64,000 nucleotides of DNA, from contig JAFUSU010000028.1 in NCBI GenBank assembly GCA_017467515.1, forward strand, positions 128,399-192,398, in the 5' to 3' direction. Shown here piece after piece: positions 1 to 64,000 of this stretch (within the stretch, counting starts at the first letter, position 1; each line of letters opens with the position of its first letter). The notes beneath the pieces are model-generated. The model was not told where the DNA came from. It saw nothing but the letters and a program-made list of their open reading frames with translations, and did not search any database. The translations under genes and the position numbers were made by a program. The DNA is from Alphaproteobacteria bacterium. Lineage in GTDB: Bacteria > Pseudomonadota > Alphaproteobacteria > RF32 > CAG-239.

Positions 1-898
1 GGGAGCTCGTAAATTTGCCGGAGATCCGATGATTCGTCATATGATCCAAGCCGGTATTGAAATGTTCCCGGAATTACCGATCTGTCTTCATCAAGACCAC
101 GGTGCCTCTGTCGATATTTGTCAGTCAGCCATTGTCAATGGCTACTCTTCCGTTATGATGGATGGTTCTTTGGCTGAAGACGGAAAAACCCCGTCAACAT
201 TTGAATATAATGTTAAAGTAACCAAAGAGGTTGTTGCTCGTGCTCATGCCGTAGGAGCTTCCGTTGAAGGTGAACTTGGTGTTATCGGTTCTTTGGAAAC
301 AGGTAAAGGCGATAAAGAGGATGGTCACGGTGCGGAAGGTGTAATTGATAAAAAACGTTTGGTAACGGATCCTGATGAAGCTGCACGTTTTGTTGCGGAA
401 ACACACCTCGATGCTTTAGCTGTTGCTGTCGGAACATCTCACGGCGCATATAAGTTTACCCGTAAGCCTGACGGTGAAATCTTAGCCATTGATGTTATTG
501 AAAAAATTCATAAGAAATTGCCGAATACCCATATGGTTATGCACGGTTCTTCTTCTGTTCCGCAAGAGTTGCAAGACTTAATCAATGCTTATGGCGGAGC
601 GATTCCTCAAACTTTCGGTGTTCCGGTTGAAGAAATTGTCCGCGGTATTCGTTCCGGTGTCCGTAAAGTTAATGTGGATACGGATTGCCGTATGGCAATT
701 ACCGGTGCAATTCGCAAAATTTTTGCTGAAAATCCGAAAGAATTTGATCCTCGTAAGTACTTAAAACCGGCCATCGAGGAAATGCAAAAAGTTTGTGAAG
801 CACGCTATATTGCTTTTGGTGCCGCAGGACACGCTGATCAAATTAAACCGAAGACAATGGTTTCTATGGCTCAACGTTACGCAGCTGGCGAGTTATAA
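1..898 (+). CDS. fba: Class II fructose-bisphosphate aldolase, 5'-truncated by window edge (reading frame open from nt 2)
   Basis: Translation has hallmark class II FBA/tagatose-bisphosphate aldolase motifs (LHQDHG, ..SVMMDGS.., GELG..G, ..HG..G..); ORF is open to the window start, so the N-terminus lies upstream. Confidence 0.85.
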   Translation, partial: GARKFAGDPMIRHMIQAGIEMFPELPICLHQDHGASVDICQSAIVNGYSSVMMDGSLAEDGKTPSTFEYNVKVTKEVVARAHAVGASVEGELGVIGSLETGKGDKEDGHGAEGVIDKKRLVTDPDEAARFVAETHLDALAVAVGTSHGAYKFTRKPDGEILAIDVIEKIHKKLPNTHMVMHGSSSVPQELQDLINAYGGAIPQTFGVPVEEIVRGIRSGVRKVNVDTDCRMAITGAIRKIFAENPKEFDPRKYLKPAIEEMQKVCEARYIAFGAAGHADQIKPKTMVSMAQRYAAGEL

Positions 899-910
899 TA
901 AAATTTTCAA

Positions 911-947
911 GAGTCCCTCTCACCAACTATGAGAGGGACTTTTTTTC
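911..947 (+). terminator. Rho-independent terminator after fba
   Basis: Perfect 11-bp inverted repeat agtccctctca / tgagagggact followed by a T7 run. Confidence 0.8.
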
Positions 948-959
948 TGCGGAGGTAAA

Positions 960-1703
960 ATGAGTACGCAAGTTATTATTCTAATGACGGACAAAAACGG
1001 GCAACCGGTACATTTTATCAAAGATAAACTGGCTGATGAGCAAACCCCTTCTCAAGGGGCTTTGTATATACTGCAAACAAAAGTTTTACCGGTTTATTCT
1101 CATAATTTTATCAGTCATTTGGAATTTTTAGGCTGTTGGAAACAATCCGGTACTCATTATGTTTTTCAGTGCTACACGGACATTCCGGCCGGTAACGGTA
1201 ATTTTCCGGAAATGATAACCGGTATTATTGCAAAGTATAAGAGGCAAATTACCGATAATAAACGTTTTGCCCAAGAGCCGTTGCAGGAAAAAATAACATT
1301 TGACGATTTGATTGACATCAAAGGATTCAGCAAAGGAAAAAATATCGAAGAATTAAAAAACGGTAATGGTTTTTATGAAACGGAAGAAAATTTATATTCT
1401 TGCTCTCTGAATTTTCCGGAAAGTATGAATTTTGCCGGTATCAATATTTTTAAAAAAGGACAGCCGCGCGGCAATCATCACCACTTGCGCAAAATAGAAT
1501 ATACCTATGTCTTGCGGGGTAAATTAAAAGCAGAATTTTATATGTCTGATGATAAAAGTCAGACAAAGGAAATGATTTTAGAAGAAGGAATGTTAATTCG
1601 TTTTCTTCCGGGACATCATCATACGTTAACGGCACTGACACCGATAGCTGTTGTTTTAGAAGTCTGCCCGCAAAAATTTGATGTGACTGACATTTACCGA
1701 TAG
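960..1703 (+). CDS. Hypothetical protein with C-terminal cupin-fold signature
   Basis: Cupin motif 1 G(x)5HxH(x)4E(x)6G is present as GQPRGNHHHLRKIEYTYVLRG; second His cluster LPGHHH; good SD (ggaggtaaaatg). Confidence 0.55.
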   Translation: MSTQVIILMTDKNGQPVHFIKDKLADEQTPSQGALYILQTKVLPVYSHNFISHLEFLGCWKQSGTHYVFQCYTDIPAGNGNFPEMITGIIAKYKRQITDNKRFAQEPLQEKITFDDLIDIKGFSKGKNIEELKNGNGFYETEENLYSCSLNFPESMNFAGINIFKKGQPRGNHHHLRKIEYTYVLRGKLKAEFYMSDDKSQTKEMILEEGMLIRFLPGHHHTLTALTPIAVVLEVCPQKFDVTDIYR

Positions 1704-1802
1704 AAACCTTTAGAATTAAAAAGAACTTGCATTTAGACAAAAAAGTGATATATATGATGATAATTAAATATCATTATGTTTCACTATTAAAAATTATAAT
1801 TT

Positions 1803-2669
1803 ATGAGAAAAAAGCTATTAACTAAAAGACAGCAAATTGGGATATTCAATTGTCAGGATCCCGTTGCTTTAATGCAGGAGTATGTCTCTTTTACCAAGGC
1901 AATTATGGATGCTGCAGAGTGGAAACTCAAAGCTCCGGAGTACAAGACCTATCCTGTCAAGGAAGAAGCTAACTTGTGCGAGAACGAAAAAGCCGCACGC
2001 CAGGAGTGCTTTAACAACCTTTCTTTGGAAGATGCCCGTTTCATTTTTGAAAAAAACCACGGGCATGTTTATCCTGAGGTTTTCATGAAAATGCTGGTAA
2101 CTTTCCCTCAGAAAGTTTCTAAGGAAATTCTCGTAAAATATGCACATGATGCAAAACTTACGGATGAAGTCTTGTTTGAAGCGATTAATATTTTAGGTAA
2201 AAATGCCAGAGATATTATTATCGCTAGGGGATTTATGAACATTCGCCTGTTCAATAGAATTGTAAAGATTTTCTCTAAGGAGGAAATCAAGTATATAATC
2301 ATTGAACTTGCGATACAGGAGGACTTTTGGGGGCTGGATAAAGCCTCAGAGGCAAAAATGTTTCAGATTTTCTCGCCGGAGGAAACAAAGGAGATGATGA
2401 AGTTCATCATTCGGAAAACGCCGGGGTTGGATTGGGAAACATATCCTAAAATTTTTGATATTCTCCCCAAGGAGTATGTCAAAGAGATTATTGAGAGATC
2501 TATTGAGGAGGATCAGGATATCTTTAATGGTGCTCTCAATAAGATTGTTGAGATTTTCCCGAAGGACGAGGCTAAGGAACTTCTGGATGCTTTCTTTGAA
2601 ACGTCTCCTGGGCGCAATATGTACTCTGAAAAGGAAATCAAAAAGCTTTATAAAAAGCTTAAAAAGTAA
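1803..2669 (+). CDS. Hypothetical tandem-repeat (HEAT/armadillo-like) protein
   Basis: At least four ~35-aa internal repeats of the form K-I-F/V-[SD]-x-x-P-K-E-x-x-K-E-x-I (KIFSKEEIKYII, QIFSPEETKEMMKFII, KIFDILPKEYVKEII, KIVEIFPKDEAKELL); no recognisable catalytic motif. Confidence 0.5.
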   Translation: MRKKLLTKRQQIGIFNCQDPVALMQEYVSFTKAIMDAAEWKLKAPEYKTYPVKEEANLCENEKAARQECFNNLSLEDARFIFEKNHGHVYPEVFMKMLVTFPQKVSKEILVKYAHDAKLTDEVLFEAINILGKNARDIIIARGFMNIRLFNRIVKIFSKEEIKYIIIELAIQEDFWGLDKASEAKMFQIFSPEETKEMMKFIIRKTPGLDWETYPKIFDILPKEYVKEIIERSIEEDQDIFNGALNKIVEIFPKDEAKELLDAFFETSPGRNMYSEKEIKKLYKKLKK

Positions 2670-2697
2670 AAAAAACGCCATTACGGCGGTTTCTTTG

Positions 2698-5511
2698 TTA
2701 CAGCTTATTTTTCAAATACTTACCCGTATAACTGATGGGCGATTTTGCCACTTGTTCCGGCGTGCCTTGGGCAATAATTTTACCGCCGCCGTCACCGCCT
2801 TCCGGTCCCATATCTATAATGTAATCAGCCACCTTTATAACATCAAGATTATGCTCAATCACAACCACGGTATTCCCACTGTTAACTAACGCTTGTAAAA
2901 CACTTAACAGTTTATTGATGTCTTCAAAATGTAAGCCGGTAGTCGGTTCATCAAGAATATATAATGTTTTACCTGTGGCGCGCTTAGAAAGCTCTTTTGA
3001 AAGTTTAATGCGTTGCGCTTCACCGCCGGAAAGGGTTGTTGCCTGTTGTCCGAGATGAATATAACCCAAACCGACACGTTGCAATAGCTCTAATTTGTTC
3101 TTAATGGAAGGTATGGCCGCAAAAAATTGATGCGCTTCATCTACGGTCATATCCAAGACATCGGCGATGGATTTTCCTTTGTACTTAACTTCCAGCGTTT
3201 CTCGATTAAAACGCTTGCCGTGACAGACATCACATGCCACATAAACGTCAGGCAAAAAGTTCATTTCAATCTTAGTCACACCGTCACCCTTACAAGCTTC
3301 GCAACGTCCGCCGGCAACGTTAAACGAAAATCGTCCGGCGCTGTATCCGCGCGCTTTGGCTTCCGGTAAATTGGCAAAGCAATCTCTGATATTCGAGAAC
3401 ACACCGGTATAAGTCGCCGGATTAGAACGCGGTGTTCTTCCAATCGGAGATTGGTCAATATCAATAACCTTGTCAATATTTTCCAAACCGATTAATTTAT
3501 CATATTTGCCGGTTGGTTTTCGAGAACCGTTCATTTCTTTATCAATGGCTTTGAATAAAGTTTCCAAAATAAGAGAAGACTTTCCGCCGCCGGAAACGCC
3601 GGTCACACAAGTCAATGTGCCGAGAGGAATTTTTGCATCAACATTTTTAAGATTGTTTGTGCAAGCGCCTTTAATCTCTAAAAATTTTCCTGATCCTTTT
3701 CTTCTCTTGCTTGGTACTGCAATAAATTTTTCACCGTTCAAATATTGAGCCGTCAAACTGTTTTTATCCTTTAAAACTTCTGCGACGGTTCCTTTGGCCG
3801 TTACTTCACCGCCGTTTTCTCCGGCGGCAGGACCCATATCCACCAGATAATCGGCTGCACGAATGGCATCTTCATCGTGTTCAACAACGATAACGGTGTT
3901 ACCGATATCTCGCAAATGATTCAATGTCGCCAGCAATCTGTCATTGTCACGTTGGTGCAAACCGATAGAGGGTTCGTCCAAAACATACATCACACCGGTT
4001 AAACCTGAGCCGATTTGAGAGGCAAGACGAATACGTTGTGATTCTCCGCCGGATAATGTACCGGATTGACGGGAAAGTGTGAGATAATCTAAGCCGACAT
4101 TATTCAAAAAGGTTAAACGGTCAATAATTTCTTTCAAAATTTTATGAGCAATTTCTTGCTTTTGAGGAGAAAGGCTGTCTTCAACTTGAGCAAACCATTC
4201 TTTAGCTTTAACAATAGACATTTCTGAGGCATCAATAATATCAAGCCCGTTAATTTTAACAGCCAGTGCCTCCGGCTTTAAACGCTTGCCGTGGCAAAAT
4301 TCACAAGGAGCGGCAGACTGATAACGTGCAAAATCTTCTCGAACCCAAGCGGAATCTGTTTCTAAAAAGCGACGTTCCATATTTGGAATAACACCTTCAA
4401 AAGGTTTATCTGTCATAAAGCTGGAGTAATACATCGGAACACAAACATTACCGGAACCGTAAAGAATAATATCGCGTGCTTTTTGCGGCAAATCTTTCCA
4501 AGGTGTTTTATTAGAAATACCAAGGAAGTCACAAAGAGATGTCAAAGCTTGGCTGTGAAATGAGGAATGAAAGCCTTCCCACGGGGCTATAGCGCCTTGA
4601 CTTAAGGAAAGATTTTGATTTGGAATTACCAAATTCGGATCCATATAAAGCTTAGCGCCTAAACCGTCACAATGAGGGCAGGCACCGAACGGATTGTTGA
4701 AGGAAAACAAACGAGGTTCAATTTCCTCAATCGTAAAACCGGATACCGGACAAGCAAATTTAGATGAAAAGGTAAGGCGGTGGCCGTTTTCAACTTCTTC
4801 AACATAAATAATACCGTCACTGAGTTTCAGACCTGTTTCAACGGATTGTGACAGACGTTCTATAATACCGTCTTTGACAACAATACGGTCAATGACAACT
4901 TCAATATCGTGTTTCACTGTTTTTGATAAACTCGGCAAATCCTCAAAAGTATAATTTTCCCCGTCAATCTTAAGTCGCTGAAAGCCTTGCCGTTGCAGTG
5001 TTTCAAATTCTTTTTTGAATTCGCCTTTTTTGCCTCGAGCAATCGGAGAAAGGAGTAAAAGCTTAGTTCCTGCCGGAAATTCTAAGATTCTGTCAACCAT
5101 TTGAGAAACGGTTTGTGATTCAATCGGCAGACCTGTTGCCGGAGAATAAGGTGTTCCAACCCGCGCCCACAATAAACGCATATAGTCATAAATCTCCGTT
5201 ACCGTTCCGACGGTTGAGCGAGGATTATGGGAGGTCGTTTTCTGTTCGATAGAAATCGCAGGCGATAAACCTTCAATTGAATCAACTTCAGGTTTTTTCA
5301 TTAAATCCAGAAATTGGCGCGCATAAGCCGACAAGCTTTCAACATAGCGGCGTTGTCCCTCGGCATAAATCGTATCAAAGGCAAGCGAAGACTTTCCCGA
5401 ACCGGACAATCCCGTAATGACCGTGAGTTTGTTTTTAGGAATATCAATGTTGACGTTTTTAAGGTTATGCTCTCTGGCCCCTCTGATTTCTATAAACGAG
5501 TCTTTCGTCAT
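2698..5511 (-). CDS. uvrA: Excinuclease ABC subunit A
   Basis: 937 aa; two ABC ATPase modules with Walker A ([24 protein letters not shown]), LSGGE signature motifs and zinc-finger Cys clusters; N-terminus is a typical UvrA start. Confidence 0.97.
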
Positions 5512-5589
5512 TTATGCCTCCACTTTGTGAGGCAATATAATAAAAGAGAACCTGAAAAACAATAAAAATTTTATATCAAAGCAAAAGAA

Positions 5590-7062
5590 TTACCCTGCCG
5601 ATCTTCCGCCGCGAGAAGCTGCCAATGTTTGCGGATCGAGGGTTACTTGTTTTGCACGACGGTGACGAGGCAGTAATCTTCGAATATTAGGCTGATTACG
5701 AAACTCCAAATAAGCGCGTAAAGCTTTTCTCTTAAAGCGCCCGATAACCCGCTTTCCTTTAGCGGAATTTCCCATACCGGATAAAGCGACAATTTTTGCG
5801 TGATTGCTTAAATCGGTAGAATCCGGTGTGTTGCCGGTATTTTGCTCCGCCGGTGCGGGAGAATTGACCTCATTGTTTACCTGTTGAGTTGTGTTTTGAG
5901 GGATATTTTCCCGATGTTGGGAGTTAGTTCGTCCTGATAAGGCGTAAAGATTTAAGGCCGTTGTTGCCATTGAAGAAAGAGTGTTTCCGCCATTCTCGGT
6001 ATTGGCAGAAGAATTAGTATGAGTCGGATCGGAAAAGGAATTTTGGGAAGATTTAGCATTATCATTTTTATCAAGCGAAGGTTTCTCCATACTTGGCTTT
6101 TCCATAGCCATATTTTGCGATATAGAATTTGCATTTGTGTTTACATTTTGAGGGGAGTAACCGCTGATATTTTGATTGGTTACGCTTTTATACATATTGT
6201 TTCCCTGTCGTTGCATAGCTTGTCCTACCCGATCCATCGTTTTGGAAACAGCACTTAGAGCATTTGCCGAAAGCGTCATAGCCCCCGCTGCGGTGTAAGA
6301 GGCTAAAGCAACCGCTGCAGATGCCGTAGCGGCAGCAACACAACCGGCGGCCGCAGCATAACAAGCTGCAGCACCGACAAGAGAAAGACCTAAAGTATGG
6401 GCTGTTGCCGCAACACAAGCATTACCGGCTTGTATACAAGCATTGGCCCCTTGCATTGCAATTTTAGCGGCATTCATTGCGGCTTTCCCGACAATCCTCA
6501 GCCCCTTAGCAGCTGCTCTCATTCCCTTAACGACAGCGGATAGTGCTTTAGCACCGGTCGATATACCTTTGCCTGCATAATAAATTGTTTTTCCTAAAAT
6601 CTTTTTGCCTTGTTTAAAAGCTTTTTTAAAGCGATTCTCTTTTTTCTTATTCTTTGTTTTTTTCTTAGGTTCTTTATTGGCTTCATCGTCTGAGGAATTT
6701 TGATTTTTTGAATCTTTTATTTGATTTTCAATCCTTTTCTTTTCGGCAACGGCTTCTTCGTGTTCTTTTTGTGTTTGCTTTATTTCGTCTTGAATCTGGT
6801 CTGCTTTAGAACCGAAAATAAAATCTAAAACCCGATCAACTTTTTTGTCGAAGTCATTGGATGATGAATTTTGCTGAGCCTCGGCAACGGCATTCTTATA
6901 TTCTTTATCAAGAGAACTGAGGCGATTTTCAAAAAGTTTTACTTTTGCACGAGCTTCAACCAAATTTCGCTTTGCCTCAAAAGGCGTAGAATTATGACGG
7001 AGCCTTTTTACCGTGCCTTTAAATTTTTCTTTGAGTGAGGATTTATTATTTGTTTCTGCCAT
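5590..7062 (-). CDS. Low-complexity ORFan: N-terminal coiled coil, Ala/Gly/Cys-rich hydrophobic core, Asn/Ser/Thr-rich region, strongly basic C-terminal tail
   Basis: 490-aa ORF lying between uvrA and ssb; MEKPSMEKPS internal repeat; C-terminus RFKRKALRAYLEFRNQPNIRRLLPRHRRAKQ; no homologue recognised. Confidence 0.5.
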   Translation of the reverse strand: MAETNNKSSLKEKFKGTVKRLRHNSTPFEAKRNLVEARAKVKLFENRLSSLDKEYKNAVAEAQQNSSSNDFDKKVDRVLDFIFGSKADQIQDEIKQTQKEHEEAVAEKKRIENQIKDSKNQNSSDDEANKEPKKKTKNKKKENRFKKAFKQGKKILGKTIYYAGKGISTGAKALSAVVKGMRAAAKGLRIVGKAAMNAAKIAMQGANACIQAGNACVAATAHTLGLSLVGAAACYAAAAGCVAAATASAAVALASYTAAGAMTLSANALSAVSKTMDRVGQAMQRQGNNMYKSVTNQNISGYSPQNVNTNANSISQNMAMEKPSMEKPSLDKNDNAKSSQNSFSDPTHTNSSANTENGGNTLSSMATTALNLYALSGRTNSQHRENIPQNTTQQVNNEVNSPAPAEQNTGNTPDSTDLSNHAKIVALSGMGNSAKGKRVIGRFKRKALRAYLEFRNQPNIRRLLPRHRRAKQVTLDPQTLAASRGGRSAG

Positions 7063-7166
7063 ATTTTTTACCCGACATCTTTCTGCTCAGAAATATAAAT
7101 AGAATAGGTTAATATTTATCATATTATAGCAGAATAAGTAAAATTTGTCTATTGTTTAAAACATAA

Positions 7167-7197
7167 CAAAAAAACCGCCCTGTAACAGAGCGGTTTA
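7167..7197 (-). terminator. Rho-independent terminator downstream of ssb (minus strand)
   Basis: Hairpin aaaccgccctgtaacagagcggttt (one mismatch) with a U-run on the minus-strand reading. Confidence 0.6.
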
Positions 7198-7216
7198 AAT
7201 GTGAAAATAAATAAAA

Positions 7217-7690
7217 TTAAAAAGGAATATCGTCATCCAAATCAGCAGGTGTTGCGGCAGATGAATTATCCCAACCGGCACCTGATGCAGAAGGCGCACC
7301 GGAGAAGACGTCATTGCCGCCGGCAGGAGCACCGTCACCGCGACCATCCAATAACACCAAATTACCGTTAAAGTTTTGCAAAACAACTTCTGTTGTATAT
7401 CTTTCTTGACCGCTGTTATCTTCCCACTTGCGGGTTTGTAATTGTCCTTCAATATAAACTTTAGAGCCTTTGCGTAAATAACGCTCGGCAATATCAGCTA
7501 ACTGCGGATTAAAAATAACGACTCGGTTCCATTCCGTACGTTCTTTACGCTCGCCGGAAAGCTTATCTTTCCAACTATCGGAAGTTGCAACCGTTAAATT
7601 GACAATTTTTGTACCATTAGCCGAATTGCTGACACGCGGATCAGCACCTAAATTTCCAACTAAAATGACTTTGTTAATGCTTCCAACCAT
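7217..7690 (-). CDS. ssb: Single-stranded DNA-binding protein
   Basis: OB-fold N-terminal region ([14 protein letters not shown]...), Gly-rich linker, acidic C-terminal tip DDDIPF. Confidence 0.95.
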
Positions 7691-7863
7691 TATGTTTCCT
7701 TACACATCTAAATTAAAACTCCTATCACTATACAAATAAAAAAAACAGAGTCCAACAAGAATCGAAAAACCTGTGCATATTCACAAGAAGTGTAAAAAGA
7801 AAAATATTGACAAATATTGAAGAAAATGCATACTGAATGGCAATAAAAAATTATTAATTTATT

Positions 7864-8364
7864 ATGGAAAAGATAAAAGAACAATTTAATCCTGTCTACA
7901 ACAATGTTGAACAGGTGAAAAAAAATGCAGAATATCTGCTTGGCGAAAAAGTAACGGATGCCAAAATTGCCATCGTTATAGGTCATAACGGTCGCAATTT
8001 TGTATCCTCAACGGACTGGCGCATTACAACGGAAAGCGGAAATAAGCGGATTTTGCCGTTCTCAATTCGTCCGCAATATCCGAATTTCGTGGAATGTGTG
8101 GCAGGAATGCGTTATGATGTATATAAGGAATTATTTACGATTATTCCGGATTCCCAGAACAAAGTTTCTGTTATGTTAGAGGACAAAGTTTATTCCTTTA
8201 ACAGGGGAGAGGCTCTCAAAATATACATTGAACCCGATAGTAAGTTTATTGCGACGGATTGTCTGATTGAATATAATGAAAATAGGAATTTTTATCGTGT
8301 TCTGACAGACGAAAATACAGCTTACGGCAAGCTGGATAAAAATGGCAATATCTCGCGTCTTTAA
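7864..8364 (+). CDS. Hypothetical protein (ORFan)
   Basis: 166-aa ORF with upstream TTGACA-type promoter-like sequence and a downstream bidirectional terminator; no recognisable domain. Confidence 0.45.
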   Translation: MEKIKEQFNPVYNNVEQVKKNAEYLLGEKVTDAKIAIVIGHNGRNFVSSTDWRITTESGNKRILPFSIRPQYPNFVECVAGMRYDVYKELFTIIPDSQNKVSVMLEDKVYSFNRGEALKIYIEPDSKFIATDCLIEYNENRNFYRVLTDENTAYGKLDKNGNISRL

Positions 8365-8365
8365 T

Positions 8366-8404
8366 AAAAAAAACAGTCAGATTTTAAGATCTGACTGTTT
8401 TTTT
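8366..8404. terminator. Bidirectional rho-independent terminator
   Basis: aacagtcagat..(loop)..atctgactgtt flanked by A-run and T-run, between convergent ORFs. Confidence 0.75.
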
Positions 8405-8408
8405 ACAT

Positions 8409-8765
8409 TTAAATGCCGTCTGGAAGATTGTTCCACCATTTGCAACCGGCAGGAGGAACGGAGGTATAACCCCAGAATGTGTCATTGTCCTCAGTCGGAA
8501 CGGCGGGCATATAAATACCGATTTGATCACTGTTCGGACGTCCGTGTTTGTCAAGCCAACGACCGTTTGCAAATTTAGGAACAAATTTGCCTTCTGTGTG
8601 CATACGGCTTAAACAAGAGGCACAAACCAGAGTCTGATGCTCAAGGAACGTGTGTGATTTACGCCACAATTTGACGTGAGTTTGACCGCAAATCCGACAC
8701 TTGTATGTTTCCGGTGTTTCTCCGCTAACATACGAAAACGGCTGTTTCTTATCAACAATTTTCAT
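8409..8765 (-). CDS. Hypothetical zinc-ribbon protein
   Basis: 118 aa with CRICGQTH...CASCLSRMH (CxxC...CxxC) and Trp-rich C-terminus; no recognised family. Confidence 0.45.
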   Translation of the reverse strand: MKIVDKKQPFSYVSGETPETYKCRICGQTHVKLWRKSHTFLEHQTLVCASCLSRMHTEGKFVPKFANGRWLDKHGRPNSDQIGIYMPAVPTEDNDTFWGYTSVPPAGCKWWNNLPDGI

Positions 8766-8908
8766 AAGCTGAAGTTTTTAGAATTGTTTAAAAATAATAT
8801 GCAAAGTAAGCCTTTTATAACATAGTTTTTCCGAAAATCAAGATAAATAAAAAAAGAGCCGATGATTAGGGACATCGGCTCCTGAAGTCCTGTCGTTTTT
8901 CAGACAGG

Positions 8909-10273
8909 CTATTCGTGTGTAGAAATATTCCGAACGATCTTGTTATTTGGAGTCAGTTTTTTGTTCGGCAATAGTTTTTCCACAGACGAAATAACGCGCG
9001 TGTCACTACTTTTTTGATGTGTTACTTGAAGAGCTTTACCGTATAAGATTTTTTTAATTCCTGCCGGTAGAGTTGCTTTTTGAATTTTACGAATGGTCTT
9101 TTTTATAAAAGGAATTCCGATTTCTGCATTTTGGGCGGCTAAATCAAGCATTTTTTCAAAACAATCGGGCTCAGGGAGCAATGCAACAGCCTTTTGAGAA
9201 GTTTTTCTTGCTTTTTCCTTGAAACCGAGTGTTAACTGAATATTGGAAATTGAAAGCAAAGCCTCACTTTTTTTGATGTTTGTCGGGGCGTTGAGCGCTG
9301 CTTGGCGATAATAATACTCAGCCCAATTCAGAGCACTGATCTGTTGTGAGTTCAGTCCGGAAAAGGCAATACAGCTTTCCCCCATACTCTTTTGATACAG
9401 CTGAGCTATTTGCGTATTAAGACGATAATTATCTTCCGGAAAAATGGTATGTTGCTTTTCCAGAACTTTTTTATAAGCAAGGATAAGGTACGGAATATTT
9501 TTTTTGAAAATATTATCGTGTGCGGAAAGGCGATTCAGACAACAATCGACCATTCCCGATTCGGAAGTACTTTCCAGAACCATACGTAAACAAAAAATTT
9601 CTTTATCACAGGGTTTTGGTTCGTGGTAAATACCCGGAACAATTTGAGCACGGCGAAACAGTTCAGAAGATAAAAAGTAAATGGAAGCTTTTTGTTCATC
9701 TTCTAAATTAGGCTCATAATAACGTAATTTATTGTAAATTTTATCGGCATTTTTCATACTTACGGCAGAAGATGCCGTAGCGCTGATTGCATTTGCTGTT
9801 TCAACGGTTTCTACAAAATCTAAAGTAAGCATAATGGAGCTTATCTCTGAAAAACGAGTTTTAATATAGGGGCGCATATCCGGTTGCCCGACGCTTTTGT
9901 CACTAATGTATTGTAACTCATCCGGAGTGAAACTGGCATAGCTCTCTGCTAAATACCAACTGATTTCCGGTTTACCTTCTAATGCAAAGTTCTGCATTAA
10001 TTTAAAATTGTCAGCCAGCTTTTTTTGACAAGAAGTAATAAAGGACGCCGGAAGTTTAGCGATGTTACGTAGCAAATTACGAATATTTTCATCTGTTGCT
10101 TCGCAGTGAAAAGTCTGCTTGAATTTTTCCGCATCCATTTCTTTAAGACAATCTAAAACAACGATTCGCTCAAACTGCTCATAAGAAAGAGGCTTGGGAG
10201 CGGCTGCTTCTGCATCTGTTTTTACAGAAATATTCTGTGTTTCTAAAGAGTTATTGTTATTTTTTTGAACCAT
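8909..10273 (-). CDS. Hypothetical protein (ORFan, 454 aa)
   Basis: Long ORF with its own terminator hairpin (gagccgatg..catcggctc + T-run on minus strand at about 8850-8885); N-terminal poly-Asn; no recognised domain. Confidence 0.5.
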   Translation of the reverse strand: MVQKNNNNSLETQNISVKTDAEAAAPKPLSYEQFERIVVLDCLKEMDAEKFKQTFHCEATDENIRNLLRNIAKLPASFITSCQKKLADNFKLMQNFALEGKPEISWYLAESYASFTPDELQYISDKSVGQPDMRPYIKTRFSEISSIMLTLDFVETVETANAISATASSAVSMKNADKIYNKLRYYEPNLEDEQKASIYFLSSELFRRAQIVPGIYHEPKPCDKEIFCLRMVLESTSESGMVDCCLNRLSAHDNIFKKNIPYLILAYKKVLEKQHTIFPEDNYRLNTQIAQLYQKSMGESCIAFSGLNSQQISALNWAEYYYRQAALNAPTNIKKSEALLSISNIQLTLGFKEKARKTSQKAVALLPEPDCFEKMLDLAAQNAEIGIPFIKKTIRKIQKATLPAGIKKILYGKALQVTHQKSSDTRVISSVEKLLPNKKLTPNNKIVRNISTHE

Positions 10274-10406
10274 TTTGGACTCATAAAACGTGTTTTGACT
10301 AATTTTGTCGTTATTGTATAAGTTTAAAAATTTTTGTCAATAAGTATCTTGGCCAAAACAAAAAAACCGCTGTCAGAATAACAGCGGCACAGTGAAAAAT
10401 AAAATT

Positions 10407-10916
10407 TTATTCAGACTGCGGACCGCAACGGGTTGCAAACTCCAAATCGTGAATAAAATCCTCAATTTCCTGCTCATGTTCCACTTCTTCCTTTAATAAT
10501 TTTTCAGCTAAGCGAAAAGTAACATAATCGGTTGTATGGCAGATTTCACATAGTTGCTGATAATGGCTGACAGCGCATCGTTCGGCTGTCAGGTTTTGCT
10601 CCAAAATTTTATAGATACAGGGATCGCTGGGGGCTTCATAACGACACTTTGCTATATGGCTCCATTCATCGGGAGATAAAACAGGTGTTCCGCCTAGTTC
10701 AATAATGCGATTCGCCAACCAACCGGCGTGTTTGAGTTCTTCATTCGCGTGCTCCAAAAATTCAGCCGTGATATCCGGTCGCATCGGTCCGGCAGCCACT
10801 TGAGCGCCTATCCAATACTGGTAATAGGCTAACCATTCTTCGGCATAGGCCTGATTTAATAAATCTATAATTTTATTGAGATGATCTTTAACAATATATT
10901 GTGCTGTTTGCGCCAT
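10407..10916 (-). CDS. Ferritin-like diiron protein (bacterioferritin-related)
   Basis: Matches bacterioferritin pattern LNK(L/I)(L/I)..E..A..QY ... E.LEHANEELKHAGWLANRIIELGGTP (compare E. coli Bfr [26 protein letters not shown]). Confidence 0.6.
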   Translation of the reverse strand: MAQTAQYIVKDHLNKIIDLLNQAYAEEWLAYYQYWIGAQVAAGPMRPDITAEFLEHANEELKHAGWLANRIIELGGTPVLSPDEWSHIAKCRYEAPSDPCIYKILEQNLTAERCAVSHYQQLCEICHTTDYVTFRLAEKLLKEEVEHEQEIEDFIHDLEFATRCGPQSE

Positions 10917-11019
10917 AATTACTCCTCCTTATTGGTTAAAATCAGAAAAGAAGTAATCATTTTTAAGGGAATATCAATAATTGGTGTGTTATATTTCTGC
11001 TAAAACAAGGGAGAAAAAA

Positions 11020-11655
11020 ATGGTCCAAATAGCACCCAGCATCTTATCGGCAGATTTTTCAAAATTGAGGGAAGAAATTATTGCACTGGAACACGCCGGC
11101 GCAGATTTGATTCACATTGATGTTATGGACGGACATTTTGTGCCGAACCTGACATTCGGTCCGCAGATTGTTAAATCAGTTCGAGAATGTACGAAATTAC
11201 CGTTAGATGTTCATTTAATGGTTGATAATCCGGATGATATGTTAGAATGGTTTGCCTATGCCGGCGCTGATATTATTACCGTTCATACGGAAACATGCGC
11301 GCACTTGGATAAAACAATTGAGCAAATTCATTCTTTGGGGGCAAAAGCGGGCGTATCTCTTAATCCGGCAACATCTGAAAAAGTGTTGGAATATGTTTTA
11401 AACAAACTTGATTTAGTGCTGGTTATGAGTGTTAATCCGGGTTTTGGCGGTCAGGCATTTCAATCAGAGCAGCTCAAAAAAATTAATATGTTGAAGGAAA
11501 TGCGAAAAGCTTTGCCTTATTTGATTGAAGTAGACGGCGGAATTAATCCGATGACAGCTTCTGAATGTACGGCAGCCGGAGCTGATATTTTGGTTGCCGG
11601 AACATCAGTATTTTCGGGCGGTGACTATAAAAATAATATTCAGGCATTAAGATAA
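11020..11655 (+). CDS. rpe: Ribulose-phosphate 3-epimerase
   Basis: MVQIAPSILSADF...HIDVMDGHFVPN...GGINP motifs typical of Rpe; the ATG at 11020 is preceded by an aagggag SD (the ORF-track start at 10981 is probably too early). Confidence 0.9.
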   Translation: MVQIAPSILSADFSKLREEIIALEHAGADLIHIDVMDGHFVPNLTFGPQIVKSVRECTKLPLDVHLMVDNPDDMLEWFAYAGADIITVHTETCAHLDKTIEQIHSLGAKAGVSLNPATSEKVLEYVLNKLDLVLVMSVNPGFGGQAFQSEQLKKINMLKEMRKALPYLIEVDGGINPMTASECTAAGADILVAGTSVFSGGDYKNNIQALR

Positions 11656-11668
11656 AAAGGAGAAGACA

Positions 11669-12367
11669 ATGGCTTTAATTATGGTGATTGAAGATGAAGA
11701 AGCGCTAGGTCTGATGCTGAAGTATAATCTTGAAAAAGAAGGTTATGAAGTTATTGTTGAAACAAGAGGGGCAAAAGCATTGGGTGCCGTTGAAAAATAT
11801 GCTCCTTCGGTTATTTTGCTGGATTGGATGTTGCCTGAAATTTCCGGAGTTGAAATTTGCAAACTTATTCGTGCAAATCCTGAAATTAAAAATATTCCGA
11901 TCATTATGTTGACGGCTAAAGGAGAAGAAGAGGATAAAATCAAAGGGTTGTCTGCAGGGGCGGATGACTATGTTACTAAGCCTTTTTCAATTCCCGAATT
12001 AATGGCACGCGTTAAAACAAATTTACGTCGGGCTCCCGAAATTATAAAAACGAAAGAATTGGTTTTTGAAGATATTCGTATGGATTTGGTTACCAAAAAA
12101 GTCTATCGCGGAGAAAATTATATCCATTTAGGACCGACAGAATTTCGTCTGCTTAAAATGTTGATGGAAGAGCCGAAAAAAGTTTTTTCTCGAGATTATT
12201 TGCTCAAGAATGTTTGGGGAATTAATATTTATGTTGAAACCAGAACGGTTGATGTCCATATTCGTCGGCTGCGCAAATCTTTAAATGAATACGGACCGGA
12301 TTATATTCGTACGGTTCGGGCAACCGGTTATTCAATAGATAATCAGCCTCAGAATAATGAAGAATAA
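11669..12367 (+). CDS. phoB: OmpR/PhoB-family response regulator, closest by motif to PhoB
   Basis: Receiver + winged-helix domains; near-identical blocks to E. coli PhoB: LLDWMLP, MLTAKGEEEDK, GADDY(V/I)TKPFS, GPTEF(R/K)LL, VWG.N.YVE.RTVDVHIRRLRK.L. Confidence 0.8.
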   Translation: MALIMVIEDEEALGLMLKYNLEKEGYEVIVETRGAKALGAVEKYAPSVILLDWMLPEISGVEICKLIRANPEIKNIPIIMLTAKGEEEDKIKGLSAGADDYVTKPFSIPELMARVKTNLRRAPEIIKTKELVFEDIRMDLVTKKVYRGENYIHLGPTEFRLLKMLMEEPKKVFSRDYLLKNVWGINIYVETRTVDVHIRRLRKSLNEYGPDYIRTVRATGYSIDNQPQNNEE

Positions 12368-12400
12368 AAAAACCTCCCTGCCGATGACAGAGAGGTGAAA
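12368..12400. terminator. Bidirectional terminator between phoB and the convergent M16 peptidase gene
   Basis: acctccctg..(loop)..cagagaggt with flanking A/T runs. Confidence 0.55.
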
Positions 12401-12401
12401 A

Positions 12402-13640
12402 TTACATTTTTAATCTGTTTAGCAGATAAGCATAATTAGGAAAGCTTTTAGGGTTACCGATAACACCGAAAGAGGGCTTTTGAGCGAAGATTCTCTGCGC
12501 GGAAGCATTTACTTCGGCAACAGTTACCTGATTGAACAGCTTAAGCTTATCTTCAATCGGAATAAACCGGCCCAATAAAAAATCTTCACAGTACTCAACA
12601 ATCAGGTCCGATGGGTTTTCGTGCAGTTCCCAGAGTTCGGTTTTGAGATTGTTGTAAGCACATTTTAGTTCATCCTCGGTAATTCCGTTTTCCCTGATTC
12701 TGACAATTTCTTGACAAACAACGTCAACTACGGCAAGCAGATTTTTATGCAAACAAGAGGTGGTAATATAAAAGATATCTCCGCATGCGTAAGAATCAAT
12801 ATTGGCAGAAACAGCATAAACCAGTGATAACTCACTTCTTAATTTTGAGCAAAGGCGCGAGCTGTATGTGTTGCCGATAACCATAGCTAAAATTTCGTCA
12901 GCGGCAGAAAACCTCTTTTCCTCAGGAAAGATAAGTGTCAGCTGAACATCTGAGCCACCACGGGAGATGCGGTACGGATTAGCTGAAAACGAATGAACCG
13001 CAGAAGTCGATTTATAACCGCTTCTCATTGGCTCAAAGTATTTTTCGGCCATATCAAGCATTGATCCGTTACCATAAAGGCAGAGAACGCTGTTTCCCGC
13101 AGTGTAATAAGTTTCCCAAAATTTTCGGGCATCAACAGCCGTCAGATGAGAAACTGACTCTTTTGTTCCGAAAACAAGGGCTTGTTGCTTATCTATTCCA
13201 AAGCAGGAATGTAGTTCAGAAGCAAGTTGTTCATCCTCATCGTCATCCGAAACAGCCATTTCCGTTAAAATAACTTTGATTTCTTCTTTAATGGCAACGT
13301 CAAGAAACTGAGGGCGAATCAGCATATCAGTCATCATTTGCAGCATCGGTTCACAATGCTCTTTGAGAACACGAAAACCGAATGATGTAAAATCAAGATC
13401 GGTATATCCTTCCAAAGAACTTCCAAACCAAGACGGAATGCCTAGTAAATCCTTTTTTGAATAGTTCTGGCTGCCGGTAAATAAAAAATGTTCAACAGCA
13501 TGAGCTAACCCCGCAGTTGATTTTTTTTCATCTTTTGCACCGGCGTTAACCATAAAATAGGCATAAGCCAGAGGATTGTGCTCATCTTTTATAAAAATGA
13601 CGGGCAAACCATTTTTGAAATTTAATAATTTTGTTTCCAT
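12402..13640 (-). CDS. M16-family (insulinase/pitrilysin-like) zinc peptidase
   Basis: Inverted zinc motif HxxEH (GLAHAVEHFLF) near the N-terminus; 412 aa with two-lobed architecture typical of M16. Confidence 0.7.
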   Translation of the reverse strand: METKLLNFKNGLPVIFIKDEHNPLAYAYFMVNAGAKDEKKSTAGLAHAVEHFLFTGSQNYSKKDLLGIPSWFGSSLEGYTDLDFTSFGFRVLKEHCEPMLQMMTDMLIRPQFLDVAIKEEIKVILTEMAVSDDDEDEQLASELHSCFGIDKQQALVFGTKESVSHLTAVDARKFWETYYTAGNSVLCLYGNGSMLDMAEKYFEPMRSGYKSTSAVHSFSANPYRISRGGSDVQLTLIFPEEKRFSAADEILAMVIGNTYSSRLCSKLRSELSLVYAVSANIDSYACGDIFYITTSCLHKNLLAVVDVVCQEIVRIRENGITEDELKCAYNNLKTELWELHENPSDLIVEYCEDFLLGRFIPIEDKLKLFNQVTVAEVNASAQRIFAQKPSFGVIGNPKSFPNYAYLLNRLKM

Positions 13641-13772
13641 AATAATAATTTTAATAGTTTTGTTAATTAGAAATCATCTAAAAATATTTTGTCTATAAAG
13701 TCAAGATAAAAAGCTTGCCAATTAGTTCAAATTAGGGCAATATCAGCTCAAAATGAGATTGAAGGAAAAACG

Positions 13773-14897
13773 ATGGGATTAAAATACGAAATACTTAAAA
13801 CATCAGGAAAAAGCCGATTAGGAAAACTTTATACAAAACACGGTGTGGTTGATACGCCGGCCTTTATGCCTGTTGGCACTTGTGGAACGGTAAAAGCGAT
13901 GATGCCTGAATCCGTGGCTGCGACAGGAGCTCAAATTTTGCTGGGAAATACGTATCATTTGATGTTGCGTCCGGGGTCGGAATTAGTTGCTAAAATGGGT
14001 GGGTTGCATAAATTTATGAATTGGGATAAACCGATTTTGACCGATTCGGGCGGCTTTCAGGTTATGAGTTTAACGGGATTACGAAAATTAACGGAAGACG
14101 GTGTAACTTTCAGTTCTCATATTGATGGTAAAAAATATTTTTTAAGCCCTGAAGAATCAATGCGTATCCAATATAATCTCGATTCAAATATTACAATGGC
14201 ATTGGATGAATGTACTCCGTTTCCTTCAACCCATGAAGAAGCCAAAATTTCTATGGAACGCTCTATGCGGTGGGCTAAACGAAGCAAGGAAGCCTTTATA
14301 GACAGAGAAGGTTATGGTATTTTTGGTATTCAACAGGGCTGTATTTATAAAGATTTACGAGAATATTCCGCAAACGAACTCAAAAAAATAGGTTTTGACG
14401 GATATGCCATCGGTGGGCTTGCTGTTGGGGAAGGACAGGAAAAGATGTTTGAGGTTCTTGACTACGCTCCGCAAATGTTGCCCGAAAACAAACCGCGGTA
14501 TTTAATGGGCGTTGGTCGTCCGGACGATATTGTAGGCGCTGTTTTAAGAGGGGTTGATATGTTTGATTGCGTGATGCCGACACGCTCAGGGCGAACATCT
14601 CAAGCATTTACACGTTTTGGGACGGTTAATATTCGAAATGCCCGTCATAAAGAAGATCCTCGTCCGCTCGAAGAAGGATGTACCTGTCCGCTGTGCACAC
14701 ATTACAGTCGGGCTTACATTCATCACTTGCAAAAGTGTAACGAAATACTTGCAGTTATGTTGCTGACTTGGCATAATATCGCATATTATCAACGCTTGAT
14801 GCAAGGGTTAAGAAAGGCTTTAGCTGAGGATAATTTGCAACAATTTACTGAACAGTTTTATGCTGATCAAGCCCAAGGGGATATTGAGGAGTTGTAA
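13773..14897 (+). CDS. tgt: Queuine tRNA-ribosyltransferase
   Basis: Conserved Tgt blocks ([25 protein letters not shown], zinc site CxCxxC...H: [17 protein letters not shown]). Confidence 0.95.
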
Positions 14898-15850
14898 TGA
14901 ACGAACAAGAAAAAAAGACAAAAGTCGCCGATGAATTTGCCGAGAATAATAAGCAAGACGGTTTGAGAGTGTTTGTTGCCGGCGGTGCAAGATCAGGAAA
15001 CGATGATATTTACGTTGACGAGGCATATCAGTTAGGTCAACAAATTGCGGCGATGGATTTTAAACTGGATTTCGGATTGTCCAGTGCAGGCATTATGGGG
15101 GCTGTTGCCAGAGGTGTGCTCGATTGTTGGAAACAAAGAAAAAATGAAGAGCACCATACTATTAAAGGAATAACCACCAAAGAATATTATAGCTTATACA
15201 AAACAGATGAGATTTTAAGTCAAGTAGAAGATGTTATCGTGGCGCAAACCTTAGAAGAACGTAAGCAAAAGCTTTTGAATGCGGATTTTATAGTTTTTGC
15301 ACCGGGAGGTGTCGGAACTTTGGATGAGTTAGCTTACGATTGTGTGGCAATGCAAGATGGTTTTTTGAAAATAAAACCGTTTATTTTGTATAACATTAAT
15401 GGTTACTTCCACCATTTAGTCGAATATATCAAAGCGATGAATGCTGAAGGCTTTTCCGATCCGATGCCGTTTATTGTTGTTGATAACAGTGATGAGTTAG
15501 CCATTGTGTTCCGTTTACTGAAACGCAGATATAAAAAAGGGAAAACAACAAAAGAAGTTTATGCCTCAACCAGACAGCTTATTTACGAATTACCGTATTT
15601 CGTTAAAAATACAGGGGAAAATTGCAGTGTGGAAGAACTGTGTCAAAAAATTACCGATAACAGTTATCACGGCACATCGGAAGAACGGCAGGAAATGGCG
15701 AATGATATTGAACGAGCCTATTTGGAAAAAGAAATTGAAAGAATGTATGATCGCTTGGCTAAAACAGGGCGGGATACGGCTATTGTCAGTGATAAGCTGA
15801 GTGATTTAAAAAAACGCAAAAAACAAAATTATGATTTTTGCCCGTTGTAA
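14897..15850 (+). CDS. LOG-family (TIGR00730 / lonely-guy, cytokinin riboside 5'-monophosphate phosphoribohydrolase-like) protein with ~120-aa C-terminal extension
   Basis: Rossmann LOG motifs VFVAGGARSG, GLSSAGIMGAVARG, PGGVGTLDEL; start overlaps the tgt stop (TAATG). Confidence 0.7.
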   Translation: MNEQEKKTKVADEFAENNKQDGLRVFVAGGARSGNDDIYVDEAYQLGQQIAAMDFKLDFGLSSAGIMGAVARGVLDCWKQRKNEEHHTIKGITTKEYYSLYKTDEILSQVEDVIVAQTLEERKQKLLNADFIVFAPGGVGTLDELAYDCVAMQDGFLKIKPFILYNINGYFHHLVEYIKAMNAEGFSDPMPFIVVDNSDELAIVFRLLKRRYKKGKTTKEVYASTRQLIYELPYFVKNTGENCSVEELCQKITDNSYHGTSEERQEMANDIERAYLEKEIERMYDRLAKTGRDTAIVSDKLSDLKKRKKQNYDFCPL

Positions 15851-15878
15851 GTTTTATAAAATTTATTTCAAAATATAT

Positions 15879-15907
15879 TTGACAAAATTTTTGGCAAGTA
15901 GTATAGT
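15879..15907 (+). promoter_or_regulatory. Near-consensus sigma70-type promoter
   Basis: TTGACA - 17 nt - TATAGT about 30 nt upstream of the ORF at 15939. Confidence 0.5.
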
Positions 15908-15938
15908 ATATCCAACGTCAAATTTTTAAAGAATTATT

Positions 15939-16424
15939 ATGGAAAAAATTAAAGTTAATGATATGGGCTTGCAAGGCAGGTTCATTATCGACCGTGACAG
16001 AATTTGGGATTTTTTTCCAAATCAGATCATAGCTGAATCGAAAGATCTCAGCTTAAAAATAAATAAAGGTCAGCCGGTCTGGGTTATGACACTGCGTAGT
16101 GGCGAGAAGTGGTACTATGTTCCATACAGCCACGAAATCTGTAAAGCGGAAAACATCCGTTTCGGTCGTATCTTTTTCGGGCGCTTTGCTCGTTACCAGC
16201 GAGATGAGTATGAACACAAATCTTGCCTGAAAAAGGTCTATCCGACTTACTTCTGTACCTCAAAGACTATGTTCCTTGTTAAAGAAACGAAGGAATACTG
16301 GCCTCAGAATTTGCCCAAGGATATGAAGGATCTTGAAGGAGGCTTTTGCCAAAAGACCAAATGGTTTGATGCCTTCCCGTCTTCTCCGGAAGCCGAGGAA
16401 TTTAACAAAAATAAACCCTACTGA
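15939..16424 (+). CDS. Hypothetical protein (ORFan)
   Basis: 161-aa ORF with strong promoter and terminator; shares an MEKIK start with the ORF at 7864; no recognised domain. Confidence 0.45.
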   Translation: MEKIKVNDMGLQGRFIIDRDRIWDFFPNQIIAESKDLSLKINKGQPVWVMTLRSGEKWYYVPYSHEICKAENIRFGRIFFGRFARYQRDEYEHKSCLKKVYPTYFCTSKTMFLVKETKEYWPQNLPKDMKDLEGGFCQKTKWFDAFPSSPEAEEFNKNKPY

Positions 16425-16429
16425 AATAA

Positions 16430-16464
16430 AAAAACTCAAAAGCTGATTGCTTTTGAGTTTTTTT
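16430..16464 (+). terminator. Rho-independent terminator
   Basis: aaaactcaaaagc..gcttttgagtttt + T-run. Confidence 0.8.
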
Positions 16465-16498
16465 ATGCTTAAAATAAGTCCGAGTTAAGGAGAAATAA

Positions 16499-17707
16499 AT
16501 GCAAAAGGGCGCTCAATATCAAGCGGTTTTAGAGCTGATAACCGAAATTTTTAAGGATAAAATGCCGGCGGATGGCACTATTAATGCCTATCTGCGAGAG
16601 CGCAAGTATATCGGTTCGAAAGATCGCCGTTTCATTACTGATACGGTGTGGAATATTATCCGCCACCGTCGTCGCCTGACCTTTGATGCCCAAAGTGATA
16701 ATCCGCGGAACCTGTTGCTTTATTATCTGAAAAATGAAGATTTTGATGTTTTGTGTGCTGACAGTCCTTATGCGCTTGCCCCTTTGAGTAAGGAAGAAAA
16801 AATATGGTTAAAGCAGGAAAATGAGCAACCGTATCCTACTGAGGTAGAAGCAGAAACACCGGACTGGTTGTTTGCAAAAATAAAAGATATGAATTTGCTT
16901 AAAGCGCTTAATGAACCGGCCGGAGCCGATTTACGCATAAATATCCCCTCTCGGGAAATTGTTTTAAAAAAATTGCAAACAGAAGGATTATTCTTTCGTC
17001 CGACAAAATATTCTCCGATTGGTATTCGAGCCGAGGAAAGAGTCAATCTTCATAATTGTATGACATATCAGGAAGGCGAGGTTGAAGTCCAAGATGAAGC
17101 ATCGCAAATTGCTTCGTTTTTGGCAGATGTTAAACCGGAACACAAGACCATAGATTATTGTTGCGGGGCAGGCGGTAAAACACTGACAATTGCTTATTTA
17201 AATCAAAATAAAGGGCGAATTGATGTACACGATATTAATTGGAGCCGTCTTGAAGCAATTAAAGATCGAGCGGTGCGTTTGAAAATCAGTAACATAAATA
17301 TTGTGAAAGAACTCAAAGATAAAAACTATGATCGATTTATTGTTGATGCTCCCTGCTCGGGAAGCGGAACGTGGCGTCGCTCTCCTGATGCTAAATTCAG
17401 ATTATCGCCCCGGCAGTTGACCGAATTAAATCAAACACAATCAGAAATCTTAGAAACAGCTGCCAATCACACAAAGCAAGGTGGCAGAGTAGTTTATTTT
17501 ACCTGTTCGATTTTACCGGATGAAAATGAAAAAGTAATTGAGCAATTTTTGCAAAAACACAGAAACTTTAGTCCGATTAATCTCAAAAAACTCTGGCAAC
17601 AAAAGCTAAACGGTAACTATCCCGTCAGTGATGAATTTATGTTGCATTTAAATCCGTTGATAAGCGGAACGGATGGATTTTTCGTTTGTGTTTTAGAAAA
17701 GAATTAA
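16499..17707 (+). CDS. rsmB: 16S rRNA (cytosine-C5) methyltransferase RsmB/Sun family
   Basis: N-terminal NusB-like region, SAM-MTase motif DYCCGAGGKT, catalytic DAPCSGSGTWRR and C..TCS(I/L).P.ENE. Confidence 0.85.
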   Translation: MQKGAQYQAVLELITEIFKDKMPADGTINAYLRERKYIGSKDRRFITDTVWNIIRHRRRLTFDAQSDNPRNLLLYYLKNEDFDVLCADSPYALAPLSKEEKIWLKQENEQPYPTEVEAETPDWLFAKIKDMNLLKALNEPAGADLRINIPSREIVLKKLQTEGLFFRPTKYSPIGIRAEERVNLHNCMTYQEGEVEVQDEASQIASFLADVKPEHKTIDYCCGAGGKTLTIAYLNQNKGRIDVHDINWSRLEAIKDRAVRLKISNINIVKELKDKNYDRFIVDAPCSGSGTWRRSPDAKFRLSPRQLTELNQTQSEILETAANHTKQGGRVVYFTCSILPDENEKVIEQFLQKHRNFSPINLKKLWQQKLNGNYPVSDEFMLHLNPLISGTDGFFVCVLEKN

Positions 17708-18165
17708 TCGTTTTTATTTTTTAATTTGCCGTTAGCTCTGTAAATATATGAAATAATCTCGGCAACGGCGCCAAATGCTTCAAGCGGAATCTCACTGTCA
17801 ATATCCACGGCTTTCAAAATTTGCAATAAATCGGCATCTTTATGGATTTCAATTCCTTCATCTAAGGCAATTTGCACGATTTTTTTAGCAATATGCCCTT
17901 GTCCTTTAGCGACAACAACCGGAGCATTATCCTTTTCCATATCATAGCCGAGAGCAACGGCATAATCTGGGGATAACGCGTCATCATCGTTGTAATCAGA
18001 GCTAAAAGGTTTATCATTAATATCAGGCATAGAGGGCACTTTCATCGTGTTTGATATGCTGATTGTAGTGCTTTGACGGGAAAATGCAATATCTTTTGGC
18101 ATATTAATTGCATTTTTATCTGCAGAGGGAAGGTGTGCAGTTATGGATATGTTTGGTTTATCCAT
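17704..18165 (-). CDS. FlhB C-terminal-domain-like protein (stand-alone EscU/YscU/FlhB C-terminal homology)
   Basis: C-terminal half AVALGYDMEKDNAPVVVAKGQGHIAKKIVQIALDEGIEIHKDADLLQIL resembles the FlhB cytoplasmic C-terminal domain; its annotated start overlaps the flgB start, so the true start is probably an internal Met. Confidence 0.55.
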   Translation of the reverse strand: MDKPNISITAHLPSADKNAINMPKDIAFSRQSTTISISNTMKVPSMPDINDKPFSSDYNDDDALSPDYAVALGYDMEKDNAPVVVAKGQGHIAKKIVQIALDEGIEIHKDADLLQILKAVDIDSEIPLEAFGAVAEIISYIYRANGKLKNKND

Positions 18166-18553
18166 TGTCAGTTTAACAAAAAATAAGCTCGACTATTTGT
18201 CTGAAAAACAAAAAGTTGTTGCGACCAATATTGCTAACGCCAATACCCCCGGATATCTTGCCAAAGATGTTGAAGAACCCGATTTTTCCGCTCAAGTTCA
18301 AAGAAGTATCGCCGCCAGCCAAATGACGGTTACTAATCCGAAACACATTGTTTCTGCACCTTCCCAAAACAGCAGATTCAGAGTTGTTACACCTAAACCG
18401 GATACGGCCTTAACCATAGACGGTAACGGTGTTGTACTTGAAGAACAACTCAATGAGGCAAGTAAAACCAAAGCGGAGTACGAAAAAGCACTGACAATTT
18501 ATAATAAATATAAATCTATGCTACAAACCGCGAATACTAAAATTAACACATAG
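18143..18553 (+). CDS. flgB: Flagellar basal-body rod protein FlgB
   Basis: N-terminal rod-protein motif ATNIANANTPGY; size and position ahead of flgC-fliE. Confidence 0.85.
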   Translation: MDMFGLSIVSLTKNKLDYLSEKQKVVATNIANANTPGYLAKDVEEPDFSAQVQRSIAASQMTVTNPKHIVSAPSQNSRFRVVTPKPDTALTIDGNGVVLEEQLNEASKTKAEYEKALTIYNKYKSMLQTANTKINT

Positions 18554-18564
18554 GATGATGATAA

Positions 18565-18978
18565 ATGGGAAATAATTTATTAGTCAGTTCAGATATTGCC
18601 GTTTCGGGAATGAAAGCCCAAGCTGAGCGCCTGCGTATTATTTCCCAAAATATGGCAAATGCCGATTCAACGGCACAAACACCGGGAGGTGAGCCTTATC
18701 GCCGTCAGATCGTTACTTTTAAGGATTATGTAGACGCTGAAACCGGAGCACACAAAGTAAAAGTTGCCAGTGTGCAGACAGATGAATCGGAATTACCAAA
18801 AAAATATGATCCGAACCATCCGGCGGCAGATGCTCAGGGGTACATTACATTGCCGAATGTCAATCCCTTGGTGGAAATGATGGATATGAAAGAAGCGCAA
18901 CGCAGTTATGATGCCAATTTATCAATGATGAAAACTGCGCGCGATATGGAAGCAAAAGTTTTAGATGTTTTGAAATAG
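18565..18978 (+). CDS. flgC: Flagellar basal-body rod protein FlgC
   Basis: ISQNMANADST and C-terminal VNPLVEMMDMKEAQRSYDANLSMMKTARDM motifs. Confidence 0.9.
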   Translation: MGNNLLVSSDIAVSGMKAQAERLRIISQNMANADSTAQTPGGEPYRRQIVTFKDYVDAETGAHKVKVASVQTDESELPKKYDPNHPAADAQGYITLPNVNPLVEMMDMKEAQRSYDANLSMMKTARDMEAKVLDVLK

Positions 18979-18989
18979 GGGAATAAAGA

Positions 18990-19313
18990 ATGAATAATAT
19001 ATCAAGTGCTTTGAATGCTTATCAGCAAGCTTTGTCCCGTATCGGTAATGCCGCTAAAGCGACCACAATTACCACGGCGGAAAATACAGCGCCGCAAAAT
19101 AATTTTCAATCAATGGTGACAACGGCCATTCAAGGTGTTGAAAAGAGCACGCGCAGTGCTGAAGAAGCATCATTGGCAGGCTTGGCTGGTAAAGCAGATA
19201 TTCAAGATGTTGTTTTGGCTGTTTCCAATGCCGAAGTAGCTCTTGAAACGGTTGTTGCCGTGAGAGATACAGCGATTAAGGCGTATAAAGAAATTATGCA
19301 AATGACTATTTAA
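18990..19313 (+). CDS. fliE: Flagellar hook-basal body complex protein FliE
   Basis: 107 aa, conserved C-terminal block QDVVLAVSNAEVALETVVAVRDTAIKAYKEIMQM. Confidence 0.85.
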   Translation: MNNISSALNAYQQALSRIGNAAKATTITTAENTAPQNNFQSMVTTAIQGVEKSTRSAEEASLAGLAGKADIQDVVLAVSNAEVALETVVAVRDTAIKAYKEIMQMTI

Positions 19314-19315
19314 CA

Positions 19316-19756
19316 ATGAAAGTCACTATTCTAGCCATCGGTAAATGTAAAACAAATTCTCCGGAAGCGCAGATTATAAACGAATATATCAAGCGCTCGT
19401 CTTGGCGTATTGAAATTAAAGAAAAAGACAATGCAACGCAACAGGAAGAAGCCTCATTTTTGCAGAGCCATATTCCAAGCGGAGCAAAAGTTGTGGTGCT
19501 CGATGAACGTGGTGAAAATATGAAAAGCATCGAGCTCGCACACAAGGTTGAAAATTGGCAGTCGGCAGGATGCTCTGAAATTTGCTTTCTTATCGGTGGT
19601 GCTGATGGCCATTTGCAGAGCACACGAGATAAAGCAGACTTGATCTTATCTTTTGGTAAATTGACATTGCCGCATATTTTAATGCGTGCTGTTTTAACAG
19701 AACAGATTTATCGGATGCAAAAAATTATAGAAGGTCATCCATATCATCGCGAATAA
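19316..19756 (+). CDS. rlmH: 23S rRNA (pseudouridine1915-N3)-methyltransferase RlmH
   Basis: SPOUT-class small MTase; (V)VLDERG, FLIGGADG and LTLPH motifs. Confidence 0.85.
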   Translation: MKVTILAIGKCKTNSPEAQIINEYIKRSSWRIEIKEKDNATQQEEASFLQSHIPSGAKVVVLDERGENMKSIELAHKVENWQSAGCSEICFLIGGADGHLQSTRDKADLILSFGKLTLPHILMRAVLTEQIYRMQKIIEGHPYHRE

Positions 19757-19789
19757 TGTACAAAAAAATCCAAAATATACAAAAATAAC

Positions 19790-19818
19790 TTGGATGTTGA
19801 ATTGTTTTATGCTATAAT
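19790..19818 (+). promoter_or_regulatory. sigma70-type promoter
   Basis: TTGGAT - 17 nt - TATAAT located 21 nt upstream of the ORF at 19839. Confidence 0.45.
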
Positions 19819-19838
19819 TTTCTCCGATAGAGGAAATT

Positions 19839-21113
19839 ATGGAAAAGAAAAGATACTTGAGAGATAGTTTATTTGTATTAGGATCAACAGCAATATCGCT
19901 GCTTGGCATAGGTTGGCATAGTTTAAAAAAAGCGGAAAAAATCTCTCAAACAGAATTTACCGATAAAGTTGTTTTTCTTAATAATCAAAGAATTCCATTG
20001 CAAGAATTTTATGAGAATGTATCTTACCAAGATGGCTATTGGGTATATAAAGATAGAAAAGGTAAAAATCGTAAGATAGATTTCATTTCTGATTTCGTTC
20101 ATAAAAAGAATAAGATAGAGGCTAAAAAATGGCTCAAAAATCAAAAGTCTTTATATCATATTGTTGATACAATCTATTATCGGAAAGTTAAAAATAGCGG
20201 ATATGAAACATCACAGGAAAATGTGGAATTTATAAAAGGAAATAAAAAATATAATCATATTTTTTCAGCTGGTTTGCGGACACCGCATGGTATATGTATT
20301 CGCCAATTCGAGCCGTTAGAGGGGGAAGAAAGATGCCCTCAAATTGATCAATTTAATACAAATCTTAATAAAACAGAAGAGCACGAAGCTGAACATAATC
20401 GCCATGAAGATCCCGGAAAAGACTTAGACAATCCGACATCTATGCGTCAGCTCGGGCAAAGTTATGAGTTGACATTTACAGAAGCGTCTTGGAGTGAGAT
20501 TTTGGCAAATATAAAACAATTGCTGGCACAACATGATAATTATATGAGAAATCATCAAAATTTAAATAAAATAACATCGCGTTTTAGCTTTTATAGAACG
20601 GCTTTACAAAAAGGAACGGTTAGATCCGTGCCGGTAGATCGGTTATCTGAAAAAGAAGTGAAATTTATTGCCGACAGCGTTTATTTTTACTGGATGTTAG
20701 ATAAATTTCCGATTTATCATCATAAATTAATGAGCAGAACTATTTGGGTATATAATGAAAAATTTGCTAATTATAACGCAACCCGAGAGAATAAAATAAG
20801 GCATTTGAGGGTGATGAAAGATAAATGTATTATCGGCGGATATAATTTTTATCCTTATTTGATAGGATATGAAACAGAAATCTTAAAACGTATAACACAG
20901 AAAGATAAAAAATTGTTTGTAGCTGATGCTCAGCTCAGGAAAGCCAAGCAAACGCACTTAGATGATTTGGAATCCACACGTTTGGAAAAAGGTTATCAGG
21001 CATATAAACAGAGAATAGCTCAAAATGCACAAGCGGCACAAACTATAAAAGCAAAAAATTATGTTGAAGAACATTTTGCACAAATCAAAAAATTCATAGG
21101 TCTGTCCAGATAG
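19839..21113 (+). CDS. Hypothetical membrane-anchored protein (ORFan, 424 aa)
   Basis: N-terminal hydrophobic segment LFVLGSTAISLLGIGW; no recognised domain. Confidence 0.45.
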   Translation: MEKKRYLRDSLFVLGSTAISLLGIGWHSLKKAEKISQTEFTDKVVFLNNQRIPLQEFYENVSYQDGYWVYKDRKGKNRKIDFISDFVHKKNKIEAKKWLKNQKSLYHIVDTIYYRKVKNSGYETSQENVEFIKGNKKYNHIFSAGLRTPHGICIRQFEPLEGEERCPQIDQFNTNLNKTEEHEAEHNRHEDPGKDLDNPTSMRQLGQSYELTFTEASWSEILANIKQLLAQHDNYMRNHQNLNKITSRFSFYRTALQKGTVRSVPVDRLSEKEVKFIADSVYFYWMLDKFPIYHHKLMSRTIWVYNEKFANYNATRENKIRHLRVMKDKCIIGGYNFYPYLIGYETEILKRITQKDKKLFVADAQLRKAKQTHLDDLESTRLEKGYQAYKQRIAQNAQAAQTIKAKNYVEEHFAQIKKFIGLSR

Positions 21114-21130
21114 GTTGAATGATGAAAATT

Positions 21131-21709
21131 TTAGCGCTCGTCATCATGACGGAGATAGAGATCTTGTCTGTAAATATATGGATTTTCTCGGCGGTGAACA
21201 ACCGTTTGGCTGATAATATCTTCAATTTGAGATTTAATCCACCACGGGGCGTAAATTTTTTTGAAAATAACCTTAGCTGTCCCTGTGCCGGAAAAGTGAA
21301 TATCCCCGTAATTTAAGAGCCGTCCTAAAATAGATTGTCTGACGCTGACCGATTCAATACGATCATTAGCCAATTCATCGGTTTGGATATTAAACAGACC
21401 GATTTTGTAAACAACGCGATAGTTCGTAACAGCCATTTGAATAGAATAATTGCGGACAAATTGATAAATTAGGCGTAGAGCGAACAAAACAGCAATGACT
21501 TTGAGCGAATTTTCAAAAAAACCAACAAAGACAGAAGCCTTTGAGATATAAGCATTTATACATTGGCAGAAAATAACATAAAAAAATGCGGCACTGAAAT
21601 AAATATCGAAGTAAACAGCCCAATGAAGTTTAGGTTCAAATAAAATTTCCTCATGAATTTGGAGCGTATTTTTAACGTAGTTTTCCATTAAGATTTCCAT
21701 ACAAACCAT
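21131..21709 (-). CDS. Membrane protein with bacterial PH (bPH_2 / YdbS-like, DUF304) domain
   Basis: Two TM helices followed by ...ESVSVRQSILGRLLNYGDIHFSGTG... typical of bPH_2. Confidence 0.55.
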   Translation of the reverse strand: MVCMEILMENYVKNTLQIHEEILFEPKLHWAVYFDIYFSAAFFYVIFCQCINAYISKASVFVGFFENSLKVIAVLFALRLIYQFVRNYSIQMAVTNYRVVYKIGLFNIQTDELANDRIESVSVRQSILGRLLNYGDIHFSGTGTAKVIFKKIYAPWWIKSQIEDIISQTVVHRRENPYIYRQDLYLRHDDER

Positions 21710-21838
21710 TTTATAAAAAGATTATAAGATAATACAAAAAAGTCAATAAACAAAAAAGATGAAAAATAATAAAAACAAATTGACTTTCACCAAAAAAGAC
21801 TACTTTAACGACGCTAAAGAAATTAAAAATAAATAATT

Positions 21839-22126
21839 ATGTTTAAAATTACATTGAATGACATCAGAGATGGTATAAATCTGATGGATACTAAAGGAAG
21901 ACATCGGGAAATAAGAAATATTCCTGATGGAGAGCTGCTACGGCGCCGTTTTGAAACATTGCATTTTAACAAATGGCAAGCTGTCAATATAGTTAATCGT
22001 GTATGCGAACAGCAAAATTTGACGGTGCCTAGAGAAATTGTAGAGGTGATGCCGGATGATACTGTTTCGTCATTCTTAAGCACAGTCAATCAGTACATTG
22101 AAGAATATGAAAAGTTACAATATTGA
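21839..22126 (+). CDS. Small hypothetical protein
   Basis: 95-aa ORF followed by a hairpin + T-run (22144-22178). Confidence 0.35.
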   Translation: MFKITLNDIRDGINLMDTKGRHREIRNIPDGELLRRRFETLHFNKWQAVNIVNRVCEQQNLTVPREIVEVMPDDTVSSFLSTVNQYIEEYEKLQY

Positions 22127-22228
22127 TGGTGCCGGTAATTAAAAACACGGAGAAGATAAACTTCCCCGTGTTTTTTTATATGTATGAGCAAAGAAAAAAA
22201 TATTTCCGATGATGAGGTCAAAGTGCAT

Positions 22229-22954
22229 TTATATATTTTCATTGATGATATGTTGAACTTCTTTCATTGTGGCACAAACGGCAATAACGCCGGCGCTAAC
22301 GCATTTTTGCCGATATTCAGGTGTATCATTTCCTTCTGCACCGACAAAAGCGATACTTTTCATTCCGGCAGCATTCGCCGCCTTAAAATCGTTCAAACTA
22401 TCGCCAATTACAATACAATCTTTTGGCTTAAAACCTTTTGTTGTTGCTGCCAGCAAAAATATATCAGGCGCCGGTTTGCCTTGTCTTACCATATCTACCG
22501 TAAAATAGTCATTCGGTGACATATATTTTTCAATCCATTTAAATTGCGTCATTTTCCAAGCATGTTGTTCCTTAGTGGCTCCGGTTGCAATACAATGTGT
22601 AAAACGAGCATCGCTCATAGTATCTTCAACATTGGCGATAGGTTGCATAAAGTGCATGCCTTTATATTTTTCTCCGGCATCAATTTTTTGCATAAAGCAA
22701 TCATCTAAGACAAGATGCGGAAAATGCTTTTCAAGATTTATTTTTTTTTCTCTATCAGCAATTCCGACAAGCAATTTGAAAGTTTCTTCTTTGGTCAGAG
22801 AAATATTTTTTTCTTTTTGCAGTGTTTCAAGCCAAACGGAAATCCACAGTTTTTCGCTATCGGCAATAACGCCGTCAAAGTCCCAGATAATTAATTTTTT
22901 AGCTTTACTGATTGTCACCGTATACCTCCGTATTTCAAATGATGCAGCAAGCAT
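22229..22954 (-). CDS. HAD-superfamily hydrolase (beta-phosphoglucomutase/phosphatase-like)
   Basis: Motif I (I)WDFDGVIADSE, motif III K at GxxxKP region, motif IV GDSLND. Confidence 0.8.
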   Translation of the reverse strand: MLAASFEIRRYTVTISKAKKLIIWDFDGVIADSEKLWISVWLETLQKEKNISLTKEETFKLLVGIADREKKINLEKHFPHLVLDDCFMQKIDAGEKYKGMHFMQPIANVEDTMSDARFTHCIATGATKEQHAWKMTQFKWIEKYMSPNDYFTVDMVRQGKPAPDIFLLAATTKGFKPKDCIVIGDSLNDFKAANAAGMKSIAFVGAEGNDTPEYRQKCVSAGVIAVCATMKEVQHIINENI

Positions 22955-23065
22955 AATGCTAATTTGTTAAAATATAATTTAATGCAATGAGATCTTTTTA
23001 TCTGTTCGGGGTAAAATTAGAACGCTTACGACGAGCTGAATGTCGCCATCTCCGCAAATTTGTTA

Positions 23066-23203
23066 AATGGTGCGCTTTTGCTTTGCGATTATGTGCGCGC
23101 GTTACACATTGCGCACCGCAAGCGACCGGCTCCGCCGTCTATCTTGCGCCGAACATTTCCGGCGCTACGATTCCGGACAGAAAATTACGATGAATATAGG
23201 CAG
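23066..23203 (+). repeat. Repeat B copy 3 (att-like aatggtgc + GC-rich segment + cggacagaaaattacgatgaatatagg leader motif)
   Basis: Shares aatggtgcgc...gtgcgcgcgtt.cacac..gcgca and ..cggac(t/a)a.a.tt(t/a)(t/c)gatgaatatagg with copies at 24362 and 26034. Confidence 0.6.
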
Positions 23204-23722
23204 TTAGGAGATAAATTGACGACGGTTTTTGTAAATCTGTATAAATGTCCATATACATAATACGATACAAGCTACAGCCGAAGGATATGCTTGCACATAA
23301 AAATTATGAATAAACCATAAAAGCAGATTAGAAACCAAAGCCCAACGCATTTGCTGTTCGTTTTTTGTTGTATACATAAAAATAGTATAACTGGCAGAGG
23401 CAATAATGGGAAATAGGCCGATAATACCGAGATTATTAACATAAAGCCCGATAGCCACGTTTATAATTAGCAGAATATAGGTAATATTTTTAGTTAGTTT
23501 GCCTTTATAAGATAAAATATTACGAATAAGGCAAACCACACTGATAACAATTGCCGCATAAGCCGAAAGCACAATGCATGTTGCAATTCCGAAAAGTGGA
23601 TCTCCGATTTGCCAATACATAAAATCTTTTTTATTTTTCTTGATAACCGAAATGGCAAGGCAAATTGCAGATAATAAGGAAAAAATATTTCCGATGATTA
23701 AATATGTTGGCATTTGTTTCAA
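23204..23722 (-). CDS. Small polytopic inner-membrane protein (possibly YgjV-like)
   Basis: 172 aa, about five hydrophobic helices; overlaps the downstream gene by 4 nt. Confidence 0.5.
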   Translation of the reverse strand: MKQMPTYLIIGNIFSLLSAICLAISVIKKNKKDFMYWQIGDPLFGIATCIVLSAYAAIVISVVCLIRNILSYKGKLTKNITYILLIINVAIGLYVNNLGIIGLFPIIASASYTIFMYTTKNEQQMRWALVSNLLLWFIHNFYVQAYPSAVACIVLCIWTFIQIYKNRRQFIS

Positions 23723-24081
23723 ATCTCATTTACATCAAGCAAAGGAATTATATTTATAACAGGTTCTTCATAAGGGTGAATTTCTTTTATAGCTGAAATT
23801 GTTTTGTTTAATTTTTCTTTTAAGCATATAACTTCTACTTTCATTTCCGGCTCTTGACTTATTTTATCGCGTTTGCCTATATATGGTTTTGAACCATCCA
23901 GAGGCCGCCATGTCCCGATAACTTCACTATATGATAAACAAGAATCATAATTACCGATATGTCCGGCATCAACTTTTTGCAAAGTTGCTTGTAGTTGTTT
24001 CAAATGCGTTTTCGGAATAAAAATTTCTAATTTATATTTTTCCATATTTTGTTCCTTTTCCGGATCATTATAAATTAGCAC
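23719..24081 (-). CDS. Small CutA/PII-like-fold protein (uncertain family)
   Basis: C-terminal IHPYEEPVINIIPL resembles the CutA HPYEVPEIIALPI motif; 120 aa. Confidence 0.35.
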   Translation of the reverse strand: MLIYNDPEKEQNMEKYKLEIFIPKTHLKQLQATLQKVDAGHIGNYDSCLSYSEVIGTWRPLDGSKPYIGKRDKISQEPEMKVEVICLKEKLNKTISAIKEIHPYEEPVINIIPLLDVNEI

Positions 24082-24106
24082 AAAAGAAAATCAATTAGTT
24101 TTTCAA

Positions 24107-24210
24107 AAAAGTCCGATAATTTAGGCGATATTGCGGTTTTCGAGAACGAGACAATCGGACTTTGTGAGAAGCAATAATAGCAACAAAAAACCCACCTTTT
24201 AGGCTGGAGG
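24107..24210 (+). repeat. Repeat A copy 1 (aaaagtccgataattt...cggactttgtgagaagcaataata.caacaaaaaacccacctttt)
   Basis: About 85% identical over ~100 bp to copy 3 (26630), which abuts the tRNA-Thr 3' end. Confidence 0.7.
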
Positions 24211-24361
24211 CAAAAAATTGCTCTTTGATGAGCAATTTTTAACGACAGGCGAAGTTTTATTATTGAGCTAGCGAGAGCAATCGAAGCGCAGCGAAATTAG
24301 AAAACGAGTGACCGAAACGAGTTAGCGAATGATAATGAGCTTACGAGTAAGAGGCTTTGTC

Positions 24362-24430
24362 AAAAATGGTGCACGTTACTGTGCGCGTATCGGACTAATT
24401 TTTATGATGAATACAAGCAACTGGAGTATA
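24362..24430 (+). repeat. Repeat B copy 1 (leader upstream of the HExxH ORF)
   Basis: aaaatggtgcacgttactgtgcgcgtatcggactaatttttatgatgaatacaagcaactgga vs copy 2 ttaatggtgcgcgatactatacgagtatcggactaatttttatgatgaatataggaagctgaa. Confidence 0.7.
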
Positions 24431-24490
24431 GATTGCAATTTCTTGACAGGATTTAATACAAATGCTATTATTACCATTAAGAGGTGTGTT

Positions 24491-25465
24491 ATGATTTTCA
24501 GAAAACCAGACCATTCAGAAACACAAGAAGATGCGCAAATTACTGAAATTATTAAATCAGCAAAATATTTTGCACAAAAAATAGCTCCGGATAATTGGAA
24601 AGAAAACGTTGAAAAGATATATAATGAGTTAACAGTCGTCCTGTGCGATGGAAACAGAACTTTTAAAGCTCTTCAAGATGGAAAACTTAAAGACATCAAA
24701 TTTTCAGCTGCGGCAGTTAAGTTTTGGGAAAATATTGATACTAACGAATATACGACATCTCAAGGAATTGCTATATTACCAAAGGCAAGTCCACATGTCA
24801 TAACACACGAATCATTGCACGCCTTTTCTTCTGATGCAGGCAAAACTGATGATGGTGGCGGATATATAAAAGTAGGTTCAAAATATGCCGAATTTGATAG
24901 AGAAGGGAGTATTGTTAAAAGAACAAATGATGACTTAAATGAAACTATAACCGATGCCTTAACAAGCAGAGCGTTAGGTCGTATAGGACCGAATGCTGGA
25001 GCAAGCTACGCTTCGCAAGTTATAATGGCAGATTTATTAATGGGTGAAAAACTTGAAGATAATGCTTTTATTCAGGATGTTTATTTCGGTAAAAGTGAAA
25101 AATTTGCCGAAGATTTTGATAAAACAATAAAAGCATCTAAAGTCAAATTTGCAGATTATTTACAAGGCTTTAAAATCTTAGGCTCTGAAGAAGATAATAA
25201 AAAATCAGATAAATTGCTTAAAGGTGCAGTAGAATATAATTTGCGTAAAGCCAAGACAGCCGAAGAAATTGACCATATTTATGCTTTTCAACAAAAAATT
25301 ATCAATTTTTATAAAGATGGTGGAATTACGACTAATTTTATGGAAGATGAAGATATTTCACGAATGGAAAATTTATTGAAATTTGCTGATAAAATGCAAA
25401 AACAATGCAAGTCTAATCTAGTTGCACAACAAATGATAGAGAAACAATTTGTAAACGAAGATTAA
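24491..25465 (+). CDS. Hypothetical HExxH-motif protein (putative gluzincin-like zinc metalloprotease; candidate effector/toxin)
   Basis: ITHESLHAF (HExxH) followed ~39 aa later by DLNETITDAL (candidate third-ligand Glu in an NE context); the start at 24491 (MIFRKPDH) has an aagaggtg SD, and the longer ORF-track start at 24329 runs through repeat B so is probably not translated. Confidence 0.55.
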   Translation: MIFRKPDHSETQEDAQITEIIKSAKYFAQKIAPDNWKENVEKIYNELTVVLCDGNRTFKALQDGKLKDIKFSAAAVKFWENIDTNEYTTSQGIAILPKASPHVITHESLHAFSSDAGKTDDGGGYIKVGSKYAEFDREGSIVKRTNDDLNETITDALTSRALGRIGPNAGASYASQVIMADLLMGEKLEDNAFIQDVYFGKSEKFAEDFDKTIKASKVKFADYLQGFKILGSEEDNKKSDKLLKGAVEYNLRKAKTAEEIDHIYAFQQKIINFYKDGGITTNFMEDEDISRMENLLKFADKMQKQCKSNLVAQQMIEKQFVNED

Positions 25466-25527
25466 GGCTGATTTTATTGGACTGGGATTTTATTTATCAA
25501 ACGGCTTGATTTATTACCTTTTACGAC

Positions 25528-25647
25528 AAAAGTCCGATAATTTATGAAAAATTGACATTTTCGTGAATGACGAAATCTGACTTTGCGAGAATCAACCCCA
25601 CAAAAGCAAAAACCGCCTGCATTGAGGCGGTTTTATAAAATGGTGCC
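25528..25647 (+). repeat. Repeat A copy 2 (divergent; ends with terminator-like hairpin aaaaccgcctgc..gaggcggtttt and aatggtgcc)
   Basis: Shares aaagtccgataatttatgaaaaattg...ttttcg...gactttg with copies 1 and 3. Confidence 0.6.
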
Positions 25648-25732
25648 TCTGAAGTCGAATGACAATTCGCAAAAAAGTTTGCTCATTGTCGGCTTCATCC
25701 GCCTCGCACTTAAAAGGCTCGGCGACTTCAGC

Positions 25733-26044
25733 TCCGGACTTACGGATTGCTCACGCAATCATATCGTAAGTCCTTTTTTATCTCCGATACGCATTAACAA
25801 AAATCCCACCTCTAGGGTGGGATTTTTGTTAATGGTGCCGCTGATAAGAAGGTGCGCGCGTTTCACACGGCGCATCTTTCGCTTACGCTCAAGACCTCGG
25901 ACGCTTTGCGCCTCGTCCTCCGCGGTTTGAAAATATCCAAACCGCTACGTCGGACTTAACAATGCCCCCGTAAGTCCTTTCCCTATCCCCGATACGCATT
26001 AACAAAAATCCCACCTCTAGGGTGGGATTTTTGTTAATGGTGCG
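25733..26044 (+). repeat. Two tandem GC-rich tRNA-derived units (cggactta..cgtaagtcc..ccgatacgcattaacaaaaatcccacctctagggtgggatttttgttaatggtgc) separated by a GC-rich spacer
   Basis: Unit 1 25733-25848 and unit 2 25951-26044; each contains a copy of the tRNA T-arm (cgtaagtcc), an 8-bp-stem terminator hairpin and the tRNA 3' end (ggtgccgctgataaga in unit 1). Confidence 0.7.
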
Positions 26045-26095
26045 CGATACTATACGAGTATCGGACTAATTTTTATGATGAATATAGGAAGCTGA
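26034..26095 (+). repeat. Repeat B copy 2 (leader upstream of the 150-aa ORF)
   Basis: See copy 1. Confidence 0.7.
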
Positions 26096-26169
26096 AAGAT
26101 AAGATTGAATCATTTTGAAATAATTGACAAAAGAAGGAATACAATATACAATAAATTATTATCTAATAT

Positions 26170-26622
26170 ATGGAGGAAAATCCCATGGTAGTATTTATTA
26201 AAGAAGAAACACTTAAATCTTCAAAAGAAAATGCTCTTCCTGAAACAGATTTACTGAAGCGCTGTACTAAAATGAAAGCATCACAAAATGGAAAAAAAGT
26301 AGAACTGCTAACCAACAATGATGAATTACTTGGAACACTAAATAGAGAAGATGATGCTCATTGTAATTTAGATATTACAAATGGTCATAGCTTGATGGGG
26401 AGGTATATTACCACTAGTGCAGATAAGAAACCCTCTTGGACTATTTATGAGTATAATGAAGCAAAAACGTCAAAAGTGAAAATCATTGATGAGGAACGCG
26501 CTAGAAGATTAAAAGGTCTTTTTAACGATATACGTAATGCGGCAGAGCGTTCATTAAAGTTAGGAAAAGATAGTGTATCTTTTAGAAATAGAAACTTATT
26601 AGATAATAGTCGTAAGATGTGA
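26170..26622 (+). CDS. Hypothetical protein (cargo ORF, 150 aa)
   Basis: ORF preceded by ggagg SD (aatatatggaggaaaatcccatg) and repeat B, followed by repeat A; no recognisable domain. Confidence 0.45.
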   Translation: MEENPMVVFIKEETLKSSKENALPETDLLKRCTKMKASQNGKKVELLTNNDELLGTLNREDDAHCNLDITNGHSLMGRYITTSADKKPSWTIYEYNEAKTSKVKIIDEERARRLKGLFNDIRNAAERSLKLGKDSVSFRNRNLLDNSRKM

Positions 26623-26629
26623 AAAATAA

Positions 26630-26746
26630 AAAAGTCCGATAATTTGTGAAAAATTGCTGTTTTCGGGAACGGATTTATCGGACTTTGTGAGAAGCAATAA
26701 TAACAACAAAAAACCCACCTTTTCGGTGGGCTTTTTGTTAATGGTG
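26630..26746 (+). repeat. Repeat A copy 3 (native tRNA-Thr downstream region with terminator hairpin cccaccttttcggtggg)
   Basis: Abuts and overlaps the tRNA-Thr 3' end. Confidence 0.7.
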
Positions 26747-26814
26747 CCGCTGATAAGAATCGGACTTACGACCCCGTCATTACCAATGACGTGCTCTACC
26801 ACTGAGCTACAACG
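26740..26814 (-). tRNA. tRNA-Thr (anticodon GGU)
   Basis: Reverse complement reads GCCGTTG-TA-GCTC-AGTGGTA-GAGC-A-CGTCA-TTGGTAA-TGACG-GGGTC-GTAAG-TCCGATT-CTTAT-CAGCGGC-A-CCA; clover-leaf with 7-bp acceptor (one G-U), anticodon loop uuGGUaa, encoded CCA. Confidence 0.85.
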
Positions 26815-26855
26815 GCACTTAATAATAAATTTTATTGTCTGTTTTACCTCTGTGC

Positions 26856-27010
26856 CCCGCCCGTCATTACCAATGACGTTCCTTCGGCATCTAAGCTCAA
26901 TGCGGTCGCTTCCGCTTCCCTGTTTCGCTAAGATGTTCCGAAGAACTTGCAGACAAAAATGACATACAGATGTCATTTTTACTTAGCGTTACCACTGAGT
27001 TACAATGGTA
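26856..27010 (-). pseudogene. Scrambled pseudo-tRNA-Thr fragments (5' acceptor/D-arm copy at 26987-27010 and anticodon-arm copy at 26856-26880 separated by ~105 bp of unrelated DNA containing a 10-bp palindromic hairpin)
   Basis: gttaccactgagttacaatggtac vs real ctaccactgagctacaacggcac; cccgtcattaccaatgacgt identical to the real anticodon arm. Confidence 0.6.
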
Positions 27011-27135
27011 CTTCACAAACAACTTTTGCACCATACCCAAGACTTATCAAAAAATCAAGCATAAAATATAAATTCCTCACTTTTTTTTAAGAGATTGTTG
27101 TTAAAATTCTATCAAAATAAAACAGAGGAGTGAGT

Positions 27136-27285
27136 GATGATAGAAAAAATTCCAAGCCAACGGTGTCGAGAGCGCATAATACGGGAAGGTAAAGCCTTAC
27201 AAAAAAATTTAGAAAAAAGAAAAAAACAAATTGCCGCTCGTGAAAAGTTAAAAAAACAAAAAGAACAGGAGCAAAAAAATGGATA
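27136..27285 (+). CDS. Candidate small basic coiled-coil protein (49 aa) overlapping the murA start
   Basis: aggagtgagtgATG SD; translation MIEKIPSQRCRERIIREGKALQKNLEKRKKQIAAREKLKKQKEQEQKNG*; the stop overlaps murA codons 2-3. Not in the ORF track (below its size cut-off). Confidence 0.35.
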
Positions 27286-28574
27286 AAATTAAGATTATCG
27301 GCGGACATCAGCTTAATGGCAAAATTTATATCAGTGGAGCTAAAAATGCCGCCTTGCCGCTCATCTGTGCCGGTTTGTTAACACCGGATACCGTTACTTT
27401 AACCAATATGCCGATTCTTTCGGATATAAAATCACTTAATACATTATTGACATTATTAGGAACACAAATTGACGAGTTTGATGACTTTTTAGATGGTCAC
27501 CCGACAAAGACTTATTCTTATCGCACCCTTGAGGCCACAAGTCTGATAGCTCCTTATGATTATGTACGGAAAATGAGAGCATCATATTATGTTTTGGGAC
27601 CATTGTTGGCGCGCTACGGACACGTTGAACTCTCTCTCCCGGGCGGATGCGCAATCGGTGCGCGTCCGATGGATATTCATTTGGCTGCTTTAGAGCAAAT
27701 GGGCGCTAAAATTGAAATTAAAAACGGCTATGTTTTTGCTGATGTTGAGAACCGTCTTAAGGGGGCAAACATTATCTTTAAAATTGCTTCTGTCGGGGCA
27801 ACGTGTAATATTTTAATGGCCGCTACGTTGGCAGAGGGAATAACCCGTATTGAAAACGCCGCTAAAGAGCCGGAAATTGGAGACTTGATAGATTTGCTCA
27901 ATGATATGGGCGCAAAAATAAGCGGTAAAAATACTTCCATTCTGACAGTTGAAGGTGTTGAATCTTTGCACGGAGCAACGCATAAAGTTATTACCGATCG
28001 TATAGAGGCTGGTTCATACGCTGTTGCCGCTGCAATTACCAGAGGATGTATCGAATTAATTAATGCTCAGGCTTCAACCCTGCAATGCCCGATTAATATT
28101 TTACGTCAAATGGGCGTTGATGTAAAGGAAACACCAAATTCTCTTATTGTTGATGCTCGTGGCAAAACTTTAGTCGGTCAAGATATTATGACAGACTTTT
28201 ACCCCGGTTTTCCGACAGATTTACAAGCTCAATTTTTGGCTCTCATGCTGACGGCAGAGGGAGCTTCTTTAGTAACGGAAACGATTTTTGAAAATCGTTT
28301 TATGCACGTACCGGAACTTTTGCGCATGGGCGCGAATATTAATGTCCATGGGCATGCTTCGGCAATTGTTCGCCATGTCGATAAACTTTATGGTGCGCCG
28401 GTAATGGCAACGGATTTGAGAGCCTCGTTTGCGTTGATATTGGCAGGCTTGATTGCAGAAGGAGAAACAATTGTCAATCGTGTTTATCACCTTTATCGAG
28501 GTTATGAAAAATTGGCAGAAAAATTAGCCGGTGTCGGCGCTCAAATAGAAGTCATTCATGAAAGTGATGAATAA
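27279..28574 (+). CDS. murA: UDP-N-acetylglucosamine 1-carboxyvinyltransferase
   Basis: MDKIKIIGG..L.G...ISGAKNAALP, catalytic-Cys region LPGGCAIGARP(M/V)D, full-length 431 aa. Confidence 0.95.
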   Translation: MDKIKIIGGHQLNGKIYISGAKNAALPLICAGLLTPDTVTLTNMPILSDIKSLNTLLTLLGTQIDEFDDFLDGHPTKTYSYRTLEATSLIAPYDYVRKMRASYYVLGPLLARYGHVELSLPGGCAIGARPMDIHLAALEQMGAKIEIKNGYVFADVENRLKGANIIFKIASVGATCNILMAATLAEGITRIENAAKEPEIGDLIDLLNDMGAKISGKNTSILTVEGVESLHGATHKVITDRIEAGSYAVAAAITRGCIELINAQASTLQCPINILRQMGVDVKETPNSLIVDARGKTLVGQDIMTDFYPGFPTDLQAQFLALMLTAEGASLVTETIFENRFMHVPELLRMGANINVHGHASAIVRHVDKLYGAPVMATDLRASFALILAGLIAEGETIVNRVYHLYRGYEKLAEKLAGVGAQIEVIHESDE

Positions 28575-28578
28575 AAAC

Positions 28579-28608
28579 AAAGGTCGGATTATTTCCGACC
28601 TTTTTTTT
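28579..28608. terminator. Bidirectional terminator between murA and the convergent hypothetical gene
   Basis: aaaggtcggat-tatt-tccgaccttt + T8. Confidence 0.8.
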
Positions 28609-28618
28609 CTAGACTGAC

Positions 28619-29110
28619 TTAACACCGTAAGACGCAACTGTCATCTTCAGTCAATGTAGATACGGAATGCAAAGAATGAACATAGTGCATAAATTCGCAC
28701 TTAAAACTGCCGATATTTCCGTATCCTCGTGCAATATATTCGGCAGCAATAATATCAGCCAAAGATTTTGCATCCGGTTTAATTGACGCTAAAATATTTA
28801 ACTTTCTGATCATCATATCTTTGTATTTGAAGTTATCCTTACCTAATACTTTAATATTTTTGATTTCATCAATCGTTTTGGCAATGTTTTCAGCGTTACG
28901 TTTTATTTGAAATTTAGCAACACTGGCATCATAATTAACTAAGGCATCAAAATTTTTGAGCTGATTTATAATTGTGCTGAGATGTAACTTAGGATGTTCT
29001 GTTTGCAAAGTTTCATACAAAAGAGCAAATAATGCTCCTTTGTTGGTACCGGCTTCGGAAACTTCTTTCAAAAAATCCTCACCGGAAGTTTGTTTCGATA
29101 GAGCTATCAT
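28619..29110 (-). CDS. Hypothetical protein (163 aa)
   Basis: ORF with terminator; no recognised domain. Confidence 0.4.
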   Translation of the reverse strand: MIALSKQTSGEDFLKEVSEAGTNKGALFALLYETLQTEHPKLHLSTIINQLKNFDALVNYDASVAKFQIKRNAENIAKTIDEIKNIKVLGKDNFKYKDMMIRKLNILASIKPDAKSLADIIAAEYIARGYGNIGSFKCEFMHYVHSLHSVSTLTEDDSCVLRC

Positions 29111-29315
29111 AATGCAACTCCTCTCTAAAATTCATAATTATATTTATGAATTCATTATACCATAGATTTAAAGTCATAACAACAACAATTTGTAACATTA
29201 CTGTAACAAATAAACAGATTTTAAAGTCTTTCAATCTAACCGAATGTGGAGAATAGATAATTTTGTTTACATTCGGCTGAAAAATGGTATATCTGTTCAA
29301 ATAAGGGAGTATTAA

Positions 29316-30032
29316 ATGAATAAAATTTGCTATTCTTCGGAAATATACCATTTGGCGGTTGAAGATGTTATATCTTTGCCGGATTCAAACGTATCTCTCC
29401 CTTATACACCTAAAGATCAAGTTATCATTTTGATCGGTAAACGACAATTGTGGAACCCTGATTTTCCGGTACAACAAGATGCTTTGCTTAAAGGTCGTAA
29501 AGTCGTGGAAAAGGCTATTGCTCAGGGAGAGGATTATGTACCGGTACGTATCGCTTTTGAGTCCCGAATTAAATCGTATGATATTATCTCACCGATTATT
29601 CGTAAATTGCGCTATAAATATAATTTGTTCGGTAGCAACATATATCATATGCGCACACAAGAAATCAGAGAAAAAGGGCTGGAAAGAAATTTAAGAACAG
29701 CTGAAAATGCTTATAAATTTTCTAATCCGAAATATAAAATGAGTAAGGCTCAACGCCGTGCGACATATGAAAATCTGCTCAAAAGTATGAGAGAAAACGG
29801 ATATGACGATGCATTTCCTTTGGATATTATGTTGTGTCGTAATATGGGCATACAAGATACTTTAAATCAAGGGCATCATCGTATGAGCGCTGCAATTGAA
29901 TGCGGTATAGAACGGGTATCGGTTGAATTTTGTGCGGCGGGGCAATCGCCGAAATTTTTGCATTTGCTGTTTTATATGGTTGCAAAAATGAATATGTGGA
30001 TTAAACACATCATAAGTGGTTTGAGGACATAA
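29316..30032 (+). CDS. ParB/Srx-fold (ParB-like nuclease domain) protein with unknown N-terminal domain
   Basis: C-terminal QGHHRMSAAIECGIERVSV matches the ParBc/sulfiredoxin/DGQHR-type signature ([DQ]G.HR..AA....G...(I/V)(P/S)V); agggagt SD. Confidence 0.55.
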   Translation: MNKICYSSEIYHLAVEDVISLPDSNVSLPYTPKDQVIILIGKRQLWNPDFPVQQDALLKGRKVVEKAIAQGEDYVPVRIAFESRIKSYDIISPIIRKLRYKYNLFGSNIYHMRTQEIREKGLERNLRTAENAYKFSNPKYKMSKAQRRATYENLLKSMRENGYDDAFPLDIMLCRNMGIQDTLNQGHHRMSAAIECGIERVSVEFCAAGQSPKFLHLLFYMVAKMNMWIKHIISGLRT

Positions 30033-31084
30033 TGAAAAAAATTATTCATATTTCTAATTTTAATTTAATTCGTCTGAAAGGGTGTTTTCAAGTCGGATTT
30101 CCGTTTAAAATTTCAAATGGTCTGATTCGTAACGGATATGCCGTTTTTAATTATCCGGATCGTGATTTGTGTCGTATGTTCGGTTTTGGTCATCAAAATT
30201 GGTTTGCTAAAAGAAAATTAAACCAACACTTAGTGGATTATTGCAAAGTAATGGAGCCGGATGCGTTGTTTATCGGACACGCAGATCTGATAGAAAATGA
30301 AACGATTTTAAAAATCAAAGAGATGTTTCCTCAATTAAAAGTATTGCAATGGAGTTGTGATTGGATTGTCCCGCAAATGGCGGAAAGAAACATTAAGGCC
30401 ATTCAAAGTAAATTGGACGTGGCCGATGTTAATTTAATCAGCACCGGTGATAAAAATCTGTTGAAGCAATTTAAAACAGGCAAAAACCGTGTGGGTTATG
30501 TTCCGAATATGGCTGATGATGCCTTAGAAACGGGCAGGGCATTTGAAACTGAAAATTTACCCTATGATATTATGCTTTGTGCCAATACCGGTCGCCGACA
30601 GTTTTGCGGAAAAGATGAGGAGCTTGAGGATATCATTACTGAAAGCACAAACAAAATAGAAAACTTACGCTGGAAATTAGCCGGACTAAACGGTCAGCCG
30701 CCATTAAACGGATTTGAATATATTCGGGCTTTAGGACAAAGCGCTATGGGCCTCAATCTGAGCCGTGTTAATGACGTTTATTTGTACAGTTCAGACAGAT
30801 TGATTCATTCTTTGGCAAACGGACAGCTTGTCTTTTTAGATAAACGGAATGGTTTTCAAGATATTTTTAGAGATGACGAAGTCGTATTTTATGAAACAAA
30901 AGAAGAATTTTATGAAAAGGTGGCTTATTTTAAAAATAATTCTCGGGCAAGGATGAAAATTGCCTCAAAAGGACATCAAAAAGCACATACGGAATTTAGC
31001 AACGTAGCTATAACAAAGTATATGGCAGACGTTCTGTTTGATGAAGATTACAAACCGCAAAAGATATGGCAGATTATAATCTGA
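30032..31084 (+). CDS. CgeB-like GT-B glycosyltransferase (Glyco_trans_1_2/DUF3880-type)
   Basis: C-terminal pattern YSSDRLIHSLANGQLVF...DEVVFYETKEEFYEKVAYFKNNSRARMKIASKGHQKAHTEFS resembles the CgeB-family/GT-B C-lobe consensus; start overlaps the upstream stop (TAATG). Confidence 0.5.
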   Translation: MKKIIHISNFNLIRLKGCFQVGFPFKISNGLIRNGYAVFNYPDRDLCRMFGFGHQNWFAKRKLNQHLVDYCKVMEPDALFIGHADLIENETILKIKEMFPQLKVLQWSCDWIVPQMAERNIKAIQSKLDVADVNLISTGDKNLLKQFKTGKNRVGYVPNMADDALETGRAFETENLPYDIMLCANTGRRQFCGKDEELEDIITESTNKIENLRWKLAGLNGQPPLNGFEYIRALGQSAMGLNLSRVNDVYLYSSDRLIHSLANGQLVFLDKRNGFQDIFRDDEVVFYETKEEFYEKVAYFKNNSRARMKIASKGHQKAHTEFSNVAITKYMADVLFDEDYKPQKIWQIII

Positions 31085-31167
31085 AGAAAATGCTTTACTT
31101 TTTTACGCTTTTACATTATGTTAGCCTTGTTTTGAGTCATAACGGAAGGTCAATAAATAATTAAATT

Positions 31168-32193
31168 ATGTTACTCCTATGTTTTTATGCCGGTCTGGCA
31201 ATTATCATATCATTTATTTGTTCTGTTTCAGAGGCATCACTTTTATCTATTACGCCAAGTTATATTGCACAATTGGAAGAAAAAAATCCGAAGTGGTATA
31301 AACGTATTTCCCATCTAAAACGGAATATGGATACTCCTTTGGCGGCTATTCTTACGTTGAATACAATAGCCAATACGGTTGGTGCGGCAGGCATAGGTGC
31401 GCAAGTTACATACTTATACGGTTCTTCTTATTTAGGATTGGCATCAGGATTGATGACAATTTGCATATTGATTTTCTCGGAAATTATGCCTAAGACAATC
31501 GGCTCAAAATATTGGCGTCAATTAATACCGGCCGTTTGTGTTATGGTCGGTATTATGGTCGTTGTCTTAAAGCCTGTTTTGTATATATCAGATTTTATTA
31601 TGGGCCTTTTCGGGAAATCAGAGGCAACTGATGTGAAGGCAGAAATCAAGGCTTTAGCTAAAATTGGTCGAGATTCTAATTTGCTGGATGATACAAAATT
31701 CAGAATTATCAATAACATTATAAAATTACAAGAGGTCAGTGTCGGAGATGTGATGACGCCGCGTACGGTTGTTCATAAAGTAAAACCGGGTATGACGATT
31801 AAAGATTTTGATAATTTTTTGTGCAATACGCCATTCTCTCGTTTTCCGATTATTGATGAAAAGGAAGAAAATTTTTTAGGGTATATTCATAAGTCAAGTT
31901 CTTATGAGGCATCCAGCGATGATGATTTAGTTGATAAATATGCACGTCCGATGCGTTCTTATTCTGATGAAGCGCACCTAGAAGATGTTTTAAATTCTAT
32001 GCTGGAAGATCACAATCATATGGCGTTGGTGATAGATGCTTTTGAAAATTGGGTTGGAATTATTACTCTGGAAGATATTATCGAAACAATCTTGGGTAAA
32101 GAAATTGTTGATGAAACAGATCAGGTCGCCGATATGCGTTTATATGCAAAACAAAAATGGATAAAAAAGCGCGAACAAAAGGGTATTCAATAG
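31168..32193 (+). CDS. CNNM/TlyC-family membrane protein (DUF21 + tandem CBS domains; so-called hemolysin C / Mg/Co efflux-like)
   Basis: N-terminal DUF21 TM region followed by CBS pair (VGDVMTPRT...; ...ALVIDAFENWVGIITLEDIIETILG). Confidence 0.8.
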   Translation: MLLLCFYAGLAIIISFICSVSEASLLSITPSYIAQLEEKNPKWYKRISHLKRNMDTPLAAILTLNTIANTVGAAGIGAQVTYLYGSSYLGLASGLMTICILIFSEIMPKTIGSKYWRQLIPAVCVMVGIMVVVLKPVLYISDFIMGLFGKSEATDVKAEIKALAKIGRDSNLLDDTKFRIINNIIKLQEVSVGDVMTPRTVVHKVKPGMTIKDFDNFLCNTPFSRFPIIDEKEENFLGYIHKSSSYEASSDDDLVDKYARPMRSYSDEAHLEDVLNSMLEDHNHMALVIDAFENWVGIITLEDIIETILGKEIVDETDQVADMRLYAKQKWIKKREQKGIQ

Positions 32194-32227
32194 CCTATTG
32201 ACTATATGGAAGAATTAAAAGTCAGGA

Positions 32228-32269
32228 TTATTTTCTTCTTTGAACCATAAGTATAAAGGAGAAAATAAA
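32228..32269 (+). promoter_or_regulatory. Putative RNA thermometer: AU-rich anti-SD/SD hairpin in the hsp20 5' UTR
   Basis: uuauuuucuucuuu (32228-32241) pairs over 14 bp (13 Watson-Crick + 1 G.U) with aaaggagaaaauaa (32256-32269), sequestering the SD up to the start codon; 14-nt loop. Confidence 0.5.
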
Positions 32270-32751
32270 TGAGAAGTGAATTATCTAATACTGAAAATTT
32301 AGCAAAAGGAAGTCGAAATATTCCGATTCATATTCCGGCATCAAATGAATTAAAGCATTTTTTGCAACATTTTTGGAATACAATTGAAACACATCACAAT
32401 TCAGAAACAATGGAATTGGAACCGAAAATAGAAGTTTCAGAAAATAAAGATGCTGTTACCGTTTCTGCCGAATTACCGGGAATTGATGCAAAAGATTTGG
32501 ATTTGCAAATATCATCAGACGGCTATCTGACAATCAGTGGAGAGAAAAAAAGTACTAAAGAGAGTACAGAGTGTGATAACTACTTTTCAGAAATTTATTA
32601 TGGTATGATTAAAAGAACAATCCCTCTGCCGTGGGACTTAGATTATAATAAAGCTGATGCAAAATATAACGATGGTTTGTTATCTATTTCTATTCCCAAA
32701 ACACAAGTCGAAAAAGCCAAAGTTAAAAAAATTAATGTCAGTAAAAATTAA
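32269..32751 (+). CDS. Small heat-shock protein, Hsp20/alpha-crystallin family
   Basis: ACD region ...VSAELPGIDAKDLDLQISSDGYLTISGEKK...IPLPWDLDYNKADAKYNDGLLSISIPK. Confidence 0.85.
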   Translation: MRSELSNTENLAKGSRNIPIHIPASNELKHFLQHFWNTIETHHNSETMELEPKIEVSENKDAVTVSAELPGIDAKDLDLQISSDGYLTISGEKKSTKESTECDNYFSEIYYGMIKRTIPLPWDLDYNKADAKYNDGLLSISIPKTQVEKAKVKKINVSKN

Positions 32752-32756
32752 TTTTT

Positions 32757-32786
32757 AAGCCTCTCGTTATAGAGAGGCTTTTTTTA
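32757..32786. terminator. Terminator between hsp20 and convergent uvrB
   Basis: aagcctctc-gttatag-agaggctt + T7. Confidence 0.75.
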
Positions 32787-32788
32787 GT

Positions 32789-34780
32789 TTACAAATTCTT
32801 TAAACCCAGCTGTTCAAGTTCTTTAATTTTATCACGATAGACCATTGCCTCTTCAAATTCGAGGTTTGCAGCGGCAGTTTGCATTTTTTTCTTATATTCA
32901 CGTAAGAGCTTATCAATATTTTTAACATCTTCAATTTGCTTTGGGTTACTTTCATTTTTAACAAAATCTGTTTCGGTCATTTCGCTTAGTGTTGCAGAAA
33001 TAGATTTCTTGATTGTTTGCGGTGTAATGCCGTGTTCAATATTATATTGAATTTGTTTTTGGCGTCTGCGGTTTGTTTCATCAAGCGCATTTTTAATAGA
33101 ATCAGTTATTTTATCGGCATACAAAATAACACGCCCATGAGCATTACGAGCCGCACGGCCGATAGTTTGAATCAGAGAACGCTGGGATCTCAGGAATCCC
33201 TCTTTGTCAGCATCTAAAATAGCAACCAAAGAACACTCAGGAATGTCCAACCCTTCACGCAATAAATTAATTCCGACCAATACATCAAAAACACCAAGCC
33301 TCAAATCTCTGATAATTTCAATACGTTCCAATGTGTCAATGTCTGAATGTAGATAGCGGACTTTAATCCCGTTATCGTGAAGATATTCGGTAAGATCTTC
33401 AGCCATTTTCTTGGTCAGTGTTGTCACCAAAACACGTTCTTTTTGCTCAATAACTTTACGGCATTCTTCCATTAAGTCATCAATCTGGTTGTCAACAGGT
33501 CGGACATCACAAATCGGATCTGTTAAACCGGTCGGACGGATAATCTGTTCGGCAAAAACACCTTTGCTTTGTGTTAATTCCCAATCTCCGGGGGTGGCTG
33601 AAACAAAAATGCTTTGAGGACGCATTTTATCCCATTCTTCAAATTTGAGGGGACGGTTGTCCACGCACGAAGGAAGTCTAAATCCATATTCTGCCAAGGT
33701 GCTTTTACGATTGTAGTCACCTCGAAACATTCCCCCGATTTGCGGAATGGAAATATGGCTTTCATCAACAAAAACAAGAGCATTCTCAGGTAAATATTCA
33801 AATAGAGTAGGCGGAGGTTCACCCGGATTGCGTCCTGTCAGGTATCGTGAGTAATTTTCAATTCCTTTGCAATGACCTGTCGTTTCAAGCATTTCTAAAT
33901 CAAAACGCGTACGTTGACCGATACGTTGCGCTTCAAGAAGCTTATTTTCTTGAGTAAAATAGGCTTCCCGCTCTTTTAATTCTTCTCGGATTTGTTGCAT
34001 TGCTCGAGAAATGGTCGGGCGAGGAGTAACATAGTGGCTGGCCGGATAAACCGTAGCCTCCTCTAAGGACATCATTTTTTTTCCGGTCAAACTGTCAAAT
34101 TCATAAATATCCTCAATTTCATCGCCAAAGAAGGAAATTCTCCAACCGACATCTTCCAAATGTGACGGAAAAATATCCAGAGTATCTCCTTGAACGCGAA
34201 AGGTTGAACGGACAAAGTTGCTTTGGTTTCGCTCATATTGTAATTCAGCTAAACGTCTGTATACTTCAGGAGGATCGATTAAATCACCTTTTTTTAATTT
34301 TAACGTCATATTGCTGTACGATTCAACGTCACCCAAGCCGTAGATGCAAGATACTGAGGCCACGATAATGACATCATTATATTCCAGCAGACTACGTGTT
34401 GCCGCATTGCGCATTCGATCAATTTGCTCATTAATAGCGGAATCTTTTTCTATATAAATATCTGTTTTCGGAATATAGGCCTCCGGTTGATAGTAATCAT
34501 AATAAGAAACAAAATATTCAACGTGGTTATGGGGAAAAAATTCTTTCATTTCACTATAAAGTTGAGCGGCAAGAATTTTATTCGGAGCCATAATGAGGGC
34601 AGGTCGTTGCATTGTTTCGATAATTTTTGCCATAGTAAATGTCTTACCGCTACCGGTAACACCAAGTAAAACCTGACTTTTATCGCCTCTTTTTAAGCCG
34701 TCACATAATTCTTTAATAGCCTCGGGCTGATCGCCTGATGGCTCGAAAGGGCTGCTTATTTGTAACTTATTGTGAATCAT
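32789..34780 (-). CDS. uvrB: Excinuclease ABC subunit B
   Basis: 663 aa; Walker A GVTGSGKT, helicase motifs, UvrB beta-hairpin region, C-terminal UVR domain ([16 protein letters not shown]). Confidence 0.97.
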
Positions 34781-37583
34781 TTTGTTTTTCGGTTATATTT
34801 TCTTTTAAAAGAGACTTTGTATATTCTTTCGCAAAATTGCTGAACGCCTGAACGTTTTGAATTGTTCTATCTATATCTTTAATGCTTATCGTATCATTTT
34901 CAAGAAAATCAGTCAGTAAATTAAATATGCTGGCATAAGATGTTTTATCAAAATAGGGCTTAAATGTATTTCTTACCCGAACAATAACAGTTTCTTTACC
35001 GGCTTGCTTTAATGCTGTCAACCAGTCTAAAATGTAACGGATTTGTTCTTCGGATAAAGGTTCTCCTTTTTTCGGTTTTTTAACCAAATATCTGAGCATA
35101 TCAGAAGCTTTATCCCATTGCTGAGAATCCCAATAAATTTCCGATTTTAATAAAATAGCATTACGACTGGTATTATCTTTCAGCAAATCAAGAGCTTTTT
35201 GAGGCATTCCCTGCAGAACATAAGCTTTGGCTTCTATAATTTTTCTTTGTGTCGCCAAGGTTTCAGAAATATCTGGGTAATCTGTTTTTTTCAAATTTTC
35301 CAGTGCAGAAATTTCATCTTTTCTAAACATATTGATCAGCGCAAGGCGACTACCCATAGCACTTATTTCCTGATGAGATAAGGTTTTAAGATGTGTTTGC
35401 ATATAGCTGTCCAGTAAGTTATATGCGCGATCAAGTAAATCTAAGGCAACCAGTCTGTCTGACAGTTTAATAATGATAGCGGTTTGATATGGACTGCGAT
35501 TAATCAGATAGCCAAACTCATCAAATAAAGCCAGAGCTTTAATGGGGTCGAACTGATTATCATTGTTGTAATAAAACAATTCTTCCATAATTTGTACCAT
35601 ACGTTGCTCTATAACGGGTTTTTGTTTAGCAGATATGAGGCTTATTAAGTCCAAAGTTGTTAAAGCCATATAAAAATTATTTGTTTTAAGATAAAGATCA
35701 ACCAATTTGTTTAAAACTTGAATCTTGAATTTCTTTTCACCCCATGCAAATTTTAATCGTTCAAACTCTAAGATGGTCCTATTTTGTTTTACATCTGCCA
35801 GATTGGAATTAAAATCGGCAATGCGGAAACGAGCCAACGCCGAATATTTAAGAGATGGGCTCATGGCTGCTGCTTTATACAAAGGAAGAGCCGACTTAAA
35901 ATAGCCTTGCATACGGACTTTTTCTGCTTCGTAGTAATTGATGGCTGTCCGCATCTCTGTATCCATAGGTAATTCTTTTATAATATCAATGAGTTTTTGG
36001 GTTAAATTATCGTTTTTTTGAGAAACAGCCAGTTCAAGAGCTCTCATTAAAAGGATCTTTTTTATCTCAATAGGATAGGGATGAAATAAACTGAGATCAC
36101 GCATAATACTAGGCGTATGATCTTGATTAATATCCGTATCAGCTAAAGTCCGCCAAAAAACAATTTCATTGTTTTGGGAAAATTCTTCACGGGCAAAGAT
36201 ATCAAAAGCTTGATCATATCTTTTCATTAAAAAGGAAGCAACCCCGATGAGGCTCCTTAAACGAGGTGTCATATCTTGTTTGTTTTCTCTAAGGTTTCTT
36301 CTGACATCTCTTAACAAACCAAGAGCATTAGATCCGAGCCCATGAGAAAGATAAAATCTGGCTAACTCAATTTTAAATTTATTTTTATCCGCTTCCGGAG
36401 CCAGTTTAATCTGAGACTGAAAATATTTTTCACTCTCTGCAAAATTTCTGCGAATAATCGGAATGGTTAAATCTTGTGTCAGATTGACACCGCTATTATC
36501 TGTTTCACGAATAGCGCGCTGTTTCAAAATATCCAAATTTTGAGAAATATTCAGAGGGTGTTGCGTTGTTTGTAAAATGAAACCGGATGTATTTCGAATA
36601 ATGCCGATACCAAAATCATCACTGTTAATGGCCATACCTTGAGAGGTCGGTAAAAATTCAAAATCAGGATATTTGTAGCCGTTAATAAAGGAATGTCCCG
36701 CTTCCGAACTCGTAATCGCCATCAGCATATCCCCGACTTCTGGATCAAGAAAACTGAAAATATCCTCGGTATGCGGTAATGTTACCACAATAGACGGTCT
36801 ATCAGGAAATGTTTCATCCGTTGTCACTTTTATAGGATTTAATTTACGTTCAGCTTGATGGTTGTATAAATCAATGATCCACAATAAGCCTTCTTTTCTG
36901 ACTTCGCTATATAATTCGGCCGTTGCTTCCAATCGCAAAATAGTGGCCGCATTATGCGGTAATTGTATAATGTCTTTAACCATATGTCCGGCATTTTTGC
37001 TTAATTCTGTAATATCCATTTTTTGATATTGATTAAAGACAATCCAAATATATTTATCTCGTTTAAAAACCGCTAAAGCAACCGGTGTATTCCACGAAAA
37101 ACTTAAACTTGAAATCTGTAACGGAGTGATGCGTTTGGGCTTTTCAGATGAAGAAATTGTCCCCTGAGGTGCTAAGTCCAAAATGACGGAATTAAGGTGT
37201 TCAACAGATGATGCTAGAGGTTGAGGAAACGAAATTTCCATTTGTCGAGCAGAAATTTTTCTTTGTGTAATTTGCTGATATTTATCAAAATTTGTTAAAT
37301 TTAGCGTTTCGAAACGAAAAACACGAGAAAAAACAATAGTTGTTGATTTTTCATCACTTTTAATATCATAAGATATTTTACTCCCTTCCGGAAAATCAAA
37401 AGTAAACCGATCTTTGTTGTTTATCTTTGAATATTTTAAAACGGCCGATTTAATAGGGATAACGGAAGAAGAATTATTATCATAATTTTGTTGGGCATAG
37501 ACGATGAAAGATGCATCTGTTAAAAGACAACATAAAAGAATAAAATAAAAAAGAAAAAATTTATGCTGTTTCAGAATATTCAA
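34767..37583 (-). CDS. Large secreted hypothetical protein (938 aa, signal peptide, TPR-like stretches), adjacent to the fliL/fliM cluster
   Basis: N-terminal signal-like [20 protein letters not shown]; helical-repeat-like C-terminal two thirds; overlaps uvrB start by 14 nt. Confidence 0.5.
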
Positions 37584-37598
37584 ATCAAAACCCTTTCT

Positions 37599-38258
37599 CT
37601 AAAATGCATTGCCTATAATTTTATCCGTAATGGCTTTTGCGCGGACAGGTGTAATCTGTGCTAATATAGCAGAAGAGTTTGAAGGTTTCATTTCCTTTAA
37701 AAGAGCAACGGCAACTTCCAAATCCAATGTTTCAAATATACGAGCTGCCTCTTTAGGTTTCATACTGGCATAGACTTTAACCAAAGACATAATTTTAGCT
37801 TTTTCTTTTTCATTGTATTCTCGAATCAACTGCTTTAATTTTTGCTCATATTCTTGCATTTGTTTAAGACGTTTATCAATTTCCTGCTCGGATACTTTCA
37901 GTTGAACTGCTTTTTTATCAATTTCTTGACTCCGTAAATCTAAAGCTTCTCGTCTTTCGGCCAATTCTTGAAGAATTTGGATTTCTGATTGGGTAAATTG
38001 ATTTTTCTTTTCATCATCGTGATTGTCGGAAGATGCTTGCGCATCTTTCTGCATATCGGAAGTTTGCAATGCTGTGGTTAGCGCCGCCGTTTCGGGAGTC
38101 GATGTTTCTGCAGCCTGCAATTCATTTAAACTCAATTGAGGGATAGAGTGTTTTTGTACCATCTCAAAAACACTTTCTACCCGAATTGTCAGCATCAAAA
38201 CGGAAAGAAAGATAATCAAAGGAAGAACACGTATATGTTTTGCTATCATTTTCATCAA
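37599..38258 (-). CDS. MotE-like / MgtE_N-domain flagellar motility protein
   Basis: N-terminal TM, coiled coil, C-terminal YASMKPKEAARIFETLDLEVAVALLKEMKPSNSSAILAQI resembles the MgtE_N/MotE (FlbB-like) domain. Confidence 0.55.
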   Translation of the reverse strand: MMKMIAKHIRVLPLIIFLSVLMLTIRVESVFEMVQKHSIPQLSLNELQAAETSTPETAALTTALQTSDMQKDAQASSDNHDDEKKNQFTQSEIQILQELAERREALDLRSQEIDKKAVQLKVSEQEIDKRLKQMQEYEQKLKQLIREYNEKEKAKIMSLVKVYASMKPKEAARIFETLDLEVAVALLKEMKPSNSSAILAQITPVRAKAITDKIIGNAF

Positions 38259-38261
38259 TAC

Positions 38262-38714
38262 CTACTTAATTGAACGCAATGCTTTTAAGAGTTCCATTTC
38301 CGCCGCTGAACGGTCATCAGCCGGGGTATCTGAAAAACGGCTTTTTTTATCAAGAGAAATTTCTTCTGCGGAAATATCATTTTTTATTTGCCGTCCATCG
38401 TGAATAACATTCTCCAAACGGTCAGCCAAATTATCTGCCCGTTCATTGATGAAAGTTAAGTCATCTTTTAATGATTTTGCGCTTTCAACAACATCTTGCA
38501 AATTCTGAGATGATTGCTCCGTGACATTTCTTAGTTTTGGAATGGAACTTTCAGCTTTAACCGTTGCTTCATTTAAAGAAGAAATAAGACGGGATAGACT
38601 GCTCTGATTCTCTCTTAAAATGGTTAAGTTCTTATTTAGGCGATAAGCATAAATAATTGTCGGAATCAATAAGGCAATAATCAAAAGATTTATAACTAAT
38701 TCAAAACTACCCAT
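38262..38714 (-). CDS. Membrane-anchored coiled-coil protein of the flagellar cluster (likely true start MGSFELV...)
   Basis: TM helix + coiled coil; the ORF-track start at 38747 overlaps the fliM 3' end, so the internal Met at 38714 is more plausible. Confidence 0.45.
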   Translation of the reverse strand: MGSFELVINLLIIALLIPTIIYAYRLNKNLTILRENQSSLSRLISSLNEATVKAESSIPKLRNVTEQSSQNLQDVVESAKSLKDDLTFINERADNLADRLENVIHDGRQIKNDISAEEISLDKKSRFSDTPADDRSAAEMELLKALRSIK

Positions 38715-39837
38715 TATCGTGTGCCTTTCCGGTAACTTTAATAACAATATTATCGCCTTTTCGTCCCATTAGTCCCGAAAACAAATCGACATCGCCGCAA
38801 ATCAAATTAATTTTATCGTGCGGGGACATATCCAAAGGCAGAAAAGAACCGGGCTCCCATTTGGCTATTTCTCCCAGCGGAACTTCAAGTTCTTTGAGGA
38901 TAACTTTTGTATCTAAATCTGTATTCCATAGTCTTTCAACAAGATGATTTTCCCAAATCATATCGCGACCGTAGCGTTCTCCCATAAACATCTGCAATAA
39001 CAAATCACGGATAGGTTCCAGTGTTGCATAAGGAATCATTAAATCAACCTTACCGCCACGATCTTCCATATCTACACGGAGTCTGGCAACAATAACCGCA
39101 TTGGATAAACGAGAAATGGTGGCAAAACGAGGATTTGTTTCCATTCGATCATAGGTAAAATTAACGGATGTAACAGGATCAAAAGCCGTAGACAAATCAG
39201 CTAAAATAATGTCTAGCATATCTTTAACAAGGTTCAATTCAATGGTTGTGTAAGGCCTGCCCTCAATTCTGACAGCCGCCGTTCCTCGTCGACCGCCTAA
39301 TAAAACATCAACAATAGAATAGACAAGGGAAGAATCAATAGAGATTAACCCATAATTATCCCACTCCTCAGCTTTGAAAACACCTAATAAAGTAGGCAAC
39401 GTCAGAGCATCAATATATTCTCCGAAACGCATTGATTCGATACTGTCTAAAGAAACGTCAACATTATCCTGAGTAAAATTTCTTAAAGATGTGGACATCA
39501 TACGAATAAGGCGGTCAAAAACAATATCTAACATCGGCAGCCGTTCGTAAGAAACCATCGAGGAGTTCAAGATAGCCTTTACCCCTGTTTTTTCAACTTC
39601 GGAAGAGTAACGATTCTGTTCACTGTATCCGAACAGGGCATCAATCTCTTCTTGATTCAAAATTTTTGAGCTGCTGTTAATTGCGGCAGATTGATCCAAT
39701 CCGCCTTTGGCGGCAATTATATCTGTCCAGTCATTGTTTTTCTCTTGAGAGGCTGCAGACTGATCTGTCGTTTCAGTATCAACTTTTTTAGATTCAGCAT
39801 CTACAGTTTCTGTCTCTTGGGAATTTTCGTCGCTCAC
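38707..39837 (-). CDS. fliM: Flagellar motor switch protein FliM
   Basis: LNQEEIDALFGY N-terminal CheY-P binding-like segment, central FliM domain, C-terminal SpoA-like region; follows fliL. Confidence 0.85.
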   Translation of the reverse strand: MSDENSQETETVDAESKKVDTETTDQSAASQEKNNDWTDIIAAKGGLDQSAAINSSSKILNQEEIDALFGYSEQNRYSSEVEKTGVKAILNSSMVSYERLPMLDIVFDRLIRMMSTSLRNFTQDNVDVSLDSIESMRFGEYIDALTLPTLLGVFKAEEWDNYGLISIDSSLVYSIVDVLLGGRRGTAAVRIEGRPYTTIELNLVKDMLDIILADLSTAFDPVTSVNFTYDRMETNPRFATISRLSNAVIVARLRVDMEDRGGKVDLMIPYATLEPIRDLLLQMFMGERYGRDMIWENHLVERLWNTDLDTKVILKELEVPLGEIAKWEPGSFLPLDMSPHDKINLICGDVDLFSGLMGRKGDNIVIKVTGKAHDNG

Positions 39838-39840
39838 CTT

Positions 39841-40407
39841 TTAATCCTCTTGTCTTTCCAAAGCATCCGTAATTTGAATATCTAAATTTTTAATATTTAA
39901 ATTCAAAATGGTAACGGGTGATGCCATTAAATTAATGCGATGAAGTAATTCTGTTTTCAACGCATAAAAACCTTCCGAACCACTGATTTCTTCTGCAGTA
40001 ATTTCAACTAAATGCCCGATAATAATATCGTTAATTCTGGAAGACATACTTGTAATCATAGAAATGTCTTCTACAGAAGATAATTCCAGATTAAGCTGAA
40101 TTCTAACGGTTTCAAATACACCGCTGCTTGTTCGTAAATTGGCAGATAACTCCGGTAAAGAATAAAAAACGGTAGACGTTTCACCTGATCCGTCTGCATT
40201 TTTGCGTGTAATAATGTCATAAGCTTGAGATGTGTCTTTATTTACGCTTGTAAAATAAGTAACAATACCGCCGACACCGGCTCCAATGACAATAATTGCC
40301 AAAATGAGATAAATCAGAATTTTCTTTTTCATTCCTTTTTCAGGAACAATATCGCCTTCTGTTTCATCTGCTTCGATATCTTTATCTTCTCTTTCTTCTT
40401 CAGCCAT
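39841..40407 (-). CDS. fliL: Flagellar basal-body-associated protein FliL
   Basis: Single N-terminal TM (ILIYLILAIIVIGAGVGGIV) plus FliL-type periplasmic domain; immediately upstream of fliM. Confidence 0.8.
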   Translation of the reverse strand: MAEEEREDKDIEADETEGDIVPEKGMKKKILIYLILAIIVIGAGVGGIVTYFTSVNKDTSQAYDIITRKNADGSGETSTVFYSLPELSANLRTSSGVFETVRIQLNLELSSVEDISMITSMSSRINDIIIGHLVEITAEEISGSEGFYALKTELLHRINLMASPVTILNLNIKNLDIQITDALERQED

Positions 40408-40550
40408 TTATTTATGTCCTACAAACACTCAATACTATACTATATGATTTTTTACATAATAAAACCCTAAAAAGTGACTTATCACATAAAAAAACAAGCT
40501 TTGGGTAAAAACAAAAAAGCCTCCCGAAAAAAGGAGGCTGTAAAGAGTTT

Positions 40551-41210
40551 TTATTTGGAAAAATTCAGAGTATTCCAATTATTTTGAGGTCGGCTCTGAG
40601 AATTATCGGAACTCCAGCTTTTTTTCGGTTGCGCTACCGGCAGAAGTTTACTTCTTTGCTCTGCTGATTGAACGACACCGATGGGCAAAAGTTGATTTAA
40701 AACTGCCGGAGAAACAAATTTTGTCTGTGTCTTTTTGAAAGCATCTGTAACAGTTGTCAACAATTGTGCCGCCGGTTTCATATTATATGTTCTGACCGAA
40801 CCGCCATAAAAAATTGAGATAGAGTAACAAGGCGACGAAAGTAAAATATCAACATTATCTACACCACGAACAAATCGAAGAAGAACACGAGGCTGAATAG
40901 TGCAATTTTCAGTCGTCAAAAAATCAATATTTTTTTCTTCACTAACAAGTTGATTTAACAACATTTGTCTTAAATTGTTGTCGATAATGCCGCAAAAACC
41001 GGTAATGGCCATATTGTTAAGAGTATATCCGGCATAAGTTGGCGATTTAGGGGCTACTTGATAACAGAAAGCCGTTTCTGAATTTTCAATGATTTTAGCC
41101 GCGGTATCTCCAATTCCTGAACGAATTTGAGGCAGAACAATCTGTGCTGAAGCCGGAAGTGCGAAAAAACATCCCAAAGCAATACAAGAAAAATATTTTA
41201 ACAACTTCAT
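40551..41210 (-). CDS. Secreted hypothetical protein (signal peptide)
   Basis: MKLLKYFSCIALGCFFALPASAQ signal; terminator-like hairpin downstream (ctcccgaaaaaaggaggc). Confidence 0.45.
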   Translation of the reverse strand: MKLLKYFSCIALGCFFALPASAQIVLPQIRSGIGDTAAKIIENSETAFCYQVAPKSPTYAGYTLNNMAITGFCGIIDNNLRQMLLNQLVSEEKNIDFLTTENCTIQPRVLLRFVRGVDNVDILLSSPCYSISIFYGGSVRTYNMKPAAQLLTTVTDAFKKTQTKFVSPAVLNQLLPIGVVQSAEQRSKLLPVAQPKKSWSSDNSQSRPQNNWNTLNFSK

Positions 41211-41258
41211 TTTAATATCCTTTTCGTGAAAATTATGATGATTATAGCATAAAAAAGA

Positions 41259-42218
41259 TTATTGTTGAGTTAATTTTAAAAATTCCACAATTGAAAATAC
41301 AGAAATAAATTGCTCTAAGACATCATTAATGGGGCGGCGATCAGTAGAAGATTTGAATAAAGATGCCGGTTCAAACATATCTTTTGATGTGTTTATGGCA
41401 ATGAAAAGTTTGCTGTCAAAAAAACTGAATTGAATTTTTTTACCCTTAAAAGCGTTGCGGACAAGCAACATTCGTTCCATAAAAGCGGTTGTAAGTAAAT
41501 ATCTTGCTTCAATTTGATCGGTTCCGTAAACTTCAAATTCTTTTTCAAAAATAATATCTTCTAATTTGATACGTTCCAGCTTTTTTTCGGTTGTATGCAA
41601 AAAATTAAAGTGCCCCCAATCCTTTAAAACAACGGTTTGACCATTAAATTTTTTAGGAAAATCCAATAGAATGATAATTCCTTCAAAAATTGTCGATTCT
41701 CCCTTATTATGCTTTTTACTGAGATGTTCTTCGGAGATAATCATTCGGACATCTTTGTAAGTTCCGCAAAAATAGTCATCGCCGCTATGCCGATTAAATC
41801 CGCTTATCAGCTGACTTTGTGTTATAATATTGTCATCAATTTTCTTAAAAAAATAATGTTTGAAAGAACCAAAAAAACCGATGAAATCGTCAATAATGGA
41901 GTCTTTGACATCGGTGTGATAAGCAACAATCGGTGCACCGATAACGGAAACGATAACAGCTCCGATGAGCAGAATAAGCTTAAGCAATCCTTCTATGTCT
42001 TTAGAAGATCCCTCCGTAAATACAAGATACATCCATTCACCGAAAGCCCATAAACAAAATAACGGGAGCGCAATACCTAATAAAAAAAAGAGCAACCAAA
42101 AACGATGGAGATGTTTTATTCTGTTTTCTTCAAGTGTTACCAGCTTATACCAAAGATTTTTATAATAAAAATCATCAAAATCTGCACGTAATTTAGAGAA
42201 ATAGTCAGATTGAATCAT
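41259..42218 (-). CDS. DUF3137-like membrane protein (conserved LemA partner)
   Basis: Two TM helices then globular domain; start overlaps the lemA stop by 1 nt; the LemA + DUF3137 pairing is a recurrent conserved gene pair. Confidence 0.5.
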   Translation of the reverse strand: MIQSDYFSKLRADFDDFYYKNLWYKLVTLEENRIKHLHRFWLLFFLLGIALPLFCLWAFGEWMYLVFTEGSSKDIEGLLKLILLIGAVIVSVIGAPIVAYHTDVKDSIIDDFIGFFGSFKHYFFKKIDDNIITQSQLISGFNRHSGDDYFCGTYKDVRMIISEEHLSKKHNKGESTIFEGIIILLDFPKKFNGQTVVLKDWGHFNFLHTTEKKLERIKLEDIIFEKEFEVYGTDQIEARYLLTTAFMERMLLVRNAFKGKKIQFSFFDSKLFIAINTSKDMFEPASLFKSSTDRRPINDVLEQFISVFSIVEFLKLTQQ

Positions 42219-42778
42219 TATTTAAAATAATCCCCGGCTTGAATGGATTGCTTTTCATTTTCAGGAGTTTCAAAAAAGACAGCTTGCTTGATATTGAGCA
42301 TATTTGCAATAAGACTGCTTGGAAAAATTTCAACGGCATTATTCAGATCATTAACGGCTGCATTGTAAAATCTTCGAGCAGCGGCTATATTTTCTTCAAC
42401 ATCACTGAGGGAAGACATCGCTTGTACCATTGGTTGACTTGATTTTAAATCAGGGTAGTTTTCAACGGAAACATTAAATTCTTTAAGTTTTGAAGATAAT
42501 TTATTTTCAAGTTTAACACTTTCTTTGGGATTTTTAAGAAAAGAAGTTTCCATAGCTTGTGTTCTGAGTTGCGTAATTTCTTTCAATAAATTTTCTTCAA
42601 AAGACATATATTTAGAAGCCATAGAAAGTAAATTAGGAATAGTATCGTAACGTTTTTTCAATTGCACATCGATTCCCGAAGAAGCTTCTTTAACTTTATT
42701 CTTTTTTTTGATTAAAGAAACATAAATAAAGTAAAAAACAGCCATAATAGCCAGTAATGCAAATATAATGACAGTCAT
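42218..42778 (-). CDS. lemA: LemA-family protein
   Basis: N-terminal TM + conserved LemA block QLKKRYDTIPNLLSMASKYMSFEENLLKEITQLRT...VENYPDLKSSQ...ENIAAARRFYN. Confidence 0.85.
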   Translation of the reverse strand: MTVIIFALLAIMAVFYFIYVSLIKKKNKVKEASSGIDVQLKKRYDTIPNLLSMASKYMSFEENLLKEITQLRTQAMETSFLKNPKESVKLENKLSSKLKEFNVSVENYPDLKSSQPMVQAMSSLSDVEENIAAARRFYNAAVNDLNNAVEIFPSSLIANMLNIKQAVFFETPENEKQSIQAGDYFK

Positions 42779-42879
42779 AATTTTTCTCCTCCGATAGCAA
42801 ATGTTATATTAATTGCTTTTTTATTAAATAAAGATTAGCAAATTTTTGTTATTAATCAAATAAATTTTGGGAGAAAAAG

Positions 42880-44115
42880 ATGTTGAACGTGATTTGGTGC
42901 GGATTTTTTATGGTCGCTTTTGTTTTGGCTTTCGGACAAAGCGTATTTAACGGGGATATTCAGATATGGTCAACATTGGTCAACGCAATGTTTGAAGCCG
43001 CTAAAACAGCCTTTGAAATAACCTTAGGTTTGACGGGAATGATGTGTCTGTGGTTGGGGCTTCTGAAAATTGCGGAAAAATCAGGATTAACAGAGTTATT
43101 GGCGAAGCTTTTGATACCGTTATTTAAAAAAGTTATGCCTGATGTGCCGTCAAATAGTCCGGCTTTAGGATCCATTGTTATGAATATGGCAGCAAATGTT
43201 TTAGGCCTTGATAATGCGGCAACACCGATAGGAATTAAAGCTATGGAACAGTTGCAAGAACTTAATCCTCATAAAGAGAAAGCTTCTTCGGCACAAATTT
43301 TGTTTATGGTTATTAATACCTCTGCCGTGACATTGATTCCGGTCAGCATTTTAATGTATCGTCACCAATTCGGATCATCTGAGCCGAGTATGGTCTTTTT
43401 ACCTATATTATTGGCAACATCGATGTCAACTCTGGTCGGTTTTATCAGTGTTGCCTTGGTTACAAAAATTCCTTTATTTAATAGGGTTGTACTTGCTTAT
43501 TTGTCGGTGTTTTTCTTATTTATAGGAGGAATTGCGTTTGGTTTTAATGCTCTCTCCCCACAGGAAAGGATACAATATGCGACACTGATCGGAAATGTTG
43601 CCATTGTGGGTATCGTTACATTATTTATAGGATTCGGGATTATAAAAAAACTGAATATTTATGAAACATTTATAGAAGGCGCGAAAGAAGGATTTGAAAC
43701 GGCTGTTAAAATTATCCCGTACATGGTTTCTATGCTGGTCGGCATTGCTGTGTTTAGGGCATCCGGAGCTTTAGATTTTTTATTGCAAGGATGTGAAAAA
43801 GTCGTACAAATTTTTAATGGAGATACAGGTTTTATTCCATCTCTCCCGACAGCATTCCTTAAACCTTTATCCGGAAGCGGAGCCAGAGCAATGATGCTGG
43901 AAACGTATCAGCAGTATGGTGTAGACAGTTTTCCTGCATTTGTGTCTTCTGTTATTCAGGGGTCAACGGAAACAACCTTTTATGTATTGGCTGTTTATTT
44001 TGGAGCTATTAAAGTAAGTAAAACGGGAGCCGCCTTGCCCTGTGCTTTGTTGGCTGATTTAGCGGGAATAATAAGTGCCATCGTTTTAGGGTATATGTTT
44101 TATCAGGGATTTTAA
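42880..44115 (+). CDS. Nucleoside-recognition (Gate) domain membrane protein, SpmA/SpmB-like fusion
   Basis: Two Gate-type hydrophobic modules (…LGLTGMMCLWLGLLKIAEKSGL…; …IIPYMVSMLVGIAVFRASGALD…). Confidence 0.65.
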   Translation: MLNVIWCGFFMVAFVLAFGQSVFNGDIQIWSTLVNAMFEAAKTAFEITLGLTGMMCLWLGLLKIAEKSGLTELLAKLLIPLFKKVMPDVPSNSPALGSIVMNMAANVLGLDNAATPIGIKAMEQLQELNPHKEKASSAQILFMVINTSAVTLIPVSILMYRHQFGSSEPSMVFLPILLATSMSTLVGFISVALVTKIPLFNRVVLAYLSVFFLFIGGIAFGFNALSPQERIQYATLIGNVAIVGIVTLFIGFGIIKKLNIYETFIEGAKEGFETAVKIIPYMVSMLVGIAVFRASGALDFLLQGCEKVVQIFNGDTGFIPSLPTAFLKPLSGSGARAMMLETYQQYGVDSFPAFVSSVIQGSTETTFYVLAVYFGAIKVSKTGAALPCALLADLAGIISAIVLGYMFYQGF

Positions 44116-44133
44116 ATAAGGAAAGAAAATTAA

Positions 44134-44571
44134 ATGCGTGTACTCGTTCAGAAAGTATTGCAAGCCGAGGTTGAAACAGAGGGACGAATTGTCGGCAAAA
44201 TCGGAAAAGGATACCTTCTGTTTATAGGTGTTCAAAAAGATGATACAAATGCGCAGGCTGAATATTTAGCGCATAAAGTGAGCACTTTACGAATTTTTGA
44301 AGATGAAAACGGCAAAATGAATTTGGCACTTAAAGATGTGGATGGAGAAATTCTTGCCGTTTCACAATTTACATTGGCGGGAGATACATCAAGAGGAAAT
44401 CGTCCGGGGTTTGAAACAGCGGCTCGTCCGCAAGAGGCTAAACCAATATATGAATATTTTGTCGAGCAACTGAAAATCTGCGGACACCATGTGGAAACAG
44501 GAATTTTCCAAGCTGATATGAAAGTAACACTAACCAATGACGGCCCAACAACATTTATATTAGAAAAATGA
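44134..44571 (+). CDS. dtd: D-aminoacyl-tRNA deacylase
   Basis: MRVL.QKV..A.V......VG.IG.G.L.F.GV..DD, SQFTL and NDGP(V/T)TF motifs. Confidence 0.9.
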   Translation: MRVLVQKVLQAEVETEGRIVGKIGKGYLLFIGVQKDDTNAQAEYLAHKVSTLRIFEDENGKMNLALKDVDGEILAVSQFTLAGDTSRGNRPGFETAARPQEAKPIYEYFVEQLKICGHHVETGIFQADMKVTLTNDGPTTFILEK

Positions 44572-44578
44572 GGTAAAA

Positions 44579-45373
44579 ATGGAAACAGAAAACAAACCGC
44601 AATTAGCCAGAATGCCTTTAGCAAATTATAACAATGTTTGGGAATTTATTCAAACATTGGAATATAATGATTCTGATAATATCATTTTTTTAGAACAACA
44701 GTTGTATAATTTACTTCAAAAACAGCCGGAAGATATTTATTTGTTAGTTCTTTTGATGCACGAACAAATTATGAATAATCGAGGTCAACGGGCGCGCTCT
44801 ATTGCATATAAAATATGGGATTTAGGCGGAAAGCTTGAGTTGAAATTGGAGAGAATGTATATTGATGACTTAATGAATCTCGGCCTGATGGATATGGCAG
44901 GAGCCGCATTAACACCGTATTTATCCGAACTTGAAAACAAGATACAAGCATATAGTGATTTGTTCTTGAAATATGCCGTGTTTACGGGAAATATGGGATT
45001 GTTGGATCGCTTTTTATCTTATTTGCCGGAAAATAATGAAACGAAGATATTGAAAGACTGGATTAATCTGGCTTCTGAAGCTAAAGCGACAACGCATCTT
45101 GGCTCTATTTTAACAAGAATTACGGACAATGTTCGAGAATCTTTATCCGGTTGTCGGTATAAATTATTTGATGACAGGGAGTTTCCGGAAATAGAATTTG
45201 TGTTTTATGTTGACGAAACAATCAAAAATTATCAAGAAATGCGCGGAAAAATGCATTTGCAAATAAGTTCATATTGCGCCGCTCACAAACTTGAAGATTT
45301 GGTCAATTTGAGTGCAACTATTGTTCCTGTGCAACGTCGGCCCCGGCAGGAGTTGTGGCTCGAGAAGCGGTAG
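44579..45373 (+). CDS. Hypothetical protein (264 aa)
   Basis: ORF 8 nt after dtd; 3' end overlaps the convergent ORF by ~56 nt, so one end may be miscalled. Confidence 0.4.
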   Translation: METENKPQLARMPLANYNNVWEFIQTLEYNDSDNIIFLEQQLYNLLQKQPEDIYLLVLLMHEQIMNNRGQRARSIAYKIWDLGGKLELKLERMYIDDLMNLGLMDMAGAALTPYLSELENKIQAYSDLFLKYAVFTGNMGLLDRFLSYLPENNETKILKDWINLASEAKATTHLGSILTRITDNVRESLSGCRYKLFDDREFPEIEFVFYVDETIKNYQEMRGKMHLQISSYCAAHKLEDLVNLSATIVPVQRRPRQELWLEKR

Positions 45374-46331
45374 AACTTGCTGATAGAATAGGAGCTGCTT
45401 GTTGCTTGAAAATTAAATTATCGCTTTTAGCCGCAATATTCAGAACAGAAATACTTCCTTGCTCCATTAAATCCTTGAGAAGCTGTTTGGCAACGGCTTG
45501 CTCGTCATCTGTGTTATTAAAGAGAACAAATTTGTTTTGATGCTCTGAAGTTAAGCTGTTTTGATTGCGATCAAACGTATCAAGGGCAATAACCATCTGC
45601 ATACGATTTGTTTCACTATTCAATGATTCTATTTTTGCCTTAAGAACTTTAGGTGTAACAACAAAATTAGCTTCTTCTTCATTGTTAACAATTTTAACAT
45701 TTTCTGCTTTTGACAGAATATCTTTTAAAAGAGCCGAGTGACTGTTTGAAACCGTATTATTGTAAAATTCTGTCGGTTTAACAAAAACGGTACTTAAAAT
45801 AACAACATTAGAAGGCATTTCTTCCGGTGCTTCCTCGGCAATAACAGGTTCTTTGTTTTCACTAGGTGTTGCAGTCGGTAAAGAAGGTGTATTTTCATTT
45901 GTAATATTATTTCTGTTTTTGATGGAATTTTGAGGCGACTGTATCGTTTCGTCAATGGCTTTTCCTATATTTTCAGGGGTGACATAGCCGGTAACTTCAA
46001 TACAAATCTGTTCACTGTCTTGTTTTGTTGTTTTGGTTGTCATATCTTCAATATACTCATCAACCAAAGTATAGATAAGCATATTATAATCGTGCTCGTC
46101 AAAGCTGTCTTTTATATTAACAATTTCCGATAATGAACTAACAGCGCTGTAGCAGGCTTTGTCTGTGGCTTTCAGCCGGGTTGAGGCATTTTGTTCATTA
46201 GCACTGACCGGTTCGCATGCTTCTCCGTAAATAGACAACGTATCGTCATCTGCCTCAATAACCTCTGCAGAAGCAAAAGATGTTCCAATCATACAAAAAA
46301 TAATTGCCAGATTAAATAATCTCATTACCAC
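45318..46331 (-). CDS. Secreted hypothetical protein (signal peptide), operonic with upstream lipoprotein
   Basis: LFNLAIIFCMIGTSFASAEV signal; start overlaps the lipoprotein gene stop by 7 nt. Confidence 0.45.
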   Translation of the reverse strand: MVMRLFNLAIIFCMIGTSFASAEVIEADDDTLSIYGEACEPVSANEQNASTRLKATDKACYSAVSSLSEIVNIKDSFDEHDYNMLIYTLVDEYIEDMTTKTTKQDSEQICIEVTGYVTPENIGKAIDETIQSPQNSIKNRNNITNENTPSLPTATPSENKEPVIAEEAPEEMPSNVVILSTVFVKPTEFYNNTVSNSHSALLKDILSKAENVKIVNNEEEANFVVTPKVLKAKIESLNSETNRMQMVIALDTFDRNQNSLTSEHQNKFVLFNNTDDEQAVAKQLLKDLMEQGSISVLNIAAKSDNLIFKQQAAPILSASSTASRATTPAGADVAQEQ

Positions 46332-46846
46332 CAGCTTTTATCTTCAGCCATTTGTTTAATAACAACATTCCAAGCTCTTATCGGTTGATCGTAAGCATCG
46401 TTCAAACTAAGCTTAAAAACAATAGCAGGGAGGTTACCAATCATCATTTCATTGACGCGGCTGTCTAAAATATAATTTGCATCATCAATATTGTCGACAA
46501 CAAGATAAGCACCGGCACCTCCCGTAATTTGTTTTAGGGCTTTACGTGCTGTATAGAAACCGTCCGGAAGATTCGGACTTTCCTTAATTGTTTGCTTAAT
46601 GTACAAGCGGGGACGATTCCAAGATTCATAGATATCGGCAGTGTCATCAAGCATTTTATTAGCGGCACGGGTGGCGGCAGTTTCGTAAGCTTTTGTCATA
46701 TAAATTTCTTCAGTTTCAAAAATTGAAGGAATTTGTTCGATTGCAACCGGCTTTTCAACAACAGTTTTTTTGTTGTCAAAAAGAACACAACCGGTGAGTA
46801 ACAGAATGGAAAATAAAGCAGTTTTTAATTTCATTTTATACCTCAA
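46325..46846 (-). CDS. Lipoprotein, possibly LpoB-like
   Basis: Lipobox LLTGC; architecture ...YLVVDNIDDANYIL... reminiscent of LpoB-family LLVD.V.N.TN motif (weak). Confidence 0.4.
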   Translation of the reverse strand: MRYKMKLKTALFSILLLTGCVLFDNKKTVVEKPVAIEQIPSIFETEEIYMTKAYETAATRAANKMLDDTADIYESWNRPRLYIKQTIKESPNLPDGFYTARKALKQITGGAGAYLVVDNIDDANYILDSRVNEMMIGNLPAIVFKLSLNDAYDQPIRAWNVVIKQMAEDKSWW

Positions 46847-46981
46847 ACTTATTCTTTAATATATATCATAAAGTTTTTTTTATAAAACTCATTATCTTTT
46901 TTGAGTTATTCACTATTTGCGTAAAGACACTTTTTTTTGTGGAAAGAATATGATAAGAAAAACACACGGAGGTAAACTTAA

Positions 46982-47425
46982 ATGACTTTGACTTCAGCCG
47001 TTGTTTTGTTTGGTATATTGCTTTTTCTCCCCCCCTTGCGCAGAAATATGTTTTATATGTTGCATGCGTGCACAATCGTTTTATTGGCTCATTGGGTGGA
47101 AACACATTACTTTAAAGTATCATCATTTTCTTCTAAAACGCTTTTATTGTTACTTGCCGTTCATTTTGTCTTCATTAATATTTTTACATTTTTGGCATAT
47201 TGGAAAGATAAACGAGCAGCAGTTAACGGACAATGGCGTATTCCGGAAAAAGATTTACATATGTTGGAGCTTTTAGGCGGATGGAGTGGAGCCTTGCTGG
47301 GGCAAAAAATTCTCCATCACAAAAATCGTAAGCAGAGTTATCAGTTTGTATTTTGGCTGGTTCCTCTCGTTCAGCTTTCGTTTATTTTAGTTGTCTTGCA
47401 ATATCTGGGATTGTTACATATATAA
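46982..47425 (+). CDS. DUF1294-family membrane protein
   Basis: WRIPE..L..LELLGGW.GALLGQ...HHK.RK motif characteristic of DUF1294. Confidence 0.65.
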   Translation: MTLTSAVVLFGILLFLPPLRRNMFYMLHACTIVLLAHWVETHYFKVSSFSSKTLLLLLAVHFVFINIFTFLAYWKDKRAAVNGQWRIPEKDLHMLELLGGWSGALLGQKILHHKNRKQSYQFVFWLVPLVQLSFILVVLQYLGLLHI

Positions 47426-47438
47426 ATATTAAAGAAAG

Positions 47439-47906
47439 GTGCGGGAAAATATAATGAATGATAACCTACCGGAATTAAGAGATATTCATATACCTGACGG
47501 TGTGTCGATGTGGCCGCCGGCGTATGGTTGGTTTGTAATAGCAGGCAGCCTTTTTTTTGTATTTATGATGTATAAAATATATAAATCTTGGCAACTTAAA
47601 AGCCGCAAAAAATATGCTTTGCGTTTTTTGTCGGCATTAGATGAAACACAAATTATTACTTCTGCCGTCAAAATATCCGAATTGTTACGTCGCATCTGTA
47701 TTTACCGATACCCTGAAGCTGTTTCATTGAAGGGGGGATCGTGGTTTGATTTTTTGCAAAAGCACTGCAAAATAAATCTTGATCCGGATAGTGTGGATTT
47801 ATTATTGCATGCGCCGTATGTTAATCCTCAAAAGGAAAAATATACAAAAAAACAGCTCGAAAGTTTGATTCTCTTTGCAAGGCGTTGGGTGGGAGATAAT
47901 TTATGA
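47439..47906 (+). CDS. Small membrane protein, probably DUF4381 (Bat-operon associated)
   Basis: Single TM (WPPAYGWFVIAGSLFFVFMMY) immediately upstream of batA and overlapping its start by 4 nt. Confidence 0.45.
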   Translation: MRENIMNDNLPELRDIHIPDGVSMWPPAYGWFVIAGSLFFVFMMYKIYKSWQLKSRKKYALRFLSALDETQIITSAVKISELLRRICIYRYPEAVSLKGGSWFDFLQKHCKINLDPDSVDLLLHAPYVNPQKEKYTKKQLESLILFARRWVGDNL

Positions 47907-48916
47907 TTCATTTTGCATATCCGGAATTGGGCTTGGTATTGCTGTGTTTGCCGGCGTTTGTTTACTATTTTTTACCACCGGTAAAAGGGATTCACGGCGA
48001 TGCGCTGAGAGTTCCTTTTATCAATGATTTAAAAGCAATTACACTGAAATCAGGTCACTTATGGACGAGTCACGGTATGACTTCCGGACGATTGTCAAAA
48101 GTATCAAAATATTTGCTGTGTATCACATATATCTTATTAGCCGTCGCGGTCGCACGTCCCCGCTGGGTTGGAGAACCGATTAAAATAAAAAATGAAGGAC
48201 GAGATATTTTATTGGTGTTGGACATTTCAACATCTATGTTGGAAAGAGATTTTACTTTAAACGGTAGAAGAATGAGCCGTCTTCAGGCGGTTAAAATAGC
48301 AGCTTCGGAATTTATAGATAAGCGTCGAGATGATCGTATCGGTTTGATTCTGTTTGGAACAAGGGCTTATTTGCAATCTCCCGTGACTTTTGATAAAGAA
48401 GCCGTCAAAAATATTTTAGTTTCAATGGATGCCGGTATGGCCGGCAACTCAACATCTATCGGTGATGCTCTGGGGTTGGCTCTTAAATCTCTGAGAAAAG
48501 ATAAAAATAAAGATAATAAAATTATTATTTTACTTAGCGACGGCGAAAACAATGATGGTAGTTTAAGTCTGCCTCAGGCAATAAATTTGGCAAAAAATGA
48601 AAATATTAAAATATATACGATAGGTGTCGGTAATTCGGCGAATTTTATCCAATCTATTTTAAGCTATAAAATGCCTTTACCCGGAGGCGTCGATGAAACG
48701 GGATTAAAAGCTATTGCAGAGGAGGCCGGCGGACGCTATTTTCGTGCAGAAAATACGGATGGCTTATTAAAAATATATGAGGCAATTAATCGGCTGGAGC
48801 CTCAAAGCCATGAAGATAGTTACGTTCAAGAAATAAAGGAATATTATTATGTTCCATTGCTTGGCGCATTCATAATAAGCCTGTTGTTAATGATTATAAA
48901 GAGGAGAAAGGCTTAA
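47903..48916 (+). CDS. batA: vWA-domain membrane protein BatA
   Basis: N-terminal TM pair, vWA with MIDAS DxSxS (VLDISTSM) ... ILLSDGENN, C-terminal TM. Confidence 0.8.
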   Translation: MIHFAYPELGLVLLCLPAFVYYFLPPVKGIHGDALRVPFINDLKAITLKSGHLWTSHGMTSGRLSKVSKYLLCITYILLAVAVARPRWVGEPIKIKNEGRDILLVLDISTSMLERDFTLNGRRMSRLQAVKIAASEFIDKRRDDRIGLILFGTRAYLQSPVTFDKEAVKNILVSMDAGMAGNSTSIGDALGLALKSLRKDKNKDNKIIILLSDGENNDGSLSLPQAINLAKNENIKIYTIGVGNSANFIQSILSYKMPLPGGVDETGLKAIAEEAGGRYFRAENTDGLLKIYEAINRLEPQSHEDSYVQEIKEYYYVPLLGAFIISLLLMIIKRRKA

Positions 48917-48917
48917 A

Positions 48918-50627
48918 ATGCAAGAGTTTATTGAAAATTTTCATTTTTTAAGGCCTTGGTTTTTGTTTTTATTGATTGTGCCGTTGGTCTTGTATAAGTA
49001 CTGCTACAATCGTTTAAATACCGTATCTTCTTGGGAAAAGGTTTGTGATAAAAATTTGCTGGATTTTTTATTGATAAAAGGTTCGTCTTTGCAACGTCGG
49101 TTGATTTTTTATATTTGTGAATTAGGCTTGATAAGCAGTATAATAGCGGCATCCGGTCCAAGTTGGATAAAGCAGGAAGCAGAAAGTCTGGTTGCGGAAA
49201 ATCCGTTGCTGATTTTGTTGAATATGTCATCGGATATGATGGAAAAAGATGTTACCCCGAATAGACTTACCCGTGCGAAATACGCAATATCCGATTTATT
49301 GTCTGATGTTAAACAGGGCCAAAAGGGATTGATTGTATATTCCGGTGAGCCGTTTTTGATTACACCGATTACGGAAGATGCACAGATTATTGAAAATATA
49401 TTGCATAGTATTGATTTTAGCATAATGCCCGAAAACGGTGATCGATTGAATTTGGCTGTCGATTTAGCTTTGGAAAGTTTACAAAACGGAAATTGGCAAC
49501 AGGGGCAAATTATTATTTTTGCTGCGGATGTCGGGCAAAATTTTTCACAAGCCCTGCAGCAAGTTTCAAAAGCTGCATCACAAGGATATACTGTAAATGT
49601 TGTCAATGTCGGGACAAAGGAGAGCAACAAGTTAAAAAAAGTGGCAGAAAAAGGGAAGGGCACATACTATAAGATAAACCAAATCAATCTGCTGGCGCAA
49701 TATATACAAAAACAACAGATTGACAAGGTGAAAGCTTCTCGAAATAAAATAACTCAATGGCTCGATGAGGGATATTATTTAAGTATTATACCGTTACTTT
49801 GTTGTTTATACCTGTTTCGTCGCGGTATTTTTTGTATTTTGTTTTTATTAATGATGACCGCGCCCGCCTCGGCCGGATTCTTCTTAAACGGTGATCAGGA
49901 AGGATTAAAAGCGTATCAACAACAAGATTATAAAAAAGCGGTTCAGTCTTTTCAAAATTCGGCATGGCAGGCATCCGGCTACTATCGTCTGCAGGAATAT
50001 GATAAAGCTTATCAAAAATTTTCCGAAAAAAATGATGTTGAAAGCCTGTATAATCAGGGAAATGCCTTAGCTAAAATGGGAAAAATAGAAGATGCAATTA
50101 AAAAGTATGAAGAAGTCTTAAAACAAGTTCCTGAGCATAAAGATGCTAAGTTTAATCTGGAATATTTAAAGCAACAGCAAAATAATTCATCAAGTTCATC
50201 TGATAACGAAAATAAAGATGATGATGATCAGAATCAATCTGAAAAAGAAAAATCATCTTCAGAGTCAAGTGATAAAAATCAAAGTAAAGAGCAAGAGCAA
50301 AATTCACAATCTGACCAAGAGAAAACGCAGAATCAAGAGCAAAATCAGTCTGATCAACAAAATCAAACAGACCAAGACGAACAGCCGCAAAACAGTCAAA
50401 CGAACAAGCAGGAACAAAAAGAAGCAGGACAAGAACAAAATAAACAAGATGAAAAACAGCAAAATTCAGAAGGGACCTTGCAAAACAATAATGGTGATAA
50501 TAAATATAATGAAGAAGTGCAAGCAAGAGAAATGCAATACCGTGAAATTCCTGAAGATCCGGGAGGATTACTGAGAATTTTTATTGCCAAAGAATATCTT
50601 AAAAACAGATACGCAAAGGACAAGTAA
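48918..50627 (+). CDS. batB: BatB-BatC-like fusion: vWA domain + TPR repeats + ~110-aa polyacidic Ser/Asp/Glu/Gln-rich tract
   Basis: vWA region (LILLNMSSDM ... IIIFAADVG), TPR segment (SAWQASGYYRLQEYDKAYQKF...YNQGNALAKMGKIEDAIKKYEEVLK), then low-complexity acidic tract and conserved C-terminal EDPGGLLRIFIAKEY. Confidence 0.75.
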   Translation: MQEFIENFHFLRPWFLFLLIVPLVLYKYCYNRLNTVSSWEKVCDKNLLDFLLIKGSSLQRRLIFYICELGLISSIIAASGPSWIKQEAESLVAENPLLILLNMSSDMMEKDVTPNRLTRAKYAISDLLSDVKQGQKGLIVYSGEPFLITPITEDAQIIENILHSIDFSIMPENGDRLNLAVDLALESLQNGNWQQGQIIIFAADVGQNFSQALQQVSKAASQGYTVNVVNVGTKESNKLKKVAEKGKGTYYKINQINLLAQYIQKQQIDKVKASRNKITQWLDEGYYLSIIPLLCCLYLFRRGIFCILFLLMMTAPASAGFFLNGDQEGLKAYQQQDYKKAVQSFQNSAWQASGYYRLQEYDKAYQKFSEKNDVESLYNQGNALAKMGKIEDAIKKYEEVLKQVPEHKDAKFNLEYLKQQQNNSSSSSDNENKDDDDQNQSEKEKSSSESSDKNQSKEQEQNSQSDQEKTQNQEQNQSDQQNQTDQDEQPQNSQTNKQEQKEAGQEQNKQDEKQQNSEGTLQNNNGDNKYNEEVQAREMQYREIPEDPGGLLRIFIAKEYLKNRYAKDK

Positions 50628-50629
50628 GA

Positions 50630-52387
50630 ATGAGAAAAATTATTAAAATTCTGGTCTGTATTCAATTGTTATGGAGCAGTAATGTTTGGGCACAAAATCT
50701 CAAGGCCTACGCAAACAGGACAGAGGTTCCGCAAGGAGAAACATTTATACTTACCTTGGAAACAGATGATGATAAGACAAGTGATTCACCTGATTTAAGT
50801 GTTTTAGAAAAAGATTTTAACGTATACTCCGTTGGTAGTGCTTTTCAGAGTAGTTATGTTAACGGAAAAACCAGTCATTCTCGCCAGTGGCAAATTGTAT
50901 TAATGCCCAAAAATTCGGGAAAAATTGAAATTCCGGCCATCAAGGTCGGTTCAATGCAGTCAGAGCCGATTGTTTTAAATGTTGCCTCAGCACAATTGGC
51001 AAAACAAGCACAAAAGGCTGATGAAACAGCACAAAAGCCAAGTTTTGCCGTTGATTCGGAAATTGATAATAAAAATCCGTATGTTCAGCAACAAGTCAAT
51101 TATAGCTTTAAAATCTACGACACCGGTGGTTTGAACGGAGATGCTCCGGTATTAATGGATAACGGTCACAATGATTGGGTTGTTAAAAGTTTAGGTTCAC
51201 CGGAAGTCAAAAGCAAAGTTATTAACGGCAGACAATTGCGAGAGATTACCTTTAAATACGCTTTGTTTCCGCAAAAAAGCGGCATCTTAAAAACACCGGA
51301 ATTCGAATTTAACGGATACTATTTAACACGGAGTCGTAGAGGCAGTGAACCTTTTGATGATATATTTAACAGTGGCTTTTTCAAAATGGGCTTTACGGAT
51401 ATGTTTGCAACGCGGAATCCTGTTGTTTTGCGGACGGAATCAATTGATGTTGAAGTTAAGCCTGTTCCTGCGGCAAACGGTGGCTATTGGTGGTTGCCGG
51501 CCTCTCAAGTTTCTTTAAGCGCGGAATGGGAAAACAAAAATCCGATATTTCGCGTTGGAGAAGCTGTCAGTCGATCAGTTTATTTGAAGGCATCAGGCGT
51601 GATGGAAACGCAATTGCCAGATGTCAAATTTGAGGAAATTGCAGGGGCAAAACAATATCCTGAAAACCCGGTGGCTATGAGCTCGGAAAACAACGGCACA
51701 ATAATTTCCGTTAAAAAATTCAGTAATGTCTATATTCCTGAGCAGAGCGGAGAAATGATAATTCCTGAAGTGAGTATCGATTGGTTTAATACCCATAGCG
51801 GAAAAATTGAAAAAGCGATCTTACCGGCTCAAAAAGTTATGGTCTTTCCTGCCGTAGCCGGTGCAGAAACTTCAATGACGGAAACTTCTGAAATTGTGCC
51901 GATAGAGCCAAAGGAAACTGATGTTCCCGTATCGTATGAAAATTCTCAGAAACAAATAAACGGAATGCTGAAAAGTCAATGGCTGACAGGATTGTGGATT
52001 GCTTTAGCTTTTGTCTTAGGCTTGTTATTCAGTTACTTATTGTTTGGTCGTCGTGTTTCGTCAGAAAAGCACCATAATGTTTCTTTTTATGTTAAGCAAA
52101 TAGAAAAAAATGCACGACGTGAAGACTATAAAGCATTGAGAAACAGCCTTTTAGAATGGGCAAAAGCGGTATATTCCGAAGTTGTAATTTCAAATTTGGA
52201 TGATGTAACGGCTCAAGTAAAAGAAAAAGAATTGAAAGAGCAGATAGAGCAAATCGGAACGGCGCTCTACTCGCCAAAAAAGAGTGATTTTAAATCAGAT
52301 GCTTTTATTAAAGCTTTTCAGTCGGAGATGAAAAAGCAAAAGAAAAATAAGAAAAAAGCAGAGCCTTTACCGAAGCTGTATAAATAA
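50630..52387 (+). CDS. batD: BatD-like protein (oxygen tolerance family)
   Basis: Signal peptide, large periplasmic beta-rich region, C-terminal TM (LTGLWIALAFVLGLLFSYLLFG) and basic tail; follows batA-batB. Confidence 0.7.
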   Translation: MRKIIKILVCIQLLWSSNVWAQNLKAYANRTEVPQGETFILTLETDDDKTSDSPDLSVLEKDFNVYSVGSAFQSSYVNGKTSHSRQWQIVLMPKNSGKIEIPAIKVGSMQSEPIVLNVASAQLAKQAQKADETAQKPSFAVDSEIDNKNPYVQQQVNYSFKIYDTGGLNGDAPVLMDNGHNDWVVKSLGSPEVKSKVINGRQLREITFKYALFPQKSGILKTPEFEFNGYYLTRSRRGSEPFDDIFNSGFFKMGFTDMFATRNPVVLRTESIDVEVKPVPAANGGYWWLPASQVSLSAEWENKNPIFRVGEAVSRSVYLKASGVMETQLPDVKFEEIAGAKQYPENPVAMSSENNGTIISVKKFSNVYIPEQSGEMIIPEVSIDWFNTHSGKIEKAILPAQKVMVFPAVAGAETSMTETSEIVPIEPKETDVPVSYENSQKQINGMLKSQWLTGLWIALAFVLGLLFSYLLFGRRVSSEKHHNVSFYVKQIEKNARREDYKALRNSLLEWAKAVYSEVVISNLDDVTAQVKEKELKEQIEQIGTALYSPKKSDFKSDAFIKAFQSEMKKQKKNKKKAEPLPKLYK

Positions 52388-52388
52388 T

Positions 52389-52424
52389 AAAAAATCCCTT
52401 GGCAGAAACCAAGGGATTTTTTTC
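52389..52424. terminator. Bidirectional terminator between batD and convergent ftsI
   Basis: aaaatcccttgg-cagaaa-ccaagggatttt with T-runs on both strands. Confidence 0.8.
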
Positions 52425-52430
52425 TCGGAT

Positions 52431-54200
52431 CTATTTTTTCTTAACCGTATAAGCGGCATTAATAATTCTCTCCCGACGGGATTCTGATAAGTCATTATTA
52501 GCGGGCAAATTTAATTGTGGGGCAATGGCCGTGATGATTTTTCCGGCCGTCGGAACCGTGTTCCAACCGGAGGTGACAAATCCCCAAGTTTCTTTAGTTG
52601 CTTTAGGTTCATCCATCATTAAATATAAAGCATATTTCGGGTCTGAAACAGGAAATGTCGCTAAAAAGGAAGTCATAACTTTCTTATCAATATAACGCCC
52701 GTTAATTAACTTTTGAGCCGTTCCTGTTTTGCCGGCAACTTCATAACCTGCAATATTTGCACGTTTACCGGAACCTTCAACCACAACACCACGTAACAAT
52801 TTACGCATTTGCATAGAGGTGTTATAAGACATTGTTCGATGGGATGCTAATTTTTTATGGTTTTTAACTAAGGTCGGTTGAAAATAGGTGCCGCCGTTAA
52901 CAACGGAAGCAAAAGCCGAAATCAAATGCAACGGGGTGACGGAAATGCCGTAACCATAGCCGACGGTAGCGGTGGTTGATTCGTTCCATCTCTTTTCACT
53001 CGGAATAAGAGGAATCCCTTTTTCTGTCACTTCAATAGAGGAAATCGGTTTGAAAAAGCCCAAATTATCAAGAAAACGACGTTGCTCATTTTTACCAACT
53101 TTCAAAGCAATGCGGGCGGATCCGATATTTGACGAGTAAATTAAAATTTCAGGTAAATCAAGCCAACGATTTTCACCGCGGTAATCTTTAATGACGTTAT
53201 AGCGCAATTTCAAGGGCTGCGTAGCATCGAATTTATCCGTAATTTTTACTTTTCCGCTTTCCAAACCAAGTGCGGCGTTAAAAATCTTTAAAACGGATCC
53301 GGGTTCATAAACGCCTTTCGTTGTAAAGTTAAATTGAGCGCGCTCTGAAATGTTATTAAAAGAGTTAGGATCATAATCCGGCAAAGAAATCATTGATAAG
53401 ATTTCACCGGTTCGAACATCCATCAAAATAGCCGAAGCACCTTCCGCATTAAATTTTTTGACAGCCTCGGCAAGCTCGGTGCGGATTGTATCTTGCAAAC
53501 CGGCATCAATTGTTAAAGTTAAAGGAATGTCCGATTGGCTTAAACGAGAATCCAATTGTTTTTCAATGCCTGAAATTCCTTCATTGTCAATATTGGTGGC
53601 ACCGATGATATGAGCAAACAAATTCTTATGCGGGTAAATGCGTTTTTCACTTTTTTCAAATTCTAAACCGGGGATACCTAAGGCATTAATCTGATATTGC
53701 TGAGAGGGTGTCAGGTTGCGTTTAAGATAAACAAATTTATTTTTTCGATCTATTTTTCTGAAAATTTCATCATAAGACATATCTGTTAAGATGAGAGCCA
53801 ATTTTTGGGCAACAAGCGCTTTTCCTCTGATTTTATGGGGTTGCGCATAAAGATGAACAGTCGGGAGTGATGTGGCGATAATCGTGCCGTTACGATCTAA
53901 AATATCAGCACGTTTAATGGGGTTTGATGTATATTTAAGAACATCCTTAAAATCATTATCATCAAGAGCGTAGGAGGCGGAAGGAGTCAGCTCTTGCGCT
54001 TGTAAAACGCATAAATCAAATAATCGAATTGTCAAAACAGTATAAACAAAGAAAAACGCGGCAGATGCCAAGGCAACACGCGCTCTTACCGAATTAAGCG
54101 AATCTTTTTCATAAAAATGATTGCTACGATCAATGCGTATCTCTTCACCGGGGTGATAGAAATGCGCTTTTTCTCTATGGAACAAATACTTTCCCAACAT
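52431..54200 (-). CDS. ftsI: Peptidoglycan D,D-transpeptidase FtsI (PBP3)
   Basis: N-terminal TM, PBP dimerisation domain, transpeptidase motifs S..K (GSVLK), SSN (YSSNIG), KTG (AGKTGTA). Confidence 0.9.
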   Translation of the reverse strand: MLGKYLFHREKAHFYHPGEEIRIDRSNHFYEKDSLNSVRARVALASAAFFFVYTVLTIRLFDLCVLQAQELTPSASYALDDNDFKDVLKYTSNPIKRADILDRNGTIIATSLPTVHLYAQPHKIRGKALVAQKLALILTDMSYDEIFRKIDRKNKFVYLKRNLTPSQQYQINALGIPGLEFEKSEKRIYPHKNLFAHIIGATNIDNEGISGIEKQLDSRLSQSDIPLTLTIDAGLQDTIRTELAEAVKKFNAEGASAILMDVRTGEILSMISLPDYDPNSFNNISERAQFNFTTKGVYEPGSVLKIFNAALGLESGKVKITDKFDATQPLKLRYNVIKDYRGENRWLDLPEILIYSSNIGSARIALKVGKNEQRRFLDNLGFFKPISSIEVTEKGIPLIPSEKRWNESTTATVGYGYGISVTPLHLISAFASVVNGGTYFQPTLVKNHKKLASHRTMSYNTSMQMRKLLRGVVVEGSGKRANIAGYEVAGKTGTAQKLINGRYIDKKVMTSFLATFPVSDPKYALYLMMDEPKATKETWGFVTSGWNTVPTAGKIITAIAPQLNLPANNDLSESRRERIINAAYTVKKK

Positions 54201-54235
54201 AGTGCTTCTTTGCCTTAATAAATAATATGTCTGGC

Positions 54236-54625
54236 TTAGCGCTGGGCTTTAACTAAATGTTTCAGTTCCTTATTGCGTGCAGCCTGACGGTTAATATTCT
54301 GTTGAGCAACGATTCGGCGATTCTCCTTACGATTCTCATAAGAGAATGGTAACTCAGAATAGTTAATAATTTGTTCAGCTCGCACCGGATTTAAAGAAAT
54401 ATGTTTGGAAGCCAAGCTACGCAACCTTTGCGGAGAGTTCAAATGGCTCCATTCGGCTTTTAAGACGTGAATCGACTTAACATCTTCCTGAATAGAAGCA
54501 TTAATACGATTAAGTTCGCCCTCTAAGGCCTGCACCTGATTTTTTAAAACAAACATTCCAACGCCAACGAAAGCGGTCATTGTAATCAGAATGCTCAGTT
54601 TTGCTGTATCGGTACTATTCATCAA
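54236..54625 (-). CDS. ftsL: Cell division protein FtsL-like
   Basis: 129 aa, single TM + coiled coil, positioned between rsmH and ftsI. Confidence 0.7.
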   Translation of the reverse strand: MMNSTDTAKLSILITMTAFVGVGMFVLKNQVQALEGELNRINASIQEDVKSIHVLKAEWSHLNSPQRLRSLASKHISLNPVRAEQIINYSELPFSYENRKENRRIVAQQNINRQAARNKELKHLVKAQR

Positions 54626-55563
54626 GCGTTCCTTTCTGGCTCGTTGTTAGTTTTGACAGCGCGGCGCAATTTCGCAGAGCGAGATCTCGGATTAACGGAT
54701 AATTCTTGTTCCGAAGGTGTTATCGCTTTAGAAACATCTGTCAGCGCAATACTGTCGGTTACGGTGTTTTGTGGTAAATAACGTGAGACATTTGCGTTAT
54801 TTCCGGATTGTTCTCTGAAGAAGTTTTTAACAATTCTGTCTTCAAGAGAATGGAAAGAAACCACCACAATTCTTCCCTGTGGTTTTAAAAGCGAAACAGC
54901 AGATTTCAGACCGTTTTCCAACTCATCAAGCTCGTGATTAACAGCTATTCGTAAAGCTTGAAAAGTTCTGGTTGCCGGATCAATACTGTTAGGTGTTTTA
55001 TGTAAAACCGAATAAATGATTTCAGCAAGCTCCGTTGTCGTTTCAATAGGTTTGTTGCGACGATAAGCGGCAATTTTAGACGCGATTTGACGGGATTTAC
55101 GTTCTTCGCCGTATTTATAAATCAAATCGGCCAAATCTCGCTCATCCGTTTGATTGACAATATCAGCAGCTGTTCGACCGCTGCAAGACATTCTCATATC
55201 TAAAGGAGCTGTTTTAGAAAAAGAAAATCCGCGTTCCGGCTGATCCAGTTGCATAGAAGACACACCAATATCAAACATAAAGCCGTCAACCGAAGATTGT
55301 ATTAAATCGGAAATCTGCCCGAAACATCCTTGTTTAAATTCAAAACGTGTCCCGTAAATATCTTGTAATTCTTTTGCTCTCGGTAAAACGGTCGGATCCC
55401 TGTCAATAGCAATAACCTTACAATTCGCAGCCCTCAGAACGGCTTCGGTATAACCGCCGTTCCCGAAAGTAGCATCAACATAAACTTCTCCGTCACGAGG
55501 TGCCAAATTTTGCAAAACTTCAGGCAACATAACAGGAAAATGTTTTTGGTAAGATGCCTGCAT
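54622..55563 (-). CDS. rsmH: 16S rRNA (cytosine1402-N4)-methyltransferase RsmH (MraW)
   Basis: H.PV(M)L.E....L.......Y(V)D.TFG.GG(Y/H)(T/S) N-terminus, SFHSLEDR(I/V)VK motif. Confidence 0.93.
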   Translation of the reverse strand: MQASYQKHFPVMLPEVLQNLAPRDGEVYVDATFGNGGYTEAVLRAANCKVIAIDRDPTVLPRAKELQDIYGTRFEFKQGCFGQISDLIQSSVDGFMFDIGVSSMQLDQPERGFSFSKTAPLDMRMSCSGRTAADIVNQTDERDLADLIYKYGEERKSRQIASKIAAYRRNKPIETTTELAEIIYSVLHKTPNSIDPATRTFQALRIAVNHELDELENGLKSAVSLLKPQGRIVVVSFHSLEDRIVKNFFREQSGNNANVSRYLPQNTVTDSIALTDVSKAITPSEQELSVNPRSRSAKLRRAVKTNNEPERNA

Positions 55564-56030
55564 TAATTATTCTCCTTCGCAAATGTCAGAGAAGGACGAT
55601 TTTTGAGGGCATCGTTACGAATCCGAGCTTCTTCTTTTGCCCAATTTTCAGGGTTCCAAATTTGAAATTTTCTGCCTTTACCGACAAAAACGGCAGAATC
55701 GGTAATTTGAGCGTGTTTTAATAATTTTTCGGTTAAAACAATACGTCCTGTAGAATCAAATCCAAACTTACGAGCATCGCCAAAAATAAGATTGGTAAGA
55801 TTGTCTTGTGCTTGAGAAAAAAAGTCGAGAGAATTTTCCATCTCAGAGGCAAGTTTTGCCAATAAATTTTCTGTACACCCTTCAATGCAGGGGGCTGTAA
55901 GACTACGGTAGCAAACAATATCGGTTGATAATTCTTTAACGATTTCACGATAATCTGCAGGCAAAGAAACACGGCCTTTTGTATCGACCTTGTTGGTTAT
56001 TGTATCTAAAAAGAGAAAAACTTTTCCCAT
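55563..56030 (-). CDS. mraZ: Transcriptional regulator MraZ
   Basis: Duplicated DxxxR-type modules (VDTKGRVSLP ... FDSTGRIVL). Confidence 0.9.
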   Translation of the reverse strand: MGKVFLFLDTITNKVDTKGRVSLPADYREIVKELSTDIVCYRSLTAPCIEGCTENLLAKLASEMENSLDFFSQAQDNLTNLIFGDARKFGFDSTGRIVLTEKLLKHAQITDSAVFVGKGRKFQIWNPENWAKEEARIRNDALKNRPSLTFAKENN

Positions 56031-56059
56031 TTTTTGCCACCTGTTTATGAAATCCTATG

Positions 56060-56100
56060 TTTTATGGTATAACATGGGAAAATATGGTAATCAATGGATT
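56060..56100. promoter_or_regulatory. Putative MraZ-box array: four ATGGN direct repeats at exact 10-bp phasing upstream of mraZ
   Basis: atggtataac atgggaaaat atggtaatca atggattttt (56063, 56073, 56083, 56093). Confidence 0.4.
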
Positions 56101-56245
56101 TTTTTAGTAATTTGTTAACAGTTCTTGTTTTGTTCTTAATGAAAAACGTTAAAGACGGAACTGGTAAAGGGTTATAAAAAAATAAAAATTTTTTAAAAAT
56201 ATCTGAATAATTATTGAATTTATTTCCAAATGTATTAATCTCAGA

Positions 56246-56626
56246 GCCTAAGGCAGTCGGATAGCTGCGCTTTGGAATGGAAAATCCAAAAGTGAGGAAA
56301 GTCCGAGCATCAAAGGAACAAAACACCGGATAACGTCCGGCTGGAGCAATCCACGGGAAAGTGCCACAGAAAAGTACCGCCTGTTTACAGGTAAGGTTGA
56401 AAAGGCGAGGTAAGAGCTCACCGCGATAACTGCAAAGTTATCGGCAAGGTAAACCCTGTTTGATGCAAGACCAAGTTAGGGGAGTATTGCTTGCAATATT
56501 ATACGGAGTGTTCCTAATCCACCCCAGAGGTAGGTCGCAACAAGCCGAATGGAAACATTCGGATCAGATGAATAGCTATCCCCTGTTTCGGCAGGGACAG
56601 AACTCGGCTTACAGACTGCCTTATTT
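56246..56626 (+). ncRNA. rnpB: RNase P RNA (bacterial type A)
   Basis: P1 pairing aaggcagtc (56250-56258) / gactgcctt (56614-56622); universally conserved GGAAAGUCCG block, P4 elements, ACAGAA(A)... and GGUAAG...AGAGC...GG(U)AAAC motifs. Confidence 0.85.
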
Positions 56627-56643
56627 TGCCAAAGGAGAATCAA

Positions 56644-57498
56644 ATGCAACACACGCTTAAAAGATCTTTAGAAATAGAAGGAATTGGCTTACATTCCGGT
56701 TGCTCGGTTAAATTGGTTATTAAACCGGCTTCCGAAAACAGCGGTATTATTTTTAAACGGGTTGATTTAACCGCTCAGCCGGAGATAAAAGCTCTTTATT
56801 CTAACGTGGTAGATACTCGAAATTGCACTTGTTTGGGAGATAAAGAAGGTCATTTGGTCAGCACAATAGAACATTTAATGGCAGCTTTGCGTGTGAGCGG
56901 TGTTGATAATGCTCTTATTGAAACAAATAATCAGGAATTACCGATTATGGACGGGAGTGCCAAGCTGTTTTACGAAAAACTTTCTGCCGCAGATTTGGTT
57001 GAACAAAAAGCACCTCGCCAAATTTTAAGAATAATAAAAAAAGTTGAATTTAAGGACGACAAAGGGAATAGGGTTAGTTTATCGCCCTTACCGGAAGATA
57101 AATTGCATTTAAAATTCAGCATAGATTTTCCGTCTCCGATTGTCGGACATCAGGTTTTTGATGCAGAATTAACGCCGGATGTTTTTGCATCTTCAATAGC
57201 TCCTTGCCGTACATTTTGTGAAAAGTATCAGGTGGATTATCTTAAATCTATCGGTTTGATTAAAGGCGGAAGCCTTGATAATGCCGTTGTTCTTGATGGC
57301 GATAAAATCTTAAATGAAGGTGGTTTTCGTGTTGAAAACGAGTGCGTTAACCATAAAGTTTTAGACGCTATTGGGGACTTATATACGGCCGGTTATGTAA
57401 TTTACGGTCAATATCAGGCCGACAAGACTGGACACTGGCATAATAATGAGTTATTAAAATTATTGTTTGCAGATTCTGCGAATTATCAAATAGGATAA
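56644..57498 (+). CDS. lpxC: UDP-3-O-acyl-N-acetylglucosamine deacetylase
   Basis: MQHTLKRS..IEGIGLHSG..., HXXXD-type zinc site region; start at 56644 with aaaggag SD (the ORF-track start at 56626 would overlap rnpB). Confidence 0.9.
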   Translation: MQHTLKRSLEIEGIGLHSGCSVKLVIKPASENSGIIFKRVDLTAQPEIKALYSNVVDTRNCTCLGDKEGHLVSTIEHLMAALRVSGVDNALIETNNQELPIMDGSAKLFYEKLSAADLVEQKAPRQILRIIKKVEFKDDKGNRVSLSPLPEDKLHLKFSIDFPSPIVGHQVFDAELTPDVFASSIAPCRTFCEKYQVDYLKSIGLIKGGSLDNAVVLDGDKILNEGGFRVENECVNHKVLDAIGDLYTAGYVIYGQYQADKTGHWHNNELLKLLFADSANYQIG

Positions 57499-57507
57499 GG
57501 AGAAAAT

Positions 57508-58248
57508 ATGAAATATTCTAAGCTGTTAATGATTTCTGTCTGCGTGAGTTGTTTGCTTTCGGCTTGTGCCGGAGATAAAAAAGAGCCGGAAAACGTTGAG
57601 GAACTGTATAATAAAGCCTATACGCAACTTGAAGATACGTCATATAAAAAAGCGGCCAAGAGTTTTGAACAGGTTGAACTGGAATATCCTTATTCAAAGT
57701 GGGCCGTTAAAGCTAAATTGATGAGTGCCTATGCGTATTATAAAGATAACGCTTATGATGATGCTATTATCAGTTTGGATAGGTTTATTCAATTTCACCC
57801 CGGCAACAAAGACATAGCCTATGCTTACTACCTGAAAGCATTATGTTACTACAATCAAATAACCGGTGTTGAAAAAGATCAAAGCATTACGGCAAAAGCT
57901 CTTGATGCTTTAAATAATGTTGTTATGCGTTTCCCTGATACGGATTATGCAAAAGATGCACGGGCAAAAATTGATTTGACTTTAGATCACTTAGCCGGAA
58001 AAGAAATGGATGTGGGACGCTATTATTTGAAACAAAAGAATTATTTGTCAGCACTCAATCGTTTTTCTGAAGTTGTTACAAAATATCAAACAACATCACA
58101 TATTGAAGAGGCTCTCTATCGACAAGTCGAAATCTATTCTATCATGGGCTTGAATGATGAAGCAGGAAAATCAGCACAAGTACTGATTTATAATTATCCG
58201 GATAGTCAGTGGAGTAAGAGTGCCAAAGAGTTAGTCGCTAAAAAATAA
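57508..58248 (+). CDS. bamD: Outer membrane protein assembly factor BamD (YfiO)
   Basis: Lipobox LLSAC, TPR-like repeats; conserved lpxC-bamD-recN order. Confidence 0.85.
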   Translation: MKYSKLLMISVCVSCLLSACAGDKKEPENVEELYNKAYTQLEDTSYKKAAKSFEQVELEYPYSKWAVKAKLMSAYAYYKDNAYDDAIISLDRFIQFHPGNKDIAYAYYLKALCYYNQITGVEKDQSITAKALDALNNVVMRFPDTDYAKDARAKIDLTLDHLAGKEMDVGRYYLKQKNYLSALNRFSEVVTKYQTTSHIEEALYRQVEIYSIMGLNDEAGKSAQVLIYNYPDSQWSKSAKELVAKK

Positions 58249-58254
58249 GGTTTT

Positions 58255-59922
58255 TTGCCGATGCTGCTTTCTTTATCAATTCGCAATGTGGTATTAATAG
58301 ATAAACTGGACTTGGATTTCAAGTCCGGTTTAAGCGTTTTGACGGGAGAAACCGGTGCCGGAAAATCTATTTTGCTGGATTCTTTAGGGCTGTTACTTGG
58401 AAATAGAGCAGAAACAGGATTAATCAGACAAGGTGAAGACAAACTGAGTGTGACGGGAATTTTTACAAAACCTGCCGATAAACAGTTTTCTGAACTTCTT
58501 GAAAATTATGATTTGGAAGCAGATGATGAACTCATTATAAAGCGTTTACTGAGCAGAGACGGCAAAAATAAAATATTTTTTAACGATCAACCGCTATCTG
58601 CAAAGGTACTTAAAGAAATAGGACATTTTTTGGTTGAGGTTCACGGTCAATTTGATAATCAGGGACTTCTCAATCCGGCTAATCATTTGGATATTTTGGA
58701 TTCATACGGCCGTTATCAAGAAAATTTGCGAGTTACGGCAGAAGCTTTTGCAAATTATAAGCAGGCCAAAAAAGAGCGAGTGACTGCCGAACAAAATATA
58801 GCCCAAGCTAAAACGGATGAAGATAACTTGCGCCATTGGGTTGCAGAACTCAGACAACTGAATATCGTTGAAAATGAAGAAGAAAATTTAATGCAACGGC
58901 GGCAAGAGCTGATGAATGCGGAAAAGATCGTTGACAGTATAAATTATGCTTATGGGGCTTTAACACAAGGCGCAGACGTGTCTGGAGCATTAAGGCAGGC
59001 TCAAAATGCCGTCGATAAAGTTAATTTGCTGGTGAACGACAAATACAAATCTTTGGCCGAAATGCTGGAACAAGCGGCTATTGATGTGAATGAAAGTATT
59101 AATGAATTAGAAGATTTGGCTTCTCATATTTCAATGAATCAAAGCGAGCAGGAAAATATTGAAGAACGTCTATTTGCTCTGCGTGCAATGGCAAGAAAGC
59201 ATCAGGTATCAATAAATGATTTACCCAGCGTGTTAGTTGATTTTGAAAATAAATTATCAGCTATTGAATATGGTGAAGACAAATTGAAAAAACTCAGCGC
59301 AGCCGAGGTTGAAGCTAAGAATGAGTACATAAAACAAGCGAAAGCTTTAAGTTTGAAAAGACAAGAAACAGCTCAAAACTTAGATGCACAGGTGATGGCT
59401 GAATTGTTACCTCTTAAAATGGAAAAAGCCAAATTTGTCACGATGATTTCGCAGACAGAAGAAGATAATTGGAGTGCAAAAGGATATGATACGGCTGTTT
59501 TTACGGTATCAACAAATCCGAATTCTCCGCAAGGACCTTTAAATAAAATTGCATCGGGCGGAGAATTAGCACGCTTTATGCTTGCTCTAAAAGTTAATTT
59601 AGCGCAAAGCGCATCAATCGGAACAATGATTTTTGATGAAGTTGATGCCGGTGTCGGTGGCGCAACGGCACAAGCGGTCGGTGAAAGATTGGCCCGTTTG
59701 GCTGAAAAAGTTCAAGTTTTGGTCGTAACACATTCGCCACAAGTAGCCGCCCGAGGAAACAACCATTTTAAAGTGGCAAAACACACAACCGATAATATAA
59801 CAACAACTACCGTAACGGAATTAAACGAAAAAGCCCGTCACGAAGAAATTGCACGCATGCTGGCCGGAGAGGTCATTACCGATGAAGCTCGTGCCGCTGC
59901 AAAAGTTTTGATAGAAAAGTAA
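58255..59922 (+). CDS. recN: DNA repair protein RecN
   Basis: Walker A GETGAGKSIL, long coiled coil, C-terminal signature/Walker B (SGGELAR ... IFDEVDAG(V/I)GG). Confidence 0.95.
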   Translation: MPMLLSLSIRNVVLIDKLDLDFKSGLSVLTGETGAGKSILLDSLGLLLGNRAETGLIRQGEDKLSVTGIFTKPADKQFSELLENYDLEADDELIIKRLLSRDGKNKIFFNDQPLSAKVLKEIGHFLVEVHGQFDNQGLLNPANHLDILDSYGRYQENLRVTAEAFANYKQAKKERVTAEQNIAQAKTDEDNLRHWVAELRQLNIVENEEENLMQRRQELMNAEKIVDSINYAYGALTQGADVSGALRQAQNAVDKVNLLVNDKYKSLAEMLEQAAIDVNESINELEDLASHISMNQSEQENIEERLFALRAMARKHQVSINDLPSVLVDFENKLSAIEYGEDKLKKLSAAEVEAKNEYIKQAKALSLKRQETAQNLDAQVMAELLPLKMEKAKFVTMISQTEEDNWSAKGYDTAVFTVSTNPNSPQGPLNKIASGGELARFMLALKVNLAQSASIGTMIFDEVDAGVGGATAQAVGERLARLAEKVQVLVVTHSPQVAARGNNHFKVAKHTTDNITTTTVTELNEKARHEEIARMLAGEVITDEARAAAKVLIEK

Positions 59923-59933
59923 AGGAAAGACAA

Positions 59934-61376
59934 ATGAAAGTAAGAACCAGATTCGCACCAAGCCCGACCGGTTATATGCACATAGGAAATTTAAGAACGG
60001 CACTTTATGAATATCTGATAGCGAAGGCATCAGGTGGTGATTTTGTGTTGCGTATTGAGGATACAGATCAAAAACGCTATGTTGAAGGGGCGACAGATAT
60101 TATATACGCAACATTGAAACGGGTCGGGATGTTATGGGATGAAGGCCCTGATATCGGGGGTGAATACGGACCTTATGTTCAATCTGAGCGTAAGCCGATT
60201 TATGCGGAATATGCTCATAAATTGGTAGACTTAGGCGGAGCTCATTATTGTTTTTGCGCCGATACCAGTGATGAAGATGAAGAAAATGGAGAGGAAGATT
60301 TAGCCTCTAAGTTTGCTAAATTTAAGGATCCGTGTAAATTTATCAGTAAAGAAGAAGCCCGTGAACGAATAGCCAAAGGTGAAAAATTTACGGTTCGTCA
60401 AACCATTAATAAAACAGGTAAGTCAAAATTCCATGACGTCGTTTATGGTGATATCGAAATTGATTATGATGAATTAGACGAAGGTGTTTTGCTTAAATCT
60501 GACGGAATGCCGACTTATAATTTTGCAAATGTGATTGATGATCATTTAATGGAAATTTCTCACGTTGTTCGCGGTAATGAATATATTTCATCAACACCGA
60601 AATACAATTTGATATATGAGGCTTTCGGGTGGACACCGCCGATTTATGTACACGTTCCTCCGGTTATGAAAGATGCTCAACACAAGTTAAGTAAACGCAA
60701 TGGTGATGCTTCTTTCCAAGATTTGGTCGCTAAAGGATACTTGCCTGAAGCTATTTTGAATTATATTGCCTTGCTTGGCTGGAATCCGGGAACAGAACAA
60801 GAAATCTTTTCTCTTGAGGAGTTGAAGAAATGTTTTACGGCAGAGCGTTTGCACCAATCTCCTGCTATTTTTGACGGAGTTAAACTAAAGTGGATGAATG
60901 GCCAGTATCTGCGTAATTTAAGTGCTGATGAATTTCATAAACAAGCATTTCCTTATTATAAAAAAGCCCTAACACGTCAGGTTAACCTTGAAGCTTTAAG
61001 CAAAGTTTTGCAACCGCGTATTGAAACTTTGCAGGATATTGTAGACAATGTTGATTTTATAGAAAACTTGCCGACCTATGGAAATGAGTTGTTTATCAAT
61101 AAAAAAATGAAAACAGATGAAACCGTAGCCAAACAAGGTTTAGAATATGCACTGGAAGCTTTGAAAGAGCAAAAAGAATGGACTAATGAAGCCTTGTTTG
61201 AATGCTTAAAAGGATTGGCCTCGACTAAGGAGATGAAAAACGGTCAGATTTTATATCCGGTGCGGATAGCCCTGAGCGGAAAAGAAACAACCCCCGGTGG
61301 TGCAACGGAATTGGCTGTTGTTCTTGGTAAAGAAGAAACTATTCGCCGCATAGAAATGGCTCTCAGCCAGTTGTAA
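59934..61376 (+). CDS. gltX: Glutamate--tRNA ligase
   Basis: Class I HIGH variant (SPTGYMHIGN) and KMSKS (KLSKRNGD). Confidence 0.95.
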   Translation: MKVRTRFAPSPTGYMHIGNLRTALYEYLIAKASGGDFVLRIEDTDQKRYVEGATDIIYATLKRVGMLWDEGPDIGGEYGPYVQSERKPIYAEYAHKLVDLGGAHYCFCADTSDEDEENGEEDLASKFAKFKDPCKFISKEEARERIAKGEKFTVRQTINKTGKSKFHDVVYGDIEIDYDELDEGVLLKSDGMPTYNFANVIDDHLMEISHVVRGNEYISSTPKYNLIYEAFGWTPPIYVHVPPVMKDAQHKLSKRNGDASFQDLVAKGYLPEAILNYIALLGWNPGTEQEIFSLEELKKCFTAERLHQSPAIFDGVKLKWMNGQYLRNLSADEFHKQAFPYYKKALTRQVNLEALSKVLQPRIETLQDIVDNVDFIENLPTYGNELFINKKMKTDETVAKQGLEYALEALKEQKEWTNEALFECLKGLASTKEMKNGQILYPVRIALSGKETTPGGATELAVVLGKEETIRRIEMALSQL

Positions 61377-61383
61377 AATAAAA

Positions 61384-61418
61384 GAAATCCCTCTTGTTTC
61401 AGTCAAGAGGGATTTTTT
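61384..61418 (+). terminator. Rho-independent terminator after gltX
   Basis: aaatccctcttg-tttcagtc-aagagggattt + T7. Confidence 0.8.
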
Positions 61419-61826
61419 TATTGAGCCGATTGGATATATGGAAGATTATGCCTCGCATATTTGGACTGGGTCATCTTTAAAGATAGCCAATGTGAGTTTT
61501 TTCTTATATGCATTATTTTGCACATCGTGTTTTAATCTCAAAAAAATATATTTGGACTACTTAATAAAAAATTTTTTGCTATTTTTTGAAAATTTCCATG
61601 CATTTATAGCAGCTTAAAAAGCAGAAACAAGACGTATGAGGTTAGTCACATAATAATATGAAAGATAAAGATAGAATTTTCTGCTCTTTAAGCTAAATTT
61701 AACATAACATAAATGAATCAACTGTCAAGATATATTTTAAACACAATACATTTATAGGTTGTATTGCTGCCAAGATGCAAAAAAAAGACCCGCTGTACGC
61801 AGGCCTTGTAAATTTTTGGTATTACG

Positions 61827-63107
61827 TTACGCGTTTTTACCGATTTTTGTTTTTCCGCCCATATAAGGTTGCAACTTAGCCGGAATATTAACCGTACCAT
61901 CAGCATTTTGATGACATTCAATAAACGGAACCAAAGCACGAGGTGTCGCAATACCCGTGTTGTTCAACGTATGAGCGAATTTAACTTTACCGTCTGTGTT
62001 GTCACGATAACGCAAATTCGTGCGTCTGGCTTGCCAATCGGTAATATTAGAGCAAGAGTGTGTTTCGCGATAGCAGTTTTGAGAGGGTACCCAAGCTTCC
62101 AAATCGTATTGACGATATTTAGGCGCGCCCATATCGCCGGTGCAAATATCCAAAACCTGATAAGGCAATTCCAAATCTTGTAAAACTTCTTCGGATAGAC
62201 TGAGCAATTTTTGGTGCCATTTTTCACTTTCGTTAATGTCATTTTTGCAAATAACAAATTGTTCGGTTTTCAAAAATTGGTGAACACGAACTAAACCGCG
62301 GGTATCTTTACCGGCGGCACCGGCTTCACGGCGGAAACAGGGAGAAAATCCGGCATAAGTAATCGGTAAATCGTTTTCGTTCAAAATTTCATCAGCGTGT
62401 AGAGAGTTCAAAACCAATTCTGCCGTCCCTGACAGATATAAATCATCGGCAGGCATATAATAAATTTCATCACCTGAAAAAGGAAGATATCCCATACCAT
62501 ACAAAGGTTTTTGCTTAGCTAAAGACGGAACGGTAATGGTGGTAAAGCCGTGAGCGGCGAGTTTATCCAAAACAAGCATATGAATAGCTAATTCTAAGCG
62601 AGATAATTCGTTTTTAATGGCATAAGTACGAGCACCGGAAACTTTAGTAATACGTTCCATCTCGCCCCAATCATTAATTTCCATCAACTCAATATGATCA
62701 CGCGGGGTAAAGTCAAACTTCGGCAGGTCCCCGACTTTGCGGATAACAACATTACCGCTTTCGTCAGGACCTTGTGGGGCTTGCGGACTTGGTAAATTCG
62801 GCATTCTGAGCATCATATCATCGAATTTTGCTTGCAAGTCATCTAATTCAGCGAGCTCTTTTTTTAATTCTTCGCCGACTTCTTTACTTTTAGCAATAAT
62901 AGCCGGACGTTCTTCAGCAGTTGCAGATTTAATAGAGTTGCTGAGTTTATTTTTTTCTTCAGCCAATGCCTGAGAAGATGTCTTGAGTTTCGTCAATTGG
63001 GAGTGTACTGATATTAATTTATCCAAATCTATATTGGTGTAACCTTTCTTGTCCAAGCCTTCACGGACAAGTTGTTTATTTTCGATTATAAATTTAATAT
63101 CAAGCAT
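61827..63107 (-). CDS. serS: Serine--tRNA ligase
   Basis: N-terminal coiled-coil arm, class II motifs (..FRRE.G..G.DTRGL.R.HQF.K.E). Confidence 0.95.
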   Translation of the reverse strand: MLDIKFIIENKQLVREGLDKKGYTNIDLDKLISVHSQLTKLKTSSQALAEEKNKLSNSIKSATAEERPAIIAKSKEVGEELKKELAELDDLQAKFDDMMLRMPNLPSPQAPQGPDESGNVVIRKVGDLPKFDFTPRDHIELMEINDWGEMERITKVSGARTYAIKNELSRLELAIHMLVLDKLAAHGFTTITVPSLAKQKPLYGMGYLPFSGDEIYYMPADDLYLSGTAELVLNSLHADEILNENDLPITYAGFSPCFRREAGAAGKDTRGLVRVHQFLKTEQFVICKNDINESEKWHQKLLSLSEEVLQDLELPYQVLDICTGDMGAPKYRQYDLEAWVPSQNCYRETHSCSNITDWQARRTNLRYRDNTDGKVKFAHTLNNTGIATPRALVPFIECHQNADGTVNIPAKLQPYMGGKTKIGKNA

Positions 63108-63206
63108 TTTTATTTTTCCTATTTTATTACTATAATTTAATATGTTTCAAAACTGCGAAACATTAGTGAATGTAGCAGATTATCTTAAAAAGACAATCAA
63201 ATTTTT

Positions 63207-64000
63207 TTAGAAGTTCCCTGAATTTTCGGGGTATTTGATTTTTCTTAAATATCTCGGGTTTTTACCAAGACGAGAGAGAACTTCATAACTGATGGTTTGG
63301 GCATCTCTTGCAATATCATCAAGTGTGTAATATTCAGAGATAATATCAGCCATATCGCCCGTTTGTAAATTATCAATATCCGTCACATCGCAAATGATAT
63401 TGTCCATTGAAATACGTCCTAAAATTCGCGCTTCATGGAGTTTATCACACATATTAAAAAAGACTTTTCCCGTGTTGGAAAGTGAGCGTGGAATTCCATC
63501 GCCATAGCCGATGGAAACAATCGCAATTTTGCGGTTAGAGGTAGCTCGATAAGTTGCAGAATACCCCACAAATTCGCCCTTAGGCAAGGAGGCAATTTCT
63601 AAAACCGGTGCCTGCACTTTGACAACAGGCATCATCTGATTTTCACGATATGGTGCTGTGTTAATCCCATACATCGCTGCCCCTAAACGGACAATGTCAA
63701 ATTGATAATCTTGACCTAAAAATGTGCCGTCGGAAGCGGAAAGGGTTGCCTCAGATTTAGGAAAATAAGTATCCTTAAGATAAACAAACATATCCAACTG
63801 ATGTTGATTCATAAAATGATCTTTCTCATCGGCACAAGCTAAATGTGACAGGACGACTGAAAATTCGTATAAATCTTCTTTACTCATCTGTGTTAAATCG
63901 GCTTCTCTGAAGCCAAGACGATTTAAGCCTGTTTCAATCTGAATAGCGGGTTTGATACCGCTGATACGATGTTGTTTCCAAAATTCAAACATTTGCGGAG
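63207..64000 (-). CDS. alr: Alanine racemase, N-terminus beyond window end
   Basis: C-terminal Alr blocks: VGYSATYRA...IVSIGYGDG(I/Y)PR...GRISMDNIICDVTD...SYEVL(S/C)RLG; PLP region SHLACADE. Confidence 0.8.
   Translation of the reverse strand, partial: PQMFEFWKQHRISGIKPAIQIETGLNRLGFREADLTQMSKEDLYEFSVVLSHLACADEKDHFMNQHQLDMFVYLKDTYFPKSEATLSASDGTFLGQDYQFDIVRLGAAMYGINTAPYRENQMMPVVKVQAPVLEIASLPKGEFVGYSATYRATSNRKIAIVSIGYGDGIPRSLSNTGKVFFNMCDKLHEARILGRISMDNIICDVTDIDNLQTGDMADIISEYYTLDDIARDAQTISYEVLSRLGKNPRYLRKIKYPENSGNF

Follow-up and report, generated by a model that had tools for sequence, protein, structure and literature searches.

A divergent LOG-family protein with an orphan C-terminal domain is encoded in a clade-specific operon with tgt

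The window analyzed here is a stretch of alphaproteobacterial DNA of 64,000 nucleotides. Two genes on its plus strand are the subject of this analysis: tgt (positions 13773-14897, encoding 374 amino acids) and an open reading frame of the LOG family (14897-15850, 317 amino acids), which we refer to as LOG-L. The coordinates and reading frames of both were verified. Because the upstream gene, encoding an M16 peptidase, is divergent and lies on the minus strand (12402-13640), tgt is the first gene on its strand. The 132-nt gap separating the two contains a candidate operon promoter, TTGAAA-17-CATAAT (13615-13643, plus strand), for which the evidence is weak, a scan for the consensus in which it matched at 10 of 12 positions. 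At the other end, just past the LOG-L stop codon, the consensus scan found a near-consensus promoter, TTGACA-17-TATAGT (15879-15907, plus strand, 11 of 12 matches). This promoter-like site delimits the two-gene unit on its 3' side and is the probable promoter of the orphan ORF at 15939-16424.

The junction between the two genes (14886-14899, plus strand) reads GAGGAG, TTG, TAATG. As the earlier note on this DNA had pointed out, a nucleotide is shared: the tgt stop codon TAA (14895-14897) and the LOG-L start codon ATG (14897-14899) have one A in common. A Shine-Dalgarno-like GAGGAG (14886-14891) lies within the final tgt codons, 5 nt before the ATG, and with this internal site and the TAATG overlap the co-translation proposed in that note is plausible. 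Co-expression of tgt and LOG-L is evident at the level of gene arrangement. Since 1- and 4-nt stop/start overlaps are common in the window, where at least five other same-strand gene pairs have one (at 30032, 42218, 55563, 23719-23722, and 47903-47906), the tgt/LOG-L overlap is by itself unremarkable.

The tgt product scored 508.1 bits against TIGR00430 (cutoff 306.75), 532 bits against PF01702, and 518 bits against the Zymomonas mobilis Tgt structures. It carries the motifs TDSGGFQ (residues 90-96), LDEC (144-147), GGLAVGE (214-220), and MFDCV (263-267), along with the Zn site CTCPLC (303-308). When the criterion of PMC11570991 for a preQ1-type pocket was applied to the clade of related tgt-linked loci described below, GGLAVGE and D-E-C were present in 78 of 78 Tgt proteins checked, and a queuine-type Tgt was ruled out for every member checked. 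Judged by these profile and motif matches, the protein is an ordinary bacterial preQ1-type tRNA-guanine(34) transglycosylase, a canonical orthologue. The context of its gene is another matter. In Escherichia coli, tgt is usually found in the order queA-tgt-yajC-secDF, whereas here it is the first of two genes in an operon, the second being of the LOG family, and no queA, yajC, or sec gene lies near it.

LOG-type enzymes cut the N-glycosidic bond of nucleoside-5'-monophosphates, releasing the free base and ribose-5-phosphate. In LOG-L, the LOG-family Rossmann core comprises residues 1 to 210 (14897-15526, plus strand), as delimited by PF03641 and structure matches. The protein scored 64.4 bits against PF03641 (LOG, "Lysine_decarbox"; cutoff 27), and the profile matches thus bear out both gene identities given in the earlier note, tgt and LOG family. 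LOG-L remained below the cutoffs of TIGR00730 (83.4 bits, cutoff 96.35), the cytokinin riboside 5'-monophosphate phosphoribohydrolase equivalog NF058542 (42.2 bits, cutoff 300), and the PpnN equivalog NF038390 (15.9 bits, cutoff 450). Its only other Pfam match was a weak one to PF18306 (SLOG cluster 4; 27.8 bits). PDB sequence matches to YvdD (1T35) and Arabidopsis LOG (2A33) spanned residues 22 to 198, and Foldseek with LOG-L returned LOG and PpnN cores only, the top matches at E 3e-8 to 1e-5.

Comparison with characterized LOG/TIGR00730 proteins of types I and II (YvdD 1T35, Arabidopsis thaliana 2A33 and 1YDH, Corynebacterium glutamicum 5ITS and 5WQ3) revealed both likenesses and differences. 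LOG-L shares with them the Rossmann core (about residues 22-200), the PGGxGTxxE motif, and the catalytic R-K pair, as well as the PF03641 score above cutoff; Foldseek TM-scores, normalized to the target, were 0.6 to 0.73, with an identity of only about 22 to 29% in the structure alignments. The corresponding motifs of LOG-L are FGLSSAGIMG (residues 59-68), E-R-K (121-123), and PGGVGTLDE (136-144). Since all 80 LOG-L family members keep PGGVGTLDE unchanged and also have LE[ED]RK, LOG-L is probably an active nucleoside-5'-monophosphate phosphoribohydrolase. Unlike in LOG/TIGR00730 proteins, GVIP is changed to GITT, and in the canonical GGGxxGxMG the first G and GxMG are kept while GGG has become G-L-S family-wide. 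This G-L-S change and the TIGR00730 score below cutoff suggest that the substrate or mechanism of LOG-L may differ from those of the characterized LOGs.

The same departures could be taken to mean that LOG-L is not a hydrolase but a SLOG-type nucleotide sensor or carrier regulating a partner, for example neighboring transporters. We regard this as very unlikely. The catalytic Arg-Lys pair and the glutamate of PGGxGTxxE are invariant across the family, and PF03641 is clearly a better match than PF18306, although the weak PF18306 match, the TIGR00730 score, and the altered GGG would each fit a sensor, and membrane transporters are frequent neighbors in both clades of the family. No defense-system model matched either; an anti-phage defense SLOG was ruled out when the PADLOC models gave no match at E ≤ 0.01.

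Beyond the probable hydrolase core, LOG-L differs from LOG/TIGR00730 proteins by a conserved helical C-terminal domain of about 107 residues for which we found no relative (15527-15850, plus strand, stop codon included; residues ~211-317). The earlier note had described an extension of about 120 residues, rich in Lys, Arg, and Glu and atypical of LOG proteins. Atypical it is, but with the end of the LOG core near residue 210 the extension is somewhat shorter, about 107 to 115 residues. Lys, Arg, Glu, or Asp makes up 38% of the last 114 residues (K14, R10, E12, D7), and yet the segment is not a loose charged tail: it is among the best-conserved segments of the protein, with the motif AYLEKEIERMYDRLAKTGRDT..VS.KL nearly invariant. 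Structure prediction, which that note had proposed, gave four confident helices, the final one basic (KLSDLKKRKKQN). In the AF2 model of full-length LOG-L, pLDDT was 82 to 90 across residues 220 to 290, and the domain modeled alone reached 80.6. A low-complexity tail was ruled out by the strong conservation and the four confident predicted helices.

Several searches ruled out a known domain as well. A Pfam search of the extension at E ≤ 10 gave only noise, Foldseek of the domain against the PDB gave no match below E = 2, and, of the 374 proteins fetched, an HMM of the domain matched only those of the LOG-L family. When 1.84 billion representative proteins were searched, the C-terminal region was covered, among the best 150 matches, only by sequences of the same family. 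The extensions of other long LOG proteins (P0145, P0155, P0205, and others) are unrelated to that of LOG-L. As modeled, the C-terminal domain is a well-folded orphan.

A precedent for such an architecture is PpnN (YgdH), the pyrimidine/purine nucleotide 5'-monophosphate nucleosidase of E. coli (6GFM), in which a LOG-type catalytic core is likewise decorated with extra domains. These domains confer allosteric control on PpnN (PMC9881137), so that a LOG core joined to a regulatory module has been seen before. Taking the flanking domains of PpnN as a model, we infer that the C-terminal domain of LOG-L may serve in oligomerization or regulation. The likeness does not go further, as the flanking domains of PpnN fail to superpose on the LOG-L domain (rmsd 11-18 Å) and no alarmone-binding site can be claimed for LOG-L.

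We then compared the locus with its relatives. Among the matches listed, the LOG-L family was found only in uncultured, mostly gut- or rumen-derived Alphaproteobacteria, and a neighbor-joining tree divided it into two reciprocally monophyletic clades. In the clade that includes the present locus, every testable genome (79 of 79, counted at species level, all from uncultured Alphaproteobacteria of gut and rumen) has tgt directly upstream of LOG-L. The adjacency is thus not unique to this genome; had it been unique, the earlier note would have counted this against a functional link. Over the 79 related loci, the gap at the tgt/LOG-L junction ranges from -4 to +22 nt, and most junctions have GAGGAG, AAGGAG, or GGAG shortly 5' of the LOG-L start. 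The flanks of the pair vary, with at least eight distinct upstream and at least 12 distinct downstream neighbors. Genes for transporters (Gate-domain "nucleoside recognition," MFS_1, EamA, and ABC) often lie 3' of the pair. An unrelated pair, rpe and the gene for an OmpR-type regulator, is also adjacent in about 30 loci of this clade.

LOG-L proteins of the second clade are 50 to 55% identical and share the C-terminal domain, its motifs included. The result of the adjacency check was the opposite here: no tgt was found within ±6 kb of the LOG-L gene in any of the 11 genomes sampled. The other circumstance that the earlier note had held against a functional link, LOG orthologues elsewhere unlinked to tgt, therefore holds in part: LOG-L is unlinked in all 11 second-clade genomes sampled, though in none of the 79 testable tgt-linked ones. 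Association with tgt does not extend across the whole LOG-L family, and no other queuosine gene was seen in the neighborhoods. In 9 of the 11, an orthologous Na_H_Exchanger gene lies immediately 3' of LOG-L, at a distance of -14 to +97 nt, and a divergent RND pump is usually found upstream. The GC ranges of the two clades overlap, apart from one locus at 63%. The two clades may be orthologues in sister lineages or paralogues; in the latter case, with both copies in one genome, the one beside tgt could be specialized for a Tgt-related task.

The second clade also bears on the possibility of a physical partnership, in which the basic C-terminal domain would dock LOG-L on the Tgt dimer or on tRNA and make it an accessory or regulatory subunit. 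Translational coupling would then fix the stoichiometry, with a loose parallel in QTRT2, the partner of eukaryotic QTRT1. The conserved stop/start overlap and internal Shine-Dalgarno site are consistent with this, as are the high conservation of the domain and its invariant basic last helix. However, the domain and its motifs are equally kept in the clade that is unlinked to tgt, so the role of the domain is not Tgt-specific, and bacterial Tgt is a self-sufficient homodimer. We consider such a partnership highly improbable.

To place LOG-L in a queuosine context, we looked for other genes of the pathway. None was found among about 37 window proteins scanned (64-kb window, some ORFs left out) or among the 10 common neighbor gene families of the related loci (±5 kb flanks), a scope of 64 kb plus ±5 kb flanks that says little on the whole genome. 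An Rfam gathering scan of the window found RNase P RNA and one tRNA only; regulatory RNAs, the preQ1 riboswitch among them, gave no match. Among the papers searched, none joined queuosine with LOG, "lonely guy," or TIGR00730; the one in which "phosphoribohydrolase" appeared named LOG only as an unrelated fold. The supplements of PMC11130926 do not cover this alphaproteobacterial clade.

These results have to be weighed against the idea that LOG-L acts in salvage, hydrolyzing the 5'-monophosphate of a 7-deazaguanine nucleoside (preQ1-, preQ0-, or queuosine-5'-monophosphate) to supply a base that Tgt then inserts, the nucleotide coming from tRNA turnover or from uptake in the gut. Such a pathway would account for the strict conservation and tight coupling of the pair in all 79 testable genomes, where the genes on either side keep changing, and the transporter genes often found 3' of the pair would fit as well. 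To our knowledge, preQ1 nucleotides are not known as free metabolites, which counts against salvage, as do the lack of any other queuosine gene or preQ1 riboswitch nearby, the second clade away from tgt in the 11 genomes sampled, and a literature search that lent no support. The chemistry, on the other hand, has a match in Qng1, which releases the base from queuosine-5'-monophosphate (PMC9881137), and the organisms are gut or rumen bacteria, from a niche in which queuosine precursors are shared (PMC11130926). The preQ1-type GGLAVGE pocket argues that queuine from queuosine-5'-monophosphate would not be the expected Tgt substrate. Bartonella henselae Tgt, however, is reported as dual-specific with an identical motif. 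On balance, we hold the salvage reading to be unlikely.

A more specific form of the idea makes LOG-L a new, non-homologous N-glycosidase for 7-deazaguanine nucleotides (preQ1, preQ0, or queuine) in a closed recycling loop with Tgt, its orphan domain giving substrate or partner specificity; we find this quite unlikely. Two N-glycosidases that release queuine are known, Qng1 (DUF2419) and QueK, and LOG-L would have only the proposed chemistry in common with them. The former is an HhH glycosylase and the latter a Ca2+ nucleoside hydrolase, neither has sequence similarity to LOG-L, and LOG-L, with PF03641 and PF18306 as its Pfam matches and a LOG fold, belongs to neither family. If the link to tgt were functional, LOG-L would be a third enzyme, independent of Qng1 and QueK, by which bases of the queuosine family are recovered. 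A recovery enzyme in these abundant but uncultured gut bacteria would be relevant to the production and consumption of queuine, a micronutrient whose pool is common to bacteria and host.

Taken together, these results make it fairly probable, in our view, that tgt-LOG-L is a clade-inherited, coupled operon of a likely active LOG subfamily. The two genes would form a translationally coupled two-gene operon, an arrangement that would have originated once and then been passed down in a single clade of uncultured Alphaproteobacteria from gut and rumen. LOG-L itself would be a divergent LOG subfamily to which a four-helix C-terminal domain was added, and would most likely convert a nucleoside-5'-monophosphate into a free base and ribose-5-phosphate. 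We infer that it lacks a specific queuosine function; a role in queuosine salvage, and hence a pathway shared with Tgt, is possible but unsupported, a weak lead. In compact genomes, coupling and adjacency in one clade do not alone establish a shared pathway. Moreover, because LOG-L of the second clade is coupled just as tightly to a Na+/H+ exchanger gene, the substrate cannot be read reliably from the operon partner in these genomes. As a counterpoint, the tgt/LOG-L pair was never split in 79 species despite many rearrangements on either side. Such an unbroken pairing exceeds simple synteny decay and usually signals selection for co-expression. In LOG-L we see a new subfamily of LOG, paired with tgt in an operon specific to one clade. 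Even without a functional link to tgt, it is a clade-restricted subfamily with an orphan domain and two alternative, tightly coupled operon partners, tgt or a Na+/H+ exchanger.

In the window, tgt occupies positions 13773-14897 of the plus strand (374 aa) and is directly followed by the gene for LOG-L, a 317-aa LOG-family protein encoded at 14897-15850 (+). The sequence confirmed both reading frames and the shared-nucleotide junction (TAATG) described in the earlier note: the last A of the tgt TAA stop (14895-14897) is the first A of the LOG-L ATG (14897-14899), a one-base overlap. GAGGAG at 14886-14891 (+), which supplies two Glu codons near the tgt end and lies 5 nt 5' of the LOG-L ATG, is a plausible ribosome-binding site for LOG-L. 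Since the M16 peptidase gene upstream of tgt runs on the opposite strand, tgt is the first gene of the unit, and because a candidate sigma-70 promoter (near-consensus TTGACA-17-TATAGT, from a consensus scan) comes past the LOG-L stop at 15879-15907 (+), the two genes would most simply form a two-gene operon. The overlap by itself is ordinary, as such overlaps are common in the window (GC 38%), where at least five other gene pairs have a 1- or 4-base stop/start overlap. Located 3' of the candidate promoter, and probably driven by it, is an orphan ORF of 161 aa (15939-16424, +), which had no match in Pfam, NCBIfam or PADLOC and is kept in the closest relatives only (4 to 5 loci).

By its profile scores, LOG-L is a divergent LOG-family member: it scored 64.4 bits against PF03641, over the cutoff, and 83.4 bits against TIGR00730, under the cutoff of 96.35, while the equivalog scores for cytokinin-LOG and for PpnN, the LOG-type nucleosidase of E. 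coli, were far under their cutoffs. Its PDB sequence matches (YvdD 1T35, Arabidopsis LOG 2A33) and Foldseek matches cover residues ~22-200 only. LOG-L has G-L-S where canonical LOG has GGG; it carries PGGVGTLDE (136-144) and E-R-K (121-123), and 80/80 relatives keep the former unchanged and the latter as LE[ED]RK. From these motifs, we infer that LOG-L is an active nucleoside-5'-monophosphate phosphoribohydrolase.

The C-terminal extension (residues ~211-317), which the earlier note described as atypical and Lys/Arg/Glu-rich, is indeed without a detected relative, but it is a conserved domain, predicted to be helical, and not a loose charged tail. The latter was ruled out by the stretch AYLEKEIERMYDRLAKTGRDT..VS.KL..LK.R, nearly invariant across two alignments (17 and 39 family members), and by the structure prediction that had been suggested for the extension. 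AlphaFold gave four helices (218-238, 245-258, 261-290, and 295-314); pLDDT was 82-90 over most of these helices when the whole protein was modelled and 80.6 when the domain was modelled on its own. The domain had no match in Pfam and none better than E=2 in the PDB (Foldseek), and its HMM, run against all fetched proteins, found family members only. When 1.84 billion representative proteins were scanned with LOG-L by HMMER, 11 matches had E<=1e-30, all of them the same family or fragments thereof, followed by a steep drop to ordinary ~180-200-aa LOGs aligned over residues ~25-210 only (~36% identity, ~80 bits). On these searches, the domain is an orphan limited to the long-LOG family.

Across 185,579 species, each represented by a single genome, the search yielded 299 relatives, of which the best 80 all come from uncultured Alphaproteobacteria, mostly from gut or rumen (labeled 'Azospirillum sp.', 'CAG:495', Ca. 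Scatocola, RUG and the like). Among these 80, tgt lies directly upstream of the long-LOG gene on the same strand in 79/79 testable loci. The junction gap ranges from -4 to +22 nt, larger negative values being artefacts of the first-ATG rule, and a GGAG-type site in the tgt tail is usual. Because the genes on either side of the pair vary (at least 8 neighbour types upstream and at least 12 downstream, the latter including an ABC exporter, a Gate-domain membrane protein, EamA, MFS, LigA, VirB8, and a glycosyltransferase), the pair has outlived numerous rearrangements. A control pair without functional relation, the rpe and OmpR-type regulator genes, is likewise adjacent in ~30 of the loci. In the window, this seemingly unrelated pair (ribulose-phosphate 3-epimerase and response regulator, 10981-12367, 13 nt apart) is kept as strongly as many operons (~30 related genomes).

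A search with P0122, the most divergent full-length family member, uncovered a second clade with many relatives of 335-360 aa, which are 50-55% identical to LOG-L and also keep its C-terminal motifs. None of 11 sampled relatives, each from a distinct assembly, had tgt within ±6 kb. Instead, an orthologous Na+/H+ exchanger gene (PF00999; ~590 aa, with CorC_HlyC added in some) lies 3' on the same strand in 9/11, at a distance of -14 to +97 nt (loci L083-L096, e.g. L083:6001-8791, L091:5449-8300, and L094:6001-8803), and a divergent RND efflux pair precedes the long-LOG gene in 9/10 with a recovered upstream flank. In a neighbour-joining tree rooted on ordinary LOGs, the 77 tgt-linked and 8 unlinked sequences form two reciprocally monophyletic clades; therefore, the tgt linkage is one historical event, passed down within one clade, and the long-LOG family as a whole need not adjoin tgt. 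The two clades may be orthologues in sister lineages or paralogues; in the latter case, a tgt-specialised copy would be conceivable. GC is 35-50% in both clades and overlaps, bar one locus at 63%. An RsmB/F-type rRNA methyltransferase gene lies within ~3 kb downstream of LOG-L (16499-17707), as it does for the long-LOG gene at several loci from each clade (L001, L002, L004, L006, L081:9023-10075, and L094:9997-10959); identity between the window and L081 proteins is only 35%, and the recurrence may be residual synteny or chance.

The window Tgt is a textbook bacterial enzyme. Its TIGR00430 score is 508 bits (cutoff 306.75), Zymomonas mobilis Tgt structures match it at 518 bits, and it has the catalytic aspartate motifs and the Zn site as well as a GGLAVGE pocket motif with D-E-C. 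The interpretation in the earlier note, that the coupling might reflect salvage or turnover of a modified base, finds partial support: the adjacency is conserved, but within one clade only, being absent from all 11 sampled members of the other, and it is the only tie of LOG-L to queuosine (Q) that was found. A role of the pair in queuosine salvage or recycling would suit these gut or rumen organisms and a LOG chemistry that fits the reaction of Qng1 on Q-5'-MP. In the literature searched, no paper joined queuosine with LOG or TIGR00730; the single one to mention both brings up LOG merely as a fold unrelated to Qng1, and gives Qng1 and QueK as the only known queuine-specific N-glycosidases (PMC9881137). 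Against such a role, GG[LS][AS]G is typical of queuine-salvaging Tgts and GGLAVG of the preQ1 type found in E. coli (PMC11570991); the preQ1-type pocket is present in 78/78 Tgts of the tgt-linked clade. Furthermore, a scan of ~37 window proteins and 10 neighbour families turned up no member of the Q pathway, and an Rfam gathering scan of the 64-kb window detected neither a preQ1 riboswitch nor any other regulatory RNA. Transporter genes do often follow the pair: a Gate protein is encoded within four genes downstream, on the same strand, in 24/78 tgt-linked loci (e.g. L017:8766-9992, ~408 aa with two PF07670 'nucleoside recognition' domains), and MFS_1 and EamA genes lie downstream in a few. 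Direct downstream neighbours include MFS_1 (L022:5968-7155), EamA (L032:5940-6830), and an ABC exporter (L043:5934-7712). Such genes may encode precursor transporters or be neighbours by coincidence. We consider a queuosine salvage or recycling role improbable and lean towards the tgt-long LOG pair being a clade-specific co-expression unit that joins a canonical Tgt to a new LOG subfamily with an orphan helical C-terminal domain.

The only Rfam gathering-level matches in the 64 kb were a class A RNase P RNA (56249-56627, +; 285 bits) and a single tRNA (26745-26816, -). Flagellar genes lie at 17704-19313 and 37599-40407. The ORFs at 17704-19313 look flagellar (FlhB-C-like, flgB, flgC, and fliE), judged from their translations only. 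A FlbB-like collar protein and FliL had family matches, that of the FlbB-like protein being weak (35 bits, under the cutoff of 110); FlbB has otherwise been described in spirochaete periplasmic flagella.

Follow-up and report, generated by a model that had tools for sequence, protein, structure and literature searches.

The systems closest to the locus described here are the ssrA islands of Dehalococcoides, the SCC/psiSCC elements and the accretion of CIMEs. The Dehalococcoides islands are arranged in tandem at the 3' end of a tRNA-like gene, each bounded by a short end repeat, and have a serine recombinase of about 540 aa and a small serine recombinase at their target-proximal edge; about half of them lack an integration module and have been proposed to be mobilisable in cis. 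SCCmec and psiSCC at rlmH (orfX), with CcrAB, and the Enterococcus cassette chromosome represent cassettes inserted by large serine recombinases (LSRs) at the 3' end of a conserved gene, where recombinase-less pseudo-cassettes bounded by site repeats pile up in tandem. The streptococcal CIMEs, known from ICE/IME accretion-mobilisation, are bounded by attL and attR, have lost their recombination and transfer genes and are found in tandem with autonomous elements or at the site that these use. In the Myxococcus phage Mx8, the 3' end of intP contains attP and the target extends over the 3' end of a tRNA, so that the integrase acquires another C-terminus on integration. Finally, integron arrays stack small accessory-gene units at one site by means of the tyrosine recombinase IntI, attI and attC sites, promoterless cassettes and single-strand recombination.

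We analysed a 64-kb stretch of DNA from an alphaproteobacterium (64,000 nucleotides in full length, referred to as the window). The region adjoining its tRNA-Thr(GGU) gene is a genuine hotspot of integration and shows a variant, on a small scale, of the island stacking described above. It very probably represents a tandem array of remnant LSR integrative islands at the CCA end of this tRNA. The tandem arrangement at a tRNA-like 3' end, the short bounding repeat and the pair of large and small serine recombinases at the target-proximal edge are common to this locus and to the Dehalococcoides islands. However, the target is tRNA-Thr(GGU) instead of tmRNA, the shared core has 8 nt instead of the 20 bp of the Dehalococcoides repeat, the units measure 0.7-3 kb with one or two genes instead of ~10-20 kb, and the hosts are rumen and gut Alphaproteobacteria. 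Moreover, the proposed attP sits inside the recombinase ORF, so that remnants of the gene ends would form the repeats A and B described below. Pseudo-cassettes piled up in tandem are likewise common to this locus and to SCCmec/psiSCC, where the target is protein-coding, the recombinase gene is internal and not split by attP, and the cassettes are much larger than those found here, each of which has its own promoter. Like a CIME or a psiSCC, a module of the array has both att arms, contains no recombinase or transfer genes and shares its site with an autonomous (LSR) island. Nevertheless, CIMEs use tyrosine integrases and long att repeats, and their mobilisation has been shown by experiment whereas the present modules are known from sequence. 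The Int of Mx8 is a phage tyrosine recombinase and not a serine recombinase of small islands. The stacking of small accessory-gene units recalls integrons, but none of the integron-specific elements listed above was found here. Literature searches for an LSR having attP in its own gene at tRNA-Thr gave no direct precedent, which is not proof of absence.

Organisation of the locus beside tRNA-Thr(GGU)

An earlier examination of the letters (the sequence-only reading) had noticed stacked repeats beside tRNA-Thr. Self-comparison confirmed them, with three copies of A, three copies of B and six copies of AATGGTGC within 3.7 kb. The whole window contains seven AATGGTGC (2.2 expected), six of them between 23066 and 26747, and no further copies of the A and B cores. 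The recombination core is formed by the CCA end of the tRNA (GCACCA; TGGTGC in plus-strand orientation). The tRNA gene had been correctly recognised, but its coordinates (26740-26814) have to be corrected. The features are as follows:

23066-23214, plus strand: B1, core AATGGTGC and putative LSR C-terminal tail remnant (..RTENYDEYRQLGDKL), left end of module 1
23204-23722, minus strand: module 1 cargo, ygjV-like membrane protein (Pfam PF10688)
23719-24081, minus strand: module 1 cargo, cutA1-like protein (Pfam PF03091)
24105-24203, plus strand: A1, putative decayed LSR gene 3' end (P arm)
24204-24364, no strand: spacer with an open frame that continues into the KWC codons of the following core
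24365-24430, plus strand: B2, core and putative LSR tail remnant (WCTLLCAYRTNFYDEYKQLEYRLQFLDRI, then stop), left end of cassette 2
24443-25465, plus strand: cassette 2 cargo, promoter-like site (24443-24471) and orphan ORF (24491-25465)
25526-25638, plus strand: A2 and terminator hairpin (25609-25634), putative decayed LSR 3' end, right end of cassette 2
25639-25830, no strand: E3, non-coding, with AATGGTGCC, GC-rich body, inverted pair CCGGACTTACG..CGTAAGTCC and hairpin
25831-26035, no strand: E2, non-coding, with exact tRNA 3'-end copy, GC-rich body and hairpin
26036-26101, plus strand: B3, core and putative LSR tail remnant (WCAILYEYRTNFYDEYRKLKDKIESF, then stop), left end of cassette 3
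26124-26622, plus strand: cassette 3 cargo, promoter-like site (26124-26152) and orphan ORF of 145 aa (26185-26622)
26628-26741, plus strand: A3 and bidirectional terminator hairpin (26704-26740), putative decayed LSR 3' end, right end of cassette 3
26742-26816, minus strand: tRNA-Thr(GGU), intact (ARAGORN)
26817-27012, minus strand: U unit, with degenerate copy of the tRNA 5' part, terminator-like hairpin, GC-rich segment and 20-nt copy of the anticodon arm

Repeat A is 99 nt long (starting at 24105, 25526 and 26628), its copies are 68-86% identical and it carries a 12-bp terminal inverted repeat in intergenic DNA. A1 has the inverted repeat AAAGTCCGATAA...ATCGGACTTT and a truncated hairpin, with no core immediately after it. 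The B copies at 24365 and 26036 share 82% identity over 66 nt. The third one retains the conserved end (23174-23214), and a GC-rich insert of ~95 nt, homologous to the unit bodies of E2 and of E units in L030, lies after the AATGGTGC at 23066 (about 23093-23169). A composite of hairpin and AATGGTGC is repeated at 25779-25838, 25984-26043 and 26688-26747. The sequence-only reading placed A always directly 3' of a gene unit and B always directly 5' of an orphan ORF. Neither rule holds for module 1, where both genes are on the minus strand: A1 sits upstream of the cutA1-like gene, and B1 borders on ygjV at its 3' end, a junction that is kept in L022.

All the B..A-hairpin modules are bounded by both att arms and contain no recombinase gene. 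The cassette 2 ORF encodes 324 aa with a HESLH motif, and neither this ORF nor that of cassette 3 has a match in Pfam. The strongest promoter-like sites of the region (11 of 12 matches) are those within cassettes 2 and 3. Across species, the islet cargo comprises GNAT acetyltransferases, Fic, beta-lactamase-like and GIY-YIG proteins, a transporter and HExxH orphans.

The recombinase and its proposed attachment sites

The window itself contains no LSR gene and no LSR fragment longer than ~115 nt. The former statement that it lacks an integrase is correct for the window, where only LSR remnants are seen, but the missing recombinase was located at the same site in sister strains. In the sister strain L002, an LSR gene of 520 aa (7720-9282) adjoins the same tRNA-Thr and ends in ..INKWCR, with a stop codon that falls within the 3' end of the tRNA. 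Another genome, L021, has an LSR that is 83% identical to it (10001-11563) and adjoins the identical tRNA. Both proteins display the domains Resolvase (PF00239), Recombinase (PF07508) and Zn_ribbon_recom (PF13408). ORFs of 61-62 aa are found upstream of the LSR in L002 and L020; the 61-aa ORF is a candidate for the recombination directionality factor of excision. In L020, which represents the attP form, the LSR, AAGTGGTGC and the B tail are contiguous; this sequence matches the right end of L002 (79% at the nucleotide level) and then the left end of L016 and L018 (88%). Restored from attP, the L002 LSR would have ~560 aa instead of the 520 aa of its integrated form.

The 8-nt AATGGTGC is the only sequence common to all B junctions and to the tRNA. 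The attP is proposed to be LSR 3' end-AATGGTGC-B, spanning ..GGCTGAAATCAACAAATGGTGCGCGATACTATGCGAGTATCGGACT.., and the attB to be hairpin-AATGGTGCC-tRNA (hairpin-TTGTTAATGGTGCCGCTGATAAGAATCGGACTTACG). Between the attP and attB half-sites of LSRs, the motif recognised by the zinc-ribbon domain shifts by 5 bp, its position in attB being the more central one (PMC3783163). On the right half-sites, ATCGGACT is located 16 nt after TGGTGC in B and 11 nt after TGGTGC in the tRNA. Inspection of the left half-sites of attP and attB revealed no matching motif and no convincing distal motif.

Repeats A and B as putative halves of an LSR gene tail

Repeats A and B are homologous to the two sides of attP. 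For A, this homology is based on nucleotide alignment and on intermediates from other species. Aligned to the LSR gene 3' ends, A displays AAA AGT CCG ATA ATT, which corresponds to KSPII, and TTA TCG GAC TTT, which corresponds to LSDF, and the adjacent hairpin matches the KPF..TA codons. With BLASTN, the A region of the window gives E-values of 3e-5 to 1e-2 with the LSR genes of L002 and L021 and of 3e-6 with L020; TBLASTN of the LSR against the window detected nothing significant at A. Intermediate forms between A and the LSR are present in L022 (88% aa identity to LSR residues 465-490) and in L028 (65% to residues 472-519). The left boundary (AAAAGTCCG) is common to A1-A3 and to the copies of other species, and A1-A3 and the L022 remnant share an identical 20-nt deletion relative to intact LSR genes. 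We conclude from these alignments that A with its hairpin very probably derives by decay from the final ~45 codons of an LSR gene and is the putative P arm of attP, and not the generic gene tail formerly supposed.

In the frame of TGG TGC, B1-B3 and the B of L016 encode WC(A/T)(I/L)L.(x)YRTNFYDEY(K/R)xL.., and the copies differ by synonymous changes of Leu codons. The B tail is found in one piece in long-form homologues (P0002, ..INKWCAILCAYRTDFYDEYKQLGYKLELLSEQDD.., and also P0005-7, P0024 and P0029). Its coding character indicates that B is the part of the LSR gene which codes for the C-terminal tail, separated from the rest, hence the putative P' arm of attP. A role of B as leader or promoter had been suggested, but the cassette promoters are downstream of this displaced recombinase tail.

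According to the mechanism that we propose, attP would lie within the last codons of the LSR gene, where ..K-W-C (AAA TGG TGC) reads as the reverse complement of GCACCA. Since attP would be inside the gene, integration would split it: the LSR body and most of its 3' end would remain beside the tRNA (attR), with an ORF that stops early within the tRNA, while the last 25-45 codons would end up on the opposite side of the island (attL) and become repeat B. The rest of the gene would then be deleted, leaving over A and its hairpin, which would now act as the tRNA terminator. The resulting module (B, promoter, one or two cargo genes, A, hairpin) would be a recombinase-stripped island that keeps both att arms. 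Because B would be the P' arm and A the P arm of attP, each module can be seen as an LSR islet minus its recombinase; and because A and B would be the two leftover halves of the LSR gene tail, the array can be seen as a stack of such islets. Newcomers would insert at the tRNA-proximal junction and push older elements outward, the A3-hairpin and the tRNA end forming the putative present attB-like junction. In the cassettes, the sequence of 25 nt to the left of the core (hairpin-TTTTTGTTAA) diverges strongly from that of the functional P arm (..GGCTGAAATCAACAA), which makes it doubtful that the cassette right arms have attR-type activity today. An integrase-less stack of repeats may thus be decoded by reading the repeats as halves of a recombinase gene cut by its own attP. 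The comparison also defines an LSR family targeting the universal CCA end of tRNA genes, whose relatives, P0012, P0016, P0027 and P0038 among them, read through other tRNAs, and directly gives candidate attP, attB, attL and attR sequences, useful for the mining of programmable serine integrases.

Polymorphism of the locus and distribution in other species

The locus is polymorphic: depending on the related strain, it contains a cassette duplicated in tandem, an entire LSR island or an island with a tyrosine integrase. L001 carries two exact copies of cassette 3, which meet at the core over 13-16 nt of identity, and a contig of 762 nt has a terminal overlap of 58 nt, giving a unit of 704 bp that is either a repeat or a circle; both can equally be read as products of unequal crossing-over. 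In L002, L016 and L018, an LSR island occupies the place of cassette 3 with the same junction. L011 harbours an island with a P4-type integrase of 387 aa, inserted in the anticodon loop of the same tRNA. The presence of the LSR at the site in sister strains and this polymorphism support the suggestion of the sequence-only reading that the repeats are attL/attR-type scars of repeated insertion at a tRNA 3' end, within a stacked gene-capture array.

Similar arrays recur in at least eight other alphaproteobacterial species from rumen or gut; core-B..cargo..A-hairpin-core arrays beside an identical tRNA were found in L022, L023, L026, L028, L030, L031, L037 and L040. In 19 other species, every A and B that was seen lies in the DNA next to tRNA-Thr, and the order core-B..A-hairpin-core is kept throughout. 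Cassette 3 of the window is 96.7% identical over 748 nt to its counterpart in L022, whereas the flanking genes are 60-78% identical; its rank in the L022 array and its neighbours are different. Another cassette is 95.8% identical between L030 and L031. These data document small accessory-gene cassettes shared among uncultured rumen and gut alphaproteobacterial species. We infer that the stripped cassettes may still be moved as units, either by an LSR acting in trans or alongside a neighbouring island.

Alternative explanations

The most serious alternative, which we regard as a real but lesser possibility, is that the modules are immobile fossils: full LSR islands would have decayed in place, and the duplication and the sharing between species would result from homologous recombination or unequal crossing-over at the tRNA, hairpin and E flanks. 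The lack of a recombinase in the window, the cassette right arms unlike the functional P arm near the core and the short identity at the L001 duplication junction agree with this explanation, as do the 60-nt near-identical hairpin repeats at 25779 and 25984, between which a recombination event would produce the loss of E2 seen in L016. Independent decay, on the other hand, is not expected to yield the same left boundary and the same 20-nt deletion in the A copies, nor does it easily place cassette 3 at different ranks, among other neighbours, in the arrays of two species. An opposite and bolder proposal is that the single-gene B..A-hairpin units are self-standing miniature cassettes mobilised in trans by LSR islands, in a serine-recombinase-driven, integron-like exchange anchored at the tRNA-Thr CCA end. 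The conserved palindrome of A (two ATCGGACT with an attP-like spacing), E and U would then be functional accessory or landing sites and not debris. We consider this proposal rather unlikely; if true, it would provide a serine-recombinase counterpart of integron cassette exchange.

Tyrosine-integrase (P4-like) islands are the usual users of tRNA genes and could have left scars here, as the island of L011 in the same tRNA illustrates. The tRNA repeats of the E and U units are also more typical of a tyrosine-recombinase crossover inside a tRNA. Nevertheless, the L011 junction is elsewhere, in the anticodon loop, and the boundaries of the A/B modules share only the 8-nt AATGGTGC and match the LSR attP halves. 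Such an origin is improbable for the locus, and for the A/B modules it is already refuted by the LSR homology. An integron-like mechanism had also been advanced, in which an integrase would capture promoterless cassettes via an attC-like A at an attI beside the tRNA. One-gene units stacked with an imperfect palindrome (A) on the 3' side of each do resemble such an array, but the recombinase at the site is a serine recombinase, no gene for a tyrosine integrase (Phage_integrase domain) was called in the 10 kb flanking the array on each side in window-like strains, A is homologous to LSR coding sequence and not to attC, and the cassettes have their own strong promoter-like sites. We abandoned this mechanism, which has a very slight chance of being correct. 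It is just as implausible that A and B are generic dispersed REP- or MITE-like repeats clustered here by chance. Although A has the terminal inverted repeat and the intergenic position of such elements, copies are absent elsewhere in the 64-kb window, the 19 other species have A and B only beside tRNA-Thr and in a fixed order, and LSR coding sequence explains both repeats.

Non-coding units E and U

Two types of non-coding units of ~190 bp, E and U, complete the locus. The E units carry direct repeats of 12-19 nt of the tRNA 3' end. The duplication of this end, claimed previously, is real: E2 contains an exact 22-nt copy at 25829-25850, which overlaps the preceding unit by 2 nt. The GC-rich patches are real too (57% at 23077-23183 and 62% at 25850-25930, for a window mean of 37.7%), but similar peaks also exist within ordinary genes elsewhere in the window. 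The LSR crossover does not account for the E units, the longer tRNA 3' copies, the U unit or the GC-rich patches.

With permissive thresholds, a search of Rfam over 22000-28000 returned only the tRNA and weak terminator-driven matches (P9, NrrF), and no known RNA family matched the GC-rich patches. ARAGORN found no tmRNA or permuted tmRNA that would explain the GCACCA-ended patches. The E units were also considered as a structured RNA, a reading dropped because RNAalifold on 11 sequences gave 13 pairs, none with a compensatory change. Similarly, the insert of ~105 nt in the U unit was rejected as a tRNA intron since the downstream part has neither T arm nor acceptor strand.

The copy of the tRNA 5' part at 26817-27012 had been overlooked in the sequence-only reading. 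The U unit, which contains this duplication, likely holds the promoter of the tRNA, and it is present in one copy in the window and in two copies in L001 and L002.

Repeats at the tRNA-Thr locus

The window contains a single tRNA gene, and all the repeats described in the sequence-only reading lie on its 3' side. That description was confirmed with small corrections. The core AATGGTGC is located at the tRNA CCA end. The features are the following (copies of repeats A and B are numbered from left to right).

26742-26816, minus strand: tRNA-Thr(GGT), sole tRNA gene of the window
24105, 25526 and 26628: repeat A (A1 to A3), 99 nt, copies 68-86% identical
24365 and 26036: repeat B (B2 and B3), 82% identity over 66 nt
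23174-23214: conserved end of a third copy of repeat B (B1)
25779, 25984 and 26688: 60-nt unit made of a hairpin and AATGGTGC
25829-25850: exact 22-nt copy of the tRNA 3' end
25639-25830: non-coding unit E3
25831-26035: non-coding unit E2
26817-27012, minus strand: non-coding U unit, about 190 bp, upstream of tRNA-Thr

The core is present seven times in the window for 2.2 expected, six of the seven being within the repeat stretch, and the A and B cores have no copy elsewhere in the 64 kb. The labels "leader" for B and "tail" for A do not hold in module 1 (a module being B, cargo and A-hairpin), as A1 and B1 flank the minus-strand genes ygjV and cutA1-like.

Strain polymorphism

Many metagenome contigs encode MurA and the cargo proteins found in the window, and their flanks are the same at 99.9-100% identity. 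An exact tandem duplication of cassette 3 (B3, the 145-aa orphan ORF145, A3 and hairpin; 704 bp) was found in L001, with the junction ..ttgttaatggtgc|gcgatac.., and the same unit, either repeated or circular, accounts for a 762-nt contig whose ends overlap by 58 nt. In L002, the tRNA is instead adjoined by an island with glycan genes and with genes for two small resolvases and for a 520-aa protein that combines Resolvase, Recombinase and Zn_ribbon_recom domains. This large serine recombinase (LSR) ends with ..INKWCR*, its stop codon being located within the tRNA 3' end. L016 and L018 (the latter from the same sample as L002) display hairpin and core, then a B repeat followed by different genes, and E2 is missing from L016. 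In L011, an island with a P4-type tyrosine integrase (387 aa) is inserted in the tRNA anticodon loop (3033-4435 onward; crossover ..GACCCC|ttcattaccaatt|..). Since the strains differ at this position, the locus is a polymorphic integration hotspot. The integration-type feature suspected from sequence alone is thus real, and the comparison of related strains proposed there did reveal cassette polymorphism, in the L001 duplication and the L002, L016/L018 and L011 variants.

The island of L011 belongs to a second type that uses this tRNA. Its integrase is preceded by repeated tgtagcacc motifs and followed by Ank-repeat, DUF3768 and DUF1737 genes. Repeats of similar motifs (tgtagcacc, gacgtgtagg) are found next to the tRNA in L024, L025, L027, L029 and L036. 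An identical tRNA-Thr(GGT) is found in L021 (contig k141_47869, from the sample of L003), together with a U unit and an LSR island; a DNA methylase and an ankyrin-repeat protein of 887 aa are encoded on this island. Downstream are Dus, TrkA and BipA in place of murA, and L021 evidently belongs to another species within that sample.

Repeats A and B as ends of a recombinase gene

When the B copies are translated in the reading frame of the recombinase from L002 (AAA TGG TGC), related peptides result: WCTLLCAYRTNFYDEYKQLEYRLQFLDRI* in B2, WCAILYEYRTNFYDEYRKLKDKIESF* in B3, WCAILCEYRTNFYDEYKLLGYKLELMSEQDD.. in L016 and, past its insert, ..RTENYDEYRQLGDKL in B1. The Leu codon following the K/R-x positions varies synonymously among copies (CTG, CTG, TTG, TTA). 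The recombinase query detected 561 relatives. Long forms hold the B-type tail in one piece (P0002 ends with ..TAEINKWCAILCAYRTDFYDEYKQLGYKLELLSEQDDVCQNDEFPMLSLQNTKI, with similar tails in P0005-7, P0024 and P0029); integrated forms end with KWCR* or KWCH*, or continue across other tRNAs in reverse complement. The latter is observed at the C-termini of P0012, P0016, P0027 and P0038 (..KWCRWQESDLRPRHYQ, ..GCALPLSYGG), and the family appears to target the ..GCACCA ends of several tRNAs. L020, which encodes P0002, matches the L002 right end (79%) and then the L016/L018 left end (88%), and has the attP configuration. B is therefore the P' arm of attP and, at the same time, the C-terminal coding tail separated from the recombinase gene. 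B had been proposed as a leader or promoter; it is rather an attL scar, and the best promoter-like sites of the region (11/12 matches; 24443-24471 and 26124-26152) are both downstream of it.

The tRNA 3' end was used to scan one genome per species, which recovered the identical tRNA in 19 MAGs of uncultured Alphaproteobacteria from rumen or gut. L022 encodes, at the place of A, the peptide IIDITVNIGKFLQSPVLSLKKEFLRLILSDFL*, which is 88% identical to LSR residues 465-490. In L028, about 140 nt of intact LSR 3' end (65% identity, residues 472-519) precede the core and B. A1-A3 align with LSR gene ends through AAA AGT CCG ATA ATT (KSPII) and TTA TCG GAC TTT (LSDF), and the hairpin through the codons KPF..TA (AGCCGTTCG..CGAACGGCT). 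A 20-nt deletion relative to intact LSR genes is common to A1-A3 and the L022 remnant. In a direct blastn of LSR ends against the window, the A and B copies are the only matches at E <= 1e-4. On these alignments and matches, A and its hairpin are assigned to a decayed P arm, corresponding to the last ~45 codons of the LSR gene. The hairpin also acts as a predicted terminator of the tRNA.

Both intact LSR genes and A contain the 8-mer AGTCCGAT and its complement ATCGGACT, which form a perfect inverted repeat of 12 bp with the arms 36 nt apart (A3 26633-26684; A1 24110-24161; L021 about 11412-11470). This motif is also that of the tRNA T-loop region and of B, its spacing is attP-like, and the symmetry goes beyond what the KSPII and LSDF codons demand. 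Between A1 and B2, a purine-rich spacer of 160 nt (24204-24364) contains the hairpin AAAAATTGCTC..GAGCAATTTTT; the LSR frame is open through it into KWC, and it displays no detectable similarity to LSR genes.

Arrays in other species and possible movement of cassettes

Arrays of the same grammar, with units of 0.7-2.9 kb, are found beside the tRNA in L022, L023, L026, L028, L030, L031, L037 and L040. GNAT acetyltransferases, a beta-lactamase-like protein, Fic, GIY-YIG, a SulP transporter and orphans are among the cargo. The window and L022 share cassette 3 with 96.7% identity over 748 nt, at a different rank within the array, and the flanking genes are just 60-78% identical; L030 and L031 share another cassette with 95.8% identity. 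These identities across species, a left boundary of A that recurs and the deletion common to A1-A3 and the L022 remnant favour cassettes moving as units. Decay in place combined with homologous exchange is nevertheless a serious rival, because no excision was seen and the cassette arms near the core are unlike a functional P arm.

Two unrelated-looking cargo proteins share an HExxH motif (window 24491-25465, HESLH; L022 6380-7578 of the re-oriented copy, HELGH, with a signal-peptide-like N-terminus). Neither has a match in Pfam; they may be secreted metalloproteases.

Proposed mechanism and comparison with known systems

Every module, in the order core, B, promoter, cargo, A, hairpin and core, is most probably an LSR island whose recombinase was lost and whose two arms were kept, and successive insertions at the tRNA-proximal junction would produce the stacked modules. 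In B (attP type) the motif ATCGGACT lies 16 nt past TGGTGC, in the tRNA (attB type) 11 nt past it, and a 5-bp inward shift of the zinc-ribbon-domain motifs has been described for LSR att sites (PMC3783163). The fit of the right half-sites to this geometry is suggestive only, since no motif corresponding to ATCGGACT was found on the left half-sites.

The closest known system is represented by the ssrA-specific islands of Dehalococcoides, arranged in tandem at the tmRNA 3' end with a 540-aa serine recombinase and a small one; cis-mobilisation was proposed for the half of these islands in which the module is missing (PMC3146451). SCC/psiSCC arrays and streptococcal CIME accretion are of the same kind, and prophages that use a serine recombinase have been reported in tRNA genes, although they are rare (PMC6536676). 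The tRNA-Thr array differs from known systems by its target (the tRNA-Thr CCA end), an attP within the recombinase ORF, repeats formed from gene-end remnants and miniature units. An integron-like array, as had been envisaged, is not supported, since the locus fails integron tests.

E and U units

Twelve copies of the E unit (172-217 bp) were detected across 9 loci. Outside the window, and numbered in re-oriented copies of the loci, they are at L022 7728, L023 534/1747/2897, L026 1667/3316, L030 1736, L031 4663, L037 4488 and L039 6893/7724. Each starts with the core and 12-19 nt of tRNA 3' end, followed by a hypervariable GC-rich interior of 80-100 nt, by CCGGACTTACG-loop-CGTAAGTCCG, an inverted copy of the T-arm, and by a terminator hairpin. 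Every copy whose left flank was assessed (all but E2 of the window, which follows the hairpin of E3) is placed between A-hairpin and B or tRNA. The GC insert of B1 is homologous to some E bodies. No RNA covariation was detected in E units.

The U unit comprises a copy of the tRNA 5' part (degenerate in the window, at 26817-27012, and missed by the earlier reading), a terminator-like hairpin and a GC-rich segment containing loops of UUCG- and GNRA-like type; over 20 nt it repeats the anticodon arm exactly, and the unit also holds the probable promoter of the tRNA. Other copies are in L001 (9346-9733), L021 (11627-11823), L033 and L040, the number varying from 0 to 2 or more, in tandem, across strains and species. 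As the chromosomal flank directly meets the tRNA in species devoid of U, the unit seems to supply the tRNA with a new 5' half and promoter. E and U units may be relics of tyrosine-integrase elements crossing over inside the tRNA; no parent element was found for either. Each E unit forms with the next core a large palindrome centred on the hairpin.

Follow-up and report, generated by a model that had tools for sequence, protein, structure and literature searches.

Does a gene whose product carries an HExxH motif, and which lies in a variable island of an alphaproteobacterial genome, encode a zinc metalloprotease, and if so, is that enzyme a secreted effector or toxin, as the original prediction proposed? 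The window, by which we mean the whole 64,000-nucleotide stretch of DNA that was analysed, contains this gene within a cluster of repeats (23064-26760). The features of the gene, its product and its surroundings are collected in Table 1.

Gene start, expression signals and selection

Mechanical calling places the reading frame on the + strand from 24329 to the stop at 25465, and the NCBI product (P0001, 376 aa) starts 52 codons too early, being translated across the cassette leader (window 24329-24490). The original prediction had set the start at 24491 and regarded the upstream portion as read-through of a leader. Both points were confirmed, as 24329-24490 is cassette leader and not a coding N-terminus, and all 29 homologues found in a collection of 5.8 billion proteins (321-363 aa) share the N-terminus M-[IQ]-F-R and align with the ATG at 24491. 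This codon is preceded by a Shine-Dalgarno sequence and a promoter whose layout is kept in other genomes, as CTTGACA...TGCTA(G/T)TAT 5′ of the homologues in L001, L007, L008, L009, and L012, with the Shine-Dalgarno sequence retained as (A/G)GAGGTG in homologous loci. Pairwise comparison with seven orthologues gave dN/dS values of 0.09-0.24, indicating purifying selection. Together, the homologue starts, the promoter and Shine-Dalgarno sequence, and the dN/dS values establish 24491-25465 as a real gene encoding a functional 324-aa protein.

Table 1 Features of the HExxH gene, its product and its cassette, in window coordinates
Feature	Position	Strand	Remarks
Three cassettes	23064-24203, 24204-25648, 25649-26741		HExxH gene in the middle one; the last abuts the tRNA at 26742
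Left-end leader of HExxH cassette	24365..24430	+	Degenerate tRNA-Thr 3′ end (TGGTGC-N17-ATCGGACT) followed by ATTTTTATGATGAATA
Sigma-70-type promoter	24443..24471	+	TTGACA-17 nt-TATTAT with extended -10 TG; 11/12, top-scoring site of the region
Shine-Dalgarno AGAGGTG	24480..24486	+	About 4-9 nt upstream of the ATG; GAGGTG at 24481-24486
CDS of the HExxH family	24491..25465	+	324 aa, 36.6 kDa, pI 5.3; acidic soluble protein
N-terminal alpha/beta domain, residues ~1-200	24491..25090	+	Zincin-like element order in the model
HESLH (H106-E107-S-L-H110)	24806..24820	+	Two putative zinc ligands and putative catalytic base, from conservation
N150-E151-T-I-T154-D155	24938..24955	+	E151 putative third zinc ligand, acidic residue at +4, from conservation
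Tyr173	25007..25009	+	Candidate transition-state stabiliser; invariant in alignment A2
All-helical C-terminal domain, residues ~215-324	25133..25462	+	Predicted by AlphaFold; conserved alongside the catalytic domain
54-nt element, right end of HExxH cassette	25530..25583	+	9-bp terminal inverted repeats (AAGTCCGAT...ATCTGACTT)
GC-rich hairpin	25609..25634	.	A and T runs on its flanks; bidirectional terminator-like
tRNA 3′-end remnant	25639-25647		AATGGTGCC, after the hairpin
tRNA-Thr(GGU)	26742..26816	-	Anchor of the cassette array

Conservation of the candidate zinc-binding motifs in a rare family

The proposal of a metalloprotease had been based on a canonical HExxH in ITHESLHAF and on DLNETITDAL some 39 residues downstream, whose Glu in an N-E context was suggested as a third zinc ligand. 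The first motif is present at residues 104-112 (nt 24800-24826) and is invariant in the family alignment described below; the second was found as described, at residues 148-157, whereas its spacing needed correction, H110 and E151 being 41 residues apart. In an alignment of 23 sequences extending down to 45% identity (A1), H106, E107, H110, N150, E151, T154, and D155 are invariant, as are M1, F3, and R4 in the close family. A broader alignment (A2) comprises 36 sequences and has a mean column identity of 22%; in it, H106, H110, G129, E151, and Y173 are invariant, and E107, S113, K127, L149, N150, and T154 are conserved in at least 90% of the sequences. The candidacy of the N-E glutamate as third ligand is strengthened by the invariance of E151 in these 36 diverse sequences and by its place on a predicted helix following the HExxH helix.

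In the 81 sequences retrieved, HExxH is followed 36-53 residues on by [LMI]NE[GAST][ILVM]T[DE] in almost all complete members, and relatives at about 20% identity still retain HExxH...LNEGxT[ED] together with the invariant Tyr173. The motif pair goes far beyond a chance HExxH. In one cluster of distant relatives at 90% identity (P0046, P0078, P0080, and P0081), some members carry HKxxH in place of HExxH, a natural substitution of the presumed catalytic base. The distant relatives align across most of the protein, including the C-terminal domain, and some of them carry low-complexity N-terminal extensions of 50-80 residues.

The family is rare, since 1.84 billion cluster representatives, searched exhaustively with an HMM, yielded only 48 relatives; a second homologue search with the broad alignment A2 added a single sequence. 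Length and start are shared by the 29 close homologues and the roughly 48 representatives. The close homologues all come from metagenome-assembled genomes (MAGs) of uncultured Alphaproteobacteria from the guts of ruminants and other animals. The observation that the protein has no other recognisable family features was borne out, as neither it nor distant members gave an above-threshold match in Pfam, NCBIfam, PADLOC, or PHROGs, and single-sequence and profile searches of PDB sequences returned no zincin at E values up to 10. Below threshold, family members matched 25 Pfam families, eight of which are zinc peptidases (M57, SprT-like, M54, DUF3267, astacin, reprolysin_3, DUF2268, and M78).

Predicted structure and comparison with known metallopeptidases

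An AlphaFold2 model of the full-length protein, built from the family alignment, had a pLDDT of 92.6 and a pTM of 0.90, and a model of residues 1-215 had a pLDDT of 89.2. The elements of the full-length model follow one another as a strand (2-4), a first helix (15-31) and a second (34-46), a five-stranded sheet (48-95), the HExxH helix (101-112), four short strands forming a beta insertion (115-144), the helix bearing the glutamate (147-161), further helices (among them 174-184), and the helical C-terminal domain. HExxH and N-E-x-x-T-D are thereby predicted to lie on successive helices. Thermolysin-type gluzincins are built from a backing helix, a sheet, an active-site helix, and a glutamate helix (PMC9002140), and the modelled element order of the HExxH protein matches this architecture.

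The original prediction had asked whether a predicted structure would fold as a thermolysin-like or a lethal-factor-like zincin, and membership of neither fold was obtained: Foldseek searches of the PDB with the full model and with the 1-215 domain model gave no significant match. The weak PDB matches include leishmanolysin, oligoendopeptidase F (PepF), PepO, stromelysin, and Pz-peptidase. The four best matches in BFVD are phage proteins of ~135-155 aa (E 0.006-0.02, probability 0.91-0.97), one of them labelled SprT-like, with a second SprT-like label at rank 17 (probability 0.44) and entries named ‘Peptidase’, ‘Zincin protease’, or BepA-like at lower ranks. As far as the model goes, its weak structural matches are enriched in zinc peptidases.

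Thermolysin-type gluzincins (MEROPS clan MA(E), for example family M4) are among the closest known parallels in the arrangement of the motifs, with HExxH on one helix, the ligand Glu in N-E-x-x-[ST]-D on the next (INEAISD, compared with LNE(A/T)ITD here), a beta-sheet and backing helix ahead of the active-site helix in both thermolysin-type gluzincins and the HExxH protein, and, at the position of the downstream aromatic/His stabiliser of thermolysin, the invariant Tyr173. When the family profile was compared by hhalign with thermolysin, HExxH fell on HELTH and LNEGITE on INEAISD, with 24 inserted residues between the two motifs, at a P value of 0.014 and a probability of 3%, a register that we treat as a lead. 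The His-to-Glu spacing is 41 residues in place of 20 because the four-strand beta insertion intervenes, and the presence of this insertion after the HExxH helix and ahead of the Glu helix is a distinctive trait of the family. Unlike thermolysin, the protein has no pro-peptide, signal peptide, or calcium-site segment, and its helical C-terminal domain is different; it matches neither Peptidase_M4 nor M4_C in Pfam or NCBIfam, and the HExxH-19 residues-E spacing is absent.

Two further groups of zincins resemble the protein in part. The SprT-like and other minimal zincins provide its best, though weak, structural matches in BFVD, and sub-threshold SprT-like Pfam matches fall on the HExxH helix in two family members; the best member scored 15 bits against a gathering cut-off of 25.6 for PF10263. 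SprT-type enzymes have a His shortly after HExxH as third ligand, whereas this family has no conserved His after H110 in either alignment (A1 or A2) and shows in its place the invariant Glu, 41 residues further along. The ImmA/IrrE proteases (M78) are, like the putative enzyme studied here, cytoplasmic HExxH-plus-Glu proteins and are found on integrated elements, but only one family member matches them, below threshold (E = 0.11), and no HTH repressor gene is conserved beside the homologues in the loci examined.

The claim that the product is a zinc metalloprotease was supported as far as sequence and model comparisons reach. The invariant HExxH and Glu on successive predicted helices, the zincin-like element order, and the register with thermolysin speak for it, while a significant match to a zincin fold was not obtained. 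Assignment as a gluzincin-type metallohydrolase is supported at the level of motifs and predicted topology.

The gene occupies a single-gene cassette beside tRNA-Thr(GGU)

The original prediction had described the gene as the first cargo of a tRNA-linked array, behind a shared leader. The array, the leader, and the tRNA link were all found, but the order was not, as the gene is in the second of three cassettes. Its leader recurs in the next cassette (26036-26101; repeat D4, 82% identical over 66 nt) and 5′ of the homologues in L004, L007, and L008. Left ends consisting of a degenerate tRNA-Thr 3′ copy followed by ATTTTTATGATGAATA were found at 23066, 24365, and 26036. Boundary footprints in the window lie at 23064-23215, 24365-24430, 25831-25851, and 26036-26101, and 18 nt at about 25833-25850 (TGGTGCCGCTGATAAGAA) reproduce the tRNA 3′ end exactly. 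All these copies have the look of footprints left at the tRNA by one insertion after another. Of 12 other loci, 8 have a tRNA-Thr(GGU) on the opposite strand, 0.2-8 kb downstream of the homologue, even where the flanks differ, and in L001 the tRNA directly follows the homologue.

The right end of each cassette is marked by a 54-nt element (AAGTCCGATAA...ATCGGACTT) of constant length, with 36 nt between its 9-bp terminal inverted repeats, followed by a terminator-like hairpin; the other copies in the window are at 24109-24162 and 26632-26685. The element recurs one to four times, at a spacing of ~1-1.8 kb, in L001 (9036), L004 (9036), L007 (4182/5459/6894), L008 (6617/8423/9636/10786), and L011/L022 (L011, 13761/14765/15965). 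A role as an RNA was considered and rejected as the leading idea: Rfam returned only sub-threshold noise, and the arms keep their sequence and show no compensatory changes, which favours a protein-binding DNA site over an RNA structure. Integrase-family Pfam domains were absent from the records within 8-9 kb at five loci and from the scanned island reading frames of the window, and the cassette arrangement is integron-like or cis-mobilisable. The 54-nt element and the tRNA-Thr-derived boundaries enclose unrelated single genes in several MAGs and may constitute a cassette-capture system.

No neighbour is conserved beside the homologues, whether an immunity, antitoxin, or secretion-system gene, and the neighbours differ in every locus; for P0035 and P0043, the contigs were too short for their genomic context to be informative. 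The other cargo of the island in the window comprises a bPH_2 (bacterial PH domain) protein, a HAD hydrolase, a YgjV membrane protein, and a CutA-like protein. L004 has, in its syntenic island, a gene for a 202-aa Fic-domain protein (7059-7667) just upstream of the homologue, with ASCH and GNAT genes downstream. The distant relative P0042 (L025, 1654-8778) is carried by an apparent conjugative element, in which a MerR-fused VirD4/TraG-type coupling protein is encoded four genes upstream of it.

Proposed activity and cellular role

We consider it likely, with a probability of roughly 65%, that the gene encodes a cytoplasmically made gluzincin-type zinc metallohydrolase, most probably a peptidase, of an undescribed family and carried as a self-contained cassette. 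The protein would be a soluble, two-domain enzyme of 324 aa, synthesised in the cytoplasm and belonging to a rare family of gut and rumen metagenomes. Its N-terminal alpha/beta domain would bind one zinc ion through H106, H110, and E151, with E107 acting as general base, D155 orienting a His ligand, and Tyr173 stabilising the transition state, as in a gluzincin-type metallopeptidase. A likely role of the C-terminal helical domain is to cap the cleft or to select the substrate. The gene has a strong promoter, a Shine-Dalgarno sequence, and a terminator of its own and is thus a self-contained unit, a single-gene cassette beside tRNA-Thr(GGU). Because this cassette is self-contained and lies in a variable array, and because no partner gene is conserved with it, its substrate is probably not constantly present in the producer and may be a foreign or conditionally exposed protein.

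That the enzyme would leave the cell is the part of the original prediction for which no support was obtained. A protease translocated or secreted as an effector or toxin, directed at eukaryotic host cells or rival bacteria and leaving the producer by some non-Sec route (for example a flagellar type III, a type IV, or a type VI system encoded elsewhere), would fit the location in a variable island, the Fic-domain gene directly before the L004 homologue, the low-complexity N-terminal extensions of some distant relatives, the flagellar export genes 5-7 kb upstream, and the lack of an adjacent immunity gene, as expected if the target is absent from the producer. Effector and toxin proteases such as anthrax lethal factor (M34), NleD (M91), NleC (M85), and the clostridial neurotoxins (M27) have gluzincin-type sites in which 35-45 residues separate His and Glu and a Tyr is essential. 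The HExxH protein resembles them in its long spacing, its Tyr, and its mobile or variable DNA, but it matches none of them in sequence or structure and has neither a delivery domain nor a linkage to a secretion system. The suggested check for a secretion signal also came out negative: Kyte-Doolittle hydropathy revealed neither a signal peptide nor a hydrophobic segment (maximum 19-residue window 0.74; mean of the first 30 residues -0.88). Unlike a disordered secretion signal, the N-terminus is invariant at M1, F3, and R4, and residues 2-4 are modelled as a beta-strand of the fold. Further, none of the loci has a secretion-system gene as a conserved neighbour, and the flagellar genes are conserved core synteny unlinked to the cassette, which is found elsewhere in other genomes. 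The context had been called typical for toxins and effectors, but since the remaining island cargo is mundane and not toxin-like, it is that of the flexible genome and not specifically of toxins. An effector or toxin, as originally proposed, is on this evidence unlikely, with nothing positive in its favour other than the location in an island.

A role within the cell in the service of a mobile element or in genetic conflict, with foreign or defence proteins as the targets of the protease, in anti-restriction or anti-defence (ArdC-like) or in anti-phage abortive infection (Lit-like), is improbable. ArdC has a metalloprotease domain and Lit is an anti-phage abortive-infection protease, and it is to these that the HExxH protein would be likened. 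The cassette is indeed part of the flexible genome and occupies different loci in different MAGs, the gene stands alone with a strong promoter and no partner, and P0042 lies near a coupling protein in its conjugative element. Against this, PADLOC and PHROGs gave no match, tblastn of the HExxH protein and of P0042 found nothing in 72,556 plasmids or 50,697 phages, and the HExxH protein has no ssDNA-binding domain of the ArdC type.

That the fold is zincin-like but serves as a metal-dependent hydrolase of a non-protein substrate (DUF45/YgjP-type, nucleotide pyrophosphatase-like) or as a non-catalytic zinc or ligand binder is highly improbable, for although no peptidase family is significantly similar and the HKxxH members of one distant cluster imply that some lineages, at least, can do without activity, the catalytic Glu conserved in at least 90% of sequences, the invariant downstream Tyr, and the three ligands would make up the full complement expected for catalysis, and the NExx[ST][DE] helix corresponds to the signature of peptidase-type gluzincins (PMC9002140; hhalign with thermolysin).

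The cytoplasmic metallohydrolase, most probably a peptidase, is therefore the reading that we retain. If confirmed, it would add one more family of zincin metallopeptidases, invisible to Pfam, NCBIfam, and the structure databases and confined to uncultured gut and rumen bacteria. Taken alone, such a family would be an incremental gain in annotation of modest interest, and the integrase-less array is the more unusual feature. A combined picture, in which a new gluzincin-like protease family is the cargo of integrase-less, integron-like single-gene cassettes stacked at tRNA-Thr(GGU) in gut Alphaproteobacteria, each bounded by a degenerate tRNA-Thr 3′ copy and the 54-nt site, and acts on a foreign protein of a host, phage, or competitor, is a speculative proposal that we would not expect to hold in full.

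Other reading frames of the variable region

Two orphan reading frames of the same region were also noted. A 424-aa frame (window 19839-21113, +) has an N-terminal hydrophobic segment and a HEAEH motif, and it matched nothing in Pfam or NCBIfam; paralogy with the HExxH family was considered for it and rejected (hhalign probability 0.16%). The third cassette carries a 150-aa frame (window 26170-26622, +) that had no match in any family library, lies behind the same leader as the HExxH gene, and is preceded by a promoter of its own, TTGACA-17-TACAAT, at 26124-26152.

Follow-up and report, generated by a model that had tools for sequence, protein, structure and literature searches.

Known members of the ParB/Srx fold comprise CTP switches of DNA segregation and silencing, sulfiredoxin (Srx) and two amino-acid kinases. 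SerK of Thermococcus and SbnI of Staphylococcus are ParB/Srx-fold kinases of free serine, and SerK had been annotated as ParB but is actually an ADP-dependent small-molecule kinase (PMC5120207). Noc combines the ParB fold with an amphipathic membrane-targeting helix and couples CTP binding to membrane binding, and a 2025 survey of the ParB-CTPase fold recorded mainly DNA, RNA and mobile-element related partners, with no glycosyltransferase, kinase or phytase among them (PMC12704722 for both). Our literature searches found ParB-fold proteins together with glycosyltransferases only in phage DNA-hypermodification contexts and in incidental mentions. On the glycosyltransferase side, the closest described system is CgeB, the spore-crust glycosyltransferase of Bacillus subtilis, a PF13524 member co-encoded with a small partner protein. 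It reportedly modifies the CgeA protein of its own operon, with weak activity (PMC13577073). PF13524 glycosyltransferases have also been described in lipooligosaccharide outer-core loci (PMC10327509).

The locus described here, found in a 64,000-nt stretch of alphaproteobacterial DNA (the window), pairs a protein of the first kind with one of the second. ORF1 (29316..30032, plus strand) encodes an unannotated protein of 238 aa, and ORF2 (30032..31084, plus strand) a protein of 350 aa. The last base of the ORF1 TAA stop (30030-30032) also belongs to the ATG of ORF2 (TAATG, 1-base overlap), as an earlier note on this DNA had read it, and the GAGGA Shine-Dalgarno sequence of ORF2 lies within ORF1 (30023-30027), the whole forming a translational coupling signal at 30023..30034 on the plus strand. 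In related loci the junction consists of a 4-nt overlap or a gap of 7-10 nt. The placement of the pair between murA and a CNNM transporter was likewise confirmed, with murA upstream (TIGR01072, E=1e-161) and a CNNM/CBS transporter downstream. Synteny with murA, CNNM, HSP20 and uvrB was stable across species, indicating a housekeeping chromosomal setting; these neighbours gave no help in identifying the target glycan.

From its sequence, ORF2 is assigned as a CgeB-type GT-B glycosyltransferase. Residues 213-329 (30668-31018) scored 62.7 bits for PF13524 (Glyco_trans_1_2; E=4.7e-17), where the curated threshold is 25, in agreement with the CgeB-type C-terminus proposed in the earlier note, and nearly all of the 437 homologues retrieved carry the same domain. 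No sequence relative was found in the PDB, and hydropathy gave no transmembrane segment (maximum KD19 0.75). ORF2 differs from CgeB in its non-sporulating alphaproteobacterial host and in having a ParB-fold protein as partner, and no CgeA homologue was detected. A PilZ-ORF2 fusion (P0219), which would support c-di-GMP-regulated exopolysaccharide synthesis, was rejected as a probable chimera or pseudogene because it lies on a 2.8-kb scaffold in which a BcsA-like gene with an interrupting stop is joined to ORF2 at residue 89.

ORF1 matched no Pfam or NCBIfam model, and phmmer and hmmsearch against PDB sequences returned no ParB match. Its AlphaFold model was confident (pLDDT 91.9) and, in fold searches, matched ParB/Srx-fold structures only, with modest scores, the CTP-binding adaptor PadC being one of them. 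The modelled core has the beta-beta-alpha-beta topology of the ParB/Srx superfamily, with G-x-x-R at a helix start. At the sequence level, residues 110-204 matched phrog_21912 (E=5.2e-6) and single-domain relatives of ORF1 matched more than 10 'ParB-like partition protein/nuclease' PHROGs (1e-8 to 1e-4), thus establishing homology to ParB-like families; PF02195 was reached via an ORF1 relative and below threshold (E=0.007). The structural model, together with this PHROG bridge, places ORF1 in the ParB/Srx fold, so that the ParB/Srx signature noticed earlier was borne out, if solely through structure prediction with fold search and through PHROG profiles. Annexin matches to ORF1 were dismissed as chance, their source being the common pattern 'L..S[MI]K..G.D...[IL].I[ML]..R'.

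The protein is a tandem, in which the core that bears GHHR is preceded by an apparently degenerate copy of itself and followed by a hydrophobic helix. The core (approximately residues 105-207; 29628..29936, plus strand), delimited by PHROG, hhalign and fold searches, contains R-x-x-NAY, which hhalign aligned to ParB Box I in register with Spo0J and Srx, and GHHR (G186-H187-H188-R189; 29871..29882, plus strand), whose counterparts in the alignment are ParB Box II and the sulfiredoxin GCHR; weak, sub-threshold SbnI and ParB matches to the core kept the same register. GHHR stands at a helix start, within the motif QGHHRMSAAIECGIERVSV (residues 185-203), and is predicted to bind phosphate. Among 61 sequences representing all subfamilies its conservation is 98% or higher, L080 (GHYR) and P0335 (GNHR) being the exceptions. 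In the model, residues 1-100 (29316..29615, plus strand) resemble a degenerate duplicate of the core, with strands and helices in the same order, and hhalign of the N-half against the C-core gave 88% probability over the opening strand. This domain shows an invariant SSExY strand, with S7, S8 and Y11 unchanged in all 61 sequences, and an LLKGR helix start. The modelled C-terminal helix (residues 213-237; 29952..30026, plus strand) is hydrophobic or amphipathic (mean hydrophobicity 0.4, hydrophobic moment 0.34-0.43), its maximum KD19 of 1.03 being below transmembrane level. True transmembrane segments follow the position of this helix in fusion proteins, and it is possibly a peripheral membrane anchor or a glycosyltransferase-docking helix. 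Two details of the earlier description thus had to be corrected: the motif does not end ORF1, since 35 further residues including the hydrophobic helix follow, and the N-terminal region of ~130 aa described as motif-less does have features, the core beginning at about residue 105 and the first 100 residues resembling it.

Compared with ParB, Noc, KorB and PadC (PF02195, ParB_N), ORF1 has the same fold and alignable counterparts of Box I and Box II, but lacks the HTH, the C-terminal dimerisation domain, Box III and a ParA partner. When the domains of canonical clamps (ParB, Noc, KorB, VirB) were sought, neither an HTH nor any other Pfam domain was found in ORF1, which ends 35 residues past its core, and nothing aligned to the ENLQRE of Box III (ENxxR-type, CTP binding/hydrolysis), in what is an approximate comparison with Spo0J. 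After the last core strand, the ORF1 family has a conserved F-[SC]-A-A-G-x-x-P, where its mini-proteins end. Without HTH, dimerisation domain or Box III equivalent, ORF1 is not a DNA clamp. From Srx it differs by a His in place of the catalytic Cys, by its tandem domains and hydrophobic C-terminal helix, and by having no evident peroxiredoxin partner. Identity to SerK and SbnI is only 11-12%, with no significant sequence similarity to either; the second domain of ORF1 is an N-terminal degenerate core copy whereas that of SerK is a different C-terminal domain, and the genomic context is glycan assembly instead of cysteine or siderophore biosynthesis. As ORF1 falls below the PF02195 threshold, it is invisible to a survey based on that family.

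Among gut and rumen Alphaproteobacteria, 63 species genomes could be evaluated, and in 34 of them ORF2 lay directly after ORF1; two further arrangements link the two families in distant lineages. In a rumen lineage of 60-70% GC, ORF1-module genes come directly after a homologue of ORF2 (29% identity, E=6e-44), and L080/L081 hold members of both families in a FucT-GT-GT2-GT1 cluster. The earlier note would have given up the pair had its genes never been co-conserved; with these arrangements, that objection fails. The pairing is not due to chance, even though much of the adjacency seen among the Alphaproteobacteria of this clade may have been inherited vertically, without repeated selection. Hardly any probability is therefore left to a fortuitous GHHR in an ORF1 that merely happens to adjoin ORF2 and has an unrelated function, a reading to which the lack of a significant ParB match in the Pfam, NCBIfam and PDB HMM searches and the many ORF1 homologues missing an adjacent ORF2 would lend themselves and which is already largely refuted. 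ORF1 occurred without adjacent ORF2 in 29 of the 63 genomes, in some with unrelated neighbours, and most GC-rich loci had no ORF2-type glycosyltransferase, from which it follows that ORF1 function is not strictly ORF2-dependent. Among the neighbours at ORF2-less loci were Fe-ADH_2 with HAD, amidohydrolase with dihydropyrimidine dehydrogenase, and QueH with Sir2; they were not conserved across subclades and were set aside as functional evidence, the G1P-dehydrogenase-like/HAD pair being remarked. At the GC-rich loci without such a glycosyltransferase, the upstream genes were unrelated (HlyD, SBP, MBL, oxidoreductase, symporter, ABC, CotH).

Elsewhere, the ORF1 module was found fused to APH or protein-kinase-like domains, to transmembrane segments, to a rhamnosyltransferase and, behind a transmembrane segment, to phytase-like phosphoesterases. 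The rhamnosyltransferase fusion (L073-L075) is in an operon with GT2, TagF-like and TagD-like genes. Other neighbours of the module included GT4, pyruvyltransferase and another GT, an LpxL-like gene and a fucosyltransferase, and of 46 metagenome loci most had kinase-like genes after it; neither these kinase-like partners nor a 265-aa partner could be named more specifically with NCBIfam. The recurrence of the ORF1 family beside, or fused to, enzymes of sugar and phosphate transfer in glycan synthesis suggests a role for the fold outside DNA biology. Of the two functions offered in the earlier note, these neighbours and fusions favour the surface glycan over a DNA or nucleotide modification.

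In favour of the latter, single-domain ParB-like phage proteins (phrog_21912 and related) are the nearest relatives, by sequence, of the ORF1 core. These ~110-aa proteins matched the ORF1 profile at 1e-24 to 1e-13, have in common with it the pattern SSxVY...R.NAY...GHHRLAIAIELGL..VPVRF, and were located on 25 viral contigs. In addition, the DNA-hypermodification literature treats ParB-like domains and glycosyltransferases together, so that a module for DNA or nucleotide modification, defence or mobile elements might be envisaged, akin to phage base hypermodification. The phage proteins are devoid of both the N-terminal copy and the C-terminal helix of ORF1. However, the two-domain family was not found among 2.9 million viral contigs (IMG/VR), and PADLOC gave no match for ORF1, ORF2 or the neighbouring 163-aa protein. 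These results and the stable housekeeping synteny across species disfavour this option, as do the absence of an HTH or nuclease partner and the transmembrane and periplasmic phytase-like fusions and LpxL and TagD/F neighbours, which do not fit a DNA role. We regard it as very improbable.

Our tentative proposal, for which we would claim something short of an even chance, is that ORF1 and ORF2 together assemble an envelope glycan, with ORF1 close to the membrane and serving either as a nucleotide-dependent phosphotransferase or as a nucleotide-binding partner of the glycosyltransferase. The two proteins would be co-translated as a two-enzyme module at the cytoplasmic face of the inner membrane and would build or decorate a cell-envelope glycoconjugate, likely an LPS/LOS-type oligosaccharide or a surface polysaccharide. 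Sugar transfer would fall to ORF2, as a CgeB-type GT-B that uses nucleotide sugars. ORF1, having no DNA-binding domain, would act as a phosphotransferase, like the ParB-fold enzymes SerK, SbnI and sulfiredoxin, with a nucleotide bound where the GHHR helix begins. It would phosphorylate or otherwise phospho-activate the sugar or the acceptor on which ORF2 works, and its C-terminal helix would keep it close to the membrane and to the glycosyltransferase.

Since the ORF1 module is often fused to bona fide kinase-type domains, it could also be a nucleotide sensor or adaptor and not itself a kinase. ORF1 would then be a non-catalytic, nucleotide-gated switch, as ParB, Noc and PadC are with CTP, that recruits, scaffolds or regulates the glycosyltransferase, or kinases in other lineages, at the membrane. 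The variety of catalytic domains joined to it (APH, PK-like, phytase-like, GT) is as for a regulatory module, NTP switching is the best-known role of the ParB fold, and the amphipathic C-terminal helix of ORF1, the Noc precedent (PMC12704722) and the PadC fold match agree with such a role. Nevertheless, we consider this unlikely: a Box III equivalent is missing, the invariant polar residues (S7, S8, Y11, Y110, D181, GHHR, E123 and R124) and the rigid tandem architecture resemble an active site, and the closest HTH-less ParB-fold proteins, SerK, SbnI and Srx, are enzymes.

A more specific form of the glycan-assembly proposal, itself doubtful, is that the ORF1 family constitutes a new class of ParB/Srx-fold enzymes for envelope glycoconjugates. 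Its members would be either sugar or glycolipid kinases, the first with a ParB fold, or CTP-dependent enzymes activating or transferring a phospho-alcohol. Together with the CgeB-type glycosyltransferase they would add a phosphorylated or phosphodiester-linked group to the LPS/LOS or the surface polysaccharide of gut and rumen bacteria that are abundant and uncultured. If the glycan-assembly proposal is right, an unannotated two-domain branch that PF02195 does not see, wired into glycosyltransferase, kinase and phosphoesterase clusters and physically fused to them in some lineages, would extend the ParB/Srx fold into cell-envelope biosynthesis, and a conserved gene pair of uncultured gut and rumen Alphaproteobacteria would be assigned a role.

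A third gene accompanies the pair. It is conserved and encodes a 163-aa, all-helical protein with an invariant Cys as its final residue (28619..29110, minus strand). The earlier note had called it a convergent ORFan: it is convergent with murA only and divergent from ORF1, and it is not an ORFan, since 41 homologues of it were retrieved from databases and, among the 65 species genomes that could be evaluated, 46 have it upstream of ORF1. This protein, or ORF1 itself, might be what ORF2 modifies, by analogy with the proposed action of CgeB on CgeA. ORF2 belongs to the CgeB Pfam family, the same-operon modification of CgeA, with its weak activity, offers a precedent (PMC13577073), and linkage is tight, 32 of 60 loci having both the 163-aa gene and ORF2 and just 2 having ORF2 without it. 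Yet the 163-aa gene still adjoins ORF1 in 12 species without adjacent ORF2, neither the GC-rich lineage nor L080 has it although ORF1 and ORF2 homologues co-occur there, and distant ORF2 homologues reside in multi-GT polysaccharide-type clusters, all of which makes protein glycosylation improbable. Between murA and the 163-aa gene, a bidirectional intrinsic-terminator-like hairpin (28579..28603; 10-bp stem with 5 GC pairs, T-runs on both strands) marks the left boundary of the module.

The region separating the 163-aa gene from ORF1 (29111..29315) contains the Shine-Dalgarno sequences and candidate promoters of both genes, and alignment of 11 loci revealed conserved blocks in it. Reading of the sequence, combined with conservation in this alignment, points to a candidate ORF1 promoter with a -35 TTTACA (29266-29271), a 16-nt spacer and TG-n-TATATC (29285-29293). 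The candidate promoter of the 163-aa gene is on the minus strand (29182..29154; TTGTTA-17-TATAAT with TG). A direct repeat, TGTAACA-TTAC-TGTAACA (29191..29208, plus strand; 7+4+7, 11-bp period), is a putative transcription factor binding site; this is its sole perfect match within the window, and exact copies occur at the equivalent position in L008 and L021, with degenerate copies at other loci.

The genes for the ParB/Srx-type protein ORF1 (29316..30032, + strand, 238 aa) and the CgeB-type glycosyltransferase ORF2 (30032..31084, + strand, 350 aa) are translationally coupled. The final base of the ORF1 TAA (30030-30032) is also the first of the ORF2 ATG, giving the TAATG overlap reported in the earlier note, and the ORF2 Shine-Dalgarno sequence (GAGGA, 30023-30027) lies within ORF1, whose own is AAGGGAG (29303-29309). 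The placement of the pair between murA (5', TIGR01072, E=1e-161) and a CNNM/CBS transporter gene (3') was likewise borne out. A 163-aa gene (28619..29110, - strand) converges on murA, from which a bidirectional terminator (28579-28603) separates it, and diverges from ORF1. The intergenic region between it and ORF1 harbours a perfect direct repeat, TGTAACA-TTAC-TGTAACA (7+4+7, 29191-29208), the sole such match in the whole window, with exact copies at the equivalent position in homologous loci L008 and L021 and degenerate ones in other loci; this TGTAACA-N4-TGTAACA layout recalls that of OmpR/PhoB-type response-regulator sites. Further upstream, a tRNA-Thr(GGT) gene is located on the minus strand (26742-26816), and several spurious-looking ORFs at ~25.6 kb and ~26.7 kb (window 25580-27000) all encode the peptide VGFLLMVPLIR, whose recurrence suggests repeated tRNA-like or remnant DNA near 25.6-26.7 kb.

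ORF1 is a member of a genuine protein family, with 157 full-length homologues (42-100% identity) found by sequence search. No Pfam or NCBIfam model matched ORF1, no Pfam domain was found among those homologues, and no PDB sequence was matched by ORF1 or by its family profile. An alignment of 35 members revealed 34 invariant columns, including G186-H187-H188-R189, within the stretch QGHHRMSAAIECGIERVSV (residues 185-203). When the predicted structure of ORF1 was searched with Foldseek, ParB/Srx-fold structures came top (E ~1e-2, probability up to 1.0); the scores were modest, and all matches at this level came from that single superfamily. An exhaustive profile search retrieved single-domain proteins of ~110 aa (mini-proteins) aligning to ORF1 ~97-206 (E 1e-24 to 1e-13) and sharing with this core the pattern SSxVY...LR.LG.E...R.R.NAY...ER..YD.L...I...GF....PI.I.L.R...D.I..GHHRLAIAIELGL..VPVRF. 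The mini-proteins matched more than 10 PHROG families annotated "ParB-like partition protein/nuclease" (1e-8 to 1e-4), and ORF1 residues 110-204 matched phrog_21912 (E=5.2e-6), so that the ParB/Srx-type signature previously proposed for ORF1 is now backed by both fold search and PHROG profiles. Against the PDB, annexins aside, the core profile matched only SbnI (E=0.17) and, with E=0.19, Caulobacter ParB, each in the correct register. As a lead only, hhalign of the core profile against sulfiredoxin and Spo0J sequences (pairwise E 5-8e-4) placed GHHR on GCHR and GERR, the latter in Box II, while RPNPYQPR of Box I was paired with R..NAY. By fold and by remote homology alike, ORF1 thus belongs to the ParB/Srx superfamily; it is devoid of the DNA-binding parts, no HTH or dimerisation domain having been found in ORF1 and no counterpart of Box III in the alignment of the core profile with Spo0J, all of them features of a canonical ParB clamp. 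Neither SerK nor SbnI resembles ORF1 significantly in sequence.

The signature had been described as ending ORF1, where in fact 35 more residues follow it, and the N-terminal region, which had been considered free of recognisable motifs, repeats the core. Residues 1-100 show the same strand/helix order in the predicted structure, their opening strand aligns with that of the core (YSSEIYHLAVEDV vs FGSNIYHMRTQEI, hhalign probability 88%), and a helix start "LLKGR" occupies the place of the core "QGHHR", so that ORF1 is best described as a tandem ParB/Srx module in which a degenerate copy at the N-terminus precedes a canonical core. In 61 sequences spanning all subfamilies, S7, S8, Y11, Y110, S157, G162, P168, G178, D181, G186, H187, H188, R189 and F205 were at least 98% conserved. 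ORF1 ends in a 25-residue helix that is hydrophobic and amphipathic (mean hydrophobicity ~0.4, hydrophobic moment 0.34-0.43) but too weakly hydrophobic for a transmembrane segment (maximum KD19 1.03). Mini-proteins were found on 25 viral contigs of IMG/VR (L130-L154) and the two-domain cellular family on none, which suggests that the latter stems from a phage-type mini ParB-fold domain that was duplicated, or that both share a common ancestor.

ORF2 is a CgeB-type glycosyltransferase, as its C-terminus had led the earlier note to propose: residues 213-329, in the C-terminal half, matched PF13524 (Glyco_trans_1_2) with E=4.7e-17. An apparent PilZ-ORF2 fusion (P0219, L129) was discarded as a probable assembly chimera or pseudogene; on its 2.8-kb scaffold a stop codon breaks a BcsA-like cellulose-synthase gene, which reads on into a truncated ORF2-like C-terminus.

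Scanning one genome per species yielded 68 ORF1 loci, nearly all from uncultured gut/rumen Alphaproteobacteria (labelled Azospirillum sp., Candidatus Scatocola or Rhodospirillales MAGs), the two outlying labels being Kiritimatiellia and Bacteroidaceae. According to tblastn with the window proteins, an ORF2 homologue (47-92% identity) lies directly 3' of ORF1 and in the same orientation in 34 of the 63 loci with sufficient downstream sequence, the two genes either overlapping by 4 nt or lying 7-10 nt apart. Within this clade, co-conservation could be largely due to vertical inheritance, and other lineages are therefore more telling. In contigs of 60-70% GC (the window has 38%), the gene order is reversed, an ORF2 homologue (29% identity over the full length, E=6e-44; PF13524, E=1.9e-18) lying directly 5' of, and overlapping, genes that start with the ORF1 module. 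The order LpxL-like/ORF2-like/ORF1-module recurred in L083-85, L089, L090, L096, L100 and L111, among 46 further metagenome loci of this subfamily. In L080/L081 (35% GC), an ORF1 homologue (37% identity, E=4e-42, motif GHYR) lies 2 kb from an ORF2 homologue (46% identity), in a cluster comprising GT10 fucosyltransferase, ORF2-like, GT2, GT1 and ORF1-like genes that adjoins asmA. The two families are thus repeatedly linked, contrary to the possibility that they are never co-conserved. The link is not obligatory: some ORF1 homologues have unrelated neighbours, and an ORF2-type glycosyltransferase is missing upstream in most of the GC-rich loci.

The 163-aa gene, formerly termed a convergent ORFan, is convergent only with murA and is conserved, being found upstream of ORF1 in 46 of 65 loci, on the opposite strand every time and less than 400 nt away in 38. 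Where both flanks could be judged, 32 loci carried it together with ORF2, 14 neither, 12 the 163-aa gene alone and 2 ORF2 alone. Its product is helical, with the strictly conserved motifs NFDALVNYDA and KVLG-x-DNFKYK and a C-terminal cysteine that never varies (C-V-L-x-C-COOH); it matched no fold or family. This neighbour brings to mind CgeA, encoded beside CgeB and, on the basis of weak in vitro data, proposed as its glycosylation target (PMC13577073). By that analogy ORF2 might glycosylate a protein, which we judge improbable, as the 163-aa gene follows the distribution of ORF1 better than that of ORF2 and is missing wherever ORF1 and ORF2 co-occur outside the clade. Many ORF2-less loci (L037-L059) have, upstream of the 163-aa gene homologue, a conserved block with a hybrid histidine kinase/response-regulator gene (~880 aa, PAS domains) and, after it, a gene for an Hda-like DnaA regulator (~242 aa).

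Glycan- and phospho-enzymes populate the neighbourhoods and fusions of the module. A deep profile search, with architectures assigned by Pfam scans and sequence inspection, retrieved multi-domain proteins in which the complete module is followed by a transmembrane segment and a phytase-like PF13449 domain (P0315, P0324, P0327), an APH phosphotransferase (PF01636; P0328, P0332), a protein-kinase-like domain (P0311) or a multi-spanning membrane domain (P0320, P0325, P0331), or is preceded by a rhamnosyltransferase-like PF11316 domain (P0335, encoded in an operon between a GT2 gene and a GT2 fused to a TagF-like glycerophosphotransferase, then a TagD-like cytidylyltransferase). Downstream of the module, the 46 GC-rich loci almost always carry kinase-like (PK-like or APH) genes or domains, and often also a phytase-like domain and an unannotated ~265-aa protein. 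In the GC-rich lineage, a lipid A acyltransferase (PF03279) is encoded upstream of the ORF2-like glycosyltransferase. The ~265-aa protein (N-terminus KVNVLCLKWG..YP.YYVNRLY; L077:3683-4480, L078, L076 and many of L083-L128, just 3' of module genes in this rumen lineage) matched no Pfam or NCBIfam model. The Kiritimatiellia-labelled ORF1 homologue adjoins GT4, polysaccharide pyruvyltransferase and another GT1-type glycosyltransferase genes, and GT2, GT47-like, pyruvyltransferase, GT10 and GT1 genes surround distant ORF2 homologues. A role in DNA modification or defence fits poorly: none of the three window proteins matched a PADLOC defence model, the two-domain family was absent from all 2.9 million viral contigs (the single-domain mini-proteins being on 25), and the locus has a stable housekeeping synteny with murA, CNNM, HSP20 and uvrB; this role and chance association are, even together, very improbable. 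Fusions, neighbours and these negative results place the module, on the strength of context, in the building of envelope glycans or glycolipids, with phosphoryl transfer as a strong theme, rather than in DNA metabolism, and neighbours and fusions favour the surface-glycan option, one of the two suggested in the earlier note for the pair.

We tentatively consider that ORF1 may be a nucleotide-binding phosphotransferase working with ORF2 at the inner membrane, which by analogy seems possible rather than probable. Nucleotide would be bound at the start of the GHHR helix, as in ParB, sulfiredoxin and SerK; phosphoryl transfer would act on the sugar or acceptor that ORF2 handles; and ORF1 would be positioned by its C-terminal helix at the cytoplasmic face. 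SerK, annotated as ParB, turned out to be a small-molecule kinase that depends on ADP (PMC5120207) and offers a precedent. The main rival, in which the module would be a nucleotide-gated adaptor without catalytic activity that steers whichever catalytic partner is attached, draws on how often bona fide kinase domains are fused to it; we regard it as rather unlikely. The closest analogues in possible working include both the kinases SerK and SbnI and the nucleotide-gated, membrane- or adaptor-linked Noc and PadC, as well as sulfiredoxin, a minimal enzyme with this fold whose GCHR corresponds to GHHR.

A survey of the ParB-CTPase fold published in 2025 started from PF02195 and would have missed ORF1, which falls below that threshold; the listed fusion partners (HTH, HNH, UPF0020, DUF3850, DUF4417, DNA methyltransferases, CBS, ASCH and MT-A70) include no glycosyltransferase, APH, protein-kinase-like or phytase-like domain (PMC12704722). 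No ParB-fold protein in glycan biosynthesis was described in the literature searched. The fold is already known; what appears new, judging from genomic context, is the link of a tandem ParB/Srx module, coupled with a CgeB-type glycosyltransferase, to the assembly of envelope glycans, a directly testable association that should surprise specialists in ParB folds or envelope biogenesis. Finally, in ORF2-less alphaproteobacterial loci, ORF1 is directly followed by a convergent pair encoding Fe-ADH_2 (glycerol-1-phosphate-dehydrogenase-like, PF13685) and a HAD phosphatase (L039:10688-12411, - strand; equivalent positions in L031-L059), which may have a bearing on polyol-phosphate chemistry or be a coincidence.
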